A stretch of DNA of 64,000 nt from Escherichia phage PE37: sequence record NC_054929.1; one strand, written 5' to 3'. Every line of letters begins with the position of its first letter. The stretch's first letter is position 1. A program made the translations under genes and the position numbers. The notes beneath the pieces were generated by a model. The model worked only from the letters and a program-made list of their open reading frames with translations. It did no database searches and was not told the DNA's origin. This document shows, in pieces, positions 1 to 64,000 of this stretch.

Positions 1-39
1 TTGGTATTCACATTTATTACGAATATTTTTAAAAAAGTT

Positions 40-69
40 GTTTACAAGACTGTTCCTCTGTGGTATTAT
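40..69 (+). promoter_or_regulatory. T4-type early promoter (-35 GTTTAC, 18-bp spacer, -10 TATTAT)
   Basis: GTTTAC 40-45, TGgTATTAT 61-69; same architecture recurs ten times in window. Confidence 0.5.
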
Positions 70-97
70 TACCCTATCAACTACGGAGGAACAGAAA

Positions 98-211
98 ATG
101 AAAAAGATTGTTAAAGCTATATGGAATGTAGTTATAATACTAGTAGTTTTGAGTATATTCCCAATCGTTTTAATGATTGATGTATTAAACGCTTACTTTG
201 GATTTATGTGA
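98..211 (+). CDS. small hydrophobic peptide (37 aa)
   Basis: GGAGGA 85-90 then ATG 98; single predicted TM helix; below ORF-track size cutoff. Confidence 0.3.
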   Translation: MKKIVKAIWNVVIILVVLSIFPIVLMIDVLNAYFGFM

Positions 212-218
212 GGAAAAT

Positions 219-416
219 ATGAAGCGTAAACGCGGTGCTTTTACATTTATTGAATGGTTTTTCGATAATATTTTTCCGGCTTTATTCATTTTTATGCTGA
301 TTTTCGCCTTAGGTTCAGTTGTAGTTGGAATCTATTTGATGGCAGTAGTCGGAATGGATATTCATCAAAATGGTTTAAAATCCGTAGTTGAAACAATTTG
401 GAATGGTGTAAAATGA
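219..416 (+). CDS. hypothetical small membrane protein
   Basis: track ORF 198-416 begins at TTG; ATG 219 preceded by GAGGAAAAT; hydrophobic core. Confidence 0.45.
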   Translation: MKRKRGAFTFIEWFFDNIFPALFIFMLIFALGSVVVGIYLMAVVGMDIHQNGLKSVVETIWNGVK

Positions 417-523
417 TGAATTTGCTGAGCGGTTGGTTTTATATTCTTATGTTTTACATTGGTGCAAATTTTCCATATTGGATGGGATGGTCAACAACTG
501 CATTTGGATTTTATACTCCTTGA
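413..523 (+). CDS. small hydrophobic peptide (36 aa)
   Basis: ATGA overlap with upstream stop; aromatic/hydrophobic composition. Confidence 0.25.
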   Translation: MMNLLSGWFYILMFYIGANFPYWMGWSTTAFGFYTP

Positions 524-531
524 GGTGAATT

Positions 532-747
532 ATGAAAAGTTTTAAAGATGTAAAAGTTGGTGAAATTTTCTGTTTAGATAACGGTGATCAGTTAATTCGT
601 ATTTCACCTCTTAAGAGCACTAGCGAGAAACCGACAGTTAACGCTACTTTAGCAAATAACAGTAATGAACGTTTCTGTATTGAAAATGATACTGAAACTT
701 ATACCGTAGAAGAGTTTTGGGAATTGAGCGTCGACTGCGACGATTAA
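532..747 (+). CDS. hypothetical protein
   Basis: ORF with GAGGTGAA SD 7 nt upstream of ATG. Confidence 0.5.
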   Translation: MKSFKDVKVGEIFCLDNGDQLIRISPLKSTSEKPTVNATLANNSNERFCIENDTETYTVEEFWELSVDCDD

Positions 748-807
748 TTTAATGGCCGCGTGTATTCATGCGGACTTGGAGTAGAAAATAATTTAGAGGA
801 AATTAAT

Positions 808-1266
808 ATGAAATATATGACTGTTACTGATCTGAATAATGCAGGCGCTACTGTTATTGGTACAATCAAGGGCGGTGAGTGGTTTTTGGGAAATCCACAT
901 AAAGACATTTTATCTAAACCTGGATTTTACTTTTTAGTAAGTAAATTAGATGGTCGTCCATTTAGTAATCCATGTGTGTCTGCACGATTTTATGTAGGTA
1001 ATCAGCGTTCTAAGCAAGGATTCAGCGCAGTTCTAAGTCATATTCGTCAACGTCGGTCTCAGCTTGCACGTACTATTGCAAATAACAATGTTCCATACAC
1101 AGTATTTTATCTGCCTGCTTCTAAGATGAAACCTCTGACGACAGGATTTGGTAAAGGTCAGTTAGCTTTGGCGTTTACTCGTAATCATCATTCTGAGTAT
1201 CAAACACTTGAAGAAATGAACCGTATGTTGGCTGATAACTTTAAATTTGTTTTGCAGGCATATTAA
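808..1266 (+). CDS. ndd: nucleoid disruption protein Ndd
   Basis: 152 aa from ATG 808 with GAGGA SD (track start 760 is GTG); sequence and position upstream of stp match T4 Ndd. Confidence 0.75.
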
Positions 1267-1346
1267 TGAGTAATTTCCATAACGAACATGTGATGCAGTT
1301 CTATCGTAATAATCTTAAAACTAAAGGCGTCTTCGGACGCCAGTGA
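1266..1346 (+). CDS. stp: Stp peptide (26 aa), activator of host anticodon nuclease PrrC
   Basis: translates to [26 protein letters not shown], the T4 Stp sequence; TAATG overlap with ndd stop. Confidence 0.85.
1326..1341 (+). promoter_or_regulatory. GC hairpin with UUCG loop inside 3' end of stp
   Basis: GGCGTC-TTCG-GACGCC; no downstream T-run, so not a terminator; likely RNA stability or processing element. Confidence 0.4.
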
Positions 1347-1353
1347 GGAAAAT

Positions 1354-1512
1354 ATGAATATTGCAAAATTATTAGGAGTTATTTCATTTATTTGTTGGAT
1401 AGTAGCATGTGTTTTAACTATCTGTATTGATGCCAGCAGCGTGTTTTCGCAAGCTTTAGCCCAGGGTATGTGTGCATATTTAACATTTGTGTTGTTATCT
1501 ACTAATGATTAA
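1354..1512 (+). CDS. ac: small membrane protein, probable Ac (acridine sensitivity)
   Basis: 52-aa hydrophobic ORF after stp with GAGGAAAAT SD; position matches T4 ac. Confidence 0.55.
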   Translation: MNIAKLLGVISFICWIVACVLTICIDASSVFSQALAQGMCAYLTFVLLSTND

Positions 1513-1645
1513 GAAAATCTTGGGCTATTCATTAGCCCTTGCTACTTTATTAGTAGCACTATATTATGGAGTAATGTTCGGATTAATTCAAGTCGTGCTT
1601 TTCATTTCTGATGTTATTATGGCACTACATTCACTAGTATGGTAA
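1505..1645 (+). CDS. small membrane protein (46 aa, 52.1-like)
   Basis: hydrophobic ORF between ac and gene 52. Confidence 0.35.
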   Translation: MIKKILGYSLALATLLVALYYGVMFGLIQVVLFISDVIMALHSLVW

Positions 1646-1649
1646 ATTT

Positions 1650-2978
1650 ATGCAACTGAATAATCGCGATTTAAAAAGTATCATTGATAATGAAGCATTA
1701 GCTTATGCTATGTACACGGTTGAAAATCGTGCCATTCCAAATATGATTGACGGATTTAAGCCAGTTCAACGATTTGTTATTGCTCGAGCTCTTGATTTGG
1801 CACGAGGAAATAAAGATAAGTTTCACAAACTCGCTTCTATTGCAGGTGGTGTAGCGGACCTTGGATATCATCATGGCGAAAACTCTGCACAAGATGCGGG
1901 AGCTTTAATGGCTAACACTTGGAATAATAATTTTCCTCTGTTAGATGGTCAAGGAAACTTCGGTTCTCGTACCGTTCAAAAAGCAGCGGCAAGTCGTTAT
2001 ATTTTTGCTCGTGTAAGTAAAAATTTCTATAACGTGTATAAAGATACTGAATATGCTCCAGTACATCAAGATAAAGAACACATTCCGCCTGCTTTCTATT
2101 TGCCTATTATTCCTACTGTTCTTCTTAATGGTGTTTCCGGTATTGCAACTGGTTATGCAACTTACATTCTTCCTCATAGTGTTTCTTCTGTCAAGAAAGC
2201 TGTATTACAAGCTCTTCAAGGAAAGAAAGTAACTAAACCGAAGGTAGAATTCCCAGAATTTCGTGGCGAAGTCGTTGAAATTGATGGGCAATATGAAATT
2301 CGTGGAACATATAAGTTTACTTCACGAACTCAAATGCATATCACTGAGATTCCGTATAAGTATGATCGTGAAACTTATGTGAGTAAAATCTTAGACCCAC
2401 TTGAAGATAAAGGCTTCATTACATGGGATGATGCTTGTGGTGAGCATGGTTTTGGCTTTAAAGTTAAATTCCGTAAAGAATATTCTTTGAGCGATAATGA
2501 AGAAGAACGTCATGCAAAAATTATGAAAGACTTCGGGTTGATTGAGCGTCGTTCCCAGAATATTACCGTTATTAATGAGAAAGGAAAACTACAAGTTTAC
2601 GATAACGTAGTTGATTTAATCAAAGACTTCGTCGAAGTTCGTAAAACTTATGTCCAAAAACGAATTGATAATAAAATTAAAGAAACTGAGTCAGCTTTTC
2701 GTTTAGCTTTTGCCAAGGCACATTTCATTAAGAAAGTAATTTCAGGTGAAATCGTTGTGCAGGGTAAAACTCGTAAAGAACTGACCGAAGAACTTTCTAA
2801 AATTGATATGTATTCTTCTTATGTTGATAAACTAGTTGGAATGAATATTTTTCATATGACTTCCGATGAAGCGAAGAAACTTGCTGAAGAAGCTAAAGCT
2901 AAAAAAGAAGAAAACGAATATTGGAAAACTACTGATGTAGTTACAGAATACACCAAAGATTTAGAGGAAATCAAATGA
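1650..2978 (+). CDS. 52: DNA topoisomerase II medium subunit gp52
   Basis: 442 aa; type II topoisomerase A-subunit-like sequence; T4 gp52 length and position. Confidence 0.95.
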   Translation: MQLNNRDLKSIIDNEALAYAMYTVENRAIPNMIDGFKPVQRFVIARALDLARGNKDKFHKLASIAGGVADLGYHHGENSAQDAGALMANTWNNNFPLLDGQGNFGSRTVQKAAASRYIFARVSKNFYNVYKDTEYAPVHQDKEHIPPAFYLPIIPTVLLNGVSGIATGYATYILPHSVSSVKKAVLQALQGKKVTKPKVEFPEFRGEVVEIDGQYEIRGTYKFTSRTQMHITEIPYKYDRETYVSKILDPLEDKGFITWDDACGEHGFGFKVKFRKEYSLSDNEEERHAKIMKDFGLIERRSQNITVINEKGKLQVYDNVVDLIKDFVEVRKTYVQKRIDNKIKETESAFRLAFAKAHFIKKVISGEIVVQGKTRKELTEELSKIDMYSSYVDKLVGMNIFHMTSDEAKKLAEEAKAKKEENEYWKTTDVVTEYTKDLEEIK

Positions 2979-3124
2979 GTCCATTCATAGGTATTACAAG
3001 CGCTGCATTAGTATCCGGTAGCATTTTACTGGCGGGTTTAGGTGTTGTTCCAGCCGTAGCAGGAGGTCTTCTTGCGTTCGGCATTCAACGTGTTATCATG
3101 ACAGTTATCACAGTCATGCAGTAA
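2975..3124 (+). CDS. small hydrophobic peptide (49 aa)
   Basis: ATGA-coupled to gene 52; Gly/Ala-rich TM peptide; followed by terminator. Confidence 0.35.
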   Translation: MSPFIGITSAALVSGSILLAGLGVVPAVAGGLLAFGIQRVIMTVITVMQ

Positions 3125-3128
3125 TTTT

Positions 3129-3156
3129 AGGGAGAGCCTCGGCTCTCCCTTTTTTA
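3129..3156 (+). terminator. intrinsic terminator
   Basis: AGGGAGAGCC-TC-GGCTCTCCCT stem followed by TTTTT. Confidence 0.7.
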
Positions 3157-3181
3157 TTTCAAAAATTTTTTTCACAAAAAG

Positions 3182-3211
3182 GTTTACAACCAAAGCATAC
3201 TGTGGTACTAT
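3182..3211 (+). promoter_or_regulatory. early promoter upstream of motA
   Basis: GTTTAC 3182-3187, 18-bp spacer, TGGTACTAT 3203-3211. Confidence 0.6.
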
Positions 3212-3252
3212 ACAACTATCAACTACTGATACAGAATTACGGAGATTAGAAA

Positions 3253-3888
3253 ATGTCTAAAGTAACTTACATCATCAAAGCTTCTAACGATGTTCTGAAT
3301 GAAAAAACTGCTGCGATTTTAATTACTATTGCTAAGAAAGATTTCATTACAGCCGCAGAAGTTCGTGAGGTGCATCCAGATTTAGGTAACGCAGTAGTTA
3401 ATAGTAATATTGGGGTATTGATTAAAAAAGGCCTGGTGGAGAAATCTGGTGATGGATTAATCATTACTGGTGAAGCTCAGGATATTATTTCAAATGCAGC
3501 AACTTTATATGCACAGGAAAATGCTCCGGAACTGCTGAAAAAACGAGCAACTCGTAAAGCTCGCGAGATTACTTCCGATATGGAAGAAGATAAAGACCTC
3601 ATGTTAAAACTTTTAGATGAAAATGGATTTGTTCTTAAAAAGGTTGAAACTTATCGTAGTAATTATCTTGCCATTTTAGAAAAACGTACTTACGGAATTC
3701 GCAATTTTGAAATTAACAACAATGGAAATATGCGAATTTTTGGATACAAAATGATGGAACATCATATTCAGAAATTTACTGATATCGGAATGTCATGTAA
3801 AATCGCTAAAAACGGTAATGTGTATCTTGACATTAAACGCTCGGCAGAAAACATTGAAGCTGTAATCACTGTAGCATCTGAACTGTGA
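3253..3888 (+). CDS. motA: middle transcription activator MotA
   Basis: 211 aa; sequence matches T4 MotA. Confidence 0.9.
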   Translation: MSKVTYIIKASNDVLNEKTAAILITIAKKDFITAAEVREVHPDLGNAVVNSNIGVLIKKGLVEKSGDGLIITGEAQDIISNAATLYAQENAPELLKKRATRKAREITSDMEEDKDLMLKLLDENGFVLKKVETYRSNYLAILEKRTYGIRNFEINNNGNMRIFGYKMMEHHIQKFTDIGMSCKIAKNGNVYLDIKRSAENIEAVITVASEL

Positions 3889-3898
3889 GGAATAAATA

Positions 3899-4228
3899 AT
3901 GAACAAGTTAGAAATTGTCAATGAACTTCGTCGTTGTGCAGAACCTACTCAAGAGGGTTGGGATATTTGGTACCATGGAGCTTATCTTGGAACTATCGTA
4001 AAGATTAAGACTGGTAAATACATGATTATTCGTGAAAGTAAAGATGCTCCAGTAGGTATTCGTAATAATTTTATGGCAGCGATAAGTTCATTTACGGATG
4101 CAGCTTACGAAATTTACCTTGCTGATTATAAAGAATTCCAGGAATCTCAACCAGTTATTCGTTCAATTGGTGTTAACAAAGCTCAACAGAAAACTTTGTG
4201 GCAACGTATTAAAGGATGGTTTAAATGA
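3899..4228 (+). CDS. hypothetical protein (arn.4-like position)
   Basis: ORF with SD; synteny between motA and arn. Confidence 0.5.
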
Positions 4229-4686
4229 AAACTTTTAAAGAACGTTTAGCTCTGTTAGATAAAGCTTTGTTACGTGAGACTCCGGAAAGTCTGGCTGCTA
4301 AATTAGCTTCTTACGGCGGTGAATATACAGAACAAAATGTTTTAGATGAAGTTCCTGAAATCTGTTGGCAGACTGCATATTGGGATGAAAATCAAAAGTA
4401 TCAACGACGAATTGTCTGTGCAGCCAACCGTTTTAAATTAAAAGATGGACGAACTCTTATTATTCCAGGTGCTCGTCATTATTCTAAAGATATGGCAGAA
4501 GTTTTAGATGTAGTTAAACCTCAATTAGTTACTCAACAAGTTTGTGATGATGACCAAGGGTTTATTGACCAATATAGTAATTATTGGACACGTGAAGAAG
4601 CAATGATTATTGCAACTTACGCTGGACAAGTACGTATTGAACGTGGTGGTAGTGAAAAAGAACTTTACTCTGAGGACCTTTACTAA
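4225..4686 (+). CDS. hypothetical protein (arn.3-like position)
   Basis: ATGA-coupled ORF. Confidence 0.5.
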
Positions 4687-4982
4687 TGAATATTAAAAAG
4701 TTTCAAATCGATGGAATTATGAATCAAATCCAGGCGTTGGAATATGCCAATAAAATGATGTCAACTAATTGGGGAATTTATACCAATGAGCCGGCATTTA
4801 AATTTTGTGATATGGAATTTGCCAAAAAGCTTGTAGGAAAAGATTATGTATGTCCATTTAGTTCCCCAATAAATGGAATGCTAAAACCTGCTTTACGCGA
4901 TCTTTATATTGCGATGAACGAAGAAATGATAAAAGAATTAAAACGTCAACTGAAGGTGATTCAATTTGGCCAGGGAAATTAA
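4686..4982 (+). CDS. hypothetical protein (arn.2-like position)
   Basis: ATG overlapping upstream stop. Confidence 0.5.
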   Translation: MNIKKFQIDGIMNQIQALEYANKMMSTNWGIYTNEPAFKFCDMEFAKKLVGKDYVCPFSSPINGMLKPALRDLYIAMNEEMIKELKRQLKVIQFGQGN

Positions 4983-5184
4983 TTCAAAATCTGATTATTT
5001 TAATTCTCTCAATGATAAAGATAAAAATCTAATACGGCATTTTATTGTTGAGATGGGATATACGGATACACACGATTTAAGAGAACATATATTTGAATGT
5101 GGTGTAGCTAAAAAGTTTTCATTCACATGCAAATGTTTGAGAGAGGTAATTCAGCACTATGAACAATTTAGTCGCAAAACATAA
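4966..5184 (+). CDS. hypothetical protein, start uncertain
   Basis: track ORF begins at TTG; first in-frame ATG at 5053 gives only 43 aa. Confidence 0.25.
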   Translation: MAREINSKSDYFNSLNDKDKNLIRHFIVEMGYTDTHDLREHIFECGVAKKFSFTCKCLREVIQHYEQFSRKT

Positions 5185-5267
5185 TTTTAATAAAGCTTCT
5201 GTTCATAAGGATAAGAAGAAAGCGTTTAAAGAATCTAATCGCAAACAGAAACATAAGGGGAAGGTCT

Positions 5268-5546
5268 ATGATTATTGATTCTCAGTCTGTGGTTCAATAC
5301 ACAATCAAAATTGATATTCTAGAAAAGCTATATAAGTTTCTACCAAATTTATACCACTCAATTGTTAATGAATTAGTTGAAGAACTACATCTCGAGAATA
5401 ATGATTTCTTGATTGGAACTTATAAAGACCTCTCAAAAGCAGGATATTTTTACGTAATTCCAGCTCCAGGAAAAAGTATTGATGATGTATTAAAAACTAT
5501 AATGATTTATGTCCATGATTATGAAATTGAAGATTATTTCGAATGA
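5268..5546 (+). CDS. arn: anti-restriction nuclease Arn (McrBC inhibitor)
   Basis: 92 aa; sequence and position next to asiA match T4 Arn. Confidence 0.85.
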   Translation: MIIDSQSVVQYTIKIDILEKLYKFLPNLYHSIVNELVEELHLENNDFLIGTYKDLSKAGYFYVIPAPGKSIDDVLKTIMIYVHDYEIEDYFE

Positions 5547-5695
5547 GTCATAATCTTGAAAAGGTAATCGAGCATAATGTAGCTCAGGAACGTAAGTCGT
5601 TCAAGGAATTCGTAGAAAAAATTTTTGAAGAAAATAACACAGACCAGTTTACAAATCAAGTGTCTGATGATATTATAACAAAGTCAACTAATTGA
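5543..5695 (+). CDS. small ORF (50 aa)
   Basis: ATGA-coupled to arn; below track cutoff. Confidence 0.3.
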   Translation: MSHNLEKVIEHNVAQERKSFKEFVEKIFEENNTDQFTNQVSDDIITKSTN

Positions 5696-5707
5696 GTGGT
5701 ATAGTTA

Positions 5708-5980
5708 ATGAATAAAAATATTGATACAGTTCGTGAAATTATTACTGTTGCGTCTATTTTGATTAAATTTTCCAGAGAAGATATTGTTGAGAATCGTGCT
5801 AATTTTATTGCATTTCTGAATGAGATTGGAGTAACGCATGAAGGTAGAAAGTTAAATCAGAATTCATTCCGTAAAATTGTTTCTGAATTAACTCAAGAAG
5901 ATAAGAAAACCCTCATCGACGAATTCAACGAGGGTTTTGAGGGTGTATATCGATATCTAGAGATGTATACGAACAAATAA
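5708..5980 (+). CDS. asiA: anti-sigma70 factor AsiA
   Basis: 90 aa beginning MNKNIDTVREIITVASILIKF, identical in character to T4 AsiA. Confidence 0.95.
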   Translation: MNKNIDTVREIITVASILIKFSREDIVENRANFIAFLNEIGVTHEGRKLNQNSFRKIVSELTQEDKKTLIDEFNEGFEGVYRYLEMYTNK

Positions 5981-6637
5981 TTATTTAGCCCTTCCTAATA
6001 TTCTGGCCGCCTGAGCACATATTGATTCAAGGCGGTCATTACTTATATGATCATTTCTATACCAGTACATGGTTATCGTTCCAGCATAGATATTATCCAA
6101 ATTAAAATATGGACAACTGTACATGTAGTTTATTTCGGGAGTAGGCTTTTTAGTTGGTAAAAAAGCAAATTTTGAGTTGGAATAATAATGACGTCCATTT
6201 AAATGAACTGCATATTCATCCATAGTTTTATCAACAGGATATCCTCCAAGTGATTTTTCACTTATTGTTGAAGGTAATTTTCCTTCATATGCTATAATAT
6301 CGACAAAATAGTTTAAGTTTTTAGGGCGGAAAGAATACACCGCACTAAAGTCTGCCTCAGATGATATGTGAACTATCTGGAGTTGTTCCAGGGCGACAGA
6401 TTCAAAGCGTGCATTTCTTTCCTTTTCAATAATTTCACTGTATGTTTCATACTTTGATTGCTTATAGTACTCAAAGAAACTATCTCCCCTATACCAAACA
6501 ATCGCCATCATAAACAAAAGAATTACGACAGCTACCCGGGAAGCAAGAACTTTCCCGGTAGCGTTATCTTTGAACAAGCGATCTAGAACACCAAATAAAA
6601 TATCAGAGGGCGAAAATGATATTCTAGGTGCTGCCAT
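5981..6637 (-). CDS. t: holin T
   Basis: 218 aa with N-terminal TM segment; T4 holin length; stop abuts asiA stop. Confidence 0.92.
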   Translation of the reverse strand: MAAPRISFSPSDILFGVLDRLFKDNATGKVLASRVAVVILLFMMAIVWYRGDSFFEYYKQSKYETYSEIIEKERNARFESVALEQLQIVHISSEADFSAVYSFRPKNLNYFVDIIAYEGKLPSTISEKSLGGYPVDKTMDEYAVHLNGRHYYSNSKFAFLPTKKPTPEINYMYSCPYFNLDNIYAGTITMYWYRNDHISNDRLESICAQAARILGRAK

Positions 6638-6667
6638 AGACCCTCCTTTTAAGGATATTTATTCAAA

Positions 6668-10790
<4,123 letters not shown>

Positions 10791-10798
10791 AAGTCCTC

Positions 10799-11455
10799 TT
10801 AATAATAGCCGAAATCTTGAACAGAATCCTTAATAACAATTTGGTCAAATCGTGGAACATGCGAGGGTTGAGATGCAGGATTCTGTGAAAAAAGGTTTGG
10901 CGCAGTTAAATTTCCTGTCATAGTGTCTCCAGAGCGTAATACCCTAGAGTTTGCGTTTGCGGTAACAATATTTATTGCTCCATCAACATAATCTTTCCGC
11001 GTAAGGTCATAATTATTTACTGGTGATAACGAAGTTACACGGATTTGTGATGCTTCAATTACGCCCTTTGAGCTAATATCTCCATTTCGTGTGTTAATTA
11101 CTACAGTTCTACCTGCTGTTCCTTGTGATGATTTAAAACCAATACCATACCACGAAACAATATCCATATTTGTAGTATCATACGTGGCACTATCACCAGG
11201 ACCAGCAAAAATACCATTATCACCTGACCCTGCGCCAGGAACAGTCATTCCTTTATTAAAAATTACTTTATTTAAATATGTACCGCCATTAGCTTTAGAA
11301 ACGAAATCGTTATCAGCAGCTTGTGGTTTATTATATTCTGAATATATTTTAAATGATTTATAGAGTACATCGTCACCGGCTGGATTCAATGGAAAATTTC
11401 CTTGATGCCAAATGACAGAGCCTCCAGTTGTTGAACCTACTTTTAAATCAGCCAT
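10799..11455 (-). CDS. 36: long tail fibre distal connector gp36
   Basis: 218 aa; T4 gp36-like sequence and synteny. Confidence 0.9.
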   Translation of the reverse strand: MADLKVGSTTGGSVIWHQGNFPLNPAGDDVLYKSFKIYSEYNKPQAADNDFVSKANGGTYLNKVIFNKGMTVPGAGSGDNGIFAGPGDSATYDTTNMDIVSWYGIGFKSSQGTAGRTVVINTRNGDISSKGVIEASQIRVTSLSPVNNYDLTRKDYVDGAINIVTANANSRVLRSGDTMTGNLTAPNLFSQNPASQPSHVPRFDQIVIKDSVQDFGYY

Positions 11456-11478
11456 TGTATGCCCCTTTATTTTAATAG

Positions 11479-11486
11479 TATTTATA
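11479..11486 (-). promoter_or_regulatory. late promoter (TATAAATA) for gene 36
   Basis: plus strand TATTTATA = TATAAATA on minus strand, about 24 nt upstream of gene 36 ATG. Confidence 0.6.
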
Positions 11487-11513
11487 AAGAAAAAGGGAAC
11501 CCGAAGGCTCCCT
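11487..11513 (-). terminator. intrinsic terminator after gene 35
   Basis: minus-strand hairpin GGGAGCC-UUCG-GGUUCCC followed by UUUUUCUUU. Confidence 0.55.
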
Positions 11514-11517
11514 CAAT

Positions 11518-12633
11518 TTAAACTTCTCTAAATTCTTGTCCAAACACTTTACCAGTTTTAGACGATGCTTGCGTAGGAAGTACCATTATATCCGGAGGTG
11601 AAGCAGATTCACAGATATAATTAACTCGAATACCATTGACGCCAAACTCGGCAGGTTTTGAAATGCCGCCATTTCTTGACACTTCAGAAAAGCTTAAATT
11701 TCTCATACCGCCTTGACCCGCTTGTGCAGTTCTCTGTGCGTATATCGTAAATCCTACTGCATTTTCAGGAACAACTACATAATCTTCTTTTAATTCCCAA
11801 GACCCAGCTTGTCCGGTAAACTCAGCTTGTGTCGAGGAAATATATCCATTCGATGCATTATAAAAACGGATAGATATATTTGTAGTTCCAAGAGCGAGTA
11901 AATCTGCATCAGCATATAGTTGTGCTTTAAGATAAAGCACATCACCAGGAATTAAATTGTAGTCAGAAAGTTTACTTATCGCGGATGAAGTTGGTAGACG
12001 CGCAATTTCGTTATTAGTTCCACCAACCGCTGACATGAATTGCTCAACACTTTCATACGTTCTTCTTGGAAACCCGGTAGCTCCAACATCTTCTAAACTG
12101 TCAAATACAACATCTAAAATAGTTTGATAGTCATCTGTGCTTTTTCTGTTACTCAGTTTAACATGCTCTAGTGCAATAGCTCTTTTAGAAGAAGTGTAAA
12201 AGGCAGCATATGATACGTCAAATCTTGACAATAAAGAATCAGATGGAAAAGCAGATGTTCCTGCCGTTCTTAACCAAGATACTACTTCAGGAGGAAAATT
12301 AACCTTTCCGCTAGTTAATATAGCAACAAGTCTATTACTTGAAAAAGAATTCATGAAACTAACAAAAGCAGCTGATGTAGTATCATTTGAAGTCGAAAAA
12401 GCATATGACTTACTATCAACCAATGATCCTGTGGAAGGGTCAAAAACTCTTAAATGAAGACCTGCACTAAATGTTTGACTTCCTACAGGATTATCTTGAA
12501 ATTTAACATAAGGCCCTACGGTAGAAAGCGGGCAAGAACCCGCTATACTTATTTTATATCTTACTGAATTGCTTTCCGATAAAAATGGCGTTTGGACATA
12601 TCCTTGTCCAAACTCTGCCATAAATTTTTCCAT
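11518..12633 (-). CDS. 35: long tail fibre hinge connector gp35
   Basis: 371 aa; synteny and T4 gp35-like sequence. Confidence 0.9.
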   Translation of the reverse strand: MEKFMAEFGQGYVQTPFLSESNSVRYKISIAGSCPLSTVGPYVKFQDNPVGSQTFSAGLHLRVFDPSTGSLVDSKSYAFSTSNDTTSAAFVSFMNSFSSNRLVAILTSGKVNFPPEVVSWLRTAGTSAFPSDSLLSRFDVSYAAFYTSSKRAIALEHVKLSNRKSTDDYQTILDVVFDSLEDVGATGFPRRTYESVEQFMSAVGGTNNEIARLPTSSAISKLSDYNLIPGDVLYLKAQLYADADLLALGTTNISIRFYNASNGYISSTQAEFTGQAGSWELKEDYVVVPENAVGFTIYAQRTAQAGQGGMRNLSFSEVSRNGGISKPAEFGVNGIRVNYICESASPPDIMVLPTQASSKTGKVFGQEFREV

Positions 12634-12641
12634 AATACCTC

Positions 12642-15600
12642 TTATTCAACCCATTCAAATTTAACAGTTTTATTCACTGGGTCAGGAATAATGCGAACAT
12701 TACCAATTCGTAAGAAATCACGAATAGTAAGATTACCCATTGTAGCATTATCAGATGGTAAAGCACCAATATCAGATGGTTGAGGAGGGTTACCTCCATC
12801 AAATACCTGAACAAAACTTGACCAAGAATTTTTGGTTTTCTGCCATGTACGTGTCCATCGAGTGGTACGCGCTTCTGGCGTTGTTGGATAAGTAATCCAA
12901 TCTTGGTAAAGCGAATCAAGTGTGTTACCAAACTGAGTCAGTGTACCAGGAGATTTAACTTCTTCGCCACGTTCTAAATATGGAAGACCAGTCACTTCAT
13001 TAGTTTTTTCAACCATTTTAAAATAACCTGGGAACTGGTTATAAGTAGCTGAATCGTTAATATCAATTGACCAGAATCCTACAGTATCAGATGTTGGCGC
13101 ACGTGTATATAAGTCAGATGTTTTAGTACCTTGAGAACGAATTCTCGAGTTAACAGTCAAACCACCTGAATTTATAGTAGCACCTTTGGCAATGATTAAG
13201 CTTTCACCAATCGTTACTTGGCCAGATGCATTATTAATAGCTAATGGGCGTAATCCATTAAATCCACCAGTCTGATCACCCGATGCAGTAAGCATAAAAT
13301 TCGTTACTGATCCATCATTGCGAACAATAAAACCGTAATTTCCGTTAATAGCACGGAAAGCATTTGCGCTTCGAGAAATAATTTCACCAGTTGCAGTGAC
13401 TGAATTACCAAATGTTGCTACGCCATTTGCATTCAATGTTCCTGAAGCATTAACATTTATCGGTGTTACTGTACCGTTGATATTAAATGTTATATTTCCG
13501 GCTTTATTGCGCTGAGAATAAAAATGACTAGATGTTTCATCACTAACTTCAAATACGGTAGAACGTGTTGTATCTGATTCCCCACTAAATTGATTCCCCC
13601 ACACTTTGACATTCATCGTCTGCGCTGGGTTCGTTCCAGTTTGAGGTCCTTTCTCAAAAATCAATTGAGTTGCTGTTCCAGTATTAGAAATAGTTAGTGT
13701 ACTATTTGCTGAAACTGATCCACCAAATGTAGCAGTACTAGATGATACAAGAGGGGCACTCAGATTCGTTTGTTGAGTTAAGGTTAGTGAACCATTAACC
13801 GTCTGCGCAATATCCCTACGAATGAACTGGGATGAATCTAGACCATCCAATAAATTCGTGTCAGCAGCTTTTGCTTTTAATGGCAAATAATTTGCTAATA
13901 CACGGTTTAATTCGTATGGTGATACTGCATAGCTATTTTTCTCATATGATTCTAATGGCTGTGTTGAACCTACCGTATCATTACCAACGAATGTAATTGA
14001 ACCAGATGAAGTTTTAACAAAGCCTCTTACTGCAGTAGTTGCTGCCCAAGTAGGTTCGCTCTGCACGATCCATTTTAAATTTTTTGGAGATACAGCAGTA
14101 TTTGCTGATGTTCCAGTCACAGTTTCAGATTGAGTTGCAACTTTAATAACGCCTTCTTGTGCTTCGGTAGATTTAGTACCTAAAAGCTTTTTAGGAGTTA
14201 TTAAAACATTATCTAATGTTCCTGCAGCAGCTTCAACTTGTGTAGCCACACGAAGTGTACCACGCTGCGTCTCATTTGCTTCAAGAATATTAAGGGTATA
14301 ATGGTCCCAGAGAGTTCCTGATTCAACTAATCCAGATAGAGCAACAACAGAAGTACGATCAGTACTATTAAATCTAGTTTTAATTTTTAATGGTGTAGAG
14401 ATACGAGTATCGTCGACGCCTGCGTCGAATTCAACTTGTGTAGCAATTTCAGCTATACCACTTAAACTTTCAGTTGCTCTACGGTCATTTAAAGTTTTAG
14501 GAGTGACTGCACGAGTATAATCAGTTCCTGTATTAACTTCACTTTGCGTAGCAATTTCAATTAAACCAATTCTTCCATCAGTTGATGTCTTTTTATGTAA
14601 CGTTTCTGGAGTTACAACAGCATTTGCCCATCCTTCTTGACTTTGACCAGCAATTACTTCACTTTCAACTGCTAAAATTACTGCACCTTGCTGTGTTGGA
14701 GTAGCTTTATACTGATCCAAAGCTTTAGGTGAAACAACTAAATTATTGGTGTTTTTATTATAAACATTCGTACCATTTAATTCACGGCTAGAAGCTGGAG
14801 TAGCACCTGCAGTAGATACAAAAGTTACAATACCAGATAATGATTCAGAACCTTGGCGAGCTTGAAGCTTTTTAGGAGTGATGATTGTCGTATCATCAGT
14901 ACCTGTATTAGTTTCCTGTTGCGTAGCAATTTCAGCGACACCCCTACGAGTTTCTGTAGCAGTTCTTTCATTCAACTTTTTAGGAGTGATGATAAGGTCA
15001 TCTGCAAAAGAGAATGTGGTATCCTGGTTTACTTGCGCAGTTGTTGCTATTCTTGCAATACCTCTACGAGTTTCTGTAGCAGTACGATTAGCTAACGTTT
15101 CTGGAGTAATTGCCAGTTCTTTTTGCGGAGAATTTTCTAGATCAGCATTAGCTTGAGCCTGTGTAGCTAAAGCAATTACGCCTAATCTTGCTCTAGTAGA
15201 ATTATTTAAAGAGTCTACTCTTTCTACAGTTGGAACGTTTTGCTGTACAACCCAATATTTTCCATCGGAATCTTCGATATAAGCAAGCTGTAAAACTGGA
15301 ACATAATTGGTTTCGCCATTAAAAACTAATTCTTGAACAGTCACCCATTTAGTTTCAGGTGGGTATTCTGAACGTTTTGGAAATTGCAGCAATTGAACTG
15401 AAGAAGCAATTTTATCTTCACCGGCAGCTTTGATTTTAACTGTTTGTCCTTTTCTCATATAATTCATGGAAATCTTAACAGTATCACCGATAGAAATATC
15501 AGTTGGAAGCTGAAGTTCAATTGTTTGGGTTGTTCCATTATTCGCGCCAAATACCATGACTTCTTCATTTGGACGAATACTAGAATTAGTTGTTATAATA

Positions 15601-16511
15601 CGTAAACGTGCTTTACTATCCCCGTCAAACAATCTCCACAATTTTTCATTATCATCATACATTAAGAAACCATCAATCGATGTACGACCTTCAATGGAAT
15701 GAGTTCCAACTTCTTGTACAGAAGTAGTTTCATCATATGTGGTAACAATTGTGTGATAAAGTGGATTTAATTTATCTAAATCAACAAAATTAATAATATC
15801 CCCATGATTAGCAAATCTAGGAAGTTTAATATTAATTGCTGAAGCAGAAGTAAATCTACGCACGATAAAATCGTTTGATTGCGCTTGATAAAGACTTGCC
15901 GGTGTTACAACTGCCGCTTCTCTGCTATAATCAGCAACATACATTTGCCACAGACGATTACTAAAAATTAAAACTATCTGTGATTTTGGATGAGTCATTA
16001 GTACTGAGCGTACTTGTTGACCTCTAAAATTTACAATGCTTTGCACTGGAGCTGTAATTAAAACTTGGTTAACTCCAGGTTTTCCACCAATATCTTGAAG
16101 AACGATAGTATCTCCATCAATTGGAGAAGTTGGCAAAGTAAATGTGATATCATTTCCTGCTGCAGTGTTAACTGAAATTGATTCACCTGACTTTAATTGA
16201 TAAGGTCCTGACGAAACAGTTGTCCAGTTTGCATCAGTGCGTAACGCTCTCCATCGTACGCTATTAAAAGCTCCTGCTGGTTTTGGAATATCATTTATAG
16301 CAGCCCAAAAGCGGTTATCATAAATGATTACAAAATCTTTTAAATATCCACGAGTTGGATCATATTGTTGAACTGTGTTTTCTTGAATTAAGTAATCAAC
16401 GTTTACACCGTCAGTTCCTACGGTACGATCAGCTAAAGCTACGTTGATTATTTTATCACCACCTGCGTCCAGACCGTCTTCTGCTCTGAACTTTCTTTTA
16501 ATCTCGGCCAT
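12642..16511 (-). CDS. 34: long tail fibre proximal subunit gp34
   Basis: 1289 aa, exactly the T4 gp34 length; internal tandem fibre repeats. Confidence 0.95.
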   Translation of the reverse strand: MAEIKRKFRAEDGLDAGGDKIINVALADRTVGTDGVNVDYLIQENTVQQYDPTRGYLKDFVIIYDNRFWAAINDIPKPAGAFNSVRWRALRTDANWTTVSSGPYQLKSGESISVNTAAGNDITFTLPTSPIDGDTIVLQDIGGKPGVNQVLITAPVQSIVNFRGQQVRSVLMTHPKSQIVLIFSNRLWQMYVADYSREAAVVTPASLYQAQSNDFIVRRFTSASAINIKLPRFANHGDIINFVDLDKLNPLYHTIVTTYDETTSVQEVGTHSIEGRTSIDGFLMYDDNEKLWRLFDGDSKARLRIITTNSSIRPNEEVMVFGANNGTTQTIELQLPTDISIGDTVKISMNYMRKGQTVKIKAAGEDKIASSVQLLQFPKRSEYPPETKWVTVQELVFNGETNYVPVLQLAYIEDSDGKYWVVQQNVPTVERVDSLNNSTRARLGVIALATQAQANADLENSPQKELAITPETLANRTATETRRGIARIATTAQVNQDTTFSFADDLIITPKKLNERTATETRRGVAEIATQQETNTGTDDTTIITPKKLQARQGSESLSGIVTFVSTAGATPASSRELNGTNVYNKNTNNLVVSPKALDQYKATPTQQGAVILAVESEVIAGQSQEGWANAVVTPETLHKKTSTDGRIGLIEIATQSEVNTGTDYTRAVTPKTLNDRRATESLSGIAEIATQVEFDAGVDDTRISTPLKIKTRFNSTDRTSVVALSGLVESGTLWDHYTLNILEANETQRGTLRVATQVEAAAGTLDNVLITPKKLLGTKSTEAQEGVIKVATQSETVTGTSANTAVSPKNLKWIVQSEPTWAATTAVRGFVKTSSGSITFVGNDTVGSTQPLESYEKNSYAVSPYELNRVLANYLPLKAKAADTNLLDGLDSSQFIRRDIAQTVNGSLTLTQQTNLSAPLVSSSTATFGGSVSANSTLTISNTGTATQLIFEKGPQTGTNPAQTMNVKVWGNQFSGESDTTRSTVFEVSDETSSHFYSQRNKAGNITFNINGTVTPINVNASGTLNANGVATFGNSVTATGEIISRSANAFRAINGNYGFIVRNDGSVTNFMLTASGDQTGGFNGLRPLAINNASGQVTIGESLIIAKGATINSGGLTVNSRIRSQGTKTSDLYTRAPTSDTVGFWSIDINDSATYNQFPGYFKMVEKTNEVTGLPYLERGEEVKSPGTLTQFGNTLDSLYQDWITYPTTPEARTTRWTRTWQKTKNSWSSFVQVFDGGNPPQPSDIGALPSDNATMGNLTIRDFLRIGNVRIIPDPVNKTVKFEWVE
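14076..15191 (-). repeat. tandem ~40-aa tail-fibre repeat units within gp34
   Basis: recurring ITPxxL...RxATExxxG...IAT motif about 8 times (aa ~441-812), with partial nucleotide-level repeats, e.g. 14941-14965 versus 15057-15080. Confidence 0.6.
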
Positions 16512-16545
16512 TCTCCCGGGCTCCTATTGTGTTTTCAATAATAAG

Positions 16546-16553
16546 TATTTATA
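16546..16553 (-). promoter_or_regulatory. late promoter (TATAAATA) for gene 34
   Basis: TATAAATA on minus strand about 35 nt upstream of gene 34 ATG. Confidence 0.6.
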
Positions 16554-16556
16554 CTT

Positions 16557-16586
16557 GTTTACTTTAAGATTTGGATGGTATATAAT
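16557..16586 (+). promoter_or_regulatory. early promoter for rnh
   Basis: GTTTAC 16557-16562, 18-bp spacer, TATAAT 16581-16586; AGATTT/AAATCT inverted repeat brackets the -10. Confidence 0.5.
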
Positions 16587-16615
16587 AGAAATCTCACTAA
16601 TTGAACGAGGTTCAT

Positions 16616-17533
16616 ATGGATTTAGAAATGATGCTGGATGAAGATTACAAAGAAGGAATTTGCTTTATTGACTTTAGTCAAATTGCGCTTTCAACTGCTT
16701 TGGTAAACTTTCCAGATAAAGAAAAAATTAATTTATCAATGGTTCGTCATTTGATATTGAACTCAATTAAGTTTAATGTCAAAAAAGCAAAAACTCTTGG
16801 ATACACTAAAATTGTACTGTGTATTGATAATGCGAAATCTGGATATTGGCGTCGTGATTTCGCGTATTATTATAAGAAAAACCGTGGAAAAGCACGAGAA
16901 GAATCAACTTGGGACTGGGAAGGTTATTTTGAATCCAGCCATAAAGTTATAGATGAATTGAAAGCTTATATGCCATACATTGTTATGGATATCGATAAGT
17001 ATGAAGCAGATGACCACATTGCTGTTCTTGTTAAAAAGTTCTCTTTAGAAGGACACAAGATTTTAATCATTTCATCTGATGGTGACTTTACTCAACTTCA
17101 CAAATATCCAAATGTTAAGCAATGGTCACCGATGCACAAGAAATGGGTTAAAATTAAAAGCGGTTCTGCTGAAATTGACTGTATGACTAAAATCCTTAAA
17201 GGCGATAAAAAGGATAACGTTGCTTCAGTTAAAGTACGATCTGACTTTTGGTTTACCAAAGTTGAAGGTGAACGAACTCCTTCAATGAAAACTTCAATCG
17301 TTGAAGCTATTGCTAATGACCGTGAGCAAGCTAAGGTGCTTCTCACAGAATCTGAATATAATCGTTATAAAGAAAATTTAGTTCTAATTGATTTTGATTA
17401 TATTCCTGATAATATTGCTTCAAACATTGTGAATTACTATAATTCATATAAATTACCACCGCGTGGCAAAATTTATTCATATTTTGTAAAAGCGGGTCTT
17501 TCTAAATTAACTAATAGCATTAATGAATTTTGA
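16616..17533 (+). CDS. rnh: RNase H (5'-3' exonuclease, FEN family)
   Basis: 305 aa from ATG 16616 (track TTG at 16601); T4 RNase H length and sequence. Confidence 0.9.
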   Translation: MDLEMMLDEDYKEGICFIDFSQIALSTALVNFPDKEKINLSMVRHLILNSIKFNVKKAKTLGYTKIVLCIDNAKSGYWRRDFAYYYKKNRGKAREESTWDWEGYFESSHKVIDELKAYMPYIVMDIDKYEADDHIAVLVKKFSLEGHKILIISSDGDFTQLHKYPNVKQWSPMHKKWVKIKSGSAEIDCMTKILKGDKKDNVASVKVRSDFWFTKVEGERTPSMKTSIVEAIANDREQAKVLLTESEYNRYKENLVLIDFDYIPDNIASNIVNYYNSYKLPPRGKIYSYFVKAGLSKLTNSINEF

Positions 17534-17541
17534 GGTGAATA

Positions 17542-17811
17542 ATGGCTAAAAAAGAAATGGTTGAATTTGATGAAGCTATCCACGGCGAAGACTTGGCTAA
17601 ATTTATTAAAGAAGCATCTGATCATAAACTGAAAATTTCCGGTTATAATGAACTAATTAAAGATATTCGAATTCGTGCTAAAGATGAACTTGGCGTTGAT
17701 GGTAAGATGTTTAATCGTCTATTAGCTTTATATCATAAAGATAACCGTGATGTGTTTGAAGCTGAAACTGAAGAGGTAGTTGAACTTTATGACACAGTTT
17801 TCTCTAAATGA
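17542..17811 (+). CDS. dsbA: dsDNA-binding protein DsbA (late transcription)
   Basis: 89 aa; synteny between rnh and 33. Confidence 0.8.
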   Translation: MAKKEMVEFDEAIHGEDLAKFIKEASDHKLKISGYNELIKDIRIRAKDELGVDGKMFNRLLALYHKDNRDVFEAETEEVVELYDTVFSK

Positions 17812-18127
17812 TATTCGTCCGGTCGATGAGACCGGTCTTTCAGAAAAAGAACTTTCAATCAAGAAAGAAAAGGATGAAATAGCAAAGCTTCTTGATCGTC
17901 AAGAAAACGGATTTATTATTGAAAAAATGGTAGAAGAGTTTGGAATGAGTTATCTTGAAGCTACGACAGCATTCTTGGAAGAAAATTCTATTCCTGAAAC
18001 TCAATTTGCTAAATTTATTCCTTCGGGTATAATTGAAAAAATTCAGTCAGAAGCCATTGACGAAAATCTTTTACGTCCTTCTGTTGTTCGTTGTGAAAAA
18101 ACTAATACATTAGATTTTCTGCTATGA
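17789..18127 (+). CDS. 33: late transcription co-activator gp33
   Basis: 112 aa from ATG 17789 (track TTG at 17780); overlaps dsbA 3' end as in T4. Confidence 0.85.
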   Translation: MTQFSLNDIRPVDETGLSEKELSIKKEKDEIAKLLDRQENGFIIEKMVEEFGMSYLEATTAFLEENSIPETQFAKFIPSGIIEKIQSEAIDENLLRPSVVRCEKTNTLDFLL

Positions 18128-18777
18128 TTAAACTCCGCATGCCTGCTGGTGGTGAAAGATACATTGATGGTAAATCAGTTTATAAATTATACTTAATGAT
18201 AAAACAACATATGAATGGAAAATATGATGTTATTAAGTATAATTGGTGCATGCGGGTGTCTGATGCCGCTTATCAAAAGCGAAGGGATAAGTATTTTTTC
18301 CAGAAGTTATCAGAAAAATATAAATTAAAGGAACTTGCTTTAATCTTTATAAGTAATTTGGTTGCTAACCAAGATGCTTGGATTGGCGACATCTCTGACG
18401 CTGATGCACTTGTGTTTTATCGTGAATATATCGGACGCTTAAAGCAAATTAAATTTAAGTTTGAAGAAGATATTCGCAACATTTATTATTTTAGTAAAAA
18501 AGTTGAAGTTTCTGCTTTTAAAGAAATCTTTGAATATAATCCAAAAGTTCAATCAAGTTATATTTTTAAACTTCTGCAATCGAACATAATTTCGTTTGAG
18601 ACGTTTATCTTGCTTGATTCATTTTTAAATATAATTGATAAACATGATGAACAAACTGATAATTTAGTTTGGAACAATTATTCTATAAAGTTAAAAGCTT
18701 ATAGAAAAATTTTAAATATCGATTCACAGGAAGCTAAAAAAGTTTTTATTGAAACTGTGAAATCTTGTAAGTATTGA
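18124..18777 (+). CDS. 59: helicase loader gp59
   Basis: 217 aa; T4 gp59 length and sequence. Confidence 0.9.
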   Translation: MIKLRMPAGGERYIDGKSVYKLYLMIKQHMNGKYDVIKYNWCMRVSDAAYQKRRDKYFFQKLSEKYKLKELALIFISNLVANQDAWIGDISDADALVFYREYIGRLKQIKFKFEEDIRNIYYFSKKVEVSAFKEIFEYNPKVQSSYIFKLLQSNIISFETFILLDSFLNIIDKHDEQTDNLVWNNYSIKLKAYRKILNIDSQEAKKVFIETVKSCKY

Positions 18778-18778
18778 T

Positions 18779-19411
18779 ATGAATATAGTATATTGGTTTA
18801 CATTTGAAGACCGTGTCAAAAATAAGACTCCACCATACTACTATATCGGTAGTAAATTAAATTGCTCATTTGAGAACGGAATAATATATGACTCTTCCGG
18901 AAAGGAATACTGGAGCTCATGTAAACAAAAAAGATTTTTGAATGCGCTAATGCTTCAAAAACCGAGCGTTAAAATAATTCAAATTGATGATGACTTGGAT
19001 GTTATTGAAGCAGAACGAAAATACCAACTTGAAGTAAATGCCAGAGATAATCCAGACTATTTTAATCTGGTATATGCTGGTGGTGGATTTGGTGTGAGTG
19101 GTGAAACTCATCCAGCCAAAGACCCGGAAGTTAGAGAGCATATGAGATTGGCTAATTATATGAACCGTGACGATTTTAGACCTTGGAAAACATCACGAGC
19201 TAATATAGAGTCTTGGAAATTATCTCATATTGCTTACGAGAATTATGTGTTATTATTATCCTCTAATCTGTACGGTAAAACTCCTGGATGGCGAAGAGTT
19301 AAAGGTAATATAAATATAACTGATACAACTGCTAAATCGATGGTAAAGTATTTCAACTCAGGTTGGATACCTCTCGAAGACCCAGAGTATTGCAAATTAT
19401 GCCAGCTATGA
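18779..19411 (+). CDS. segG: GIY-YIG homing endonuclease, SegG-like
   Basis: N-terminal IVYWF...YYIGS motif plus downstream EAERKYQLEVN (catalytic Glu/Asn context as in I-TevI); free-standing between 59 and 32. Confidence 0.7.
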   Translation: MNIVYWFTFEDRVKNKTPPYYYIGSKLNCSFENGIIYDSSGKEYWSSCKQKRFLNALMLQKPSVKIIQIDDDLDVIEAERKYQLEVNARDNPDYFNLVYAGGGFGVSGETHPAKDPEVREHMRLANYMNRDDFRPWKTSRANIESWKLSHIAYENYVLLLSSNLYGKTPGWRRVKGNINITDTTAKSMVKYFNSGWIPLEDPEYCKLCQL

Positions 19412-19470
19412 GGTAAAGTGTCATAGCACCAACTGTTAATTAAATTAAGTTAAGTTAAAAAGGAAATAAA
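19405..19470 (+). promoter_or_regulatory. gene 32 translational operator (pseudoknot plus AU-rich gp32-binding leader)
   Basis: GCTATGAGGTAAAGTGTCATAGCACC hairpin/pseudoknot followed by AATTAAATTAAGTTAAGTTAAAAAGGAAATAAA before ATG. Confidence 0.65.
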
Positions 19471-20376
19471 ATGTTTAAACGTAAATCTACTGCTGAACTT
19501 GCTGCACAAATGGCTAAACTGAATGGCAATAAAGGTTTTTCTTCTGAAGATAAAGGCGAGTGGAAACTGAAACTCGATAATGCGGGTAACGGTCAAGCAG
19601 TAATTCGTTTTCTTCCGTCTAAAAATGATGAACAAGCACCATTCGCAATTCTTGTAAATCACGGTTTCAAGAAAAATGGTAAATGGTATATTGAAACATG
19701 TTCATCTACCCACGGTGATTACGATTCTTGCCCAGTATGTCAGTACATCAGTAAAAATGATTTGTACAACACTGACAATAAAGAGTACGGTCTTGTTAAA
19801 CGTAAAACTTCTTACTGGGCTAACATTCTTGTAGTAAAAGACCCAGCTGCTCCAGAAAATGAAGGTAAAGTATTTAAATACCGTTTCGGTAAGAAAATCT
19901 GGGATAAAATCAATGCAATGATTGCAGTTGATGTTGAAATGGGTGAAACTCCGGTTGATGTAACTTGTCCGTGGGAAGGTGCTAACTTTGTACTGAAAGT
20001 TAAACAAGTTTCTGGTTTTAGTAACTACGACGAATCTAAATTCCTGAATCAATCTGCGATTCCAAACATTGATGATGAATCTTTCCAGAAAGAACTGTTC
20101 GAACAAATGGTTGACCTTTCTGAAATGACTTCTAAAGATAAATTCAAATCGTTTGAAGAACTGAGCACTAAGTTCAGTCAAGTTATGGGAACTGCTGCTA
20201 TGGGTGGTGCCGCAGCAACTGCTGCTAAGAAAGCCGATAAAGTTGCTGATGATTTGGATGCATTCAATGTTGATGACTTCAAAACAAAAACTGAAGATGA
20301 TTTTATGAGCTCAAGCTCTGGCAGTTCATCTAGTGCTGATGACACGGACCTGGATGACCTTTTGAATGACCTTTAA
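19471..20376 (+). CDS. 32: single-stranded DNA-binding protein gp32
   Basis: 301 aa; begins [23 protein letters not shown]; acidic C-terminus. Confidence 0.95.
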
Positions 20377-20398
20377 TAGATTATATTACTAATTAATT

Positions 20399-20424
20399 GG
20401 GGACCCTAGAGGTCCCCTTTTTTA
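20399..20424 (+). terminator. intrinsic terminator after gene 32
   Basis: GGGGACC-CTAGA-GGTCCCC followed by TTTTTT. Confidence 0.7.
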
Positions 20425-20448
20425 TTTCAAAAATTTTTTCACAGAACG

Positions 20449-20478
20449 GTTTACATCCTTGTCCTTCCATGGTACTAT
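20449..20478 (+). promoter_or_regulatory. early promoter
   Basis: GTTTAC, 18-bp spacer, TGGTACTAT; shares an 18-mer with the motA promoter. Confidence 0.6.
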
Positions 20479-20521
20479 ACAACTATCAGCAATACTGCTG
20501 ACGATTAAAGAGGAAAACAAT

Positions 20522-20749
20522 ATGGCTAAAGTTGATATTGACATCGTTGATTTTGAATATATTGAAGAAATTATTCGTAATCGTTATCCTGAACTTAGTA
20601 TCACAAGTGTACAAGATTCTAAGTTTTGGAGCATTCAAATCGTTATTGAAGGTCCTTTAGAAGTTCTTGAGCGGTTTATGGCTAATGAATATTGTGATGG
20701 TATGGATGCTGAAGACACAGAATTTTACATGGGATTGATTGAACAATAA
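20522..20749 (+). CDS. hypothetical protein (75 aa)
   Basis: ATG 20522 with AAAGAGGAAAAC SD (track start is TTG at 20459). Confidence 0.5.
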
Positions 20750-20793
20750 TTATCAAGGGGCTATTACAGCCCCGTTAAAATGAGGAAATCAAA

Positions 20794-21180
20794 ATGGAAG
20801 TTGGAAAAACTTATATCATTAACCCTTTATTTAAAAATGACTTTGCTAACGAGTGCCGTTGCAATGTAATGATGCTAAATTTAATAGAGAAGCACGGACC
20901 TAGTTTTGTTGTAGATGAAATGGAAAGTGATGATTGTGCCGGTGAATGTGTGGTACATGTAACTATGGAAGATGGCACTGAATACATGGCGAGTGGCCCA
21001 CTTGAGACGTATTTTGAGATTTACTCTGAAGAATTCAAATACTTTACTGAGGTAACTTTAGAAAAGCCTCAATCCGCTAATGAAGGTATAGTTTCTGGCG
21101 TAACAAAAATTCACTGCATTGTTGACGAAAACAATGTAGATGAAATCATTGAACTTTTGCGAAAAACTTTCAAAAAGTAG
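20794..21180 (+). CDS. hypothetical acidic protein (128 aa)
   Basis: ORF with GAGGAAA SD. Confidence 0.5.
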   Translation: MEVGKTYIINPLFKNDFANECRCNVMMLNLIEKHGPSFVVDEMESDDCAGECVVHVTMEDGTEYMASGPLETYFEIYSEEFKYFTEVTLEKPQSANEGIVSGVTKIHCIVDENNVDEIIELLRKTFKK

Positions 21181-21209
21181 TTTACAGAAGGGTAGTAGTG
21201 TGATACTAT
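21180..21209 (+). promoter_or_regulatory. early promoter
   Basis: GTTTAC 21180-21185, 18-bp spacer, TGATACTAT; hairpin 21190-21214 encloses the -10. Confidence 0.5.
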
Positions 21210-21235
21210 TACCCTATCAACTTAAGGAGAATAAA

Positions 21236-21478
21236 ATGAGATTACAACGTCAGAGCATCAAAGATTCAGAAGTTAGAGGTAAATGGTATTTTAATATCAT
21301 CGGTAAAGATTCTGAACTTGTTGAAAAAGCTGAACATCTTTTACGTGACATGGGGTGGGAAGATGAATGCGATGGGTGTCCGCTTTATGAAGATGGAGAA
21401 AGCGCAGGATTCTGGATTTACCATTCTGATGTTGATCAGTTTAAAGCTGATTGGAAAATTGTGAAAAAGTCTGTTTGA
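21236..21478 (+). CDS. hypothetical protein (80 aa)
   Basis: ATG 21236 with AAGGAGA SD; track ORF 21140 start lies inside upstream gene. Confidence 0.5.
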   Translation: MRLQRQSIKDSEVRGKWYFNIIGKDSELVEKAEHLLRDMGWEDECDGCPLYEDGESAGFWIYHSDVDQFKADWKIVKKSV

Positions 21479-21488
21479 GGAAAATATT

Positions 21489-21848
21489 ATGTCTGACATT
21501 CATGTAGCTGGAATTGCTCGAGTAAGTATTCGTTGCCAACTTAAAACTGCGCCCGGGACGGCTTATATTAATTTATCACACGACCTATGTTCTAGTGAAA
21601 GACCATTAACTGGTGTAATTACGTTTTACGCTGGAGTTGGCGGAAACGAATTTACTGTAGGCGAATTTGTTGGCTGTAAATTAAAAGTTCAGAAGAATGT
21701 GTTAGAACTTTTTAGCGATCTTTATGGTGATAGTGATGAAGTTTTTGATGAAATCGCGCAAGCAGTTAACAAAGGAATGGTAACTTTAGTTAAAATGATT
21801 AACTCTATCGGATATGCTCCTGACCCTTTTCGATGGGAGATAATATAA
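21489..21848 (+). CDS. hypothetical protein (119 aa)
   Basis: ORF with GAGGAAAA SD. Confidence 0.5.
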   Translation: MSDIHVAGIARVSIRCQLKTAPGTAYINLSHDLCSSERPLTGVITFYAGVGGNEFTVGEFVGCKLKVQKNVLELFSDLYGDSDEVFDEIAQAVNKGMVTLVKMINSIGYAPDPFRWEII

Positions 21849-21940
21849 TTTTTGTATTTGAGTTTATGAATGATGAATTCTATTATGCAATGCTTTAAAA
21901 ATTGCATAGTCTTGATTTAAATGAATTTGAGGAAAATATA

Positions 21941-22860
<920 letters not shown>

Positions 22861-22879
22861 AATAACGCGCGGCGGAAAT

Positions 22880-23227
22880 ATGAATTTTAATTATTACCCT
22901 ATTCTATTAGAAAAAGATGAGAAACAGCCAAAGTGGCAGGGTCCTCAGTTTATTAAAGGTGTCTATCAATTAGTAGTTCCTAAAGACAAGATTTATAGCA
23001 GTTGTTTCACTGAATCCGCTTGTAGTATTTTCGGTAATAGTTCTCCGTATTGGAATTTTGACATAAAGCTGGATAGAAATATCGATATTTGGTTGAAAGC
23101 TATGGATATTGGTAATATCACGTTTGATGAGAATAATTATCATATTATTGGTCGCTTTTCCAAACGCGGTAAAGAATTATATTTCACGCCTGAAATTGAG
23201 AGAAAATTTGATGCTAAACTGTATTGA
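22880..23227 (+). CDS. hypothetical protein (115 aa) inserted between frd and td
   Basis: clean ORF; no nuclease or other motif recognised; frd and td overlap directly in T4 as I recall. Confidence 0.5.
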   Translation: MNFNYYPILLEKDEKQPKWQGPQFIKGVYQLVVPKDKIYSSCFTESACSIFGNSSPYWNFDIKLDRNIDIWLKAMDIGNITFDENNYHIIGRFSKRGKELYFTPEIERKFDAKLY

Positions 23228-23272
23228 TTATTTAGCTTCATAAAATGTATTATAATTTATATAAGGTACTAA

Positions 23273-24133
23273 ATGAAACAATACCAAGATTTAATTAAAG
23301 ACATTTTTGAAAATGGCTATGAAACCGATGACCGAACGGGCACAGGAACAATTGCTCTGTTCGGTACTAAATTGCGTTGGGATTTAACTAAAGGTTTTCC
23401 TGCAGTAACAACTAAAAAGCTCGCCTGGAATGCATGCATTGCTGAGCTAATATGGTTTTTATCAGGAAGCACAAATGTCAATGATTTGCGATTAATTCAA
23501 CATGATTCATTAATTCAAGGCAAAACAGTCTGGGATGAAAATTACGAAAATCAAGCAAAAGATTTAGGATATCATAGCGGTGAACTTGGTCCAATTTATG
23601 GAAAACAGTGGCGTGATTTTGGCGGTGTAGATCAAATTATAGAAGTTATTGATCGTATTAAAAAACTGCCAAATGATAGGCGTCAAATTGTTTCTGCGTG
23701 GAATCCAGCTGAACTTAAATATATGGCATTACCGCCTTGTCATATGTTCTATCAGTTTAATGTGCGTAATGGCTATTTAGATTTGCAGTGGTATCAACGT
23801 TCGGTAGATGTTTTCCTCGGTCTTCCATTTAATATTGCATCATATGCTACGTTAGTTCATATTGTAGCTAAGATGTGTAATCTTATTCCGGGAGATTTGA
23901 TATTTTCTGGTGGTAATACTCATATCTATATGAATCACGTAGAACAATGTAAAGAAATTTTATGTCGTGAACCTATGGATTTATGCGAATTACAATTAAA
24001 ATTTCCAGATGAATTTGATGAATGGAACACAGAATCGCAGGTATTTTGGTTGAGTCAATTTGCAAAGCCTCATAATTTTGTTCTTAACAACTATGAATCA
24101 CATCCTCCTATTAAAGGAAAGATGGCGGTGTAA
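23273..24133 (+). CDS. td: thymidylate synthase (uninterrupted, no intron)
   Basis: 286 aa continuous ORF; ThyA motifs including active-site PCH. Confidence 0.95.
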
Positions 24134-24153
24134 TTTTATTATTGCGAGGATAT

Positions 24154-24417
24154 ATGATTTTACGATTTAAAGATACTTCTGGTGTAGTTCTTTTTACACT
24201 TCCTAATCCAAGTGAGTTAGAAGTTCCAGGACCAAATCAGCCTATTATCATTTATGGCAAAAAATATTATACCCATAAAATGACTCGTGAGTATTTTGAT
24301 AATAAAATTTCCACAGTTAAAACTTCTTCTGACTGTTACTACGATATTACTGTTTTAACGGAAGAACAATATGAACACTTACAACCGCGCAGGCCGTATA
24401 TGCCGAGTAGTGAATAA
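24154..24417 (+). CDS. hypothetical protein (87 aa)
   Basis: ATG 24154 after GAGGA (track TTG at 24142). Confidence 0.45.
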
Positions 24418-24697
24418 ATATAAATCCGACTTTGATGTTAATATTCACCGTGGTACATTTTGGGGAAATTACGTCGGTAAAGATGCTGGCAGCCGGGAGG
24501 CTGCCATTGAATTATTCAAAAAAGATTTTATACGTCGAATTAAATCCGGAGAAATAACTAAAGCACATTTAGAGCCTTTACGTGGAATGAGGCTAGGATG
24601 CACATGTAAACCAAAGCCGTGTCATGGTGATATAATAGCTCATATAGTTAACCGATTGTTTAAAGACGATTTTCAAGTTGAGGACTTATGCAATTAA
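24371..24697 (+). CDS. hypothetical protein (108 aa) with [11 protein letters not shown] motif
   Basis: ORF overlapping upstream ORF by 47 nt in another frame; ATGA-type coupling into nrdA. Confidence 0.45.
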
Positions 24698-26952
24698 TTA
24701 ATGTTATCAAAAGTAGTGGTGTTTCTCAGAGCTTTGACCCACAAAAAATTATTAAAGTTTTATCTTGGGCAGCTGAAGGAACATCTGTAGATCCTTATGA
24801 ATTATATGAAAATATTAAATCATATCTCCGTGATGGAATGACAACTGATGATATTCAGACTATTGTCATTAAGGCCGCTGCGAATTCTATTTCGGTTGAA
24901 GAACCTGATTATCAATATGTAGCTGCACGCTGTTTAATGTTCGCTCTTCGTAAGCATGTTTATGGGCAGTATGAACCACGTTCATTTATTGACCATATTT
25001 CTTACTGTGTAAATGAAGGTAAATACGACCCTGAATTGTTGTCAAAATATTCAGCAGAAGAAATTACATTTTTAGAATCAAAAATTAAGCACGAGCGGGA
25101 TATGGAATTTACTTATTCCGGGGCGATGCAATTAAAAGAAAAATATCTCGTTAAAGACAAAACCACCGGTCAAATTTATGAAACTCCACAGTTTGCATTT
25201 ATGACTATTGGAATGGCATTGCATCAAGATGAACCTGTTGATAGATTAAAACATGTTATTCGTTTTTATGAAGCAGTATCCACTCGACAGATTTCACTGC
25301 CAACTCCTATTATGGCTGGTTGCCGTACTCCAACTCGGCAGTTTAGTTCATGCGTTGTTATTGAGGCAGGTGATTCATTAAAGTCTATCAATAAGGCTTC
25401 CGCTTCAATTGTTGAATATATCTCTAAACGCGCTGGAATTGGTATTAACGTTGGTATGATTCGTGCTGAAGGTTCTAAGATTGGCATGGGTGAAGTACGC
25501 CATACTGGTGTTATTCCTTTTTGGAAACATTTTCAGACTGCTGTTAAATCATGTTCACAGGGTGGAATTCGTGGCGGCGCTGCTACTGCTTATTATCCTA
25601 TTTGGCATTTGGAAGTTGAAAATCTTCTTGTTTTGAAAAATAACAAAGGCGTAGAAGAAAACCGCATTCGTCATATGGATTATGGTGTTCAACTGAATGA
25701 TTTGATGATGGAACGATTCGGAAAGAACGATTACATTACTTTGTTCAGTCCGCATGAAATGGGTGGAGAGCTTTATTATTCTTATTTTAAAGACCAAGAC
25801 CGTTTCCGTGAATTATACGAAGCAGCAGAAAAAGACCCTAATATTCGTAAAAAGCGCATTAAAGCCCGTGAACTATTTGAATTGCTCATGACTGAACGCT
25901 CAGGAACAGCAAGGATTTATGTACAGTTCATTGATAATACGAATAACTATACTCCGTTTATTCGTGAAAAGGCACCTATTCGTCAGAGTAACTTGTGCTG
26001 TGAAATTGCTATTCCAACGAATGACGTGAATAGTCCTGATGCTGAAATTGGATTGTGTACGTTATCTGCGTTTGTGTTGGATAACTTCGATTGGCAAGAC
26101 CAAGATAAAATTAATGAATTAGCAGAAGTTCAAGTTCGTGCTCTTGATAATCTTTTGGATTACCAAGGATATCCAGTTCCTGAAGCAGAAAAAGCTAAAA
26201 AGCGTCGTAACCTCGGTATAGGTGTTACTAACTATGCAGCTTGGCTGGCAAGTAACTTTGCTTCTTATGAAGATGCTAACGATTTAACACATGAACTATT
26301 TGAGAGATTACAGTATGGACTCATTAAAGCATCCATTAAGCTCGCCAAAGAAAAAGGACCTTGCGAATATTATTCAGACACTCGTTGGTCTCGAGGCGAA
26401 TTACCTATCGACTGGTACAATAAAAAGATTGACCAAATCGCAGCTCCAAAATACGTTTGTGACTGGTCGTCGCTGCGGGAAGACCTTAAGCTCTTTGGCA
26501 TCCGTAATAGCACACTATCAGCACTTATGCCATGTGAGTCATCTTCCCAAGTTTCTAACAGTACAAACGGTATCGAGCCTCCACGTGGACCAGTCTCTGT
26601 TAAAGAATCAAAAGAGGGCTCCTTTAATCAAGTCGTGCCCAATATTGAGCATAACATAGACCTCTATGATTATACATGGAAATTAGCTAAGAAAGGTAAT
26701 AAACCTTATCTTACGCAGGTAGCTATTATGCTGAAATGGGTTTGTCAATCAGCTTCGGCGAATACATATTATGACCCGCAGATTTTTCCAAAAGGAAAGG
26801 TTCCAATGTCAATAATGATTGATGACATGTTATACGGATGGTATTATGGCATTAAAAATTTCTATTATCATAATACCCGCGATGGTTCTGGTACTGATGA
26901 TTATGAAATAGAAACTCCAAAAGCTGAAGATTGTTCATCCTGTAAATTATGA
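24688..26952 (+). CDS. nrdA: aerobic ribonucleotide reductase large subunit
   Basis: 754 aa; class Ia RNR alpha sequence; T4 NrdA length. Confidence 0.95.
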   Translation: MQLINVIKSSGVSQSFDPQKIIKVLSWAAEGTSVDPYELYENIKSYLRDGMTTDDIQTIVIKAAANSISVEEPDYQYVAARCLMFALRKHVYGQYEPRSFIDHISYCVNEGKYDPELLSKYSAEEITFLESKIKHERDMEFTYSGAMQLKEKYLVKDKTTGQIYETPQFAFMTIGMALHQDEPVDRLKHVIRFYEAVSTRQISLPTPIMAGCRTPTRQFSSCVVIEAGDSLKSINKASASIVEYISKRAGIGINVGMIRAEGSKIGMGEVRHTGVIPFWKHFQTAVKSCSQGGIRGGAATAYYPIWHLEVENLLVLKNNKGVEENRIRHMDYGVQLNDLMMERFGKNDYITLFSPHEMGGELYYSYFKDQDRFRELYEAAEKDPNIRKKRIKARELFELLMTERSGTARIYVQFIDNTNNYTPFIREKAPIRQSNLCCEIAIPTNDVNSPDAEIGLCTLSAFVLDNFDWQDQDKINELAEVQVRALDNLLDYQGYPVPEAEKAKKRRNLGIGVTNYAAWLASNFASYEDANDLTHELFERLQYGLIKASIKLAKEKGPCEYYSDTRWSRGELPIDWYNKKIDQIAAPKYVCDWSSLREDLKLFGIRNSTLSALMPCESSSQVSNSTNGIEPPRGPVSVKESKEGSFNQVVPNIEHNIDLYDYTWKLAKKGNKPYLTQVAIMLKWVCQSASANTYYDPQIFPKGKVPMSIMIDDMLYGWYYGIKNFYYHNTRDGSGTDDYEIETPKAEDCSSCKL

Positions 26953-27003
26953 TATAATTTGACTCACGGACGAGTCACCAACTATTAACTAAGTGGAAAA
27001 TTT

Positions 27004-28182
27004 ATGAGCACAGTTTTTAATACAAATCCAGTTGATGTTTTAAAAGAACCTATGTTTTTTGGTTCAGGTCTTGGTATTGCGCGTTATGATATTCAACGTC
27101 ATAAAGTTTTTGAAGATTTAACCGAAAAGCAGTTGTCATTTTTCTGGCGTCCTGAAGAAGTAAACTTAATGATGGATGCTGCACAGTTTAATAAGCTTCC
27201 TCAGTACCAGCAAAATATTTTTACTAATAACCTGAAGTATCAATCACTTTTAGATAGCATTCAGGGCCGCGCGCCATCTGCCGTACTTATGTCATTAATT
27301 TCAGACCCAAGCCTTGATACATGGGTTGCTACATGGACTTTTAGTGAAACTATTCACAGTCGTTCATATACTCATATTATGCGAAATCTTTATACTGATC
27401 CGTCAAAGGTATTTGATGAAATTGTATTAGATGAAGCTATTATGAAACGTGCTGAATCCATTGGACGTTATTATGATGATGTTCTGATTAAAACTCGTTA
27501 TTGGGAAAACGCTAAAGCTGATATCGAATACCAAAAAGAAATTAATGCAGACGAAGACGTTATTGAAGATGCTATTGAGCATGAGACATATTGGAAGCAT
27601 GAGCTAATGAAATCTCTTTACCTCTGTTTGCATGTAATCAACGCATTGGAAGCTATTCGTTTTTATGTATCTTTCGCATGTACCTTTAACTTCCATAAGA
27701 ACATGGAAATCATGGAAGGTAATGCCAAGATTATGAAGTTCATTGCACGTGATGAGCAGCTTCATCTTAAAGGTACACAATATATTATTCGTCAACTTCA
27801 ATCTGGTACTGATGGCGATGAATGGGTTAAAATTGCTCAAGAGTGCGAGCAAGAAGCAGTTGATATTTTCATGGAAGTTAACCGCCAAGAAAAAGATTGG
27901 GCAGTTCATTTATTTAAAGATGGCGATGTTCCTGGATTAAATACAAATAGCATGTGGAGCTTTATTGATTACTTAACTGTATCTCGTATGAAACAGTGTG
28001 GTCTTCCATGCCCAATTACCGATGCTCCGGTTAAACATCCATATCCTTGGATTCGTGAATATCTTAATTCTGATAATGTTCAATCAGCGCCACAAGAAGT
28101 AGAACTGTCATCTTATCTTGTTGCACAGATTGATAATGATGTTGATGATAAAGTTATGATGAGTTTTAAAAAATACTTTTAA
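27004..28182 (+). CDS. nrdB: aerobic ribonucleotide reductase small subunit (uninterrupted)
   Basis: 392 aa continuous ORF; diiron-tyrosyl radical protein family. Confidence 0.95.
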   Translation: MSTVFNTNPVDVLKEPMFFGSGLGIARYDIQRHKVFEDLTEKQLSFFWRPEEVNLMMDAAQFNKLPQYQQNIFTNNLKYQSLLDSIQGRAPSAVLMSLISDPSLDTWVATWTFSETIHSRSYTHIMRNLYTDPSKVFDEIVLDEAIMKRAESIGRYYDDVLIKTRYWENAKADIEYQKEINADEDVIEDAIEHETYWKHELMKSLYLCLHVINALEAIRFYVSFACTFNFHKNMEIMEGNAKIMKFIARDEQLHLKGTQYIIRQLQSGTDGDEWVKIAQECEQEAVDIFMEVNRQEKDWAVHLFKDGDVPGLNTNSMWSFIDYLTVSRMKQCGLPCPITDAPVKHPYPWIREYLNSDNVQSAPQEVELSSYLVAQIDNDVDDKVMMSFKKYF

Positions 28183-28186
28183 GGAG

Positions 28187-28209
28187 TGGGCCGCAAGGCC
28201 CATTTTATT
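28187..28209 (+). terminator. GCAA-tetraloop hairpin plus U-tract between nrdB and denA (terminator or translational element)
   Basis: TGGGCC-GCAA-GGCCCA followed by TTTTATT immediately before denA ATG. Confidence 0.45.
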
Positions 28210-29797
<1,588 letters not shown>

Positions 29798-29800
29798 GCT

Positions 29801-29830
29801 GTTTACAAGTCCCTCATGTTGTGTTATAGT
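29801..29830 (+). promoter_or_regulatory. early promoter upstream of alc, with RBS-complementary arm in the spacer
   Basis: GTTTAC 29801-29806, 18-bp spacer, TATAGT 29825-29830; CCTCATGTT 29812-29820 is complementary to AACATGAGG 29845-29853, which covers the alc SD. Confidence 0.55.
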
Positions 29831-29861
29831 AATCTTACTGACATAACATGAGGACTTTATG

Positions 29862-30365
29862 ATGGATTTGCAGCTTATTACTACTGAAATGGTCGTTGAA
29901 GCATACGGTGATACTACAGATGGGATTTCTGTATTCAAAGGAAATCGTCGAGTTGGATATATCACCGATCTTAAGAAAGATTTAGCTAAGCAAGTCAAGC
30001 GGAAAACGACCATTAAAGAATATCGAAATCGTCGTCTTGAGCAAGCCCGTGATATGCTTCCTGATGCGGTTGAAGAGATGAAAGTCTTTTTAGAAAATCA
30101 ACTCGCTAAGTATGATTGTGAAGTGTTCATTAATCAGACTCAGCCTAATGTTCATATCAATAGCTGCAAATGCTATATCATCGTTAATCCTTTGACGGGA
30201 AAGCACCGTCTTGGAATTAGTAATCCAAATCGTAGTGCATCGGATATGGCAGAAGATGTTGAGGCATGCTTTAAAATTTCTAAATCTCCAGCTGAACATC
30301 ATATTTTAATTAACGGTCTTTCTCAAGACGATATTATAGAGGTTATTAAAACTTTATGCAATTAA
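29862..30365 (+). CDS. alc: Alc, inhibitor of host transcription on cytosine-containing DNA
   Basis: 167 aa from second ATG (better SD spacing); length and position match T4 Alc. Confidence 0.75.
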   Translation: MDLQLITTEMVVEAYGDTTDGISVFKGNRRVGYITDLKKDLAKQVKRKTTIKEYRNRRLEQARDMLPDAVEEMKVFLENQLAKYDCEVFINQTQPNVHINSCKCYIIVNPLTGKHRLGISNPNRSASDMAEDVEACFKISKSPAEHHILINGLSQDDIIEVIKTLCN

Positions 30366-30709
30366 GTAATACGACAGCAGGCTTGTTATTAATTGTAATT
30401 GCATTGGGCGGAACTTCTTTAATTTTAAAAAATAAAATTGAAAGATTAGAAACGTCTGTTGTAGAAATTACAAAAACTGCTAATGAAAATGCTTTAGCAT
30501 TAAATGATTTAAAAAATCAATATAATTATATTGATGCAATGAATAATAAAAATCGTGAATCAATTGCTGCAATTGAGCGTGAAAATGAAAAACTGCGCAA
30601 AGACGCAAAGAAGGCGGATGTGGTGGCTCATAAGCCAGGATTGGTTGAAAAACAAATTAACAACTCCTTCAACAAGTTCGCAGAAGACATCCAGGACCTT
30701 TCTAAATGA
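30356..30709 (+). CDS. i-spanin (inner membrane spanin subunit, pseT.3-like)
   Basis: N-terminal TM anchor then coiled-coil-rich periplasmic domain; adjacent to lipoprotein ORF. Confidence 0.65.
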   Translation: MQLSNTTAGLLLIVIALGGTSLILKNKIERLETSVVEITKTANENALALNDLKNQYNYIDAMNNKNRESIAAIERENEKLRKDAKKADVVAHKPGLVEKQINNSFNKFAEDIQDLSK

Positions 30710-31005
30710 TTAAACTATCAGCAGTAATATTATCTATTGGTCTTCTAGTTGGTTGTTCGACAAAGCCTCTAGAAGTAAAGAAAGAAACAGTTCATCCTAA
30801 TTGGCCTGTGCAAATAAAGTCATATGACGAAGCTAAACTATCTTGGCAAGTTAAAGTTATTGATGGTAAAGCTTGGGTCGGTATGCCATTTGAAGATTCT
30901 CAGGAATTTCGTATTTGGCTTAATGACGTAAAACGATATGTACACGACCAGAAAACTATGATATGTTATTATCGTCAAGAGCTAAAAGAGGATAAATGTA
31001 AATGA
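30706..31005 (+). CDS. o-spanin (outer membrane lipoprotein spanin subunit, pseT.2-like)
   Basis: signal peptide with lipobox LLVGC; ATGA-coupled to i-spanin. Confidence 0.7.
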   Translation: MIKLSAVILSIGLLVGCSTKPLEVKKETVHPNWPVQIKSYDEAKLSWQVKVIDGKAWVGMPFEDSQEFRIWLNDVKRYVHDQKTMICYYRQELKEDKCK

Positions 31006-31229
31006 TTTCATGGTATCAATTTGAACATCTAAAGGGATTAATTTATGAATCCGAGATGGCTGCAATGATTTATGGACGACAGATTCAACGATTAGAATCT
31101 TTACCTCCAACTAATGATGTTTTATTAGCTCAATCACGCGCTAATCTCAAAAATGAATATCAAAATAAGTGGGGTAAAGCATCTAAAGACCTGCATGATT
31201 ATATTCAATCATTAGTTGAGAAAAAATAA
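31002..31229 (+). CDS. hypothetical protein (75 aa)
   Basis: ATGA-coupled ORF. Confidence 0.5.
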   Translation: MISWYQFEHLKGLIYESEMAAMIYGRQIQRLESLPPTNDVLLAQSRANLKNEYQNKWGKASKDLHDYIQSLVEKK

Positions 31230-32454
<1,225 letters not shown>

Positions 32455-32455
<1 letters not shown>

Positions 32456-32652
32456 TGGCGTGGCACCATGAAACTTGGTCTATTGTTATTGTAAATAGTG
32501 GTTTAGTTGGTACTAGTAATGGGCAATTTTGTGTATTCACTAGTGAAATCAGAGCTTGGGAGGAATGCCTTAAATTAAGAGAAAAGAATCCTGATGTTGA
32601 ACTAACAGTAAAGAAAACTAAACTGCCTTTACCATGGAAAACTTATGAATAA
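32455..32652 (+). CDS. hypothetical protein (65 aa)
   Basis: ATG overlapping pseT stop; track start 32425 lies inside pseT. Confidence 0.4.
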
Positions 32653-32845
32653 CATAGAAAAGATTTATCGTCTTTGTGATAAAATTGAAAAAGAAAAGAA
32701 ATATCTATTTTGTTTATGGCCTATTGTTGATGGAAGAGTAGACTTAGATATTCTTGATTATGAAACAGAAGACTATGTAGATGGTTCAACTTTTGATAAT
32801 GCGTTGGATGTTATTAATTGGCTTGAAGAAAGTTATATGAGGTGA
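32645..32845 (+). CDS. hypothetical protein (66 aa)
   Basis: coupled small ORF. Confidence 0.45.
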   Translation: MNNIEKIYRLCDKIEKEKKYLFCLWPIVDGRVDLDILDYETEDYVDGSTFDNALDVINWLEESYMR

Positions 32846-33123
32846 ATATGTTTCCGACTTATTCTAAAATTGTAGAAGTAGTGTTTAGTCAAATTATCGC
32901 TAATAATATGTTTGAAAAGCTTGATAACGCAGCCGAGCTTCGAATTCATGCTCAAGTGACTCATGTATTGAACACTTTGCTTCCAGACCAGGTGGATTCT
33001 GTTGCCATTACGCTGTATCCAGGTTCCGCGCATATCATTGTCGTATTCGGTCTTGATGCTGAGTTAGTTATCAAAGGCGATATTCGTTTTGAATCGCAGA
33101 CAGCAGAATTCAAAGCAATTTAA
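32842..33123 (+). CDS. hypothetical protein (93 aa)
   Basis: ATGA-coupled ORF. Confidence 0.5.
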   Translation: MNMFPTYSKIVEVVFSQIIANNMFEKLDNAAELRIHAQVTHVLNTLLPDQVDSVAITLYPGSAHIIVVFGLDAELVIKGDIRFESQTAEFKAI

Positions 33124-33125
33124 TA

Positions 33126-33155
33126 GTTTACTTTACGGTAGAGTTGTGATATTAT
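33126..33155 (+). promoter_or_regulatory. early promoter
   Basis: GTTTAC 33126-33131, 18-bp spacer, TGATATTAT; GGTAGAG/CTCTACC inverted repeat brackets the -10. Confidence 0.5.
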
Positions 33156-33184
33156 AGCTCTACCAAACAAATGAGGAAAACAAA

Positions 33185-33424
33185 ATGCTGCTAAGTGAAA
33201 AACCGATTACTGTTAAAGAATTCCAAGAAAAAGTTAAGCTATTTGCACAGGAATTGGTAAATAAGGTTTCTGAACGATTTCCTGAAACATCGGTTCGTGT
33301 TATTACTGAAACTCCTCGTTCAGTATTAGTAATTGTGAATCCAGGTGATGGCGATCAAATATCGCATCTTAAATTAGATTTTGATGGATTAGTTGAAGCA
33401 CAAAGGGTGTATGGCGTACTATGA
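33185..33424 (+). CDS. hypothetical protein (79 aa)
   Basis: GAGGAAAA SD then ATG. Confidence 0.5.
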   Translation: MLLSEKPITVKEFQEKVKLFAQELVNKVSERFPETSVRVITETPRSVLVIVNPGDGDQISHLKLDFDGLVEAQRVYGVL

Positions 33425-33759
33425 TGAATTTAACTGATATAATTGATAATTGTCTTGAAAATGATACTGGCGATCATAGAGCGCTTGACTCTGAAACAGC
33501 ACAGTTCATTAGAATAACTTTAATGAATGACACTCTAGTAAATAGTATTCATCCTTCTGTATATGATGCTATTATTGTGACGAAGTATCCAGTTGAGCTT
33601 CACAAAAAGATGGTTGGCGCAATTTTTATTGATAAGAAAAACCGCTTTAAAGATGGGCAGAATATAATTAGTTCTGTTATTAAAAGTATAACTAAACTTC
33701 GTCACGAAATTTATCGTGTTGAAACTGCTAAATCTGCTTATCTGGTGATTATGAAATGA
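33421..33759 (+). CDS. hypothetical protein (112 aa)
   Basis: ATGA-coupled ORF. Confidence 0.5.
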   Translation: MMNLTDIIDNCLENDTGDHRALDSETAQFIRITLMNDTLVNSIHPSVYDAIIVTKYPVELHKKMVGAIFIDKKNRFKDGQNIISSVIKSITKLRHEIYRVETAKSAYLVIMK

Positions 33760-34337
33760 AAGCGAGTACAGTACTTCAAATTGCATATTTAGTATCGCAG
33801 GAATCAAAATGTTGCTCCTGGAAGGTAGGAGCAGTAATTGAAAAGAATGGACGTATTATTTCTACCGGATATAATGGTTCACCTGCTGGTGGGGTGAACT
33901 GTTGTGATTATGCTGCTGAGCAAGGTTGGTTGCTGAATAAGCCTAAACATACTATCATCCAAGGTCATAAGCCCGAATGTGTATCATTTGGTTCAACTGA
34001 TCGTTTTGTCTTGGCAAAAGAACACCGGAGCGCTCACTCTGAATGGTCGTCTAAAAATGAAATTCATGCTGAACTAAATGCGATTTTGTTTGCTGCGCGA
34101 AATGGTTCTTCAATTGAAGGTGCTACTATGTATGTAACACTTTCTCCTTGCCCAGATTGTGCAAAAGCGATAGCTCAATCTGGAATTAAAAAGCTGGTTT
34201 ATTGCGAAACATATGATAAAAATAAACCTGGCTGGGATGATATTCTGCGAAATGCAGGTATTGAAGTGTTTAATGTTCCTAAGAAAAACTTGAATAAGTT
34301 AAACTGGGAAAATATCAACGAATTCTGTGGTGAATAA
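33756..34337 (+). CDS. cd: dCMP deaminase
   Basis: 193 aa; zinc-binding HAE...PCxxC deaminase motifs; T4 Cd length. Confidence 0.95.
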   Translation: MKASTVLQIAYLVSQESKCCSWKVGAVIEKNGRIISTGYNGSPAGGVNCCDYAAEQGWLLNKPKHTIIQGHKPECVSFGSTDRFVLAKEHRSAHSEWSSKNEIHAELNAILFAARNGSSIEGATMYVTLSPCPDCAKAIAQSGIKKLVYCETYDKNKPGWDDILRNAGIEVFNVPKKNLNKLNWENINEFCGE

Positions 34338-34573
34338 TGAAATTTCGTTTGGTACAACTCACAGCAATTAGTTCTTATTCCAACGAGAATATTTCATTTG
34401 CTGTAGAGTATAAGAAGTATTTTTTCTCTAAATGGAAGCAGTATTATAAGTCAAACTGGGTTTGTATTGATAGACCGCATAGTTGGAAATCTGATTTAGA
34501 AAAATGCCAAAAATTGCTTTCCACTCTTAAAGAACGTGGAACAACCCATATTAAAACTGTAATAGGTAAATAA
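34337..34573 (+). CDS. hypothetical protein (78 aa)
   Basis: coupled ORF. Confidence 0.5.
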   Translation: MKFRLVQLTAISSYSNENISFAVEYKKYFFSKWKQYYKSNWVCIDRPHSWKSDLEKCQKLLSTLKERGTTHIKTVIGK

Positions 34574-34882
34574 ATGAAACTGACGACTGAACAAAAAGTA
34601 GCAATTCGTGAAATTTTGAAAACTAAATTGTCCATGGGTATTTCAAACGTGGTTTTTGAAAAGTCTGATGGTACTATTCGTACCATGAAAGGTACTCGTG
34701 ATGCAGACTTTATGCCAACCATGCAAACTGGTAAATTGACTGAATCTGCCCGGAAAGAATCTACTGATATGATTCCAGTATTTGATGTTGAGCTTGGCGA
34801 GTGGCGAGGTTTTTCTATTGACAAATTGATTTCCGTTAATGGTATGAAAGTTGAGCATTTACTCCAATTTATTGGTAAATAA
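34574..34882 (+). CDS. hypothetical protein (102 aa)
   Basis: ORF immediately after upstream stop. Confidence 0.5.
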   Translation: MKLTTEQKVAIREILKTKLSMGISNVVFEKSDGTIRTMKGTRDADFMPTMQTGKLTESARKESTDMIPVFDVELGEWRGFSIDKLISVNGMKVEHLLQFIGK

Positions 34883-34938
34883 ATGCTTTAAGAATTATTT
34901 GTTATTATTAATTCATCTGTTAACAAAAAGGAAAAACG

Positions 34939-35274
34939 ATGTCTGAAGTACAACAGCTACCAATTCGTGCTGTCGGTGAATATGTTATTTTAGTTTCTGA
35001 ACCCGCACAAGCCGGTGATGAAGAAGTTACAGAATCAGGACTTATTATCGGTAAACGTGTTCAAGGTGAAGTTCCTGAACTGTGTGTAGTTCACTCTGTC
35101 GGTCCTGATGTTCCTGAAGGTTTCTGCGAAGTTGGTGATTTGACTTCTCTTCCAGTTGGTCAAATTCGAAATGTTCCGCATCCTTTTGTAGCTCTGGGTC
35201 TTAAGCAGCCAAAAGAAATTAAACAAAAATTCGTTACTTGTCACTATAAAGCTATTCCGTGTCTTTATAAGTGA
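34939..35274 (+). CDS. 31: co-chaperonin gp31 (GroES analogue)
   Basis: 111 aa; T4 gp31 length and sequence. Confidence 0.95.
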
Positions 35275-35282
35275 TATAAATA
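35275..35282 (+). promoter_or_regulatory. late promoter TATAAATA directly after gene 31 stop
   Basis: exact TATAAATA; about 140 nt upstream of rIII. Confidence 0.45.
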
Positions 35283-35421
35283 ATAATATGAATTGGGTGT
35301 CGGAATAATAAGTTAACCGAACAATTCTATGTGGTAGTCTACAACTGAGAGATCTGTCGAAAGAAGATGAAATTCAGAAGAACGTGACTACCGAGTTTTA
35401 ATCTCTAACGAGAATTTTTAA

Positions 35422-35670
35422 ATGATTAAACAATTACAACACGCTCTTGAACTGCAACGAAACGCATGGAATAATGGTCACGAAAACTATGGCGCTTCTA
35501 TTGATGTTGAAGCCGAAGCTCTTGAAATCCTGCGTTATTTCAAACATCTGAATCCTGCTCAAACTGCATTAGCTGCTGAGCTTCAGGAAAAAGATGAACT
35601 TAAGTATGCTAAGCCTCTGGCTTCTGCTGCACGAAAAGCAGTTCGTCACTTTGTGGTAACACTGAAGTAA
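35422..35670 (+). CDS. rIII: lysis-inhibition accessory protein RIII
   Basis: 82 aa; sequence and length of T4 RIII. Confidence 0.9.
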   Translation: MIKQLQHALELQRNAWNNGHENYGASIDVEAEALEILRYFKHLNPAQTALAAELQEKDELKYAKPLASAARKAVRHFVVTLK

Positions 35671-35913
35671 TTTATTGGAGATTCACTGCCTTAGTGTGAG
35701 CTAAAATCGAGGAGCCATCGAACTGTCTGATTAATGATTTGCGAATCATTATAGTTTTAAGACCCCGGCAGTTTTATGGTGTACCTCTTGAATGTGAATG
35801 ATGACGGGTTTATGGTTATCCTGTCGTTAAATATCCAAAACCTATGTTCCCCTTGAGGGCTTGCGCAGGCAATGCCAATAAGTCCTGCATTTTCATTTAA
35901 AAGAGAATTTATA

Positions 35914-36090
35914 ATGGCAAAACAAGCTAAAGCAAAGAAAGCAGTTGAAAAGAAAGTTGGTGATTCTAAACGCGCTGGCTACAAGCGTGGGTCGAACTCT
36001 CGTATCAATCAAACTGTTGAGAAGATCATGCGCCGAGCACGTGCGGTTCTTCGAGATGATGCTTCTCGTTTTGGTAAGCAGAAAGCATAA
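35914..36090 (+). CDS. small highly basic protein (58 aa, Lys/Arg-rich)
   Basis: ATG 35914 (alternative upstream ATG at 35872); followed by strong terminator. Confidence 0.4.
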   Translation: MAKQAKAKKAVEKKVGDSKRAGYKRGSNSRINQTVEKIMRRARAVLRDDASRFGKQKA

Positions 36091-36094
36091 GTTA

Positions 36095-36120
36095 AGGACT
36101 CCTTCGGGAGTCCTTTTTTA
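36095..36120 (+). terminator. intrinsic terminator
   Basis: AGGACTCC-TTCG-GGAGTCCT followed by TTTTTT. Confidence 0.7.
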
Positions 36121-36143
36121 TTTTCCAAAGATTGCATAAAGTT

Positions 36144-36176
36144 GTTTACAGTATGGTTCCTTTGTGATAGTATTAT
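36144..36176 (+). promoter_or_regulatory. early promoter
   Basis: GTTTAC 36144-36149 and TGATAGTATTAT -10 region; imperfect inverted repeat spanning -10 and SD. Confidence 0.5.
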
Positions 36177-36200
36177 CTTACACAAACAAAGGAGAATAAA

Positions 36201-36533
36201 ATGAAAACGATTAATCTGAACGCTGCAGTTAAGACTAAATGCTTCAATGGTAAATATGATGAAACTATGTGGTTCTTAATGGCAGTTGAAGGTGATATTA
36301 TTGAAGTAGAAACAACAGAAGGTATGGGAACAGATTTCACCTTTACAATTCAAGTTCATAATTTCTTTACTGGTTGGATTTATGAATTGAATACAGTAAT
36401 CGTTGGAAAAATTGAACAAAATGAATTAGGCGAATGGTATTATGTTACAGCTCGCCAACGTGCCGAACGTTTGATTGAGAAGATGAAAAAAGTTGGTAAA
36501 CTTGACATGAAGCACTGGAAAGTAGTAAAATAA
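36201..36533 (+). CDS. hypothetical protein (110 aa)
   Basis: AAGGAGAA SD then ATG. Confidence 0.55.
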   Translation: MKTINLNAAVKTKCFNGKYDETMWFLMAVEGDIIEVETTEGMGTDFTFTIQVHNFFTGWIYELNTVIVGKIEQNELGEWYYVTARQRAERLIEKMKKVGKLDMKHWKVVK

Positions 36534-36535
36534 TT

Positions 36536-36564
36536 GTTTACTTTGGTACAGGATATGATATTAT
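36536..36564 (+). promoter_or_regulatory. early promoter
   Basis: GTTTAC 36536-36541, 17-bp spacer, TATTAT; perfect 8-bp inverted repeat GGTACAGG/CCTGTACC (36545-36552 / 36568-36575) brackets the -10. Confidence 0.55.
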
Positions 36565-36601
36565 ATACCTGTACCGCAATTAAACATCTCGGAGAATAAA
36601 A

Positions 36602-36967
36602 ATGAACTACATCAACTTTGAACGTAAATATGTTTCTAATGGTATTGCAGGTTCTATTGATACTATTTGCCTTTGGAAACATCAAAATGGATCAGTATGC
36701 GAAATTGAACAGTATATGACTCCTAACTACGTTTATATGCGATTTGAAAATGGCATCACGGTTTCAATCACAATGGAAGGTTCAAACTTCAAAATCGCTC
36801 TGGATGATGATTTTCGTCAACGCGATTTAGGGACCCATCCTTGCTGGAATGGCGCTAATCGTAAGCTTCTGGTTAAAACTTGGATTCGTCATATTTTGAG
36901 TAACAGAGCTAAACCTGAGCATCTTGAAGCAATCTTTGATGTAGTTCTCAACGAATTTGATATTTAA
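36602..36967 (+). CDS. hypothetical protein (121 aa)
   Basis: GGAGAATAAAA SD then ATG. Confidence 0.55.
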   Translation: MNYINFERKYVSNGIAGSIDTICLWKHQNGSVCEIEQYMTPNYVYMRFENGITVSITMEGSNFKIALDDDFRQRDLGTHPCWNGANRKLLVKTWIRHILSNRAKPEHLEAIFDVVLNEFDI

Positions 36968-36976
36968 AAATAAATG

Positions 36977-36992
36977 AGGGGCTTCGGCCCCT
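36977..36992 (+). promoter_or_regulatory. GC hairpin with UUCG loop upstream of next SD
   Basis: AGGGGC-TTCG-GCCCCT; no T-run; followed by GAGGA and ATG. Confidence 0.4.
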
Positions 36993-37008
36993 TACTGAGG
37001 AAAATACT

Positions 37009-37296
37009 ATGTTTATGACTACTTATTTTGATACCCGCAAAAATTTCTGTGAAGTTGTTTTCTCTAAGGCGCCTAAAGACCTTCCTGCTCATTTGCAACC
37101 TACCAGTGAATCGATTAAAAATTATGTTGATGTGGTTTGTCCTTTAGAATTCCGTACAGTAAATGGGCGTGATACTTTAGCTATCGCTAAACTTAATCGT
37201 GAAATTGACATTGACCCTTCAATTGCGCGTGAAATTAATATTTCTGATATTGGCGGCGGTAATGTTAAATCACACGGCTTTCAGATGAGGTTCTGA
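37009..37296 (+). CDS. hypothetical protein (95 aa)
   Basis: ORF with SD. Confidence 0.5.
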   Translation: MFMTTYFDTRKNFCEVVFSKAPKDLPAHLQPTSESIKNYVDVVCPLEFRTVNGRDTLAIAKLNREIDIDPSIAREINISDIGGGNVKSHGFQMRF

Positions 37297-37493
37297 TGAA
37301 ATTCTTTTTAGGTCAAACCGTTGAATTAAAGGGAGTTGGTATACCTGGATTAATTTCTAAGGTTCTACCTCCATTTAAATGGAGTGGTGTTCAAATAAAA
37401 GAGGCTTATATTGTTTCCTGGGTAGATGGAAATGAAGACCTTCGTATGGGTGATGAATTATCTCCTATTTACGGATTAAAGGAATTAGTATGA
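37296..37493 (+). CDS. hypothetical protein (65 aa)
   Basis: coupled ORF. Confidence 0.45.
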   Translation: MKFFLGQTVELKGVGIPGLISKVLPPFKWSGVQIKEAYIVSWVDGNEDLRMGDELSPIYGLKELV

Positions 37494-37696
37494 ATATAAT
37501 TAATAAGATTTTTGGAATTCAGTACATTAAGGTCACATATAAAGTAACAGATAAAAATCCATATACTGATGAACATGAAGAACCACAAGTTAAGTCTATT
37601 ATATTAGAAAAGGACCCTAACTGGCCAGTTGAATTTCGTCTTCCTTGCTATGGTCATTGGGCTGATGTTGAAATTATAAGCATTGAAAATGCCTGA
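37490..37696 (+). CDS. hypothetical protein (68 aa)
   Basis: ATGA-coupled ORF. Confidence 0.45.
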   Translation: MNIINKIFGIQYIKVTYKVTDKNPYTDEHEEPQVKSIILEKDPNWPVEFRLPCYGHWADVEIISIENA

Positions 37697-38147
37697 GTTA
37701 GAGATTAGAAGCAATTTTAGATGGCCATCATGTGCATTAAGTAATTTCGCCCAATGGCCTTTCGTTATGGATGGCATTCAATTTGGAGGTCTCGAAGGAT
37801 TCCTCCAAGGGTGTAAGGTGAAAAATGTTGAACAACAACGTCGTATATTTGGGTTATCCGGGCTTGCCGCCCAACAAGCTGGAAGGTCTTATGCTAGAGC
37901 TCAGGACCATGGGACCCTCTTTTGGCTCGGAGTTCCATTTTCAAGATACTCTCCAGCGTGGAAAGAATTATACACAAATGCATATTTTGAAGCAGCGATT
38001 CAAAACAAGGGCTTTCGTGATGCATTACAAGCCTCGAAAGGAAAAGTTTTGAAGCACAGCATGGCTAGTGGTCTAACAAAAGATGATACAATACTAACCG
38101 AAGCTGAATTTATTGATGTGTTAAACCTATTAAGAGACTCTCTATGA
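37689..38147 (+). CDS. NADAR / YbiA-family (DUF1768) protein, putative ADP-ribose N-glycosidase
   Basis: ALSNFAQWPFVMDG...GLEGFLQGCK aligns with the SNFAAWP...DG...E..FQ..K core of E. coli YbiA as recalled; C-terminal LKH matches YbiA LVEH; start at ATG 37689 (track TTG at 37683). Confidence 0.65.
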   Translation: MPELEIRSNFRWPSCALSNFAQWPFVMDGIQFGGLEGFLQGCKVKNVEQQRRIFGLSGLAAQQAGRSYARAQDHGTLFWLGVPFSRYSPAWKELYTNAYFEAAIQNKGFRDALQASKGKVLKHSMASGLTKDDTILTEAEFIDVLNLLRDSL

Positions 38148-38986
38148 AGCCTACTATTTTAACTGATATTGATGGAGTATGTTTAAGCTGGCAATCAGGC
38201 CTTCCTTATTTTGCTCAGAAATATAATCTTCCGTTGGAACATATTTTAAAAATGATCCAAGATGAAAAATTTATTTCTCCTGGTAAACTTTTTAATTGTG
38301 ATGAAGAACTTGGCGTTAAGCTAATTGAAAAATACAATCGTTCAGATTTTATTCGTTACTTGTCTCCATATAAAGATGCCCTGTGTGTAATTAACAAATT
38401 AAAAGAAGATTATAATTTTGTAGCTGTTACAGCGCTGGGTGATTCTATTGACGCTCTGTTGAATCGTCAATTTAATTTGAATGCTCTTTTTCCTGGTGCC
38501 TTCTCAGAAGTAATGATGTGTGGTCATGATTCTTCAAAAGAAGAGTTGTTCAAAAAGGCAAAAGAGAAATATAACGTAATTTGTTATATTGACGATCTCG
38601 CTCACCACTGCGATCATGCGAGTGAAATATTAAATGTTCCAGTTTATTGGATGGCTCGAGGAGAGCGTGACAGTATTCCAAAAACTGCACAGCGAGTTTA
38701 TACATGGAATGATGTAGAGAATAAGCTTTTTCCATCGAAGGAAAATAAAGAAAGTTTTGATAGTGAAAAAGCTATAAAAGATGTAATTGAAAAGATGATT
38801 AAAAACGATTCTTTTCGTTGGAATACTACCTGGAGAACTCCTGGATTAAATCCATACCATCCATATTATACACATCCATATCATGTGCATCCATTTCATA
38901 CATGGAACTATATTAAACCTGGTGGCATAGAGTATTTGTATAATAGACCTACTAGTGGTGATAATATTTTCCAAGGAGCATTCTAA
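38144..38986 (+). CDS. HAD-superfamily phosphatase (5'(3')-deoxyribonucleotidase-like) with His/Tyr/Pro-rich C-terminal tail
   Basis: motif I LTDIDGV, motif IV YIDDLAHH; C-terminal PYHPYYTHPYHVHPFHTW. Confidence 0.6.
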   Translation: MKPTILTDIDGVCLSWQSGLPYFAQKYNLPLEHILKMIQDEKFISPGKLFNCDEELGVKLIEKYNRSDFIRYLSPYKDALCVINKLKEDYNFVAVTALGDSIDALLNRQFNLNALFPGAFSEVMMCGHDSSKEELFKKAKEKYNVICYIDDLAHHCDHASEILNVPVYWMARGERDSIPKTAQRVYTWNDVENKLFPSKENKESFDSEKAIKDVIEKMIKNDSFRWNTTWRTPGLNPYHPYYTHPYHVHPFHTWNYIKPGGIEYLYNRPTSGDNIFQGAF

Positions 38987-39255
38987 TGTTTGTCGTTCAC
39001 ACTATTTATGAAAATGAAGGTAATACTACACGTGATTACGGTCACGTAAATCAATTTTTTAGATGCAATCCAGAATTTCGAGCTCAAAAAGACGAACGAA
39101 TTTTTAAAAAATGTGTAGAGCAAGGTTTCATTTACGTCAAGCACTGGATGCAAGGAAATAAAGTTAGAACAACGTACCACAGGTCTTTGACTGAGCTTAA
39201 TGATGAATTGATTTATAATAGAGCTGTAAACCAAACTCTAAAGGATGAACAATGA
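38986..39255 (+). CDS. hypothetical protein (89 aa)
   Basis: coupled ORF upstream of ligase. Confidence 0.5.
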   Translation: MFVVHTIYENEGNTTRDYGHVNQFFRCNPEFRAQKDERIFKKCVEQGFIYVKHWMQGNKVRTTYHRSLTELNDELIYNRAVNQTLKDEQ

Positions 39256-40718
39256 TTCTTAAAATTCTGAACGAAATAGCATCTATTGGTTCAACTAAGC
39301 AGAAGCAAGCAATTCTTGAAAAGAACAAAGATAATGAATTGCTTAAACGAGTATATCGTCTGACTTATTCTCGTGGGTTACAGTATTATATCAAGAAATG
39401 GCCTAAACCTGGTATTGCTACCCAGAGTTTTGGAATGCTGACCATTACCGATATGCTTGACTTCATTGAATTCACGTTAGCTACTCGGAAATTAACTGGC
39501 AATGCAGCAATTGAGGAATTAACTGGATATATCACCGATGGTAAAAAGGATGATGTTGAAGTTTTGCGTCGAGTTATGATGCGAGACCTTGAATGCGGTG
39601 CTTCAGTATCTATTGCAAACAAAGTTTGGCCAGGTTTAATTCCTGAACAACCTCAAATGCTGGCAAGTTCTTATGATGAAAAGGGCATTAGTAAGAATAT
39701 CAAATTTCCAGCCTTTGCACAGTTAAAAGCAGATGGAGCCCGGTGTTTTGCTGAAGTCCGAGGTGATGAATTAGATGATGTTCGTCTTTTATCACGAGCT
39801 GGTAATGAATATCTAGGATTAAACCTTCTCAAAGAAGAGTTAATCAAAATGACCGCTGAAGCTCGCCAGATTCATCCAGAAGGTGTGTTAATTGATGGCG
39901 AATTGGTAGTATACCATGAGCAAGTTGAAAAGGAGCCAGAAGGTCTAGATTTTCTTTTTGATGCTTATCCTGAAATTAGTAAAGCTAAAGAATTCGCTGA
40001 AGTAGCTGAATCACGTACTACTTCTAATGGAATAGCTAATAAATCTTTAAAGGGAACCATTTCTGAAAAAGAAGCACAATGCATGAAGTTTCAGGTCTGG
40101 GATTATGTTCCATTAGTAGAAATATACGGTCTTCCAGCATTTCGTTTGAAATATGATGTACGTTTTTCTAAACTAGAACAAATGACATCGGGATATGATA
40201 AAGTAATTTTAATTGAAAACCAGGTAGTAAATAACCTAGATGAAGCTAAGGTAATTTACAAAAAGTATATTGACCAAGGTCTTGAAGGTATTATTCTCAA
40301 AAATATCGATGGATTATGGGAAAATGCTCGTTCAAAAAATCTTTATAAATTTAAAGAAGTAATTGATGTTGATTTAAAAATTGTAGGAATTTATCCTCAC
40401 CGTAAAGACCCTACTAAAGCGGGTGGATTTATTCTTGAGTCAGAGTGTGGAAAAATTAAAGTAAATGCTGGTTCAGGCTTAAAAGATAAAGCCGGTGTAA
40501 AATCGCATGAACTTGACCGTACTCGCATTATGGAAAACCAAAATTATTATATTGGAAAAATTCTAGAGTGCGAATGCAACGGTTGGTTAAAATCTGATGG
40601 CCGCACTGATTACGTTAAATTATTTCTTCCAATTGCGATTCGTTTACGTGAAGATAAAACTAAAGCTAATACGTTCGAAGATGTATTTGGCGATTTTCAT
40701 GAGGTAACTGGTTTATGA
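39252..40718 (+). CDS. 30: ATP-dependent DNA ligase
   Basis: 488 aa; KADGARC adenylation motif; T4 ligase length and sequence. Confidence 0.95.
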   Translation: MILKILNEIASIGSTKQKQAILEKNKDNELLKRVYRLTYSRGLQYYIKKWPKPGIATQSFGMLTITDMLDFIEFTLATRKLTGNAAIEELTGYITDGKKDDVEVLRRVMMRDLECGASVSIANKVWPGLIPEQPQMLASSYDEKGISKNIKFPAFAQLKADGARCFAEVRGDELDDVRLLSRAGNEYLGLNLLKEELIKMTAEARQIHPEGVLIDGELVVYHEQVEKEPEGLDFLFDAYPEISKAKEFAEVAESRTTSNGIANKSLKGTISEKEAQCMKFQVWDYVPLVEIYGLPAFRLKYDVRFSKLEQMTSGYDKVILIENQVVNNLDEAKVIYKKYIDQGLEGIILKNIDGLWENARSKNLYKFKEVIDVDLKIVGIYPHRKDPTKAGGFILESECGKIKVNAGSGLKDKAGVKSHELDRTRIMENQNYYIGKILECECNGWLKSDGRTDYVKLFLPIAIRLREDKTKANTFEDVFGDFHEVTGL

Positions 40719-40903
40719 AAGCTTACTTAGAAACAATTGTCGTGGCTCAAAAAGAAGGTGGAGATGTTTCTACTTCTGTATCACAAATCATGATTGAATT
40801 TATAGATGCATATGCTTATAATAAATTCACAGAAACTTTTGATGCTTATGAAAAAGGTCCAAAGTTTGAAATATATCGTACTCTCTTACAAATAGATTAT
40901 TAA
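40715..40903 (+). CDS. hypothetical protein (62 aa)
   Basis: ATGA-coupled to ligase. Confidence 0.45.
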   Translation: MKAYLETIVVAQKEGGDVSTSVSQIMIEFIDAYAYNKFTETFDAYEKGPKFEIYRTLLQIDY

Positions 40904-40926
40904 AGGCCTTCGGGCCTTTAATTTTA
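40902..40926 (+). terminator. intrinsic terminator
   Basis: AAAGGCC-TTCG-GGCCTTT followed by AATTTTAT. Confidence 0.6.
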
Positions 40927-40932
40927 TAAATA
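40925..40932 (+). promoter_or_regulatory. late promoter (TATAAATA) for alt
   Basis: exact TATAAATA about 24 nt upstream of alt ATG; Alt is a virion-packaged late protein in T4. Confidence 0.6.
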
Positions 40933-40955
40933 GAATAAACACTAGAGAGGATATG

Positions 40956-43049
40956 ATGGAACTCATTACAGAATTATTTGACGAAGATACTACTCTTCCG
41001 ATTACAAACTTAAATCCAAAGAAGAAAATACCACAAATTTTTTCAGTTCACGTTGATGATGCAATTGAACAACCAGGCTTTCGTTTATGTACCTATACAT
41101 CTGGAGGTGATACTAATCGCGATTTAAAGATGGGAGATAAAATGATGCATATTGTTCCTTTTACATTAACTGCTAAAGGTTCAATTGCTAAATTAAAAGG
41201 TCTGGGTCCAAGCCCGATTAATTATATCAATTCAGTTTTTACTGTTGCAATGCAAACAATGCGTCAATATAAAATTGATGCCTGTATGCTTCGTATTCTT
41301 AAGTCTAAAACTGCTGGCCAAGCTCGACAAATTCAAGTTATTGCTGATAGACTTATCCGTAGTCGTTCAGGTGGTAGATACGTCCTTCTTAAGGAACTCT
41401 GGGATTACGATAAAAAGTATGCATATATTCTTATACATCGCAAAAATGTATCACTAGAAGACATTCCAGGAGTTCCGGAAATTAGTACCGAGCTCTTTAC
41501 TAAAGTTGAATCGAAGGTCGGTGATGTTTATATCAATAAAGATACTGGAGCTCAAGTAACTAAAAATGAGGCAATTGCAGCATCTATTGCGCAAGAAAAT
41601 GATAAACGTTCTGACCAAGCTGTAATCGTTAAAGTTAAAATTTCACGTAGAGCAATTGCGCAAAGTCAATCATTGGAATCTTCTAGATTTGAAAGTGAAT
41701 TATTCCAGAAGTATGAATCTACCGCAGCTAATTTCAATAAACCTGCTACCGCTCCTTTAATTCCCGAAGCAGAAGAAATGAAGCTTGGAATTAATTCGTT
41801 AGCTTCTAAAACTAAGGCAGCAAAAATTATTGCTGAAGGAACTGCGAATGAACTTCACTATGACTATAAATTCTTTTCAAAAAGTGAGGTTGATGAAGTT
41901 TCAGAAAAAATTAAAGATGTAATTTTTAACGCAATCAAAAATGAACCAACTACTTCAATAAAATGTTTAGAGAAATACGCAGCAGCTGTTAATAAATTCT
42001 TTGAAGAATATAAAGATAATTGGCTTGATAAACATAATAAAACTCGTAAAGGGCAACCAGATGAAGTCTGGGGAGAAATAACTAAAAATGCATGGAATAC
42101 AGCAAAAACTAAATTCCTCAAACGAATGATTTATAGCTTTTCTGGAATTGGTGCTGGTCCAATGATTGATATTACTATTGCCCGTGATGGTTCTAAATAT
42201 ACTCCATCACAAAAGCGAGGTATTAGAGAATATTGTGGTTCAGGATATACAGACATTAATAATCTTCTTTTAGGTCGTTACAATCCAGAACGATATGATG
42301 TAATGAGTGAAAAAGAAATTGAATCTGCTATAAATAACTTAGATTCAGCTTTTGAAAATGGTGACCGTATACCAGAAGGCATTACAGTTTATCGTGCTCA
42401 AAGTATGACTGCTCCTATATATGAAGCGTTAGTTAAAAATAAAGTGTTCTATTTCAGAAATTTTGTATCTACTTCTTTAACTCCTATTATTTTTGGACGT
42501 TTTGGAATCACACATGCTGGTATTGGTCTTTTAGAACCAGAAGCTCGCAATGAATTAACAGTTGATAAAAATGAAGAAGGAATAACTATTAATCCAAACG
42601 AAATAAGAGCGTATAAAGAAAATCCTGAATACGTTAAAGTTCAAATAGGATGGGCAATTGATGGAGCTCATAAAGTTAATGTTGTATATCCAGGAAGTCT
42701 TGGAATAGCAACAGAAGCTGAAGTTATTCTACCGCGTGGATTGATGGTCAAAGTTAATAAAATAACTGATGCTTCTAATAATGACGGAACAACATCTAAT
42801 AATACAAAACTCATTCAAGCTGAAGTTATGACCACGGAAGAGCTCACCGAATCGGTAATCTATGATGGAGACCATTTAATGGAAACTGGTGAATTGGTTG
42901 CAATGACAGGTGATACTGAAATAGAAGACAGAGTTGACTTTGCATCATTTGTTTCATCAAATGTTAAACAGAAAGTCGAATCATCTCTTGGAATTATTGC
43001 GTCTTGCATAGATATTACAAACATGCCTTACAAGTTCGTTCAAGGATAA
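40956..43049 (+). CDS. alt: ADP-ribosyltransferase Alt
   Basis: 697 aa from second ATG; N-terminus MELITELFDEDTTLPITNL matches T4 Alt; C-terminal ART signature YRAQS / FVSTSL / EAE. Confidence 0.9.
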   Translation: MELITELFDEDTTLPITNLNPKKKIPQIFSVHVDDAIEQPGFRLCTYTSGGDTNRDLKMGDKMMHIVPFTLTAKGSIAKLKGLGPSPINYINSVFTVAMQTMRQYKIDACMLRILKSKTAGQARQIQVIADRLIRSRSGGRYVLLKELWDYDKKYAYILIHRKNVSLEDIPGVPEISTELFTKVESKVGDVYINKDTGAQVTKNEAIAASIAQENDKRSDQAVIVKVKISRRAIAQSQSLESSRFESELFQKYESTAANFNKPATAPLIPEAEEMKLGINSLASKTKAAKIIAEGTANELHYDYKFFSKSEVDEVSEKIKDVIFNAIKNEPTTSIKCLEKYAAAVNKFFEEYKDNWLDKHNKTRKGQPDEVWGEITKNAWNTAKTKFLKRMIYSFSGIGAGPMIDITIARDGSKYTPSQKRGIREYCGSGYTDINNLLLGRYNPERYDVMSEKEIESAINNLDSAFENGDRIPEGITVYRAQSMTAPIYEALVKNKVFYFRNFVSTSLTPIIFGRFGITHAGIGLLEPEARNELTVDKNEEGITINPNEIRAYKENPEYVKVQIGWAIDGAHKVNVVYPGSLGIATEAEVILPRGLMVKVNKITDASNNDGTTSNNTKLIQAEVMTTEELTESVIYDGDHLMETGELVAMTGDTEIEDRVDFASFVSSNVKQKVESSLGIIASCIDITNMPYKFVQG

Positions 43050-43052
43050 ATC

Positions 43053-45110
43053 ATGGAACTTATTACAGAATTATTTGACGGCGCTTCGGCGCCGGTTGTT
43101 AACTTAAATCCTAAGCATAAAATACCACAAATTTTTGCTATTCAAGCCGGCGAAGAAAGCGTGCTTCCTGGATTTAGATTTTGTACATACACCTCTGGTG
43201 GTGATACGAATAAAAACGTTAAGCCAGGCGATAAAATGATGCATATCGTAATGATAGGTGTTAATGAGAAATTATCGTTAGTTAAGCTTAAAAACTTGGG
43301 TGGAAATCCAATTGGTGTCATTAATGCGGTTTTTGATACTGCTCTTCAAACAATGAAACAGTATAAAATTGATGCATGTTTATTCCGCGTACTAAAAAGT
43401 AAAACAAATGGCGCAGCTCGTCAAATGCAAGTTATTGCTGACCGTTTAGTACGTACTAAAGGAGCAGGTCGATATGTTCTTTTAAAGGAAATCTGGGATT
43501 ATGATAAAAAGTATGCATATATTATGGTTTACCGTAAAAATGCCAATTTAGAAGACATTCCAGGTGTACCTCCTATTTCAACTGAGTTATTCACAAAAGT
43601 TGAATCAAAGGTTGGTGATGTTTATGTAGACGTTAAAACAGGTAATGCTGTTCCTAAAGCTGTTGCTGTTGCCGCTTCTATTGCTTTAGAAAATGATAAG
43701 CGCACGGATCAAGCTGTTATTCAGAAAACTAAAATTAGTCGTCGATTAGCAGCACAAGCTCAATATTCTACTGTCGATGCTTCACTTCAGGGTGATAGCT
43801 TCGCCGCTAAGAAATATCAAGAGTTTGAATCTAAAGTTCCGGTATATAAAGCAGAAGGACCAATGAACTCTGGCGTTATTCAGATTGGTTCAAACTTCAG
43901 CAAAGGAGCTATCGGTGGTATGAGAAGTGCTTCTCGTTTTAAATCTAATGATTATGAACTAGAAAGTTTCCGAAATCATATTGCATTAGCCCATGCACGT
44001 TTACGCGATCCATCTATCAAGCTGCAGAGCGATACATCATATCAAGGTTCCCAGGAATATTTAAAGAATAAAGACTTCTTTAATTACAAAACTGATAAAA
44101 TTTTAAGCGATCTTGCTGATATTAATATTTCTAATAGTTTTGATGTTATTAAGAAAATTATCAATGATTTAGTTAAAGGTTCTAAAGCTACACCAGATGA
44201 AAAGACAGCTATTATTCAATTTGTAATGAATGGAATTTATAAATTAATTGATGAATCCGCTGCTCAGGCGTATGAATATGCAAGCACTGAAGTAACTCCA
44301 AAAGGATTAACTCAGGCTGAGTCCGATGTAATTGAAGATTATTGTGCAGATTCATATGTTGAAATGAACTCGTTCCTCTTGGGTAAACCAGATTCTACCC
44401 GTGAAGAATACATGGAACGAGCTATTAAACACATCGAGACAATGGATTCTGCCTTTGCCAAAGGATCAGTTCTTCCTCCAGGAACTACGCTTTATCGTGG
44501 ACAAGAAGTTACCTTTAAAACTTTACGTCATAATATTGAAAATAAAATGTTCTACTTCAAGAACTTCGTATCCACATCGCTTAAACCAAATATCTTCGGT
44601 GAGCATGGTAAAAACTATATGGCTCTAGATGATTCCGGTGCAGTATTTTCTGGTGAAGGAGAAGGTTCCGTTGATGCTGAAGATTTAATGCATATGGGTA
44701 GTCATTCTGCTTATGCGAATGAAGATGCTGAAACTAGCGTGGGTATGGTAATAAAAGGAGCTGAGCGAATTAAAGTTATCGTTCCAGGTCATTTATCAGG
44801 ATTTCCATCAGAAGCTGAAGTTATTCTACCGCGTGGAATTTTGCTGAAGATTAATAAAGTGAGTACTTACTTTATGAAAGAAACTGCTTATAACAAGTAT
44901 CTAATCGAAGGTACAATCGTTCCTCCTTCTGAACAATTAGAAGAATCAGTATATGATGGCGACCATCTAATGGAAACTGGTGAAGTTCGTCCAATGGCTG
45001 GATTTAATCAATTCCTTGTAGAAGAATCAAAAGAAGAGGAAAACGAAGTTTCTCAAATCTTAGCTTCTTTGGTTAACATCAACGGAATGTCTAAAAAGTT
45101 CAAGATGTAG
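43053..45110 (+). CDS. second Alt-like ADP-ribosyltransferase paralog
   Basis: 685 aa; N-terminal ~235 aa about two-thirds identical to Alt by eye; divergent middle; retains R (LYRGQ), STS (FVSTSL) and ExE (EAE) motifs; AAGGA SD 6 nt upstream. Confidence 0.8.
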   Translation: MELITELFDGASAPVVNLNPKHKIPQIFAIQAGEESVLPGFRFCTYTSGGDTNKNVKPGDKMMHIVMIGVNEKLSLVKLKNLGGNPIGVINAVFDTALQTMKQYKIDACLFRVLKSKTNGAARQMQVIADRLVRTKGAGRYVLLKEIWDYDKKYAYIMVYRKNANLEDIPGVPPISTELFTKVESKVGDVYVDVKTGNAVPKAVAVAASIALENDKRTDQAVIQKTKISRRLAAQAQYSTVDASLQGDSFAAKKYQEFESKVPVYKAEGPMNSGVIQIGSNFSKGAIGGMRSASRFKSNDYELESFRNHIALAHARLRDPSIKLQSDTSYQGSQEYLKNKDFFNYKTDKILSDLADINISNSFDVIKKIINDLVKGSKATPDEKTAIIQFVMNGIYKLIDESAAQAYEYASTEVTPKGLTQAESDVIEDYCADSYVEMNSFLLGKPDSTREEYMERAIKHIETMDSAFAKGSVLPPGTTLYRGQEVTFKTLRHNIENKMFYFKNFVSTSLKPNIFGEHGKNYMALDDSGAVFSGEGEGSVDAEDLMHMGSHSAYANEDAETSVGMVIKGAERIKVIVPGHLSGFPSEAEVILPRGILLKINKVSTYFMKETAYNKYLIEGTIVPPSEQLEESVYDGDHLMETGEVRPMAGFNQFLVEESKEEENEVSQILASLVNINGMSKKFKM

Positions 45111-45139
45111 TTTACAAGGCCCTCATGTTGTGTTATAGT
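45110..45139 (+). promoter_or_regulatory. early promoter with RBS-complementary arm in the spacer
   Basis: GTTTAC 45110-45115, 18-bp spacer, TATAGT 45134-45139; CCTCATGTTGTG 45121-45132 is the exact reverse complement of CACAACATGAGG 45151-45162, which covers the SD. Confidence 0.55.
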
Positions 45140-45170
45140 AGTCTTACTGACACAACATGAGGAACACAAA

Positions 45171-45461
45171 ATGAAATCTTCTTTGCGCTTTTTAGGTCAA
45201 GAACTCGTCGTTGAAGGCGTTATTCCCGCTGATAACGCTTTCAATGAAGCAGTTTACGATGAATTTATCAAAATTTTTGGAACAGATAAAAAGTTCGGAA
45301 TTTTTCCTTCTGAAAATTTTTCAAAGCCAGAACAGACTGAAAGTATTTTTCAGGGTGTAGTAACAGGTAAATTTGAGTCAGAAGCTCCGGTAAAAATTGA
45401 AGTTTATATTGAAGAAACCTCTGTTGCTTCAGTTGCTGCTTTTATTTCATTCCGTAAATAA
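45171..45461 (+). CDS. hypothetical protein (96 aa)
   Basis: GAGGA SD 45159-45163 then ATG 45171. Confidence 0.55.
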   Translation: MKSSLRFLGQELVVEGVIPADNAFNEAVYDEFIKIFGTDKKFGIFPSENFSKPEQTESIFQGVVTGKFESEAPVKIEVYIEETSVASVAAFISFRK

Positions 45462-45465
45462 AAAT

Positions 45466-45487
45466 ATGGGGACCGAAAGGTCCCCAT
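45466..45487. terminator. bidirectional terminator hairpin between convergent ORF 45171-45461 and gene 54
   Basis: ATGGGGACC-GAAA-GGTCCCCAT with T-rich flanks on both strands. Confidence 0.6.
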
Positions 45488-45489
45488 TG

Positions 45490-46455
45490 TTATATTGCTC
45501 CTAATATTTTACTTTGCGAATTGACAATTCCTGTCATAGTATTAATATTTGAAATGCTTCCTGCAGTTCCCCCTAATCTACTAAGTCGTGAAAGCGAATT
45601 AGATAGTCCAGTAACACCTCCACTATTTCCGAGAACGCTTTGAATACCATTTATAGTAGCAGATTCAAGCCATTCAAGGGCAGCTTGTCTATCAACTGCT
45701 CCAGCCTGCATGACTCTATAAGCGAAAGTAACATCAAATGTAGTTATTTGGTTATCTCCATCATATGATAACTCAGGAGCACTCACAGATATTGGAATAC
45801 AGCCAGTGAACATCACCGCAGTATGTGGTAATCCATTGCGAGAATGAAGATTGACCTGAATATCTGCCTCGACATCTTGCGGTAAAGCACGCAATCCAGT
45901 TACTGGGTCTTGAACAGCGTTAACCCAGTCTTGCATTGCACGATAGTTACAAGCTTCGGAATCCATTCTAAATGAAATAACCAAAGGGTCTAATTCTCTT
46001 CCAGTTATACGAATATTAGGAGAATTATAGTTCCAGTCAGTTTCATAGGATAATCTATTCTCTGGCATTTTTACAGAATATATCATCAATCCAGATGAGT
46101 TATATGCCATGTTAAAGAAGTCAATTAAATATGTACCAACTGTAAATGAGCCTAATAAACTTTGAACTGTACGTTGACTCATGGCACCAATAAGATATTT
46201 ACTAACCCCTGATTTTCTTATCAGTTTTTGTGTGCCAGCGGTAATTAGCGTGGTAATTCCCTGATTAATATCACCTTGAGTTAATCCCAACCAATCTGAA
46301 TTTAGACCCAAGTTATTATAAGCAAAGTTACTAATTGAGCTTATTAACGATGAGCTTTTAGTTGATGGAGTTGTAGCAAAAACACAGCTGAACATATTAT
46401 TACGTTGGAAGTCTGCGTTTATTGCTTGATTATTAAATTCCTCTAAAGAATACAT
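45490..46455 (-). CDS. 54: baseplate tail-tube initiator gp54
   Basis: 321 aa; synteny and length. Confidence 0.85.
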   Translation of the reverse strand: MYSLEEFNNQAINADFQRNNMFSCVFATTPSTKSSSLISSISNFAYNNLGLNSDWLGLTQGDINQGITTLITAGTQKLIRKSGVSKYLIGAMSQRTVQSLLGSFTVGTYLIDFFNMAYNSSGLMIYSVKMPENRLSYETDWNYNSPNIRITGRELDPLVISFRMDSEACNYRAMQDWVNAVQDPVTGLRALPQDVEADIQVNLHSRNGLPHTAVMFTGCIPISVSAPELSYDGDNQITTFDVTFAYRVMQAGAVDRQAALEWLESATINGIQSVLGNSGGVTGLSNSLSRLSRLGGTAGSISNINTMTGIVNSQSKILGAI

Positions 46456-47549
46456 TAGAAAGTCCCCGTATATAAAGAAGCACGGTTTAACGTAATAATC
46501 TCTCTCATAGTAATCTCGAGTGTAAAAGAACTTGGAAGGTTAGGAGCAATAGCTAATCCATTAAAGTTACCATTTGGTGTTTTATCAAATCTAATACTCT
46601 GTATTTGGCATGGACCGAATACTTCAGTCTTTCCATCAAATTTAGAAGTTGCACCAAAGTTTTTCACCATCCAAATTGTCGGGTTTGAAACTACAAGAAC
46701 GTTCGTTAAACTCGATGTCATTTTTTCAAATAACGTCTTGTTTTTAATCGCGTCTTCTGGCGTTAATGGTTCAATAAATGTAGAACGATACCACTCATCT
46801 AAATATCCTTTTATTTCAGCAGCATATTGAGATTTACCAGTTTCACCGTAAGAAAAATAGTTAAAATACTGATAGATATTAATAATAGCCATTAAATCTT
46901 CTGTTGAGCGTGGAGTCAAATCCCAGGTGAACACTTTTGTTCTATTTTCAGCACCGCCATACATACTTCTAGCTGTTGTATAGATCTGTTCATTATTATC
47001 AGCCATTATTCCTTGTGTTATACTTTCAAGCGCGCCAAATACTGCAGTTGAAGCCATATTACTTAATACGCCCGTAGCAGTTCCTCCGCCTTTTGTAATA
47101 AGACTATCTTGAACATCATTAAATCTATGTGATGACGTATCGACGTCAGATTTAGATCTAGGTAAAAGAATATTTGCAACAGGAACTTTACTTATTGTTC
47201 CTGAATTATTATCTGATATTAGTCCATTTGATAGTTTTGATACTGTATTACTGATAGTGTTTCTGGCTGTACGTAAAATACTCGAAGATGAAGAAGAGTA
47301 GTTAGATCTCATCGTTCTAAGACTTCCAGAATCCCTAGATGACATATTGTATGCAGTAAATAATAATCCATTCTTATATAGATCTGTTACCTGGAAGTCC
47401 CCTGTAGTGTCATTACCACTAGCACGCCCAGTTGGAAACTGGGCTGTGTATGTTTTAGTTCCTACTTCTGATTTAGTACTCTGTCCGGCTGAAATTGTTT
47501 CACCGGACTTTTTAATTAAATCAGCAGTTATTTCTTTAACAATTGCCAT
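46455..47549 (-). CDS. 48: baseplate tail-tube junction protein gp48
   Basis: 364 aa; synteny and length. Confidence 0.85.
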   Translation of the reverse strand: MAIVKEITADLIKKSGETISAGQSTKSEVGTKTYTAQFPTGRASGNDTTGDFQVTDLYKNGLLFTAYNMSSRDSGSLRTMRSNYSSSSSSILRTARNTISNTVSKLSNGLISDNNSGTISKVPVANILLPRSKSDVDTSSHRFNDVQDSLITKGGGTATGVLSNMASTAVFGALESITQGIMADNNEQIYTTARSMYGGAENRTKVFTWDLTPRSTEDLMAIINIYQYFNYFSYGETGKSQYAAEIKGYLDEWYRSTFIEPLTPEDAIKNKTLFEKMTSSLTNVLVVSNPTIWMVKNFGATSKFDGKTEVFGPCQIQSIRFDKTPNGNFNGLAIAPNLPSSFTLEITMREIITLNRASLYTGTF

Positions 47550-47557
47550 ATTATTCC

Positions 47558-49330
47558 TTAATTAACTCCCGTCGCGCCAAATACACCAGGAGCAGTTGTG
47601 CTTGTGACAGGTGTCATATTATGAACGACAGTATTTTTCTTAATAACATTATTAGTATTATTGATTGAAGGAGATGCTTGTTGAACAGGAGCTTGTTGTG
47701 CTTTGTTCTTTTCAATCACCTGGACCTGTTTTGCTTCTGGCGATTTAGCAGAAGTTTCAGGTTTTGCTTCAGGTTGATTTTTCTTGAGCTCTTGATAAGT
47801 GGCATCAATTTTAGCAAATCTAGAAGCAAGTTCTTTTTTAACTGCTGGTGAATTATTTAAATCCGGATCATTCATTCGTTTTTTAAGGTCTTCATGAGCA
47901 GCTTCAATTGATTTAACTGTCGAGTCTTTGCTCATATCAGCTGAATCAGCGTATTTTTCAAAACGAATCATCGCAGCACGAGCTTCATTAGCTTTCATTA
48001 AAGCATTTTTTCTTTCTTCCGGTGAAAGTTGTTTTAATTTTTCTTCTTCTGCTGCACGTTCTTCGTCAGTAGTCAATGCTTCTTTATTATCTACACCACG
48101 AATCCAGTTAGATGCACGAGTTTTCCAATTCGCAATTTTGTCTAATCCTTTTGCTAATGGGCCAAGATCATCATTCATTCGTTTATCTTGATAATTTGCT
48201 ACTTTTTCTTGGTCTTCTTTATTAAGAGATGCTCCAGTAGAATTTTGAAAATTTTCTAATGCTCTTCCTTCTACTTCATCAGCAGTATCCTTCATGCCAG
48301 GAATAACTCGAAGAATTGCTGCAGATAATTTAGCCATACCTAATTGAATAAGCTCTCCTAAATTATAAAGAACACTTCCAAGCCCTTCAACAATAGCTAC
48401 TGTTAATCCGCCCCAATCTCCAGCTTCCCAGAACTTTTTAATTTCATCAATAGATTCAAAGATGCTTTGTAATAAAGGACCCCAAGTTCCTGTTTCGCTT
48501 GAGAAAGTTTTAAAATCAGTGCTAAATAAATCCCAGGCTTTTGAAAATTTATCTGACCAGTATTTAAAATGAACCATCAGCAGGTCTATTCCAATAACAA
48601 CAGCCATTATCAATGCAACCATTTTAGCAGCTTCAATAGCAGCACTGACGGTATACTTAAATAGCATGCTAGATATTTTATCAGTAATTGAAATAGATTT
48701 CTTAAATCCGAAATCAACTGTCTTTGTTAATTTATCTAAAGCTTGAGATAATTTTAAGTTAAATGCGTCTCTTTTTTGCTTCTCTTCTGGAGACTCTTGT
48801 TTTGGTTCAATTGGCTGAGGAGTAGGGAAAAAATCAGCATCAGGATCATTATTAACCGCTTCAGGAGCCGGTAATAAAGGACCCACAGATTCAGCTGTAT
48901 CATCCTCGACGACTTTAACAGGAATAGCATTTTCGACTACTGCTAAACTCGTTCCAGTTTGCTGAATTCCAGCTGTCTGAATTTTTTGTTCCAGTAAACT
49001 TGTTAATTTATCTAATTTGCTTCCGAGCGATTCACCGATTTCTTTATTAATATTGTTTCCAATTTCAACAGTTTCAGCAATTAACTCAGAACCAGCAGTA
49101 GTATCACTCACTGCGCTTTCTACATTGTCAATTGCTCCAATTATTTCATTCGATTTTTCTTCAACAGTTTGAGCAATTAATTCAGACGCAGCTTGAGCAT
49201 CATCCAATTTCGTAGATATATCGTTAAGTCCAGATAAAGTGTTAGAAGCGGATTTAGCCGCTTCCTGTGTTGGTTTATTATCTGAAATAACTTTTCTACG
49301 CATCGTTTGCATTTCTTGTGGCTTTTTCAT
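47558..49330 (-). CDS. 29: tail length tape-measure / baseplate hub protein gp29
   Basis: 590 aa; synteny and length. Confidence 0.85.
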   Translation of the reverse strand: MKKPQEMQTMRRKVISDNKPTQEAAKSASNTLSGLNDISTKLDDAQAASELIAQTVEEKSNEIIGAIDNVESAVSDTTAGSELIAETVEIGNNINKEIGESLGSKLDKLTSLLEQKIQTAGIQQTGTSLAVVENAIPVKVVEDDTAESVGPLLPAPEAVNNDPDADFFPTPQPIEPKQESPEEKQKRDAFNLKLSQALDKLTKTVDFGFKKSISITDKISSMLFKYTVSAAIEAAKMVALIMAVVIGIDLLMVHFKYWSDKFSKAWDLFSTDFKTFSSETGTWGPLLQSIFESIDEIKKFWEAGDWGGLTVAIVEGLGSVLYNLGELIQLGMAKLSAAILRVIPGMKDTADEVEGRALENFQNSTGASLNKEDQEKVANYQDKRMNDDLGPLAKGLDKIANWKTRASNWIRGVDNKEALTTDEERAAEEEKLKQLSPEERKNALMKANEARAAMIRFEKYADSADMSKDSTVKSIEAAHEDLKKRMNDPDLNNSPAVKKELASRFAKIDATYQELKKNQPEAKPETSAKSPEAKQVQVIEKNKAQQAPVQQASPSINNTNNVIKKNTVVHNMTPVTSTTAPGVFGATGVN

Positions 49331-49860
49331 TCAAATAATCCAATAATATTGCCAATTCCGGTTATTGGACCATTAGGGCCAGGAATTGCTAAAGTTGTAG
49401 AAATATCATTTGCCCATTTTAAAACAAATGCTGGCATCTCAAGAAAATTAATTTCTTTAACTTCATCGTTGACCTTAAGCAAGCATTTAGATAACATATC
49501 GCTCACCGTTAAAAATTGTTCAAATTTTCCAGGAGGTCTAAAATAAAATGTATTTCCTTGGTATTGAAATTCTAATCTTTGGCACACATAAACATCATTA
49601 ATGTCATAAGTATAACCATCTATTTCTTTACGAGATTTAATCTTTCCATTAAATTCCAATAAATGAATAGAAACGAAATCAACTTCTGCCGGTGATAAAT
49701 TCGGACAAATAGAATCAATAAGAAGTTTTAAATTTTCATCAGGACCTTTAACATCTTTTAAAATGTTATAATGTTTAAGACCCATTTTAGGAATAGAAAC
49801 TTCTTTATTGCTTATTGGAAGAACTACTTTCTTCAGTGGTAGTATCAGATTTAAATTCAT
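49327..49860 (-). CDS. 28: baseplate hub distal subunit gp28
   Basis: 177 aa; synteny. Confidence 0.8.
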
Positions 49861-50980
49861 TTTTAACCTTAACTGGGTCTATTGTTTCCAGTTTCGTTGC
49901 ATTAGTGAACATATATAGATGTGTTACTGAATTATTATTGGATAATTCATGGATAACTTCATCAACGTAAAATTCTGTTTTAAATTGGTTTTTACTATCA
50001 TTAAAAATAATTTTAACGCCAGGAGTCAAGTTAAAATTACCGACAGTAGAACATTTAGCATAGCCATCATATTGTGCCATAGTTTGAAGACGAATAGCTT
50101 CTTCATATCCATTTCTATAAGTCATTTCAGAATAAGCACCTGACCTTGACACTACAATAGAGTTTTCACCCTTTCCTGTAGTAATCATTGGCAATGAAGA
50201 ATCCAAAAACGAATGCGCATAGATAGTAGCGTTTTTCATTGGGTCACGTTTGTGAGGATTCGATTTAGTCAACCAAACGAAATCATATGCCAATGGATAT
50301 TTTAATTCTTGGATGAATTGACCTATTAAAGATGGCTCACCGACAATCATTGGATATGGTTCTTGATTTATCATCATATCATAGTCCATCATGTTAACTC
50401 CCATGATGTCTTGCCACACAAATACAAATTTGTCACTTCCTACAGCTAGAGCAACTTCTCTAACATATGACAAATAGTTTTCAAATGTACTAGTCCACGG
50501 AATATCAGGAACATAAGCATTTATAGCATTTATTGCTGGAGTTAATAACGTGCGATCCTGATAAATGACACCAAGCATTTCCTTTATAGATTCACCTGCA
50601 TCAGAGAAAAACGGTCTGCCAAATTTAAGATTTTCTATAGAATGAATAGTTCCCAATTCAATAGCAATGATGTTATCACCCTTTGAATCTACTGACACGG
50701 AAAAATGCTTACATCCATAAATTCGTGTTTTAACATTATTAATATCGTTTGCATTAGCTACAGAAATCTGAATTATTTCATTTCCATCCATTTTTGTATG
50801 AATGTTTTTAGAATCATAAAATTGTAGCATTCCTTCATTTCGACCATAAAGAGAGTCACGCATAGTTAATGTGGTAATAGTAGCAGCTAATTCAACAAAT
50901 CTATTATTACTCCAAGCGTCATAACTCTCAAATAATTTAACGCTGAGATTTGGATATCCAGGACGTTGTAACATACTCAT
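49805..50980 (-). CDS. 27: baseplate hub subunit gp27
   Basis: 391 aa; synteny and length. Confidence 0.85.
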
Positions 50981-51729
50981 TGATGCTTATCCTTCTCAAT
51001 CAGTTTTAATACGAATCCGCGCTCGGCAGGAATCATTTTCATTATTGAATTTAAGCTATAATTACTTTTTACAAGCGTGTGATTAATTTGATAAAAAGTA
51101 AATATCTCATCTGGATTAACTAATAGCTTAAACACATCTACTATATCAGTGTATTTTTTAATGTACTTATCACAACACGACATGTGCAATGTTAAATTAA
51201 TAGGATTCATTGCATCGAGAATTTTTTCTAATGTTTCTATCTCGATGGCGTCAACAAGTTCTATTTGACTTGATTCACTAATTTCCTTCCAATCATACCA
51301 CATTTCATCTACTTGGACAGAATGAATATTTTCAGTAATCATCTTTGCTTTATTTTCATAAAACTCAGAAGGAAAATTTAATTTAATTTTAACATTAGCT
51401 ACATCAAAAATAGGTTCCTTTAATTCTTTTTGATATATTTCAAATGGAACTGTCTTTTCTTTTTTACATTTTGGACATATGAATGTGACTGGTACTTTAG
51501 TTTTACCTATTGACCCTACAAATACCTGCAAAAATATAAATGGTTGCCAAGTCTTTGGATAGTCTCCAAAATAATCAGCAATTAAATCAGCAATTACTTC
51601 TTTTTGTTCTTGTGGTGACCGATGTTCTATATCGTTTCGAACTAACAAAAAATCTCGATAATCTTCTACCGTAAATGGTTTAAAACGATGAACACCATCT
51701 GGTAATTTACAACGAATAATGTTTGCCAT
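50977..51729 (-). CDS. 51: baseplate hub assembly protein gp51
   Basis: 250 aa; synteny. Confidence 0.8.
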
Positions 51730-51746
51730 AGATGCTCCTTTTATTC

Positions 51747-51754
51747 TATTTATA
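51747..51754 (-). promoter_or_regulatory. late promoter (TATAAATA) for gene 51 operon
   Basis: TATAAATA on minus strand about 18 nt upstream of gene 51 ATG. Confidence 0.6.
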
Positions 51755-51758
51755 AATA
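51751..51758 (+). promoter_or_regulatory. late promoter (TATAAATA) for genes 26-25
   Basis: TATAAATA on plus strand 21 nt upstream of gene 26 ATG; overlaps the divergent gene 51 promoter. Confidence 0.6.
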
Positions 51759-51779
51759 TGATAAATAAAGGAGCTAAAT

Positions 51780-52406
51780 ATGTATGAATACAAATTTGAT
51801 GTGAGAGTTGGTTCTAAAATAATCAACTGTCGCGCATTTACTCTTAAAGAATATCTAGAACTTATTACTGCTAAAAAGAATGGTTCAGTAGAAGAGATTG
51901 TTAAAAAGCTAATCAAAGACTGTACAAATGCAAAAGATTTAAACCGCCAAGAATCAGAACTATTACTGATTCATTTATGGGCGCATTCTCTTGGAGAAGT
52001 TAATCATGAAAACTCCTGGAAGTGCACCTGTGGAACTGAAATACCAACCCATATAAATCTATTACATACACAAATAGATGCACCAGAAGACCTCTGGTAT
52101 ACACTGGGTGACATTAAAATTAAATTCCATTACCCTAAAATTTTTGATGATAAAAATATAGCCCACATGATAGTATCATGTATAGAAACGATTCATGCTA
52201 ACGGTGAAAGCATTCCAGTTGAAGACTTAAATGAAAAAGAATTGGAAGATTTATATTCTATCATCACAGAGTCAGATATTGTAGCTATAAAAGATATGCT
52301 TTTAAAGCCTACTGTTTATTTGGCTGTTCCAATTAAGTGTCCAGAGTGTGGAAAAACTCACGCTCATGTAATAAGAGGACTCAAAGAATTCTTTGAGTTA
52401 CTATAA
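51780..52406 (+). CDS. 26: baseplate hub subunit gp26
   Basis: 208 aa; synteny and length. Confidence 0.85.
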
Positions 52407-52804
52407 TGGCAAATATTAATAAGCTTTATTCTGATATTGACCCAGAGATGAAAATGGATTGGAACAAAGACGTTTCAAGATCACTTGGATTAAGGTCAAT
52501 TAAAAATAGTCTTTTAGGAATTATTACAACAAGAAAAGGTTCAAGACCGTTTGACCCTGAATTTGGATGCGATTTATCTGACCAACTTTTTGAGAATATG
52601 ACTCCTCTTACTGCTGACACAGTTGAGCGTAATATCGAAAGCGCAGTAAGAAACTATGAGCCACGTATTGATAAATTAGCAGTTAATGTAATACCGGTTT
52701 ATGATGATTATACTCTGATAGTAGAAATACGCTTTTCGGTCATCGATAACCCTGATGATATTGAGCAGATAAAACTACAACTGGCTTCCAGTAATAGAGT
52801 ATAA
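52406..52804 (+). CDS. 25: baseplate wedge subunit gp25
   Basis: 132 aa; synteny and length. Confidence 0.85.
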   Translation: MANINKLYSDIDPEMKMDWNKDVSRSLGLRSIKNSLLGIITTRKGSRPFDPEFGCDLSDQLFENMTPLTADTVERNIESAVRNYEPRIDKLAVNVIPVYDDYTLIVEIRFSVIDNPDDIEQIKLQLASSNRV

Positions 52805-52830
52805 TGCTTCACGTATAAACGTGGTATAAT
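52805..52830 (+). promoter_or_regulatory. MotA-dependent middle promoter for uvsY
   Basis: MotA box TGCTTCA 52805-52811, 13 bp, TATAAT 52825-52830. Confidence 0.65.
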
Positions 52831-52870
52831 GAATCTAAGTCCATCCAATAACAATTGAATAGAGAACAAT

Positions 52871-53284
52871 ATGAGATTAGAAGATCTTCAAGAAGAATTG
52901 AAGAAAGATGTGTTTATAGATTCGACTAAATTACAGTATGAAGCAGCTAATAATGTGATGTTATATAGTAAATGGCTTAATAAGCATTCAAGTATTAAAA
53001 AGGAAATGCTTAGAATTGAAGCACAGAAAAAAGTTGCTCTTAAAGCTAAATTAGACTACTACTCGGGACGAGGAGATGGTGATGAATTTAGTATGGATCG
53101 TTACGAGAAATCAGAAATGAAAACAGTTCTATCGGCTGATAAGGATGTTTTAAAGGTTGATACCTCGTTACAGTATTGGGGGATTTTATTAGATTTCTGT
53201 AGCGGAGCTCTTGATGCTATCAAATCACGAGGATTTGCTATTAAGCATATTCAAGACATGCGGGCATTTGAGGCTGGAAAATAA
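52871..53284 (+). CDS. uvsY: recombination mediator UvsY
   Basis: 137 aa; T4 UvsY length and sequence character. Confidence 0.9.
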   Translation: MRLEDLQEELKKDVFIDSTKLQYEAANNVMLYSKWLNKHSSIKKEMLRIEAQKKVALKAKLDYYSGRGDGDEFSMDRYEKSEMKTVLSADKDVLKVDTSLQYWGILLDFCSGALDAIKSRGFAIKHIQDMRAFEAGK

Positions 53285-53508
53285 TGAGATATAACATTGA
53301 TGACGCTTTTAATTATGAAGAAGAATTTGAAACGGAAATTCAATTCTTAATGAAAAAGCATAATCTTAAGCGTCAGGATATTCGTATCCTGGCCGACCAC
53401 CCGTGTGGTGAAGATGTCCTTTATATTAAAGGAAAATTTGCCGGATATCTTGATGAATATTTTTATTCTAAAGATATGGGCATTGATATGCATATGAGAG
53501 TTGTATAA
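53284..53508 (+). CDS. hypothetical protein (74 aa)
   Basis: ATGA-coupled ORF. Confidence 0.5.
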   Translation: MRYNIDDAFNYEEEFETEIQFLMKKHNLKRQDIRILADHPCGEDVLYIKGKFAGYLDEYFYSKDMGIDMHMRVV

Positions 53509-53536
53509 ATAGATATATAATTCAGAGGAGACAATC

Positions 53537-53704
53537 ATGTCAGATAAGATTTGTGTTGTCTGTAAAACTCCAATCGATTCTGCATTGGTTGTTGAAACAG
53601 ACAAAGGTCCTGTACATCCTGGGCCTTGCTATAATTACATTAAAGAACTACCAGTTTCAGAAAGTTCGGAAGAACAATTAAATGAAACACAACTTTTGCT
53701 ATAG
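53537..53704 (+). CDS. small Cys-containing protein (55 aa)
   Basis: GAGGAG SD 6 nt upstream of ATG; CVVCK...H...C possible zinc-binding; followed by hairpin and T-run. Confidence 0.45.
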   Translation: MSDKICVVCKTPIDSALVVETDKGPVHPGPCYNYIKELPVSESSEEQLNETQLLL

Positions 53705-53727
53705 TGTGACCTTTAGTCTATAGTTTT

Positions 53728-53756
53728 GGCCCTTCCTTTTTGGTTGGGCCTTTTTT
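53728..53756 (+). terminator. probable terminator
   Basis: GGCCC...GGGCC stem then TTTTTT. Confidence 0.4.
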
Positions 53757-53759
53757 AAT

Positions 53760-53990
53760 TTAAAAGCTTTCTTCTACTTCATCGTCTGAATCTTCTAATT
53801 CAGCTCTTTTTCCTGCCAAAGCATCTCTCACAGAGATGTCATCAGTATCTTTTAATTCAGTTTCTTTAACTCTTTTCTTATAATAAGCTTCAAGTTCTTC
53901 TAGACCTTCTAATGTTTGACATGATGCAATTTTACCCATAAATTCATCAATAGAAGCTTCATAAAGAAATTGTTTAAATTCTAGTAACAT
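53760..53990 (-). CDS. UvsW.1-like small acidic protein
   Basis: 76 aa from ATG 53990 with GGAG SD (track TTG at 54002); immediately downstream of uvsW. Confidence 0.6.
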   Translation of the reverse strand: MLLEFKQFLYEASIDEFMGKIASCQTLEGLEELEAYYKKRVKETELKDTDDISVRDALAGKRAELEDSDDEVEESF

Positions 53991-54001
53991 CTTTTTCTCC
54001 A

Positions 54002-54017
54002 AAGGGCCGAAGCCCTT
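54002..54017 (-). promoter_or_regulatory. intercistronic GC hairpin (UUCG loop) between uvsW stop and uvsW.1 SD
   Basis: minus-strand RNA AAGGGC-UUCG-GCCCUU then GGAG and AUG; same layout as the gene 37/38 junction. Confidence 0.5.
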
Positions 54018-55527
54018 ATAAATTAACTGTTTTCATTACGTAATTAAATTTTTCATCTGCGTAGCGCTGAATACGATCAATGCCGTGTTTTAAAAGATAG
54101 TTCAAATGAACGTATTTCTTTTTCGTATTAGCAGATTTTGGCTTGACGCCCGCGTCATCTATGAGGTCCCAGACTGTTGCGATTGTTTTAGAACCATGCT
54201 TACGTAATACACGACCGATTGTTTGTAATACAATGATTTTTGATTTAACACCGTGCGCTAAAACAACGTGATGCAGATTTTTAACTGAAATACCAGTAGA
54301 AAATACACCATAACTAGCTACTATAATTATTCCTTTACCGTTTTCAGCTAGGGTTTTCATTACGTTGCGTGTTTCGGTATCAACTTCCCCTGATACGTAA
54401 TAAACTTTATCGTATTCATTTTTAATTAAATCGAAAATAGCTTTACCGTGCGATACGTGTTTAAACATGACAAAAGCGTTTTCATCTTTTTGTGCAAGTT
54501 TAATAGCTAATTTAGCGATCCACTTATTTCTTTTACTGAGCCCAGTAATAATTTTTATTTCTTCTTGGTAAGTTTTTCCCTTTAATTTAGTAGTGAACTC
54601 ATCAGGATAGCGAAGAAAAATACTATTAATTTTTAACTCAGTTACTTGTCCATCTTCCATTAATTTAGAAGTCGTTACTGGCTTAAATATTTCACCAAAC
54701 ATTCCAACATACTGCATGATATTAGCTTTGCCATCGCGCAATGAACCGGACAAACCAAATTTAAACATACAGTTATTTAAACCTGATATGATAGATGAAA
54801 TACTTTTTCCTGTAGCAAGATGGCATTCATCATTCATCATCATTCCAAACTGTGAGAACCATTCTTTCGGTTGTTTTACTACAGTTTGCCATGTACCAAC
54901 AACGACTGGTGCATCATTTTTATATTTATCATCTTTTGATGCTCCACCACCGATTTTCTTTATCATTGCATGACTGAATAAACGATAGTCAACAAAGTCA
55001 TCAGCCATCTGAGTTGTCAGAGCAGTTGTTGGAACAATGATAAGAATTTTACCTTCATAATTTTCCAAATAATACCGCGCAAGCAAAGCTTGAATTAAAG
55101 ATTTACCAGCGGATGTTGGAAGATTAAGAATTCTACGACGATTAACTAATCCTTCGAACACTGCATCTTTTTGATACCAGTGTGGTTCAATTCTTTTATT
55201 TCCTGAATAGATTTCTAATTTAGAAAGCCATTCATCAAAATCTTTTCTTGATAATTCTTCTTTTTCGTTAATTTGTGGGTCAATCCAGGCTTTATAGCCA
55301 AAGTTATCACAGAACTTTTTAATTTGCCCGACTAAGCCGAATGGAAGAAGACGATTATAATCTAAAAGACGGATTCGTCCATCCCAGTTGCCATATCTGA
55401 AGCGAGGATTAAAACGATACCCATCAGCTTCAAAGCTAAAGAAATCACGGAGTTCATGAAATGTACTTTCTTCACAATCAATTCTCACGTGACTAAAATC
55501 ATAAAAATGTACTTTAATGTCAGTCAT
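54016..55527 (-). CDS. uvsW: DNA/RNA helicase UvsW
   Basis: 503 aa; SF2 helicase motifs; synteny. Confidence 0.9.
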   Translation of the reverse strand: MTDIKVHFYDFSHVRIDCEESTFHELRDFFSFEADGYRFNPRFRYGNWDGRIRLLDYNRLLPFGLVGQIKKFCDNFGYKAWIDPQINEKEELSRKDFDEWLSKLEIYSGNKRIEPHWYQKDAVFEGLVNRRRILNLPTSAGKSLIQALLARYYLENYEGKILIIVPTTALTTQMADDFVDYRLFSHAMIKKIGGGASKDDKYKNDAPVVVGTWQTVVKQPKEWFSQFGMMMNDECHLATGKSISSIISGLNNCMFKFGLSGSLRDGKANIMQYVGMFGEIFKPVTTSKLMEDGQVTELKINSIFLRYPDEFTTKLKGKTYQEEIKIITGLSKRNKWIAKLAIKLAQKDENAFVMFKHVSHGKAIFDLIKNEYDKVYYVSGEVDTETRNVMKTLAENGKGIIIVASYGVFSTGISVKNLHHVVLAHGVKSKIIVLQTIGRVLRKHGSKTIATVWDLIDDAGVKPKSANTKKKYVHLNYLLKHGIDRIQRYADEKFNYVMKTVNL

Positions 55528-55556
55528 GTCTAAATACCATGTAATAAATATATCTA

Positions 55557-55564
55557 TATTTATA
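55557..55564 (-). promoter_or_regulatory. late promoter (TATAAATA) for uvsW
   Basis: TATAAATA on minus strand about 30 nt upstream of uvsW ATG; uvsW is a late gene in T4. Confidence 0.6.
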
Positions 55565-55577
55565 CTGAGGAAATATT

Positions 55578-56258
55578 ATGATAGATAAAGATTATATTGC
55601 AGAGCTGAAGGCTCTTGATGATAACAAAGAAGCTAAAGCTAAATTAGCTGAATATGCTGAACAGTTTGGTATAAAGGTCAAAAAGAATAAATCTTTTGAT
55701 AATATCGTTGTTGATATTGAAGAAGCCCTCCAGAAGCTCGCTAGTGAACCTATGCCAGAGACTGATGGGTTATCTATTAAAGACTTAATTGATGCTGCTG
55801 ATGCCGCAGACGGATTAAAATATGACGATGAAGAAGTCAATCCAGAGGCAGCACTTCTGATTGATTCTCCGGTTAAATCTGACATTAAAATTGAAGTAGT
55901 AGAAACGGATAAAATTCCTGAAAATACCGATGTTTTGATTGAAGATACTCCTTTTGTTGAAGAAAAATTCGAGCAAGCTGTAGCTGAGATTATTGAATCT
56001 GAAAAGCCGTCTGTATTTACTCTTCCGGAAAACTTTAGTCCGAATCTTCAGCTGATTGGAAAAAATCCAGGATTCTGTACTGTTCCTTGGTGGATTTATC
56101 AGTGGATTGCTGAAACTCCGGATTGGAAATCTCACCCAACTAGTTTTGAACACGCGTCGGCACACCAAACTTTATTTAGCTTAATTTATTACATTAATCG
56201 CGACGGATCAGTTCTAATTCGTGAAACACGTAATTCTTCTTTCGTAACATTAAAATAA
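55578..56258 (+). CDS. inh: Inh, inhibitor of prohead protease
   Basis: 226 aa; acidic; synteny upstream of hoc. Confidence 0.75.
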   Translation: MIDKDYIAELKALDDNKEAKAKLAEYAEQFGIKVKKNKSFDNIVVDIEEALQKLASEPMPETDGLSIKDLIDAADAADGLKYDDEEVNPEAALLIDSPVKSDIKIEVVETDKIPENTDVLIEDTPFVEEKFEQAVAEIIESEKPSVFTLPENFSPNLQLIGKNPGFCTVPWWIYQWIAETPDWKSHPTSFEHASAHQTLFSLIYYINRDGSVLIRETRNSSFVTLK

Positions 56259-56267
56259 GGATAACTT

Positions 56268-57398
56268 ATGGCTTTTACAGTTGATATAACTCCTAAAACA
56301 CCTACTGGAGTTATAGATGAGACTAAGCAGTTTACTGCTACGCCCAGTGGTCAAACTGGAGATGGACCTATTACCTATGCTTGGACTGTTGATGATGCAC
56401 CGCAGGAAGAAACGTCTGCAACTTTTAGTTATGTACTAAAAGGTCCTGCTGGACAAAAGACTATTAAGGTAGTTGCAACAAATCCAGTTCCTGATTCTGA
56501 AGCTGAAACAGCTGAAATTAGTACAACTATCACAGTTCAAAATAAGACACAAACAACTACTTTAGCTGTAACTCCTGGTAGCCCTGATGCTGGAGTAATT
56601 GGAACCCCAGTTCAATTTACTGCTGCCTTAGCTTCTCAACCCGCTGGAGCGTCTGCTACGTATCAGTGGTATGTAGATGATTCACAAGTTGGTGGAGAAA
56701 CTAACTCTACATTTAGCTATACTCCAACTACAAGTGGAGTAAAAAGAATTAAATGCGTAGCTCAAGTAACAGCGACAGATTACGATACAAAAGAAGTTAC
56801 TTCTAATGAAGTATCATTAACAGTTAATAAGAAGACAATGAATCCACAGGTTACATTGACTCCTCCTTCTATTAACGTTCAGCAAGATGCTTCGGCTACA
56901 TTTACAGCTAATGTCACTGATGCTCCAGAAGAAGCGCAAATTGCGTATTCATGGAAGAAAGATTCTTCTCCTGTAGAAGGGTCAACTAATGTATATACCG
57001 TTGATACCTCATCTATTGGAAGTCAAACTATTGAAGTTACGGCAATTGTTACTGCTACTGACTATGATAGTAAAACTATTACAGCAGAAGGTCAAGTTCA
57101 AGTGACTGATAAAGTTGCTCCAGAGCCAGAAGGTGAATTGCCTTATGTTCATCCTCTTCCACATCGTACTTCAGCTTACATCTGGTGCGGTTGGTGGGTT
57201 ATGGATGAAATTCAAAAAATGACTGAAGAAGGTAAAGATTGGAAAACTGAAGATCCAGATAGTAAATACTACCTGCATCGTTACACTCTTCAGAAAATGA
57301 TGAAAGATTATCCAGAAGTTGATGTCCAAGAATCGCGTAATGGATACATCATTCATAAAACTGCTTTAGAAACTGGTATCATCTATACCTATCCATAA
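56268..57398 (+). CDS. hoc: highly immunogenic outer capsid protein Hoc
   Basis: 376 aa; three tandem Ig-like repeats plus C-terminal capsid-binding domain. Confidence 0.9.
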   Translation: MAFTVDITPKTPTGVIDETKQFTATPSGQTGDGPITYAWTVDDAPQEETSATFSYVLKGPAGQKTIKVVATNPVPDSEAETAEISTTITVQNKTQTTTLAVTPGSPDAGVIGTPVQFTAALASQPAGASATYQWYVDDSQVGGETNSTFSYTPTTSGVKRIKCVAQVTATDYDTKEVTSNEVSLTVNKKTMNPQVTLTPPSINVQQDASATFTANVTDAPEEAQIAYSWKKDSSPVEGSTNVYTVDTSSIGSQTIEVTAIVTATDYDSKTITAEGQVQVTDKVAPEPEGELPYVHPLPHRTSAYIWCGWWVMDEIQKMTEEGKDWKTEDPDSKYYLHRYTLQKMMKDYPEVDVQESRNGYIIHKTALETGIIYTYP

Positions 57399-57403
57399 TC
57401 ATA

Positions 57404-57430
57404 AGGGGCTTCGGCCCCTTTCTTCATTTT
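57404..57430 (+). terminator. intrinsic terminator after hoc
   Basis: AGGGGC-TTCG-GCCCCT followed by TTCTTCATTTT. Confidence 0.6.
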
Positions 57431-57487
57431 GAAAGCACACAAAACACACTCAGAAAATGATGTATATAATGGCACCAACTCGATAAC

Positions 57488-57703
57488 ATGAGATTGATTA
57501 TGAGAACTGAGGTTGTGGTGTTTACTCTTCATGAGTCTGGAAAGTCATTCATTGAAATTGCTCGTGAATTAAACTTACAGGCAAAAGAAGTGGCTGTATT
57601 ATGGGCTCGAGCTATGACTGCTAAGAATAAATTTGAAACTCGAGAAAAAGTTGTCTATAGAAAAAGACATATTAATAAAAAGGTGAAAAATGGAACAGTA
57701 TGA
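57488..57703 (+). CDS. hypothetical protein (71 aa), possible helix-turn-helix
   Basis: ORF with ATG; basic C-terminus. Confidence 0.45.
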   Translation: MRLIMRTEVVVFTLHESGKSFIEIARELNLQAKEVAVLWARAMTAKNKFETREKVVYRKRHINKKVKNGTV

Positions 57704-57968
57704 TCTTTATGAAAATGAATCTTTTGCTAATCAATTACGTGAAAAAGCACTTAAAAGTAAACAGTTTAAGCTAGAGTGTTTTATTAAAGATTTTTCGGAA
57801 CTTGCTAATAAAGCAGCTGAACAAGGTAAAACATATTTTAGTTATTATTGTACTGCTCGCGATAAATTGATTACTGAAGAAATTGGTGATTGGCTGAGAA
57901 AAGAAGGATTTAGCTTTAAAGTCAATAGTGATCAGCGTGATGGTGATTGGTTAGAAATTACATTTTGA
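57690..57968 (+). CDS. hypothetical protein (92 aa)
   Basis: coupled ORF upstream of rnlB. Confidence 0.5.
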   Translation: MEQYDLYENESFANQLREKALKSKQFKLECFIKDFSELANKAAEQGKTYFSYYCTARDKLITEEIGDWLRKEGFSFKVNSDQRDGDWLEITF

Positions 57969-57977
57969 GGATTAATT

Positions 57978-58982
57978 ATGTTTAAAAAGTATAGCAGTCT
58001 TGAAAATCATTACAATTCTAAATTCATTGAAAAACTTTACAGTTTAGGATTGACTGGTGGCGAATGGGTAGCTCGTGAAAAGATTCATGGCACAAATTTC
58101 TCGCTGATTATTGAGCGTGATAAAGTAACTTGTGCTAAACGCACTGGTCCTATTCTTCCTGCTGAAGATTTCTTTGGGTATGAAATTATTTTGAAGAATT
58201 ACGCTGATTCTATTAAAGCAGTACAAGATATTATGGAAACTTCGGCAGTTGTATCTTATCAAGTTTTCGGTGAATTCGCTGGACCTGGCATTCAGAAGAA
58301 TGTCGATTATGGTGATAAAGATTTTTATGTATTTGACATTATTGTTACTACCGAAAGTGGTGATGTAACTTATGTCGATGATTATATGATGGAATCATTT
58401 TGTAATACATTTAAATTTAAAATGGCTCCACTTTTGGGTCGTGGTAAATTTGAAGAACTTATTAAATTGCCAAATGATTTAGATTCTGTCGTCCAAGATT
58501 ATAATTTTACAGTAGACCATGCTGGATTAGTTGATGCAAATAAATGCGTTTGGAATGCTGAAGCAAAAGGCGAAGTATTTACCGCTGAAGGATATGTATT
58601 GAAACCTTGTTATCCTTCTTGGCTTCATAATGGAAATCGTGTAGCCATCAAATGCAAGAATTCCAAATTTAGTGAAAAGAAAAAGTCTGATAAGCCTATT
58701 AAAGCTAAAGTTGAACTATCAGAAGCTGATAACAAATTGGTGGGAATTTTAGCTTGCTACGTTACACTGAACCGAGTAAATAACGTTATTTCTAAAATTG
58801 GTGAAATTGGTCCGAAGGATTTTGGAAAGGTGATGGGACTAACTGTTCAAGATATTTTGGAAGAAACTTCTCGTGAAGGTATTACTTTAGCTCAAGCGGA
58901 TAATCCTTCTTTGATTAAGAAGGAATTAGTTAAAATGGTACAAGATGTACTTCGTCCGGCTTGGATTGAATTGGTAAGTTAA
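57978..58982 (+). CDS. rnlB: RNA ligase 2
   Basis: 334 aa; nucleotidyltransferase lysine motif KIHGTN; T4 Rnl2 length. Confidence 0.92.
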
Positions 58983-58988
58983 ATAAAA

Positions 58989-59016
58989 AGGGACCTTTCG
59001 GTCCCTTTGTTTTATT
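58989..59016. terminator. bidirectional terminator between convergent rnlB and gene 24
   Basis: AGGGACC-TTTC-GGTCCCT with T-runs on both strands. Confidence 0.6.
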
Positions 59017-60295
59017 CATCAACGATAATTTTTGGTAATTTAACACCTAATAAAACAGACAAATCTGAACGACCAGCCATTTTATCCATGTCTCCACCAT
59101 CAATTATTCTTGCTTCTTTTTCATCTTTTGCTACAGTGTAAGGATTTGCAGATAAAGCATATCTAACCAATAAACCGATAGATGGTTGTAAGCTTTCTGG
59201 ATCAACTACAACTTTAAATGCACCTACATGTTCAGGGTCATCTAAGTCAAGACCTTCTGTATACGGAGCATAGAAAATTGATCCAACAATTTCTTTTTCA
59301 CCGATATTTTCTACTACACCAACGATTACATAATCTAATGGACTGTTAGTATCGCAATAAAGCGGTAAACCATTAGCTAAGAACCCGTAGGCATTTTGTG
59401 AAAGATATTTGTCATCTTCTGGTTTATGTTTTAACCAACCTGATGCAGCAAGAATCGCAGCGGCACGAGCTGAAGCAACACAGAACGTTGCAGTATAAGT
59501 TGATTCTTTTTGGATATGCGAAACCATTTCACACACCATTCGGTATAATGAACGACCAGCTTCAGGTGCAGATGCATAACTCAAATCAATGAATCCGGTA
59601 TCAGTAATTCCTGTAACTTTATAGCGTTTTGATACTGTAATCAAAGACTGTAGAATATCTTTATTAATTTCATCTGCCATTTCAGTTGCAAGCAAATCTT
59701 CCAAGAAATTAGGAGCATCGAATCCATTTGCTTCTAAATCTTGTGCTAATTCAACTGTGATACCAGTTTTAAGTTTACGAGATTTAACCGCGGTTTGCCA
59801 TTTATTAATCTGGAATCTAGCATCAGCAATTTCGCTATCAGAGCTTTCAAATTTGCTCGTTGACGCTGCGTCAGAAAATAGACGAACCTTTAAAAGAACA
59901 ATTGCAATCTGAAGAGCTAATTCTAAATCGCTTTCTTCAATATCAGCAAATGGTGTATCTTCTAATACTTTATAAACGATATTATTATATTTGAATAAAT
60001 CGCCTTTATTGAGAGTTAATTTAGACTCTTCTGTTAATTCTGTGATTTGTTCTCGGTCTACATACCCAGCTTCGCCAGCGTAAGTAGCACCAGTTTTAAA
60101 CGTAAATTCATTATCTGGGTTAAGGTATTTGATACCATAAAAAGCAGCAACAGGTTGATTAGTTCTTTGCGTTGCTACAATGTCAGAATATATTAATTTA
60201 GTGGTAGCGCGAGTCAAAGCAACGAGATTTGGGCGACCGATTGAGTTGCTATTCGTTGTGGTTGATTCGCGCAGAAGTTCGTTGATTTTAGCCAT
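59012..60295 (-). CDS. 24: capsid vertex protein gp24
   Basis: 427 aa; paralog of gp23; synteny. Confidence 0.92.
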   Translation of the reverse strand: MAKINELLRESTTTNSNSIGRPNLVALTRATTKLIYSDIVATQRTNQPVAAFYGIKYLNPDNEFTFKTGATYAGEAGYVDREQITELTEESKLTLNKGDLFKYNNIVYKVLEDTPFADIEESDLELALQIAIVLLKVRLFSDAASTSKFESSDSEIADARFQINKWQTAVKSRKLKTGITVELAQDLEANGFDAPNFLEDLLATEMADEINKDILQSLITVSKRYKVTGITDTGFIDLSYASAPEAGRSLYRMVCEMVSHIQKESTYTATFCVASARAAAILAASGWLKHKPEDDKYLSQNAYGFLANGLPLYCDTNSPLDYVIVGVVENIGEKEIVGSIFYAPYTEGLDLDDPEHVGAFKVVVDPESLQPSIGLLVRYALSANPYTVAKDEKEARIIDGGDMDKMAGRSDLSVLLGVKLPKIIVDE

Positions 60296-60322
60296 TGCGC
60301 TTTCCTTTTGGTTTATATGATT

Positions 60323-60330
60323 TATTTATA
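60323..60330 (-). promoter_or_regulatory. late promoter (TATAAATA) for gene 24
   Basis: TATAAATA on minus strand about 28 nt upstream of gene 24 ATG. Confidence 0.6.
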
Positions 60331-60335
60331 CCATA

Positions 60336-60365
60336 AAAACAACTAAAGGGACCCGAAGGTCCCTT
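60336..60365 (-). terminator. terminator after gene 23
   Basis: minus-strand hairpin AGGGACC-UUCG-GGUCCCU followed by UUAGUUGUUUUU. Confidence 0.6.
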
Positions 60366-60378
60366 AAATCGTCAAAGA

Positions 60379-61944
60379 TTAGATACCTTTAACATATACA
60401 CGTCTAAAGTAAGCGTTTTTACCAAGGCTATTCAGAATAGAAGGCATACCGCTCTGGATGCGAGAAGCCGGAGCCTGAGCAGCGGATTCTGCAAATGGGT
60501 TGATACCGATACCGTAACGAGTTTTGAATCCCATTACCGGTTGGAAGTTCTTCGGATCGGAACCACGCAGCGGAGTCAGAGCTACATATGGAGCGTAGTA
60601 AATACCAGCATCCATTTCGTTCGGACCTTTATAACCTACAGTGAAATAATCCTGTTTAGCATACTGGTCGATATATACACGGTATTTACCACCCAGAACA
60701 CCAGCAAATACTGACTTGGTAGTATCAGTGTTAAAGCCGGTAGCCAGACCCTGTGCAGCATAAGAAATGCCGGTATCAACTGAAGCCAGAACGTTAACTA
60801 CGTTACGGGAAGCGATAATGAAGTTACCTTCACCACGACCGGTCTGACGAGCAATTTCAACTGCTTCTTTGTCAATCTGGAACAACAGAGCTTTAAAGGA
60901 TTCACCCGCCCAGCGAGCACCACGAATATCAATCGGATCCTGGAAGTCAAATACACCAGCTTTAGAACCCGGAGTCAGGGTCATACCAGATTTACCAACC
61001 TGAGCTGAGTAGTTAATCCAATCAACAACTTCACGGTTGATTTCCAGCATGATTTCGGTAGCCAGAATACCAGACAGTTCAGCATCAGCATCCATACCGT
61101 GAACAGCGCGGAGGTCTTGTGCTAATTCGATAGAGTAAGCAGCTTTCAGCTGACGAGATTTAGCTTCGATAACTTGTTTATCGATACGGAAGCCCATTTC
61201 ATTCCACGGGTTATCGGTAGAACCGTTAAAACCTTCCTGAAGTTCAGCGATAGAAGTAGCCATACCTTCAGCGATTTCTACCAGTACACCTGCTTCCATT
61301 TGTTTCTTAATTTCAGCATCTAATTTATCTGCATCAGTTGCGCTTGCACTAATTGTTACTTGAGCAGAAGCTTGCAGATACACAGTACCAGTGTCCTGGA
61401 AGAAGTGAGTATAGATATCACCTACTGTGGTTTGTGTGCTAGCAGCCAGAGCTGGGAATTTCTTAGCAGCACCCTGACCAGAGAACATTGCATCTGGACC
61501 ATACATTGGGTGGAATGCTTCTTTAGCGCCGGAAGCGATTGGATCTTTACCATATACTGCGCGCAGCGCGAATACCTGGCCAGTCGGGCTGTTCATCGGC
61601 TGAACACCGCAAATATCGAAAGCAATCAGGTTAGGAATAGCACGACGTACCATACCCATAACAGCTGGGCCAATCTGAGTTACTGCGCCAGAAGTCTGAC
61701 CCGCAGCGATGTTGGTAGCATTGTAACCGTGGTCACCACCGATTTCAGCTTCTGTTAAGAAAGAACCGAATGCCTGAGCAATTTTTTCGTCTTTATATTC
61801 CGGAGCTGTCTGGAAATCTTTTTCCTGGTTTTCAAAGATTTTAGCGATAATCGCTTGTTTGCTATTAGCAATTTCTGGTAAACCTTCACCTTCCAGTAAT
61901 GGCTTCCATTTGTTCAAAAGTTCAGCTTTAGTTTTGATAGTCAT
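60379..61944 (-). CDS. 23: major capsid protein gp23
   Basis: 521 aa; T4 gp23 length and sequence character. Confidence 0.95.
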   Translation of the reverse strand: MTIKTKAELLNKWKPLLEGEGLPEIANSKQAIIAKIFENQEKDFQTAPEYKDEKIAQAFGSFLTEAEIGGDHGYNATNIAAGQTSGAVTQIGPAVMGMVRRAIPNLIAFDICGVQPMNSPTGQVFALRAVYGKDPIASGAKEAFHPMYGPDAMFSGQGAAKKFPALAASTQTTVGDIYTHFFQDTGTVYLQASAQVTISASATDADKLDAEIKKQMEAGVLVEIAEGMATSIAELQEGFNGSTDNPWNEMGFRIDKQVIEAKSRQLKAAYSIELAQDLRAVHGMDADAELSGILATEIMLEINREVVDWINYSAQVGKSGMTLTPGSKAGVFDFQDPIDIRGARWAGESFKALLFQIDKEAVEIARQTGRGEGNFIIASRNVVNVLASVDTGISYAAQGLATGFNTDTTKSVFAGVLGGKYRVYIDQYAKQDYFTVGYKGPNEMDAGIYYAPYVALTPLRGSDPKNFQPVMGFKTRYGIGINPFAESAAQAPASRIQSGMPSILNSLGKNAYFRRVYVKGI

Positions 61945-61962
61945 TTGTGTTAACCTTTAAAA

Positions 61963-62772
61963 TTAGAAACGAGATGCGACTTTCGCATATACACTTACAA
62001 TATCTTCTGCACCTTGCGCAGATTTATCTTCTACAGCTTCAGTGACGAAATTCAGTCCGGCTGCTTCAGTATCAGGAGTATTTATATTCTCAGTAATAGT
62101 GCTTTCATCTTTATTAGATTTCTTCACCATTTCTACGATAGCACTCAATTTGCTTGAGAATGCATCTGAATAATCAATACCTTCGACCAGAGCAGAGACT
62201 TTTTCTTTTTGAGACTCAGTCAGATCTTTAGTACTTTCGCTCAATGCCACTTCACGCTGCACATAATTGATATATGCGTCACGCTTATTGAGTTCTTCGA
62301 ACAGACGAGCTGATTCTTCTTTATGTTCTTGCAGTTCTTCTTCCATTTCAGCTACAACATCAACTGATTCTTCTGGAACAACAACGTTGTGTTCAACGAA
62401 GAGCTCTTTCAATCCACCAAGCATGGATTCAAACAGTTCGGCTTTGATACCTTTATCTACTGCTAATTTATTTTCAGTGAGCCATTCTTTTGCAAGATGG
62501 TCAAGGAATTTAGAAGCTTGCTCAGCGATTTTCTTCTCAGCTTTTTCTTCTGCTTCTTCTTTATTTTTTTCTACTTCTTCTTCTGCTTTTTCAGCAATTT
62601 TAGCGATATGAGATTCAGCTAATTTAACGGCGTGCTGCTTGACGGTAGCTTCGAATACAGTGCCGAAAGTTTCTTTTGCTTCCGGAGAAATATTAACTGA
62701 TTCGAAAATACTATCAAGAGCAACGGAAGCATCAATTTTCTGCGCTTCGGCAATCAGTTGTTCTTTAAGCAT
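61963..62772 (-). CDS. 22: prohead scaffold core protein gp22
   Basis: 269 aa; Glu/Lys-rich coiled-coil scaffold; synteny. Confidence 0.92.
   Translation of the reverse strand: MLKEQLIAEAQKIDASVALDSIFESVNISPEAKETFGTVFEATVKQHAVKLAESHIAKIAEKAEEEVEKNKEEAEEKAEKKIAEQASKFLDHLAKEWLTENKLAVDKGIKAELFESMLGGLKELFVEHNVVVPEESVDVVAEMEEELQEHKEESARLFEELNKRDAYINYVQREVALSESTKDLTESQKEKVSALVEGIDYSDAFSSKLSAIVEMVKKSNKDESTITENINTPDTEAAGLNFVTEAVEDKSAQGAEDIVSVYAKVASRF
62079..62086 (-). promoter_or_regulatory. candidate late promoter (TATAAATA) for gene 23, within gene 22 coding sequence
   Basis: nearest TATAAATA upstream of gene 23, about 135 nt from its ATG. Confidence 0.45.
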
Positions 62773-62799
62773 TTTGTAGTCCTGTTGTTTAGATAATAA

Positions 62800-62807
62800 T
62801 ATTTATA
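62800..62807 (-). promoter_or_regulatory. late promoter (TATAAATA) for gene 22
   Basis: TATAAATA on minus strand about 28 nt upstream of gene 22 ATG; overlaps gene 21 stop. Confidence 0.6.
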
Positions 62808-63441
62808 ACGCTTTTTTCATGGCCTCTGCGAGAGCCATATAGGCGTCATCGGCACTTGTATCGGCTTCAGCCGTCTGTGATTCTGTAATTTCCTTAGGAG
62901 TTACCCATGCATCTGGAGCACTTGGACCCCATACTGCATCAACACCTACAGTTAATTTGAATCCTTCGTTTACGATACGATAACCTTTATTTGTGTCAGT
63001 CAATGAACCTAATCCACGAGAAGAAACTCCTGGAATCCATCCGGCACGAATATTAGCTGCTAATTTATCTCCAGGACCATGGTCACCTTCAATAACACGA
63101 GCTCGTCCGTATACGTCATTTCCTTTCCACCACATATCTTCTATAATGATAGCGGCTTGCATCGGGTCAACATTAGCGCGTGGAGGATGATTTAATTCTC
63201 CGAGAGCTTGTTTAGTTAAAACTTGCTCATTAATATAGTCTTTTACCGCTTTTTCTAATATACGTTTTGGATAAAGACGTTTATTTCTATTGACGACTTC
63301 TGCTTGCATGAATATTCCTTCGATGTATAAACCAGGTTTTAAACCTAAGTCTTTCCCATCATGGGATTCAAGCATTGGCACACCATCAATAATTTCGCCA
63401 GGTTGACCCCAAGTTTCAATTAGCAATTGGGGTTCATTCAT
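62803..63441 (-). CDS. 21: prohead core protease gp21
   Basis: 212 aa; synteny and length. Confidence 0.9.
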   Translation of the reverse strand: MNEPQLLIETWGQPGEIIDGVPMLESHDGKDLGLKPGLYIEGIFMQAEVVNRNKRLYPKRILEKAVKDYINEQVLTKQALGELNHPPRANVDPMQAAIIIEDMWWKGNDVYGRARVIEGDHGPGDKLAANIRAGWIPGVSSRGLGSLTDTNKGYRIVNEGFKLTVGVDAVWGPSAPDAWVTPKEITESQTAEADTSADDAYMALAEAMKKAL

Positions 63442-63866
63442 TAGCTTAATCCTAATGCTTTACGGCGTTTAAGAGCTTTTTTACGCTTACGCTGAGCACG
63501 AGATTGACCTGCTGGATTGGCAATCTTCGTTTTGGTAGCTTTACGAGCAATTTGTCTACGTTTTGCTTTAGACAACCCGGTAGTTTGAAATGCATTACGT
63601 TCGCGGGTTTTGCGATCTTTAGTGCGAGTAATTTCACCACGGGCAGAAACATGTTTAACAATAAATTCATTTAACGGCATATTTTCATTAATAGAAGCTA
63701 ATGCAACCGCTAAATCAGTTTCATCATCAAGCATATTCTCGATAATTTTATTTATATCGTCTTTATTTAAAGCAGAAGACAACTCGTCAAAGCGACCCTG
63801 TGCTTCAGGAATAAGTGCTTCGACATTCTCGAGAACTAATTCATGAGTTTCAGGGATTAGAATCAT
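63441..63866 (-). CDS. 68: prohead core protein gp68
   Basis: 141 aa; basic C-terminus; synteny. Confidence 0.8.
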
Positions 63867-64000
63867 TATTCATCATCCTCGTCTTCGTCAGAGTCTTTGT
63901 CTTTTTGTCGTCTTTATCATCATCGCTATCTTCGTCGTCATCCTCGTCATCAGGTTCTTCACCCTCGATTAAGAAATTACGAGCGATAGTGATTTTTTCT
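63850..64000 (-). CDS. 67: prohead core protein gp67 (3' part only; N-terminus beyond window end)
   Basis: open frame to window edge ending ...[33 protein letters not shown]; acidic; synteny. Confidence 0.45.

Follow-up and report, generated by a model that had tools for sequence, protein, structure and literature searches.

For the timing of gene expression T4 serves as the reference, and reviews explain the fall in early protein synthesis only in part, by promoter shut-off and by RegB. Two kinds of described element stand close to the one reported here. It has been established experimentally for T4 e, soc, 49 and I-TevI that the initiation region of long early transcripts is masked by a hairpin and that a late promoter lies inside this hairpin (PMC3014915). 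The T4-like phages also contain promoter-early stem-loop (PeSL) cassettes (Arbiol 2010, PMC2839356; Comeau 2014, PMC4122927), and ndd.4/ndd.5 is one published site of PeSL exchange. The present study deals with RNA hairpins that enclose early promoters in a stretch of 64,000 nucleotides from Escherichia phage PE37 (NC_054929.1), which is called the window throughout.

Paired arms around early promoters

The 4-kb stretch around the finding shows 98% identity to Escherichia phages AR1, RB51 and Ac3 (Tequatrovirus). Gene names at the sites were taken from the annotation of Ac3, RB51 and T4, and Pfam matches were obtained for Alc, Alt.-3 (DUF5498) and gp30.8. The + strand is the early-gene strand of the window, and a motif scan found 10 strong early promoter-gene units on it; the arn promoter at 5648 is additional to these 10 and was removed by the SD filter in later scans. 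Rfam covariance models, applied to the whole window at gathering thresholds, gave zero matches.

The sequence-only reading had claimed that at three early promoters the spacer that separates GTTTAC from the -10 box contains the exact reverse complement of the sequence covering the downstream SD. Site 1 (45110) lies in the 60 bp that separate alt.-2 from alt.-3, site 2 (29801) in the gap between rnlA and alc, and site 3 (40) upstream of ndd.4, a gene of 37 codons. All three complements were found where they had been placed (45121-45132 with 45151-45162, 12 bp; 29812-29820 with 29845-29853, 9 bp; 50-58 with 86-94, 9 bp), and at each site the left arm does lie within the spacer and the right arm over the SD. 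When G-U pairs are admitted, each of the three helices grows to 15 bp, and the arms are given below at this extended length, together with a fourth instance, at gene 30.8, which goes beyond the earlier claim.

45110-45139, + strand: alt.-3 early promoter; -35 GTTTAC at 45110-45115, sigma-70 hexamer TTTACA at 45111-45116, 17-nt spacer
45134-45139, + strand: hexamer of the extended -10 (TGtTATAGT) of the alt.-3 promoter; predicted start near 45146
45121-45135, + strand: alt.-3 left arm, CCTCATGTTGTGTTA, within the promoter spacer; carried only by RNA started upstream
45148-45162, + strand: alt.-3 right arm, TGACACAACATGAGG; SD GAGG at 45159-45162, alt.-3 ATG at 45171
29801-29830, + strand: alc early promoter; -35 at 29801-29806, -10 TATAGT at 29825-29830
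29812-29826, + strand: left arm of the alc hairpin
29839-29853, + strand: right arm of the alc hairpin; SD GAGG at 29850-29853, ATG at 29859/29862
40-69, + strand: ndd.4 early promoter; -35 GTTTAC at 40-45, -10 TATTAT at 64-69
50-64, + strand: ndd.4 left arm, CTGTTCCTCTGTGGT
80-94, + strand: ndd.4 right arm, ACTACGGAGGAACAG; SD GGAGG at 85-89, ATG at 98
36144-36194, + strand: early promoter of gene 30.8, the fourth instance
36157-36165, + strand: gene 30.8 left arm, TTCCTTTGT
36186-36194, + strand: gene 30.8 right arm, ACAAAGGAG, with the SD; ATG at 36201

The geometry is common to the three sites. The left arm takes up the spacer behind GTTTAC, the loop of the hairpin holds the -10 box together with the predicted start site, and the right arm includes the whole SD, with its 3' end 3-8 nt from the ATG. 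Both the helix and its position can be read directly from the DNA. Start sites were predicted from spacing, about 7 nt after the -10 box. The promoters at the sites are consensus matches (10/12 plus an extended -10), and the stop codon of alt.-2 (45108-45110) shares bases with the -35 of the alt.-3 promoter. It should be noted here that the promoters of alc and alt.-3 are near-identical paralogous copies of one cassette of about 55 bp and therefore count as one independent event. Similarly, ndd.4 and nrdC.8 carry copies of one cassette, with 3-4 matching places per genome, and in the T4 nrdC.8 copy of this ndd.4-type cassette the -35 and -10 signals are annotated. The four window promoters contain three unrelated arm sequences in identical geometry.

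Two forms of the RNA and their predicted translation

The energy of the duplex between spacer and 5'UTR was computed as -24.0 kcal/mol for alt.-3, -23.7 for alc and -25.3 for ndd.4, as compared to a mean of -7.8 +/- 2.4 and a minimum of -15.4 kcal/mol in 108 control cross-pairings of other early promoters of the window. Folding of read-through RNAs about 100 nt long gave -29.3 (alt.-3), -33.7 (alc), -23.9 (ndd.4) and -20.5 kcal/mol (30.8), with z-scores of -4.3, -4.9, -3.8 and -3.4 in the same order and with the SD inside the stem, whereas RNAs beginning at the predicted +1 fold at only -2.5, -4.8, 0 and 0 kcal/mol with z near 0. Exposing the region from SD to AUG would cost 14.7 (alt.-3), 11.7 (alc), 19.0 (ndd.4) and 11.4 kcal/mol (30.8) in the read-through RNA as against 4.5, 3.8, 1.2 and 0.5 kcal/mol in the promoter-initiated RNA, so that read-through carries an extra penalty of 8 to 18 kcal/mol. 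Both the stability of the hairpin and the contrast between the RNA forms are computed quantities. The sequence-only reading had predicted that a read-through transcript would hold the SD in a hairpin and that a transcript started at its own promoter would leave it free, and computed folding bears out both parts; the comparison of the two 5' ends by RNA folding, which it had put forward as a check, returned a strong hairpin for the former and an unstructured leader for the latter.

It is proposed that each element is a self-contained unit for early expression, with a sigma-70 early promoter, a short leader and an SD, nested in an RNA hairpin. Since the start site lies in the loop, RNA from the cassette's own promoter would be made without the 5' arm and its SD would be free. 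RNA begun farther upstream, at an early, a middle or a late promoter, would contain both arms, with the SD locked in a helix of 14-15 bp, and 30S subunits would therefore be excluded. As a result alt.-3, alc, ndd.4 and 30.8, and likewise regB and nrdC.8 elsewhere, would probably be translated only during the period in which early promoters fire, and these genes would remain silent when longer middle and late transcripts run across them. For the translational block and the role in timing the argument is by analogy with T4 e, soc, 49 and I-TevI. Promoter-dependent sequestration of the SD as a timer of early genes is the best-supported of the mechanisms considered; the interpretation of the sequence-only reading is supported in part, and we hold it with moderate confidence.

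Candidate sources of read-through RNA are present upstream of two of the sites.

28620-28646, + strand: site resembling a middle promoter (MotA box ATGCTT followed by TACTAT), upstream of rnlA; RNA from here is predicted to read through into alc
40925-40932, + strand: late-promoter consensus TATAAATA just upstream of alt; predicted source of late RNA through alt and alt.-2 into alt.-3

A strong terminator at 40900-40921 precedes the late-promoter consensus. The scan gave no convincing intrinsic terminator between the 40925 promoter and the alt.-3 hairpin, and the first terminator past alt.-3 is a bidirectional hairpin at 45466-45487. No terminator was found by the scan between the middle-type promoter at 28620 and alc either, and in T4 itself the interval from alt to alt.-3 has zero predicted terminators. 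With later-class promoters upstream and no terminator intervening, read-through is therefore likely at alt.-3 and alc. Upstream of gene 30.8 an intrinsic terminator lies at 36094-36115.

The protein time courses of T4 bear on the same point. The T4 proteome has been sampled at 0, 1, 3, 5, 8, 12, 20 and 30 min, and in these data Alt.-3 reaches about 1.4e9 by 5 min and then stays at 1.5-1.9e9, a plateau from 5-12 min, while Alt, encoded upstream of Alt.-3, stands at about 2.7e7 at 5 min and has risen about 40-fold, to about 1e9, by 30 min; RegB is flat from 5 min (PMC9697503 Table S3). The same work places alc, alt.-3 and 30.8 in the class early RNA/early protein, and rnlA in the class early RNA/late protein (PMC9697503). 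These time courses fit a silent read-through RNA, which is not to say that they prove it, and the plateau of RegB can also be explained by the known self-cleavage of RegB.

Distribution of the hairpins and alternative roles

The complete genome of the T4-like phage HP3 was assembled for a survey in which a unit was defined as GTTTAC, a spacer and TAnnnT, followed by an SD and an ATG. It was found that HP3 has 35-36 such units, every one on the same strand. In 15 of 35 promoters spacer and leader can form an ungapped helix of 9 bp or more (G-U allowed), as compared to 4.4% of cross-pairings, and the right arms of these helices fall into two discrete position classes. In class I (n=7) the right arm begins 0-3 nt past the -10 box and the SD is untouched. 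In the SD class (n=6) it begins 8-12 nt past the -10 box and covers the whole SD; these helices are ungapped, 9-17 bp long, and end at their 3' side 3-6 nt ahead of the ATG. The members of the SD class are alc, alt.-3, 30.8, nrdC.8, ndd.4 and regB, the last recognised by Pfam REGB_T4. By ensemble energies, freeing the initiation region in the read-through RNA costs at least 11 kcal/mol at 10 of the 35 HP3 promoters, a cost reached in 4.2% of 1140 spacer swaps. The SD-masking design exists at 6 to 10 of 35 early promoters of HP3. The cost of opening the SD, taken over all 35 HP3 promoters, shows no overall shift (Mann-Whitney p = 0.12), and SD masking is therefore a property of a subset of promoters. 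Among promoters from four genera, the spacer is joined to the SD by an ungapped helix of 9 bp or longer in 6/32, as against 1.3% of 988 cross-pairings. Cross-pairing and spacer-swap controls were used here instead of a composition-preserving spacer shuffle, which was discarded because C/T-rich spacers still pair with the SD and make it a poor null. Scans of IMG/VR and of metagenomes for the cassette returned few T4-like contigs. The wider generalization, that a quarter or more of T4-type early promoters could be self-insulating cassettes with translation solely from their own promoter, is put forward tentatively, as a possibility that we would not yet call probable.

The main rival is that the SD-covering hairpins are one positional class of a wider family of promoter-straddling hairpins which has its primary role elsewhere. 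According to it, a generic PeSL stem-loop would act on transcription or RNA coming from upstream: it could attenuate or terminate, induce a pause, stabilise a 3' end or signal processing. It would also preserve the cassette for recombination, the overlap with the SD being incidental to very short leaders. Class I hairpins, which spare the SD, are as common as those which cover it, and in the window two further early promoters (33137-33164 and 36544-36576) have straddling hairpins of the sparing kind. Since promoter-straddling hairpins that spare the SD are equally many, masking of the SD may be neither the only nor the original role, and these hairpins suggest a broader one. One of the PeSL papers places the stem-loop at five positions, among them the interval from -35 to -10 and an overlap with the -10, and one RB49 stem reduced lacZ expression like a strong terminator (PMC2839356). 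The duplication of the cassettes within genomes also agrees with the generic role, as does the publication of ndd.4/ndd.5 as an exchange site. Against intrinsic termination stands the absence of a U tract after any of the four hairpins, where the scan gave no terminator; an intrinsic terminator was rejected on this ground, the tails after the stems being AACACAAAA, ACTTTATGA and AAAATG. Nor are the right arms spread: they occupy two discrete positions, and the SD class always takes in the full SD and ends 3-6 nt from the ATG. In addition, a helix of 14-15 bp over the SD would block initiation regardless of any other role. We consider this rival rather unlikely.

A DNA-level element is improbable, whether it be a cruciform, a palindrome bound by a protein, a help in opening the promoter or a site of recombination. 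It would account for a repeat that brackets the -10 box at about 40% of early promoters, for the implication of PeSLs in recombination, and for a report that the 14 nt between one such arm pair were once inverted in T4. However, the strand asymmetry of the arms is strong. When A-C is allowed in place of G-U, which is the pairing that a helix of the opposite strand would need, a helix of at least 9 bp is found at only 4/35 HP3 promoters, which is background level. The helices are thus long only with G-U (G-T on the sense strand) and not with A-C, and this indicates selection on the sense RNA. Antisense RNA folds weaker, as computed for sites 2 and 3 (alc and ndd.4). The arms are wholly different between cassettes, and a single binding protein is therefore disfavoured.

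Polymorphisms among copies are exchanges between Watson-Crick and G-U pairs only. In the alc/alt.-3 cassette (13 distinct copies) 6/15 pairs are variable, all of them by one-sided changes, and 100% of cells remain paired. In the ndd.4/nrdC.8 cassette (8 copies) three internal pairs vary by wobble and just two terminal pairs break. Pairing is kept at 9/9 variable internal stem pairs across the 21 distinct copies of both families. Within these two families no stem pair has changed on both sides, and variation is by wobble only; between the HP3 class I paralogues at 102533 and 138097 two double-sided changes can be read from the arm sequences. We infer that selection probably acts on the helix of the sense-strand RNA. 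The design reaches beyond one genus. In Salmonella phage Melville (Gelderlandvirus) the alc promoter has a like design with unrelated arms, ATCTCCGTTT/AAACGGAGAT (L033 19947-19956/19986-19995), and a second case, of 11 bp, occurs at another promoter. In Mosigvirus AV114 SD pairing is absent from the orthologous promoters of alc and alt.-3; what the alc or alt.-3 promoters of AV114 and VR25 have instead is small repeats, located within the spacer or about the -35, and the SD is unmasked.

Translational coupling, in which ribosomes ending the upstream gene would melt the hairpin and make downstream translation proportional to upstream translation, is very improbable. Upstream stop codons are indeed nearby (alt.-2 at 45108-45110, rnlA at 29795-29797), but the first paired base lies 10-17 nt past the stop codon, and at 30.8 the distance is about 66 nt (30.9 ends at 36090 and the left arm begins at 36157). 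A terminating ribosome unwinds roughly 7-8 nt, and the distances from stop to stem exceed this figure. T4 Alt.-3 moreover does not track the late rise of Alt, and coupling was rejected on the stop-to-stem distance together with the kinetics of the T4 Alt and Alt.-3 proteins. Chance, or functionless hitch-hiking of duplicated sequence, can draw on the fact that alc/alt.-3 and ndd.4/nrdC.8 are each copies of one cassette, but is hardly credible for at least five unrelated arm sequences in one geometry in two genera, with cross-pairing and spacer-swap controls at 1-4%.

Comparison with known systems

Intrinsic terminators are also stable intergenic hairpins, and the present elements differ from them in having no U tract, a loop of 12-15 nt and a stem that is not G+C-rich. 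The likeness to PeSL cassettes is much more detailed. Like a PeSL, the present element combines a strong early promoter with a stem-loop that overlaps it and ends, on the 3' side, in an SD and start codon, and its copies are repeated within the genome beside small variable ORFs (alc/alt.-3, ndd.4/nrdC.8). On the other hand, the role published for PeSLs is termination or attenuation plus recombination, and the stems of T4 and PST are drawn upstream of the promoter (PMC2839356, PMC4122927). Pairing between spacer and SD, or a role in translation, was not found in the accessible portions of these papers (PMC2839356, PMC4122927). For the early-promoter version of a translation hairpin no description was found in the literature, in a search that possibly did not cover the T4 papers of the 1980s-90s, and an earlier mention is possible.

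If a quarter or more of the T4-type early promoters are indeed self-insulating, synthesis of Alc, RegB and Alt.-3 would stop automatically when the early promoters are switched off, despite the middle and late transcripts that cross these genes. It would make a general, cis-encoded contribution to the abrupt drop of early protein synthesis, and the constraint would be carried along with mobile PeSL cassettes. In T4, proof of a translation hairpin that depends on the promoter is limited to late genes. A mirror image of it at early promoters, as at alc and regB and with a design conserved between genera, would place one more simple cis-acting control on the shut-off of early genes, would give the PeSL cassettes a translational function and would be a compact model for insulated expression units in synthetic constructs.

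The closest parallel in mechanism is with T4 e, soc, 49 and I-TevI. In those genes the SD and/or AUG is paired in a stable helix of the longer transcript, and here stems of 14-15 bp do the same. A promoter inside the hairpin gives a shorter RNA without the 5' arm, as is also predicted here from the inferred start site. That shorter RNA is translated in T4, which belongs to the same phage group as the present elements. The two differ in the class of the internal promoter. In T4 e, soc, 49 and I-TevI it is a late promoter (TATAAATA), and early and middle read-through is silenced; in the present elements it is an early promoter of the sigma-70 type (GTTTAC, 17 nt, TAnnnT) with the 5' arm in its spacer. 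The timing would thus be reversed with respect to the late hairpins of T4, and it is middle and late read-through that is predicted to be silenced. The element may be best described as a PeSL-type cassette that would work like the hairpins of e, soc, 49 and I-TevI with their timing turned round.

Promoter-to-SD cassettes shared between unrelated genes

The promoter-to-SD cassette was found to be present twice at unrelated genes, at window positions 29801-29855 and 45110-45164. The cassette at window 40-97 has its second copy at T4 nrdC.9/nrdC.8 (comparison sequence L034), again an unrelated gene. Both cassette copies of one genome often carry the same variant, CCTCGTG in each of the T4 copies and CCTCATG in each of the PE37 copies. 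This sharing of variants within a genome suggests gene conversion or recombination between the cassettes. Recombination between cassettes has already been proposed for the promoter-early stem-loop cassettes (PeSLs) of T4-like phages (PMC2839356, PMC4122927). In an IMG/VR contig (2938479101_000006, L041) the promoter GTTTACAAGACTGTTCTTCCATGG has a left arm of the ndd.4 type and a different leader without the complement, as if recombination had produced a cassette that no longer forms the hairpin.

Hairpins straddling the start site

A second class of promoter-straddling hairpin, class I, also has its left arm in the spacer; its right arm, just past the -10 box, covers the start site and does not reach the SD. 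The following were found in the window:

33137-33145/33156-33164, class I hairpin at the cd.3/cd.2 promoter
36544-36552/36568-36576, class I hairpin at the 30.7 promoter
21190-21194/21210-21214, class I hairpin, a weak case

In phage HP3 class I hairpins are present at 7 of the 35 early promoters, and one paralogue pair among them has two both-sided changes of paired positions. The T4 record (AF158101) remarks at 133300-133313 (L003 12301-12314) that an earlier report gave these 14 nt as the inverted complement. This segment, equivalent to window ~33146-33159, is exactly the loop of the cd.3/cd.2 class I hairpin, between the arms GGTAGAG and CTCTACC. The middle-type promoter upstream of rnlA (window 28620-28646) likewise has an inverted repeat, CCACATGGAGTGTGG, in its spacer.

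Start-codon annotation and the alt region

The annotated start codons of alc in the Mosigvirus AV114 (OR352944, L031 19959) and of alt.-3 in phage VR25 (NC_028925, L032 34862) lie within the early promoter's -10 box. Since a start with an SD is present ~40 nt downstream in each case, which would be the true one, the annotated starts are probably mis-called.

At window 40900-40932 a strong intrinsic terminator (TTAAAGGCCTTCGGGCCTTTAA, then T-rich sequence) is directly followed by the alt late promoter TATAAATA, an arrangement that may be described as a compact switch. Further along, the product of alt.-2 (window 43053-45110) is a paralogue of the ADP-ribosyltransferase Alt and is full-length at 685 aa, whereas T4 has at this position two short remnants, alt.-1 and alt.-2.
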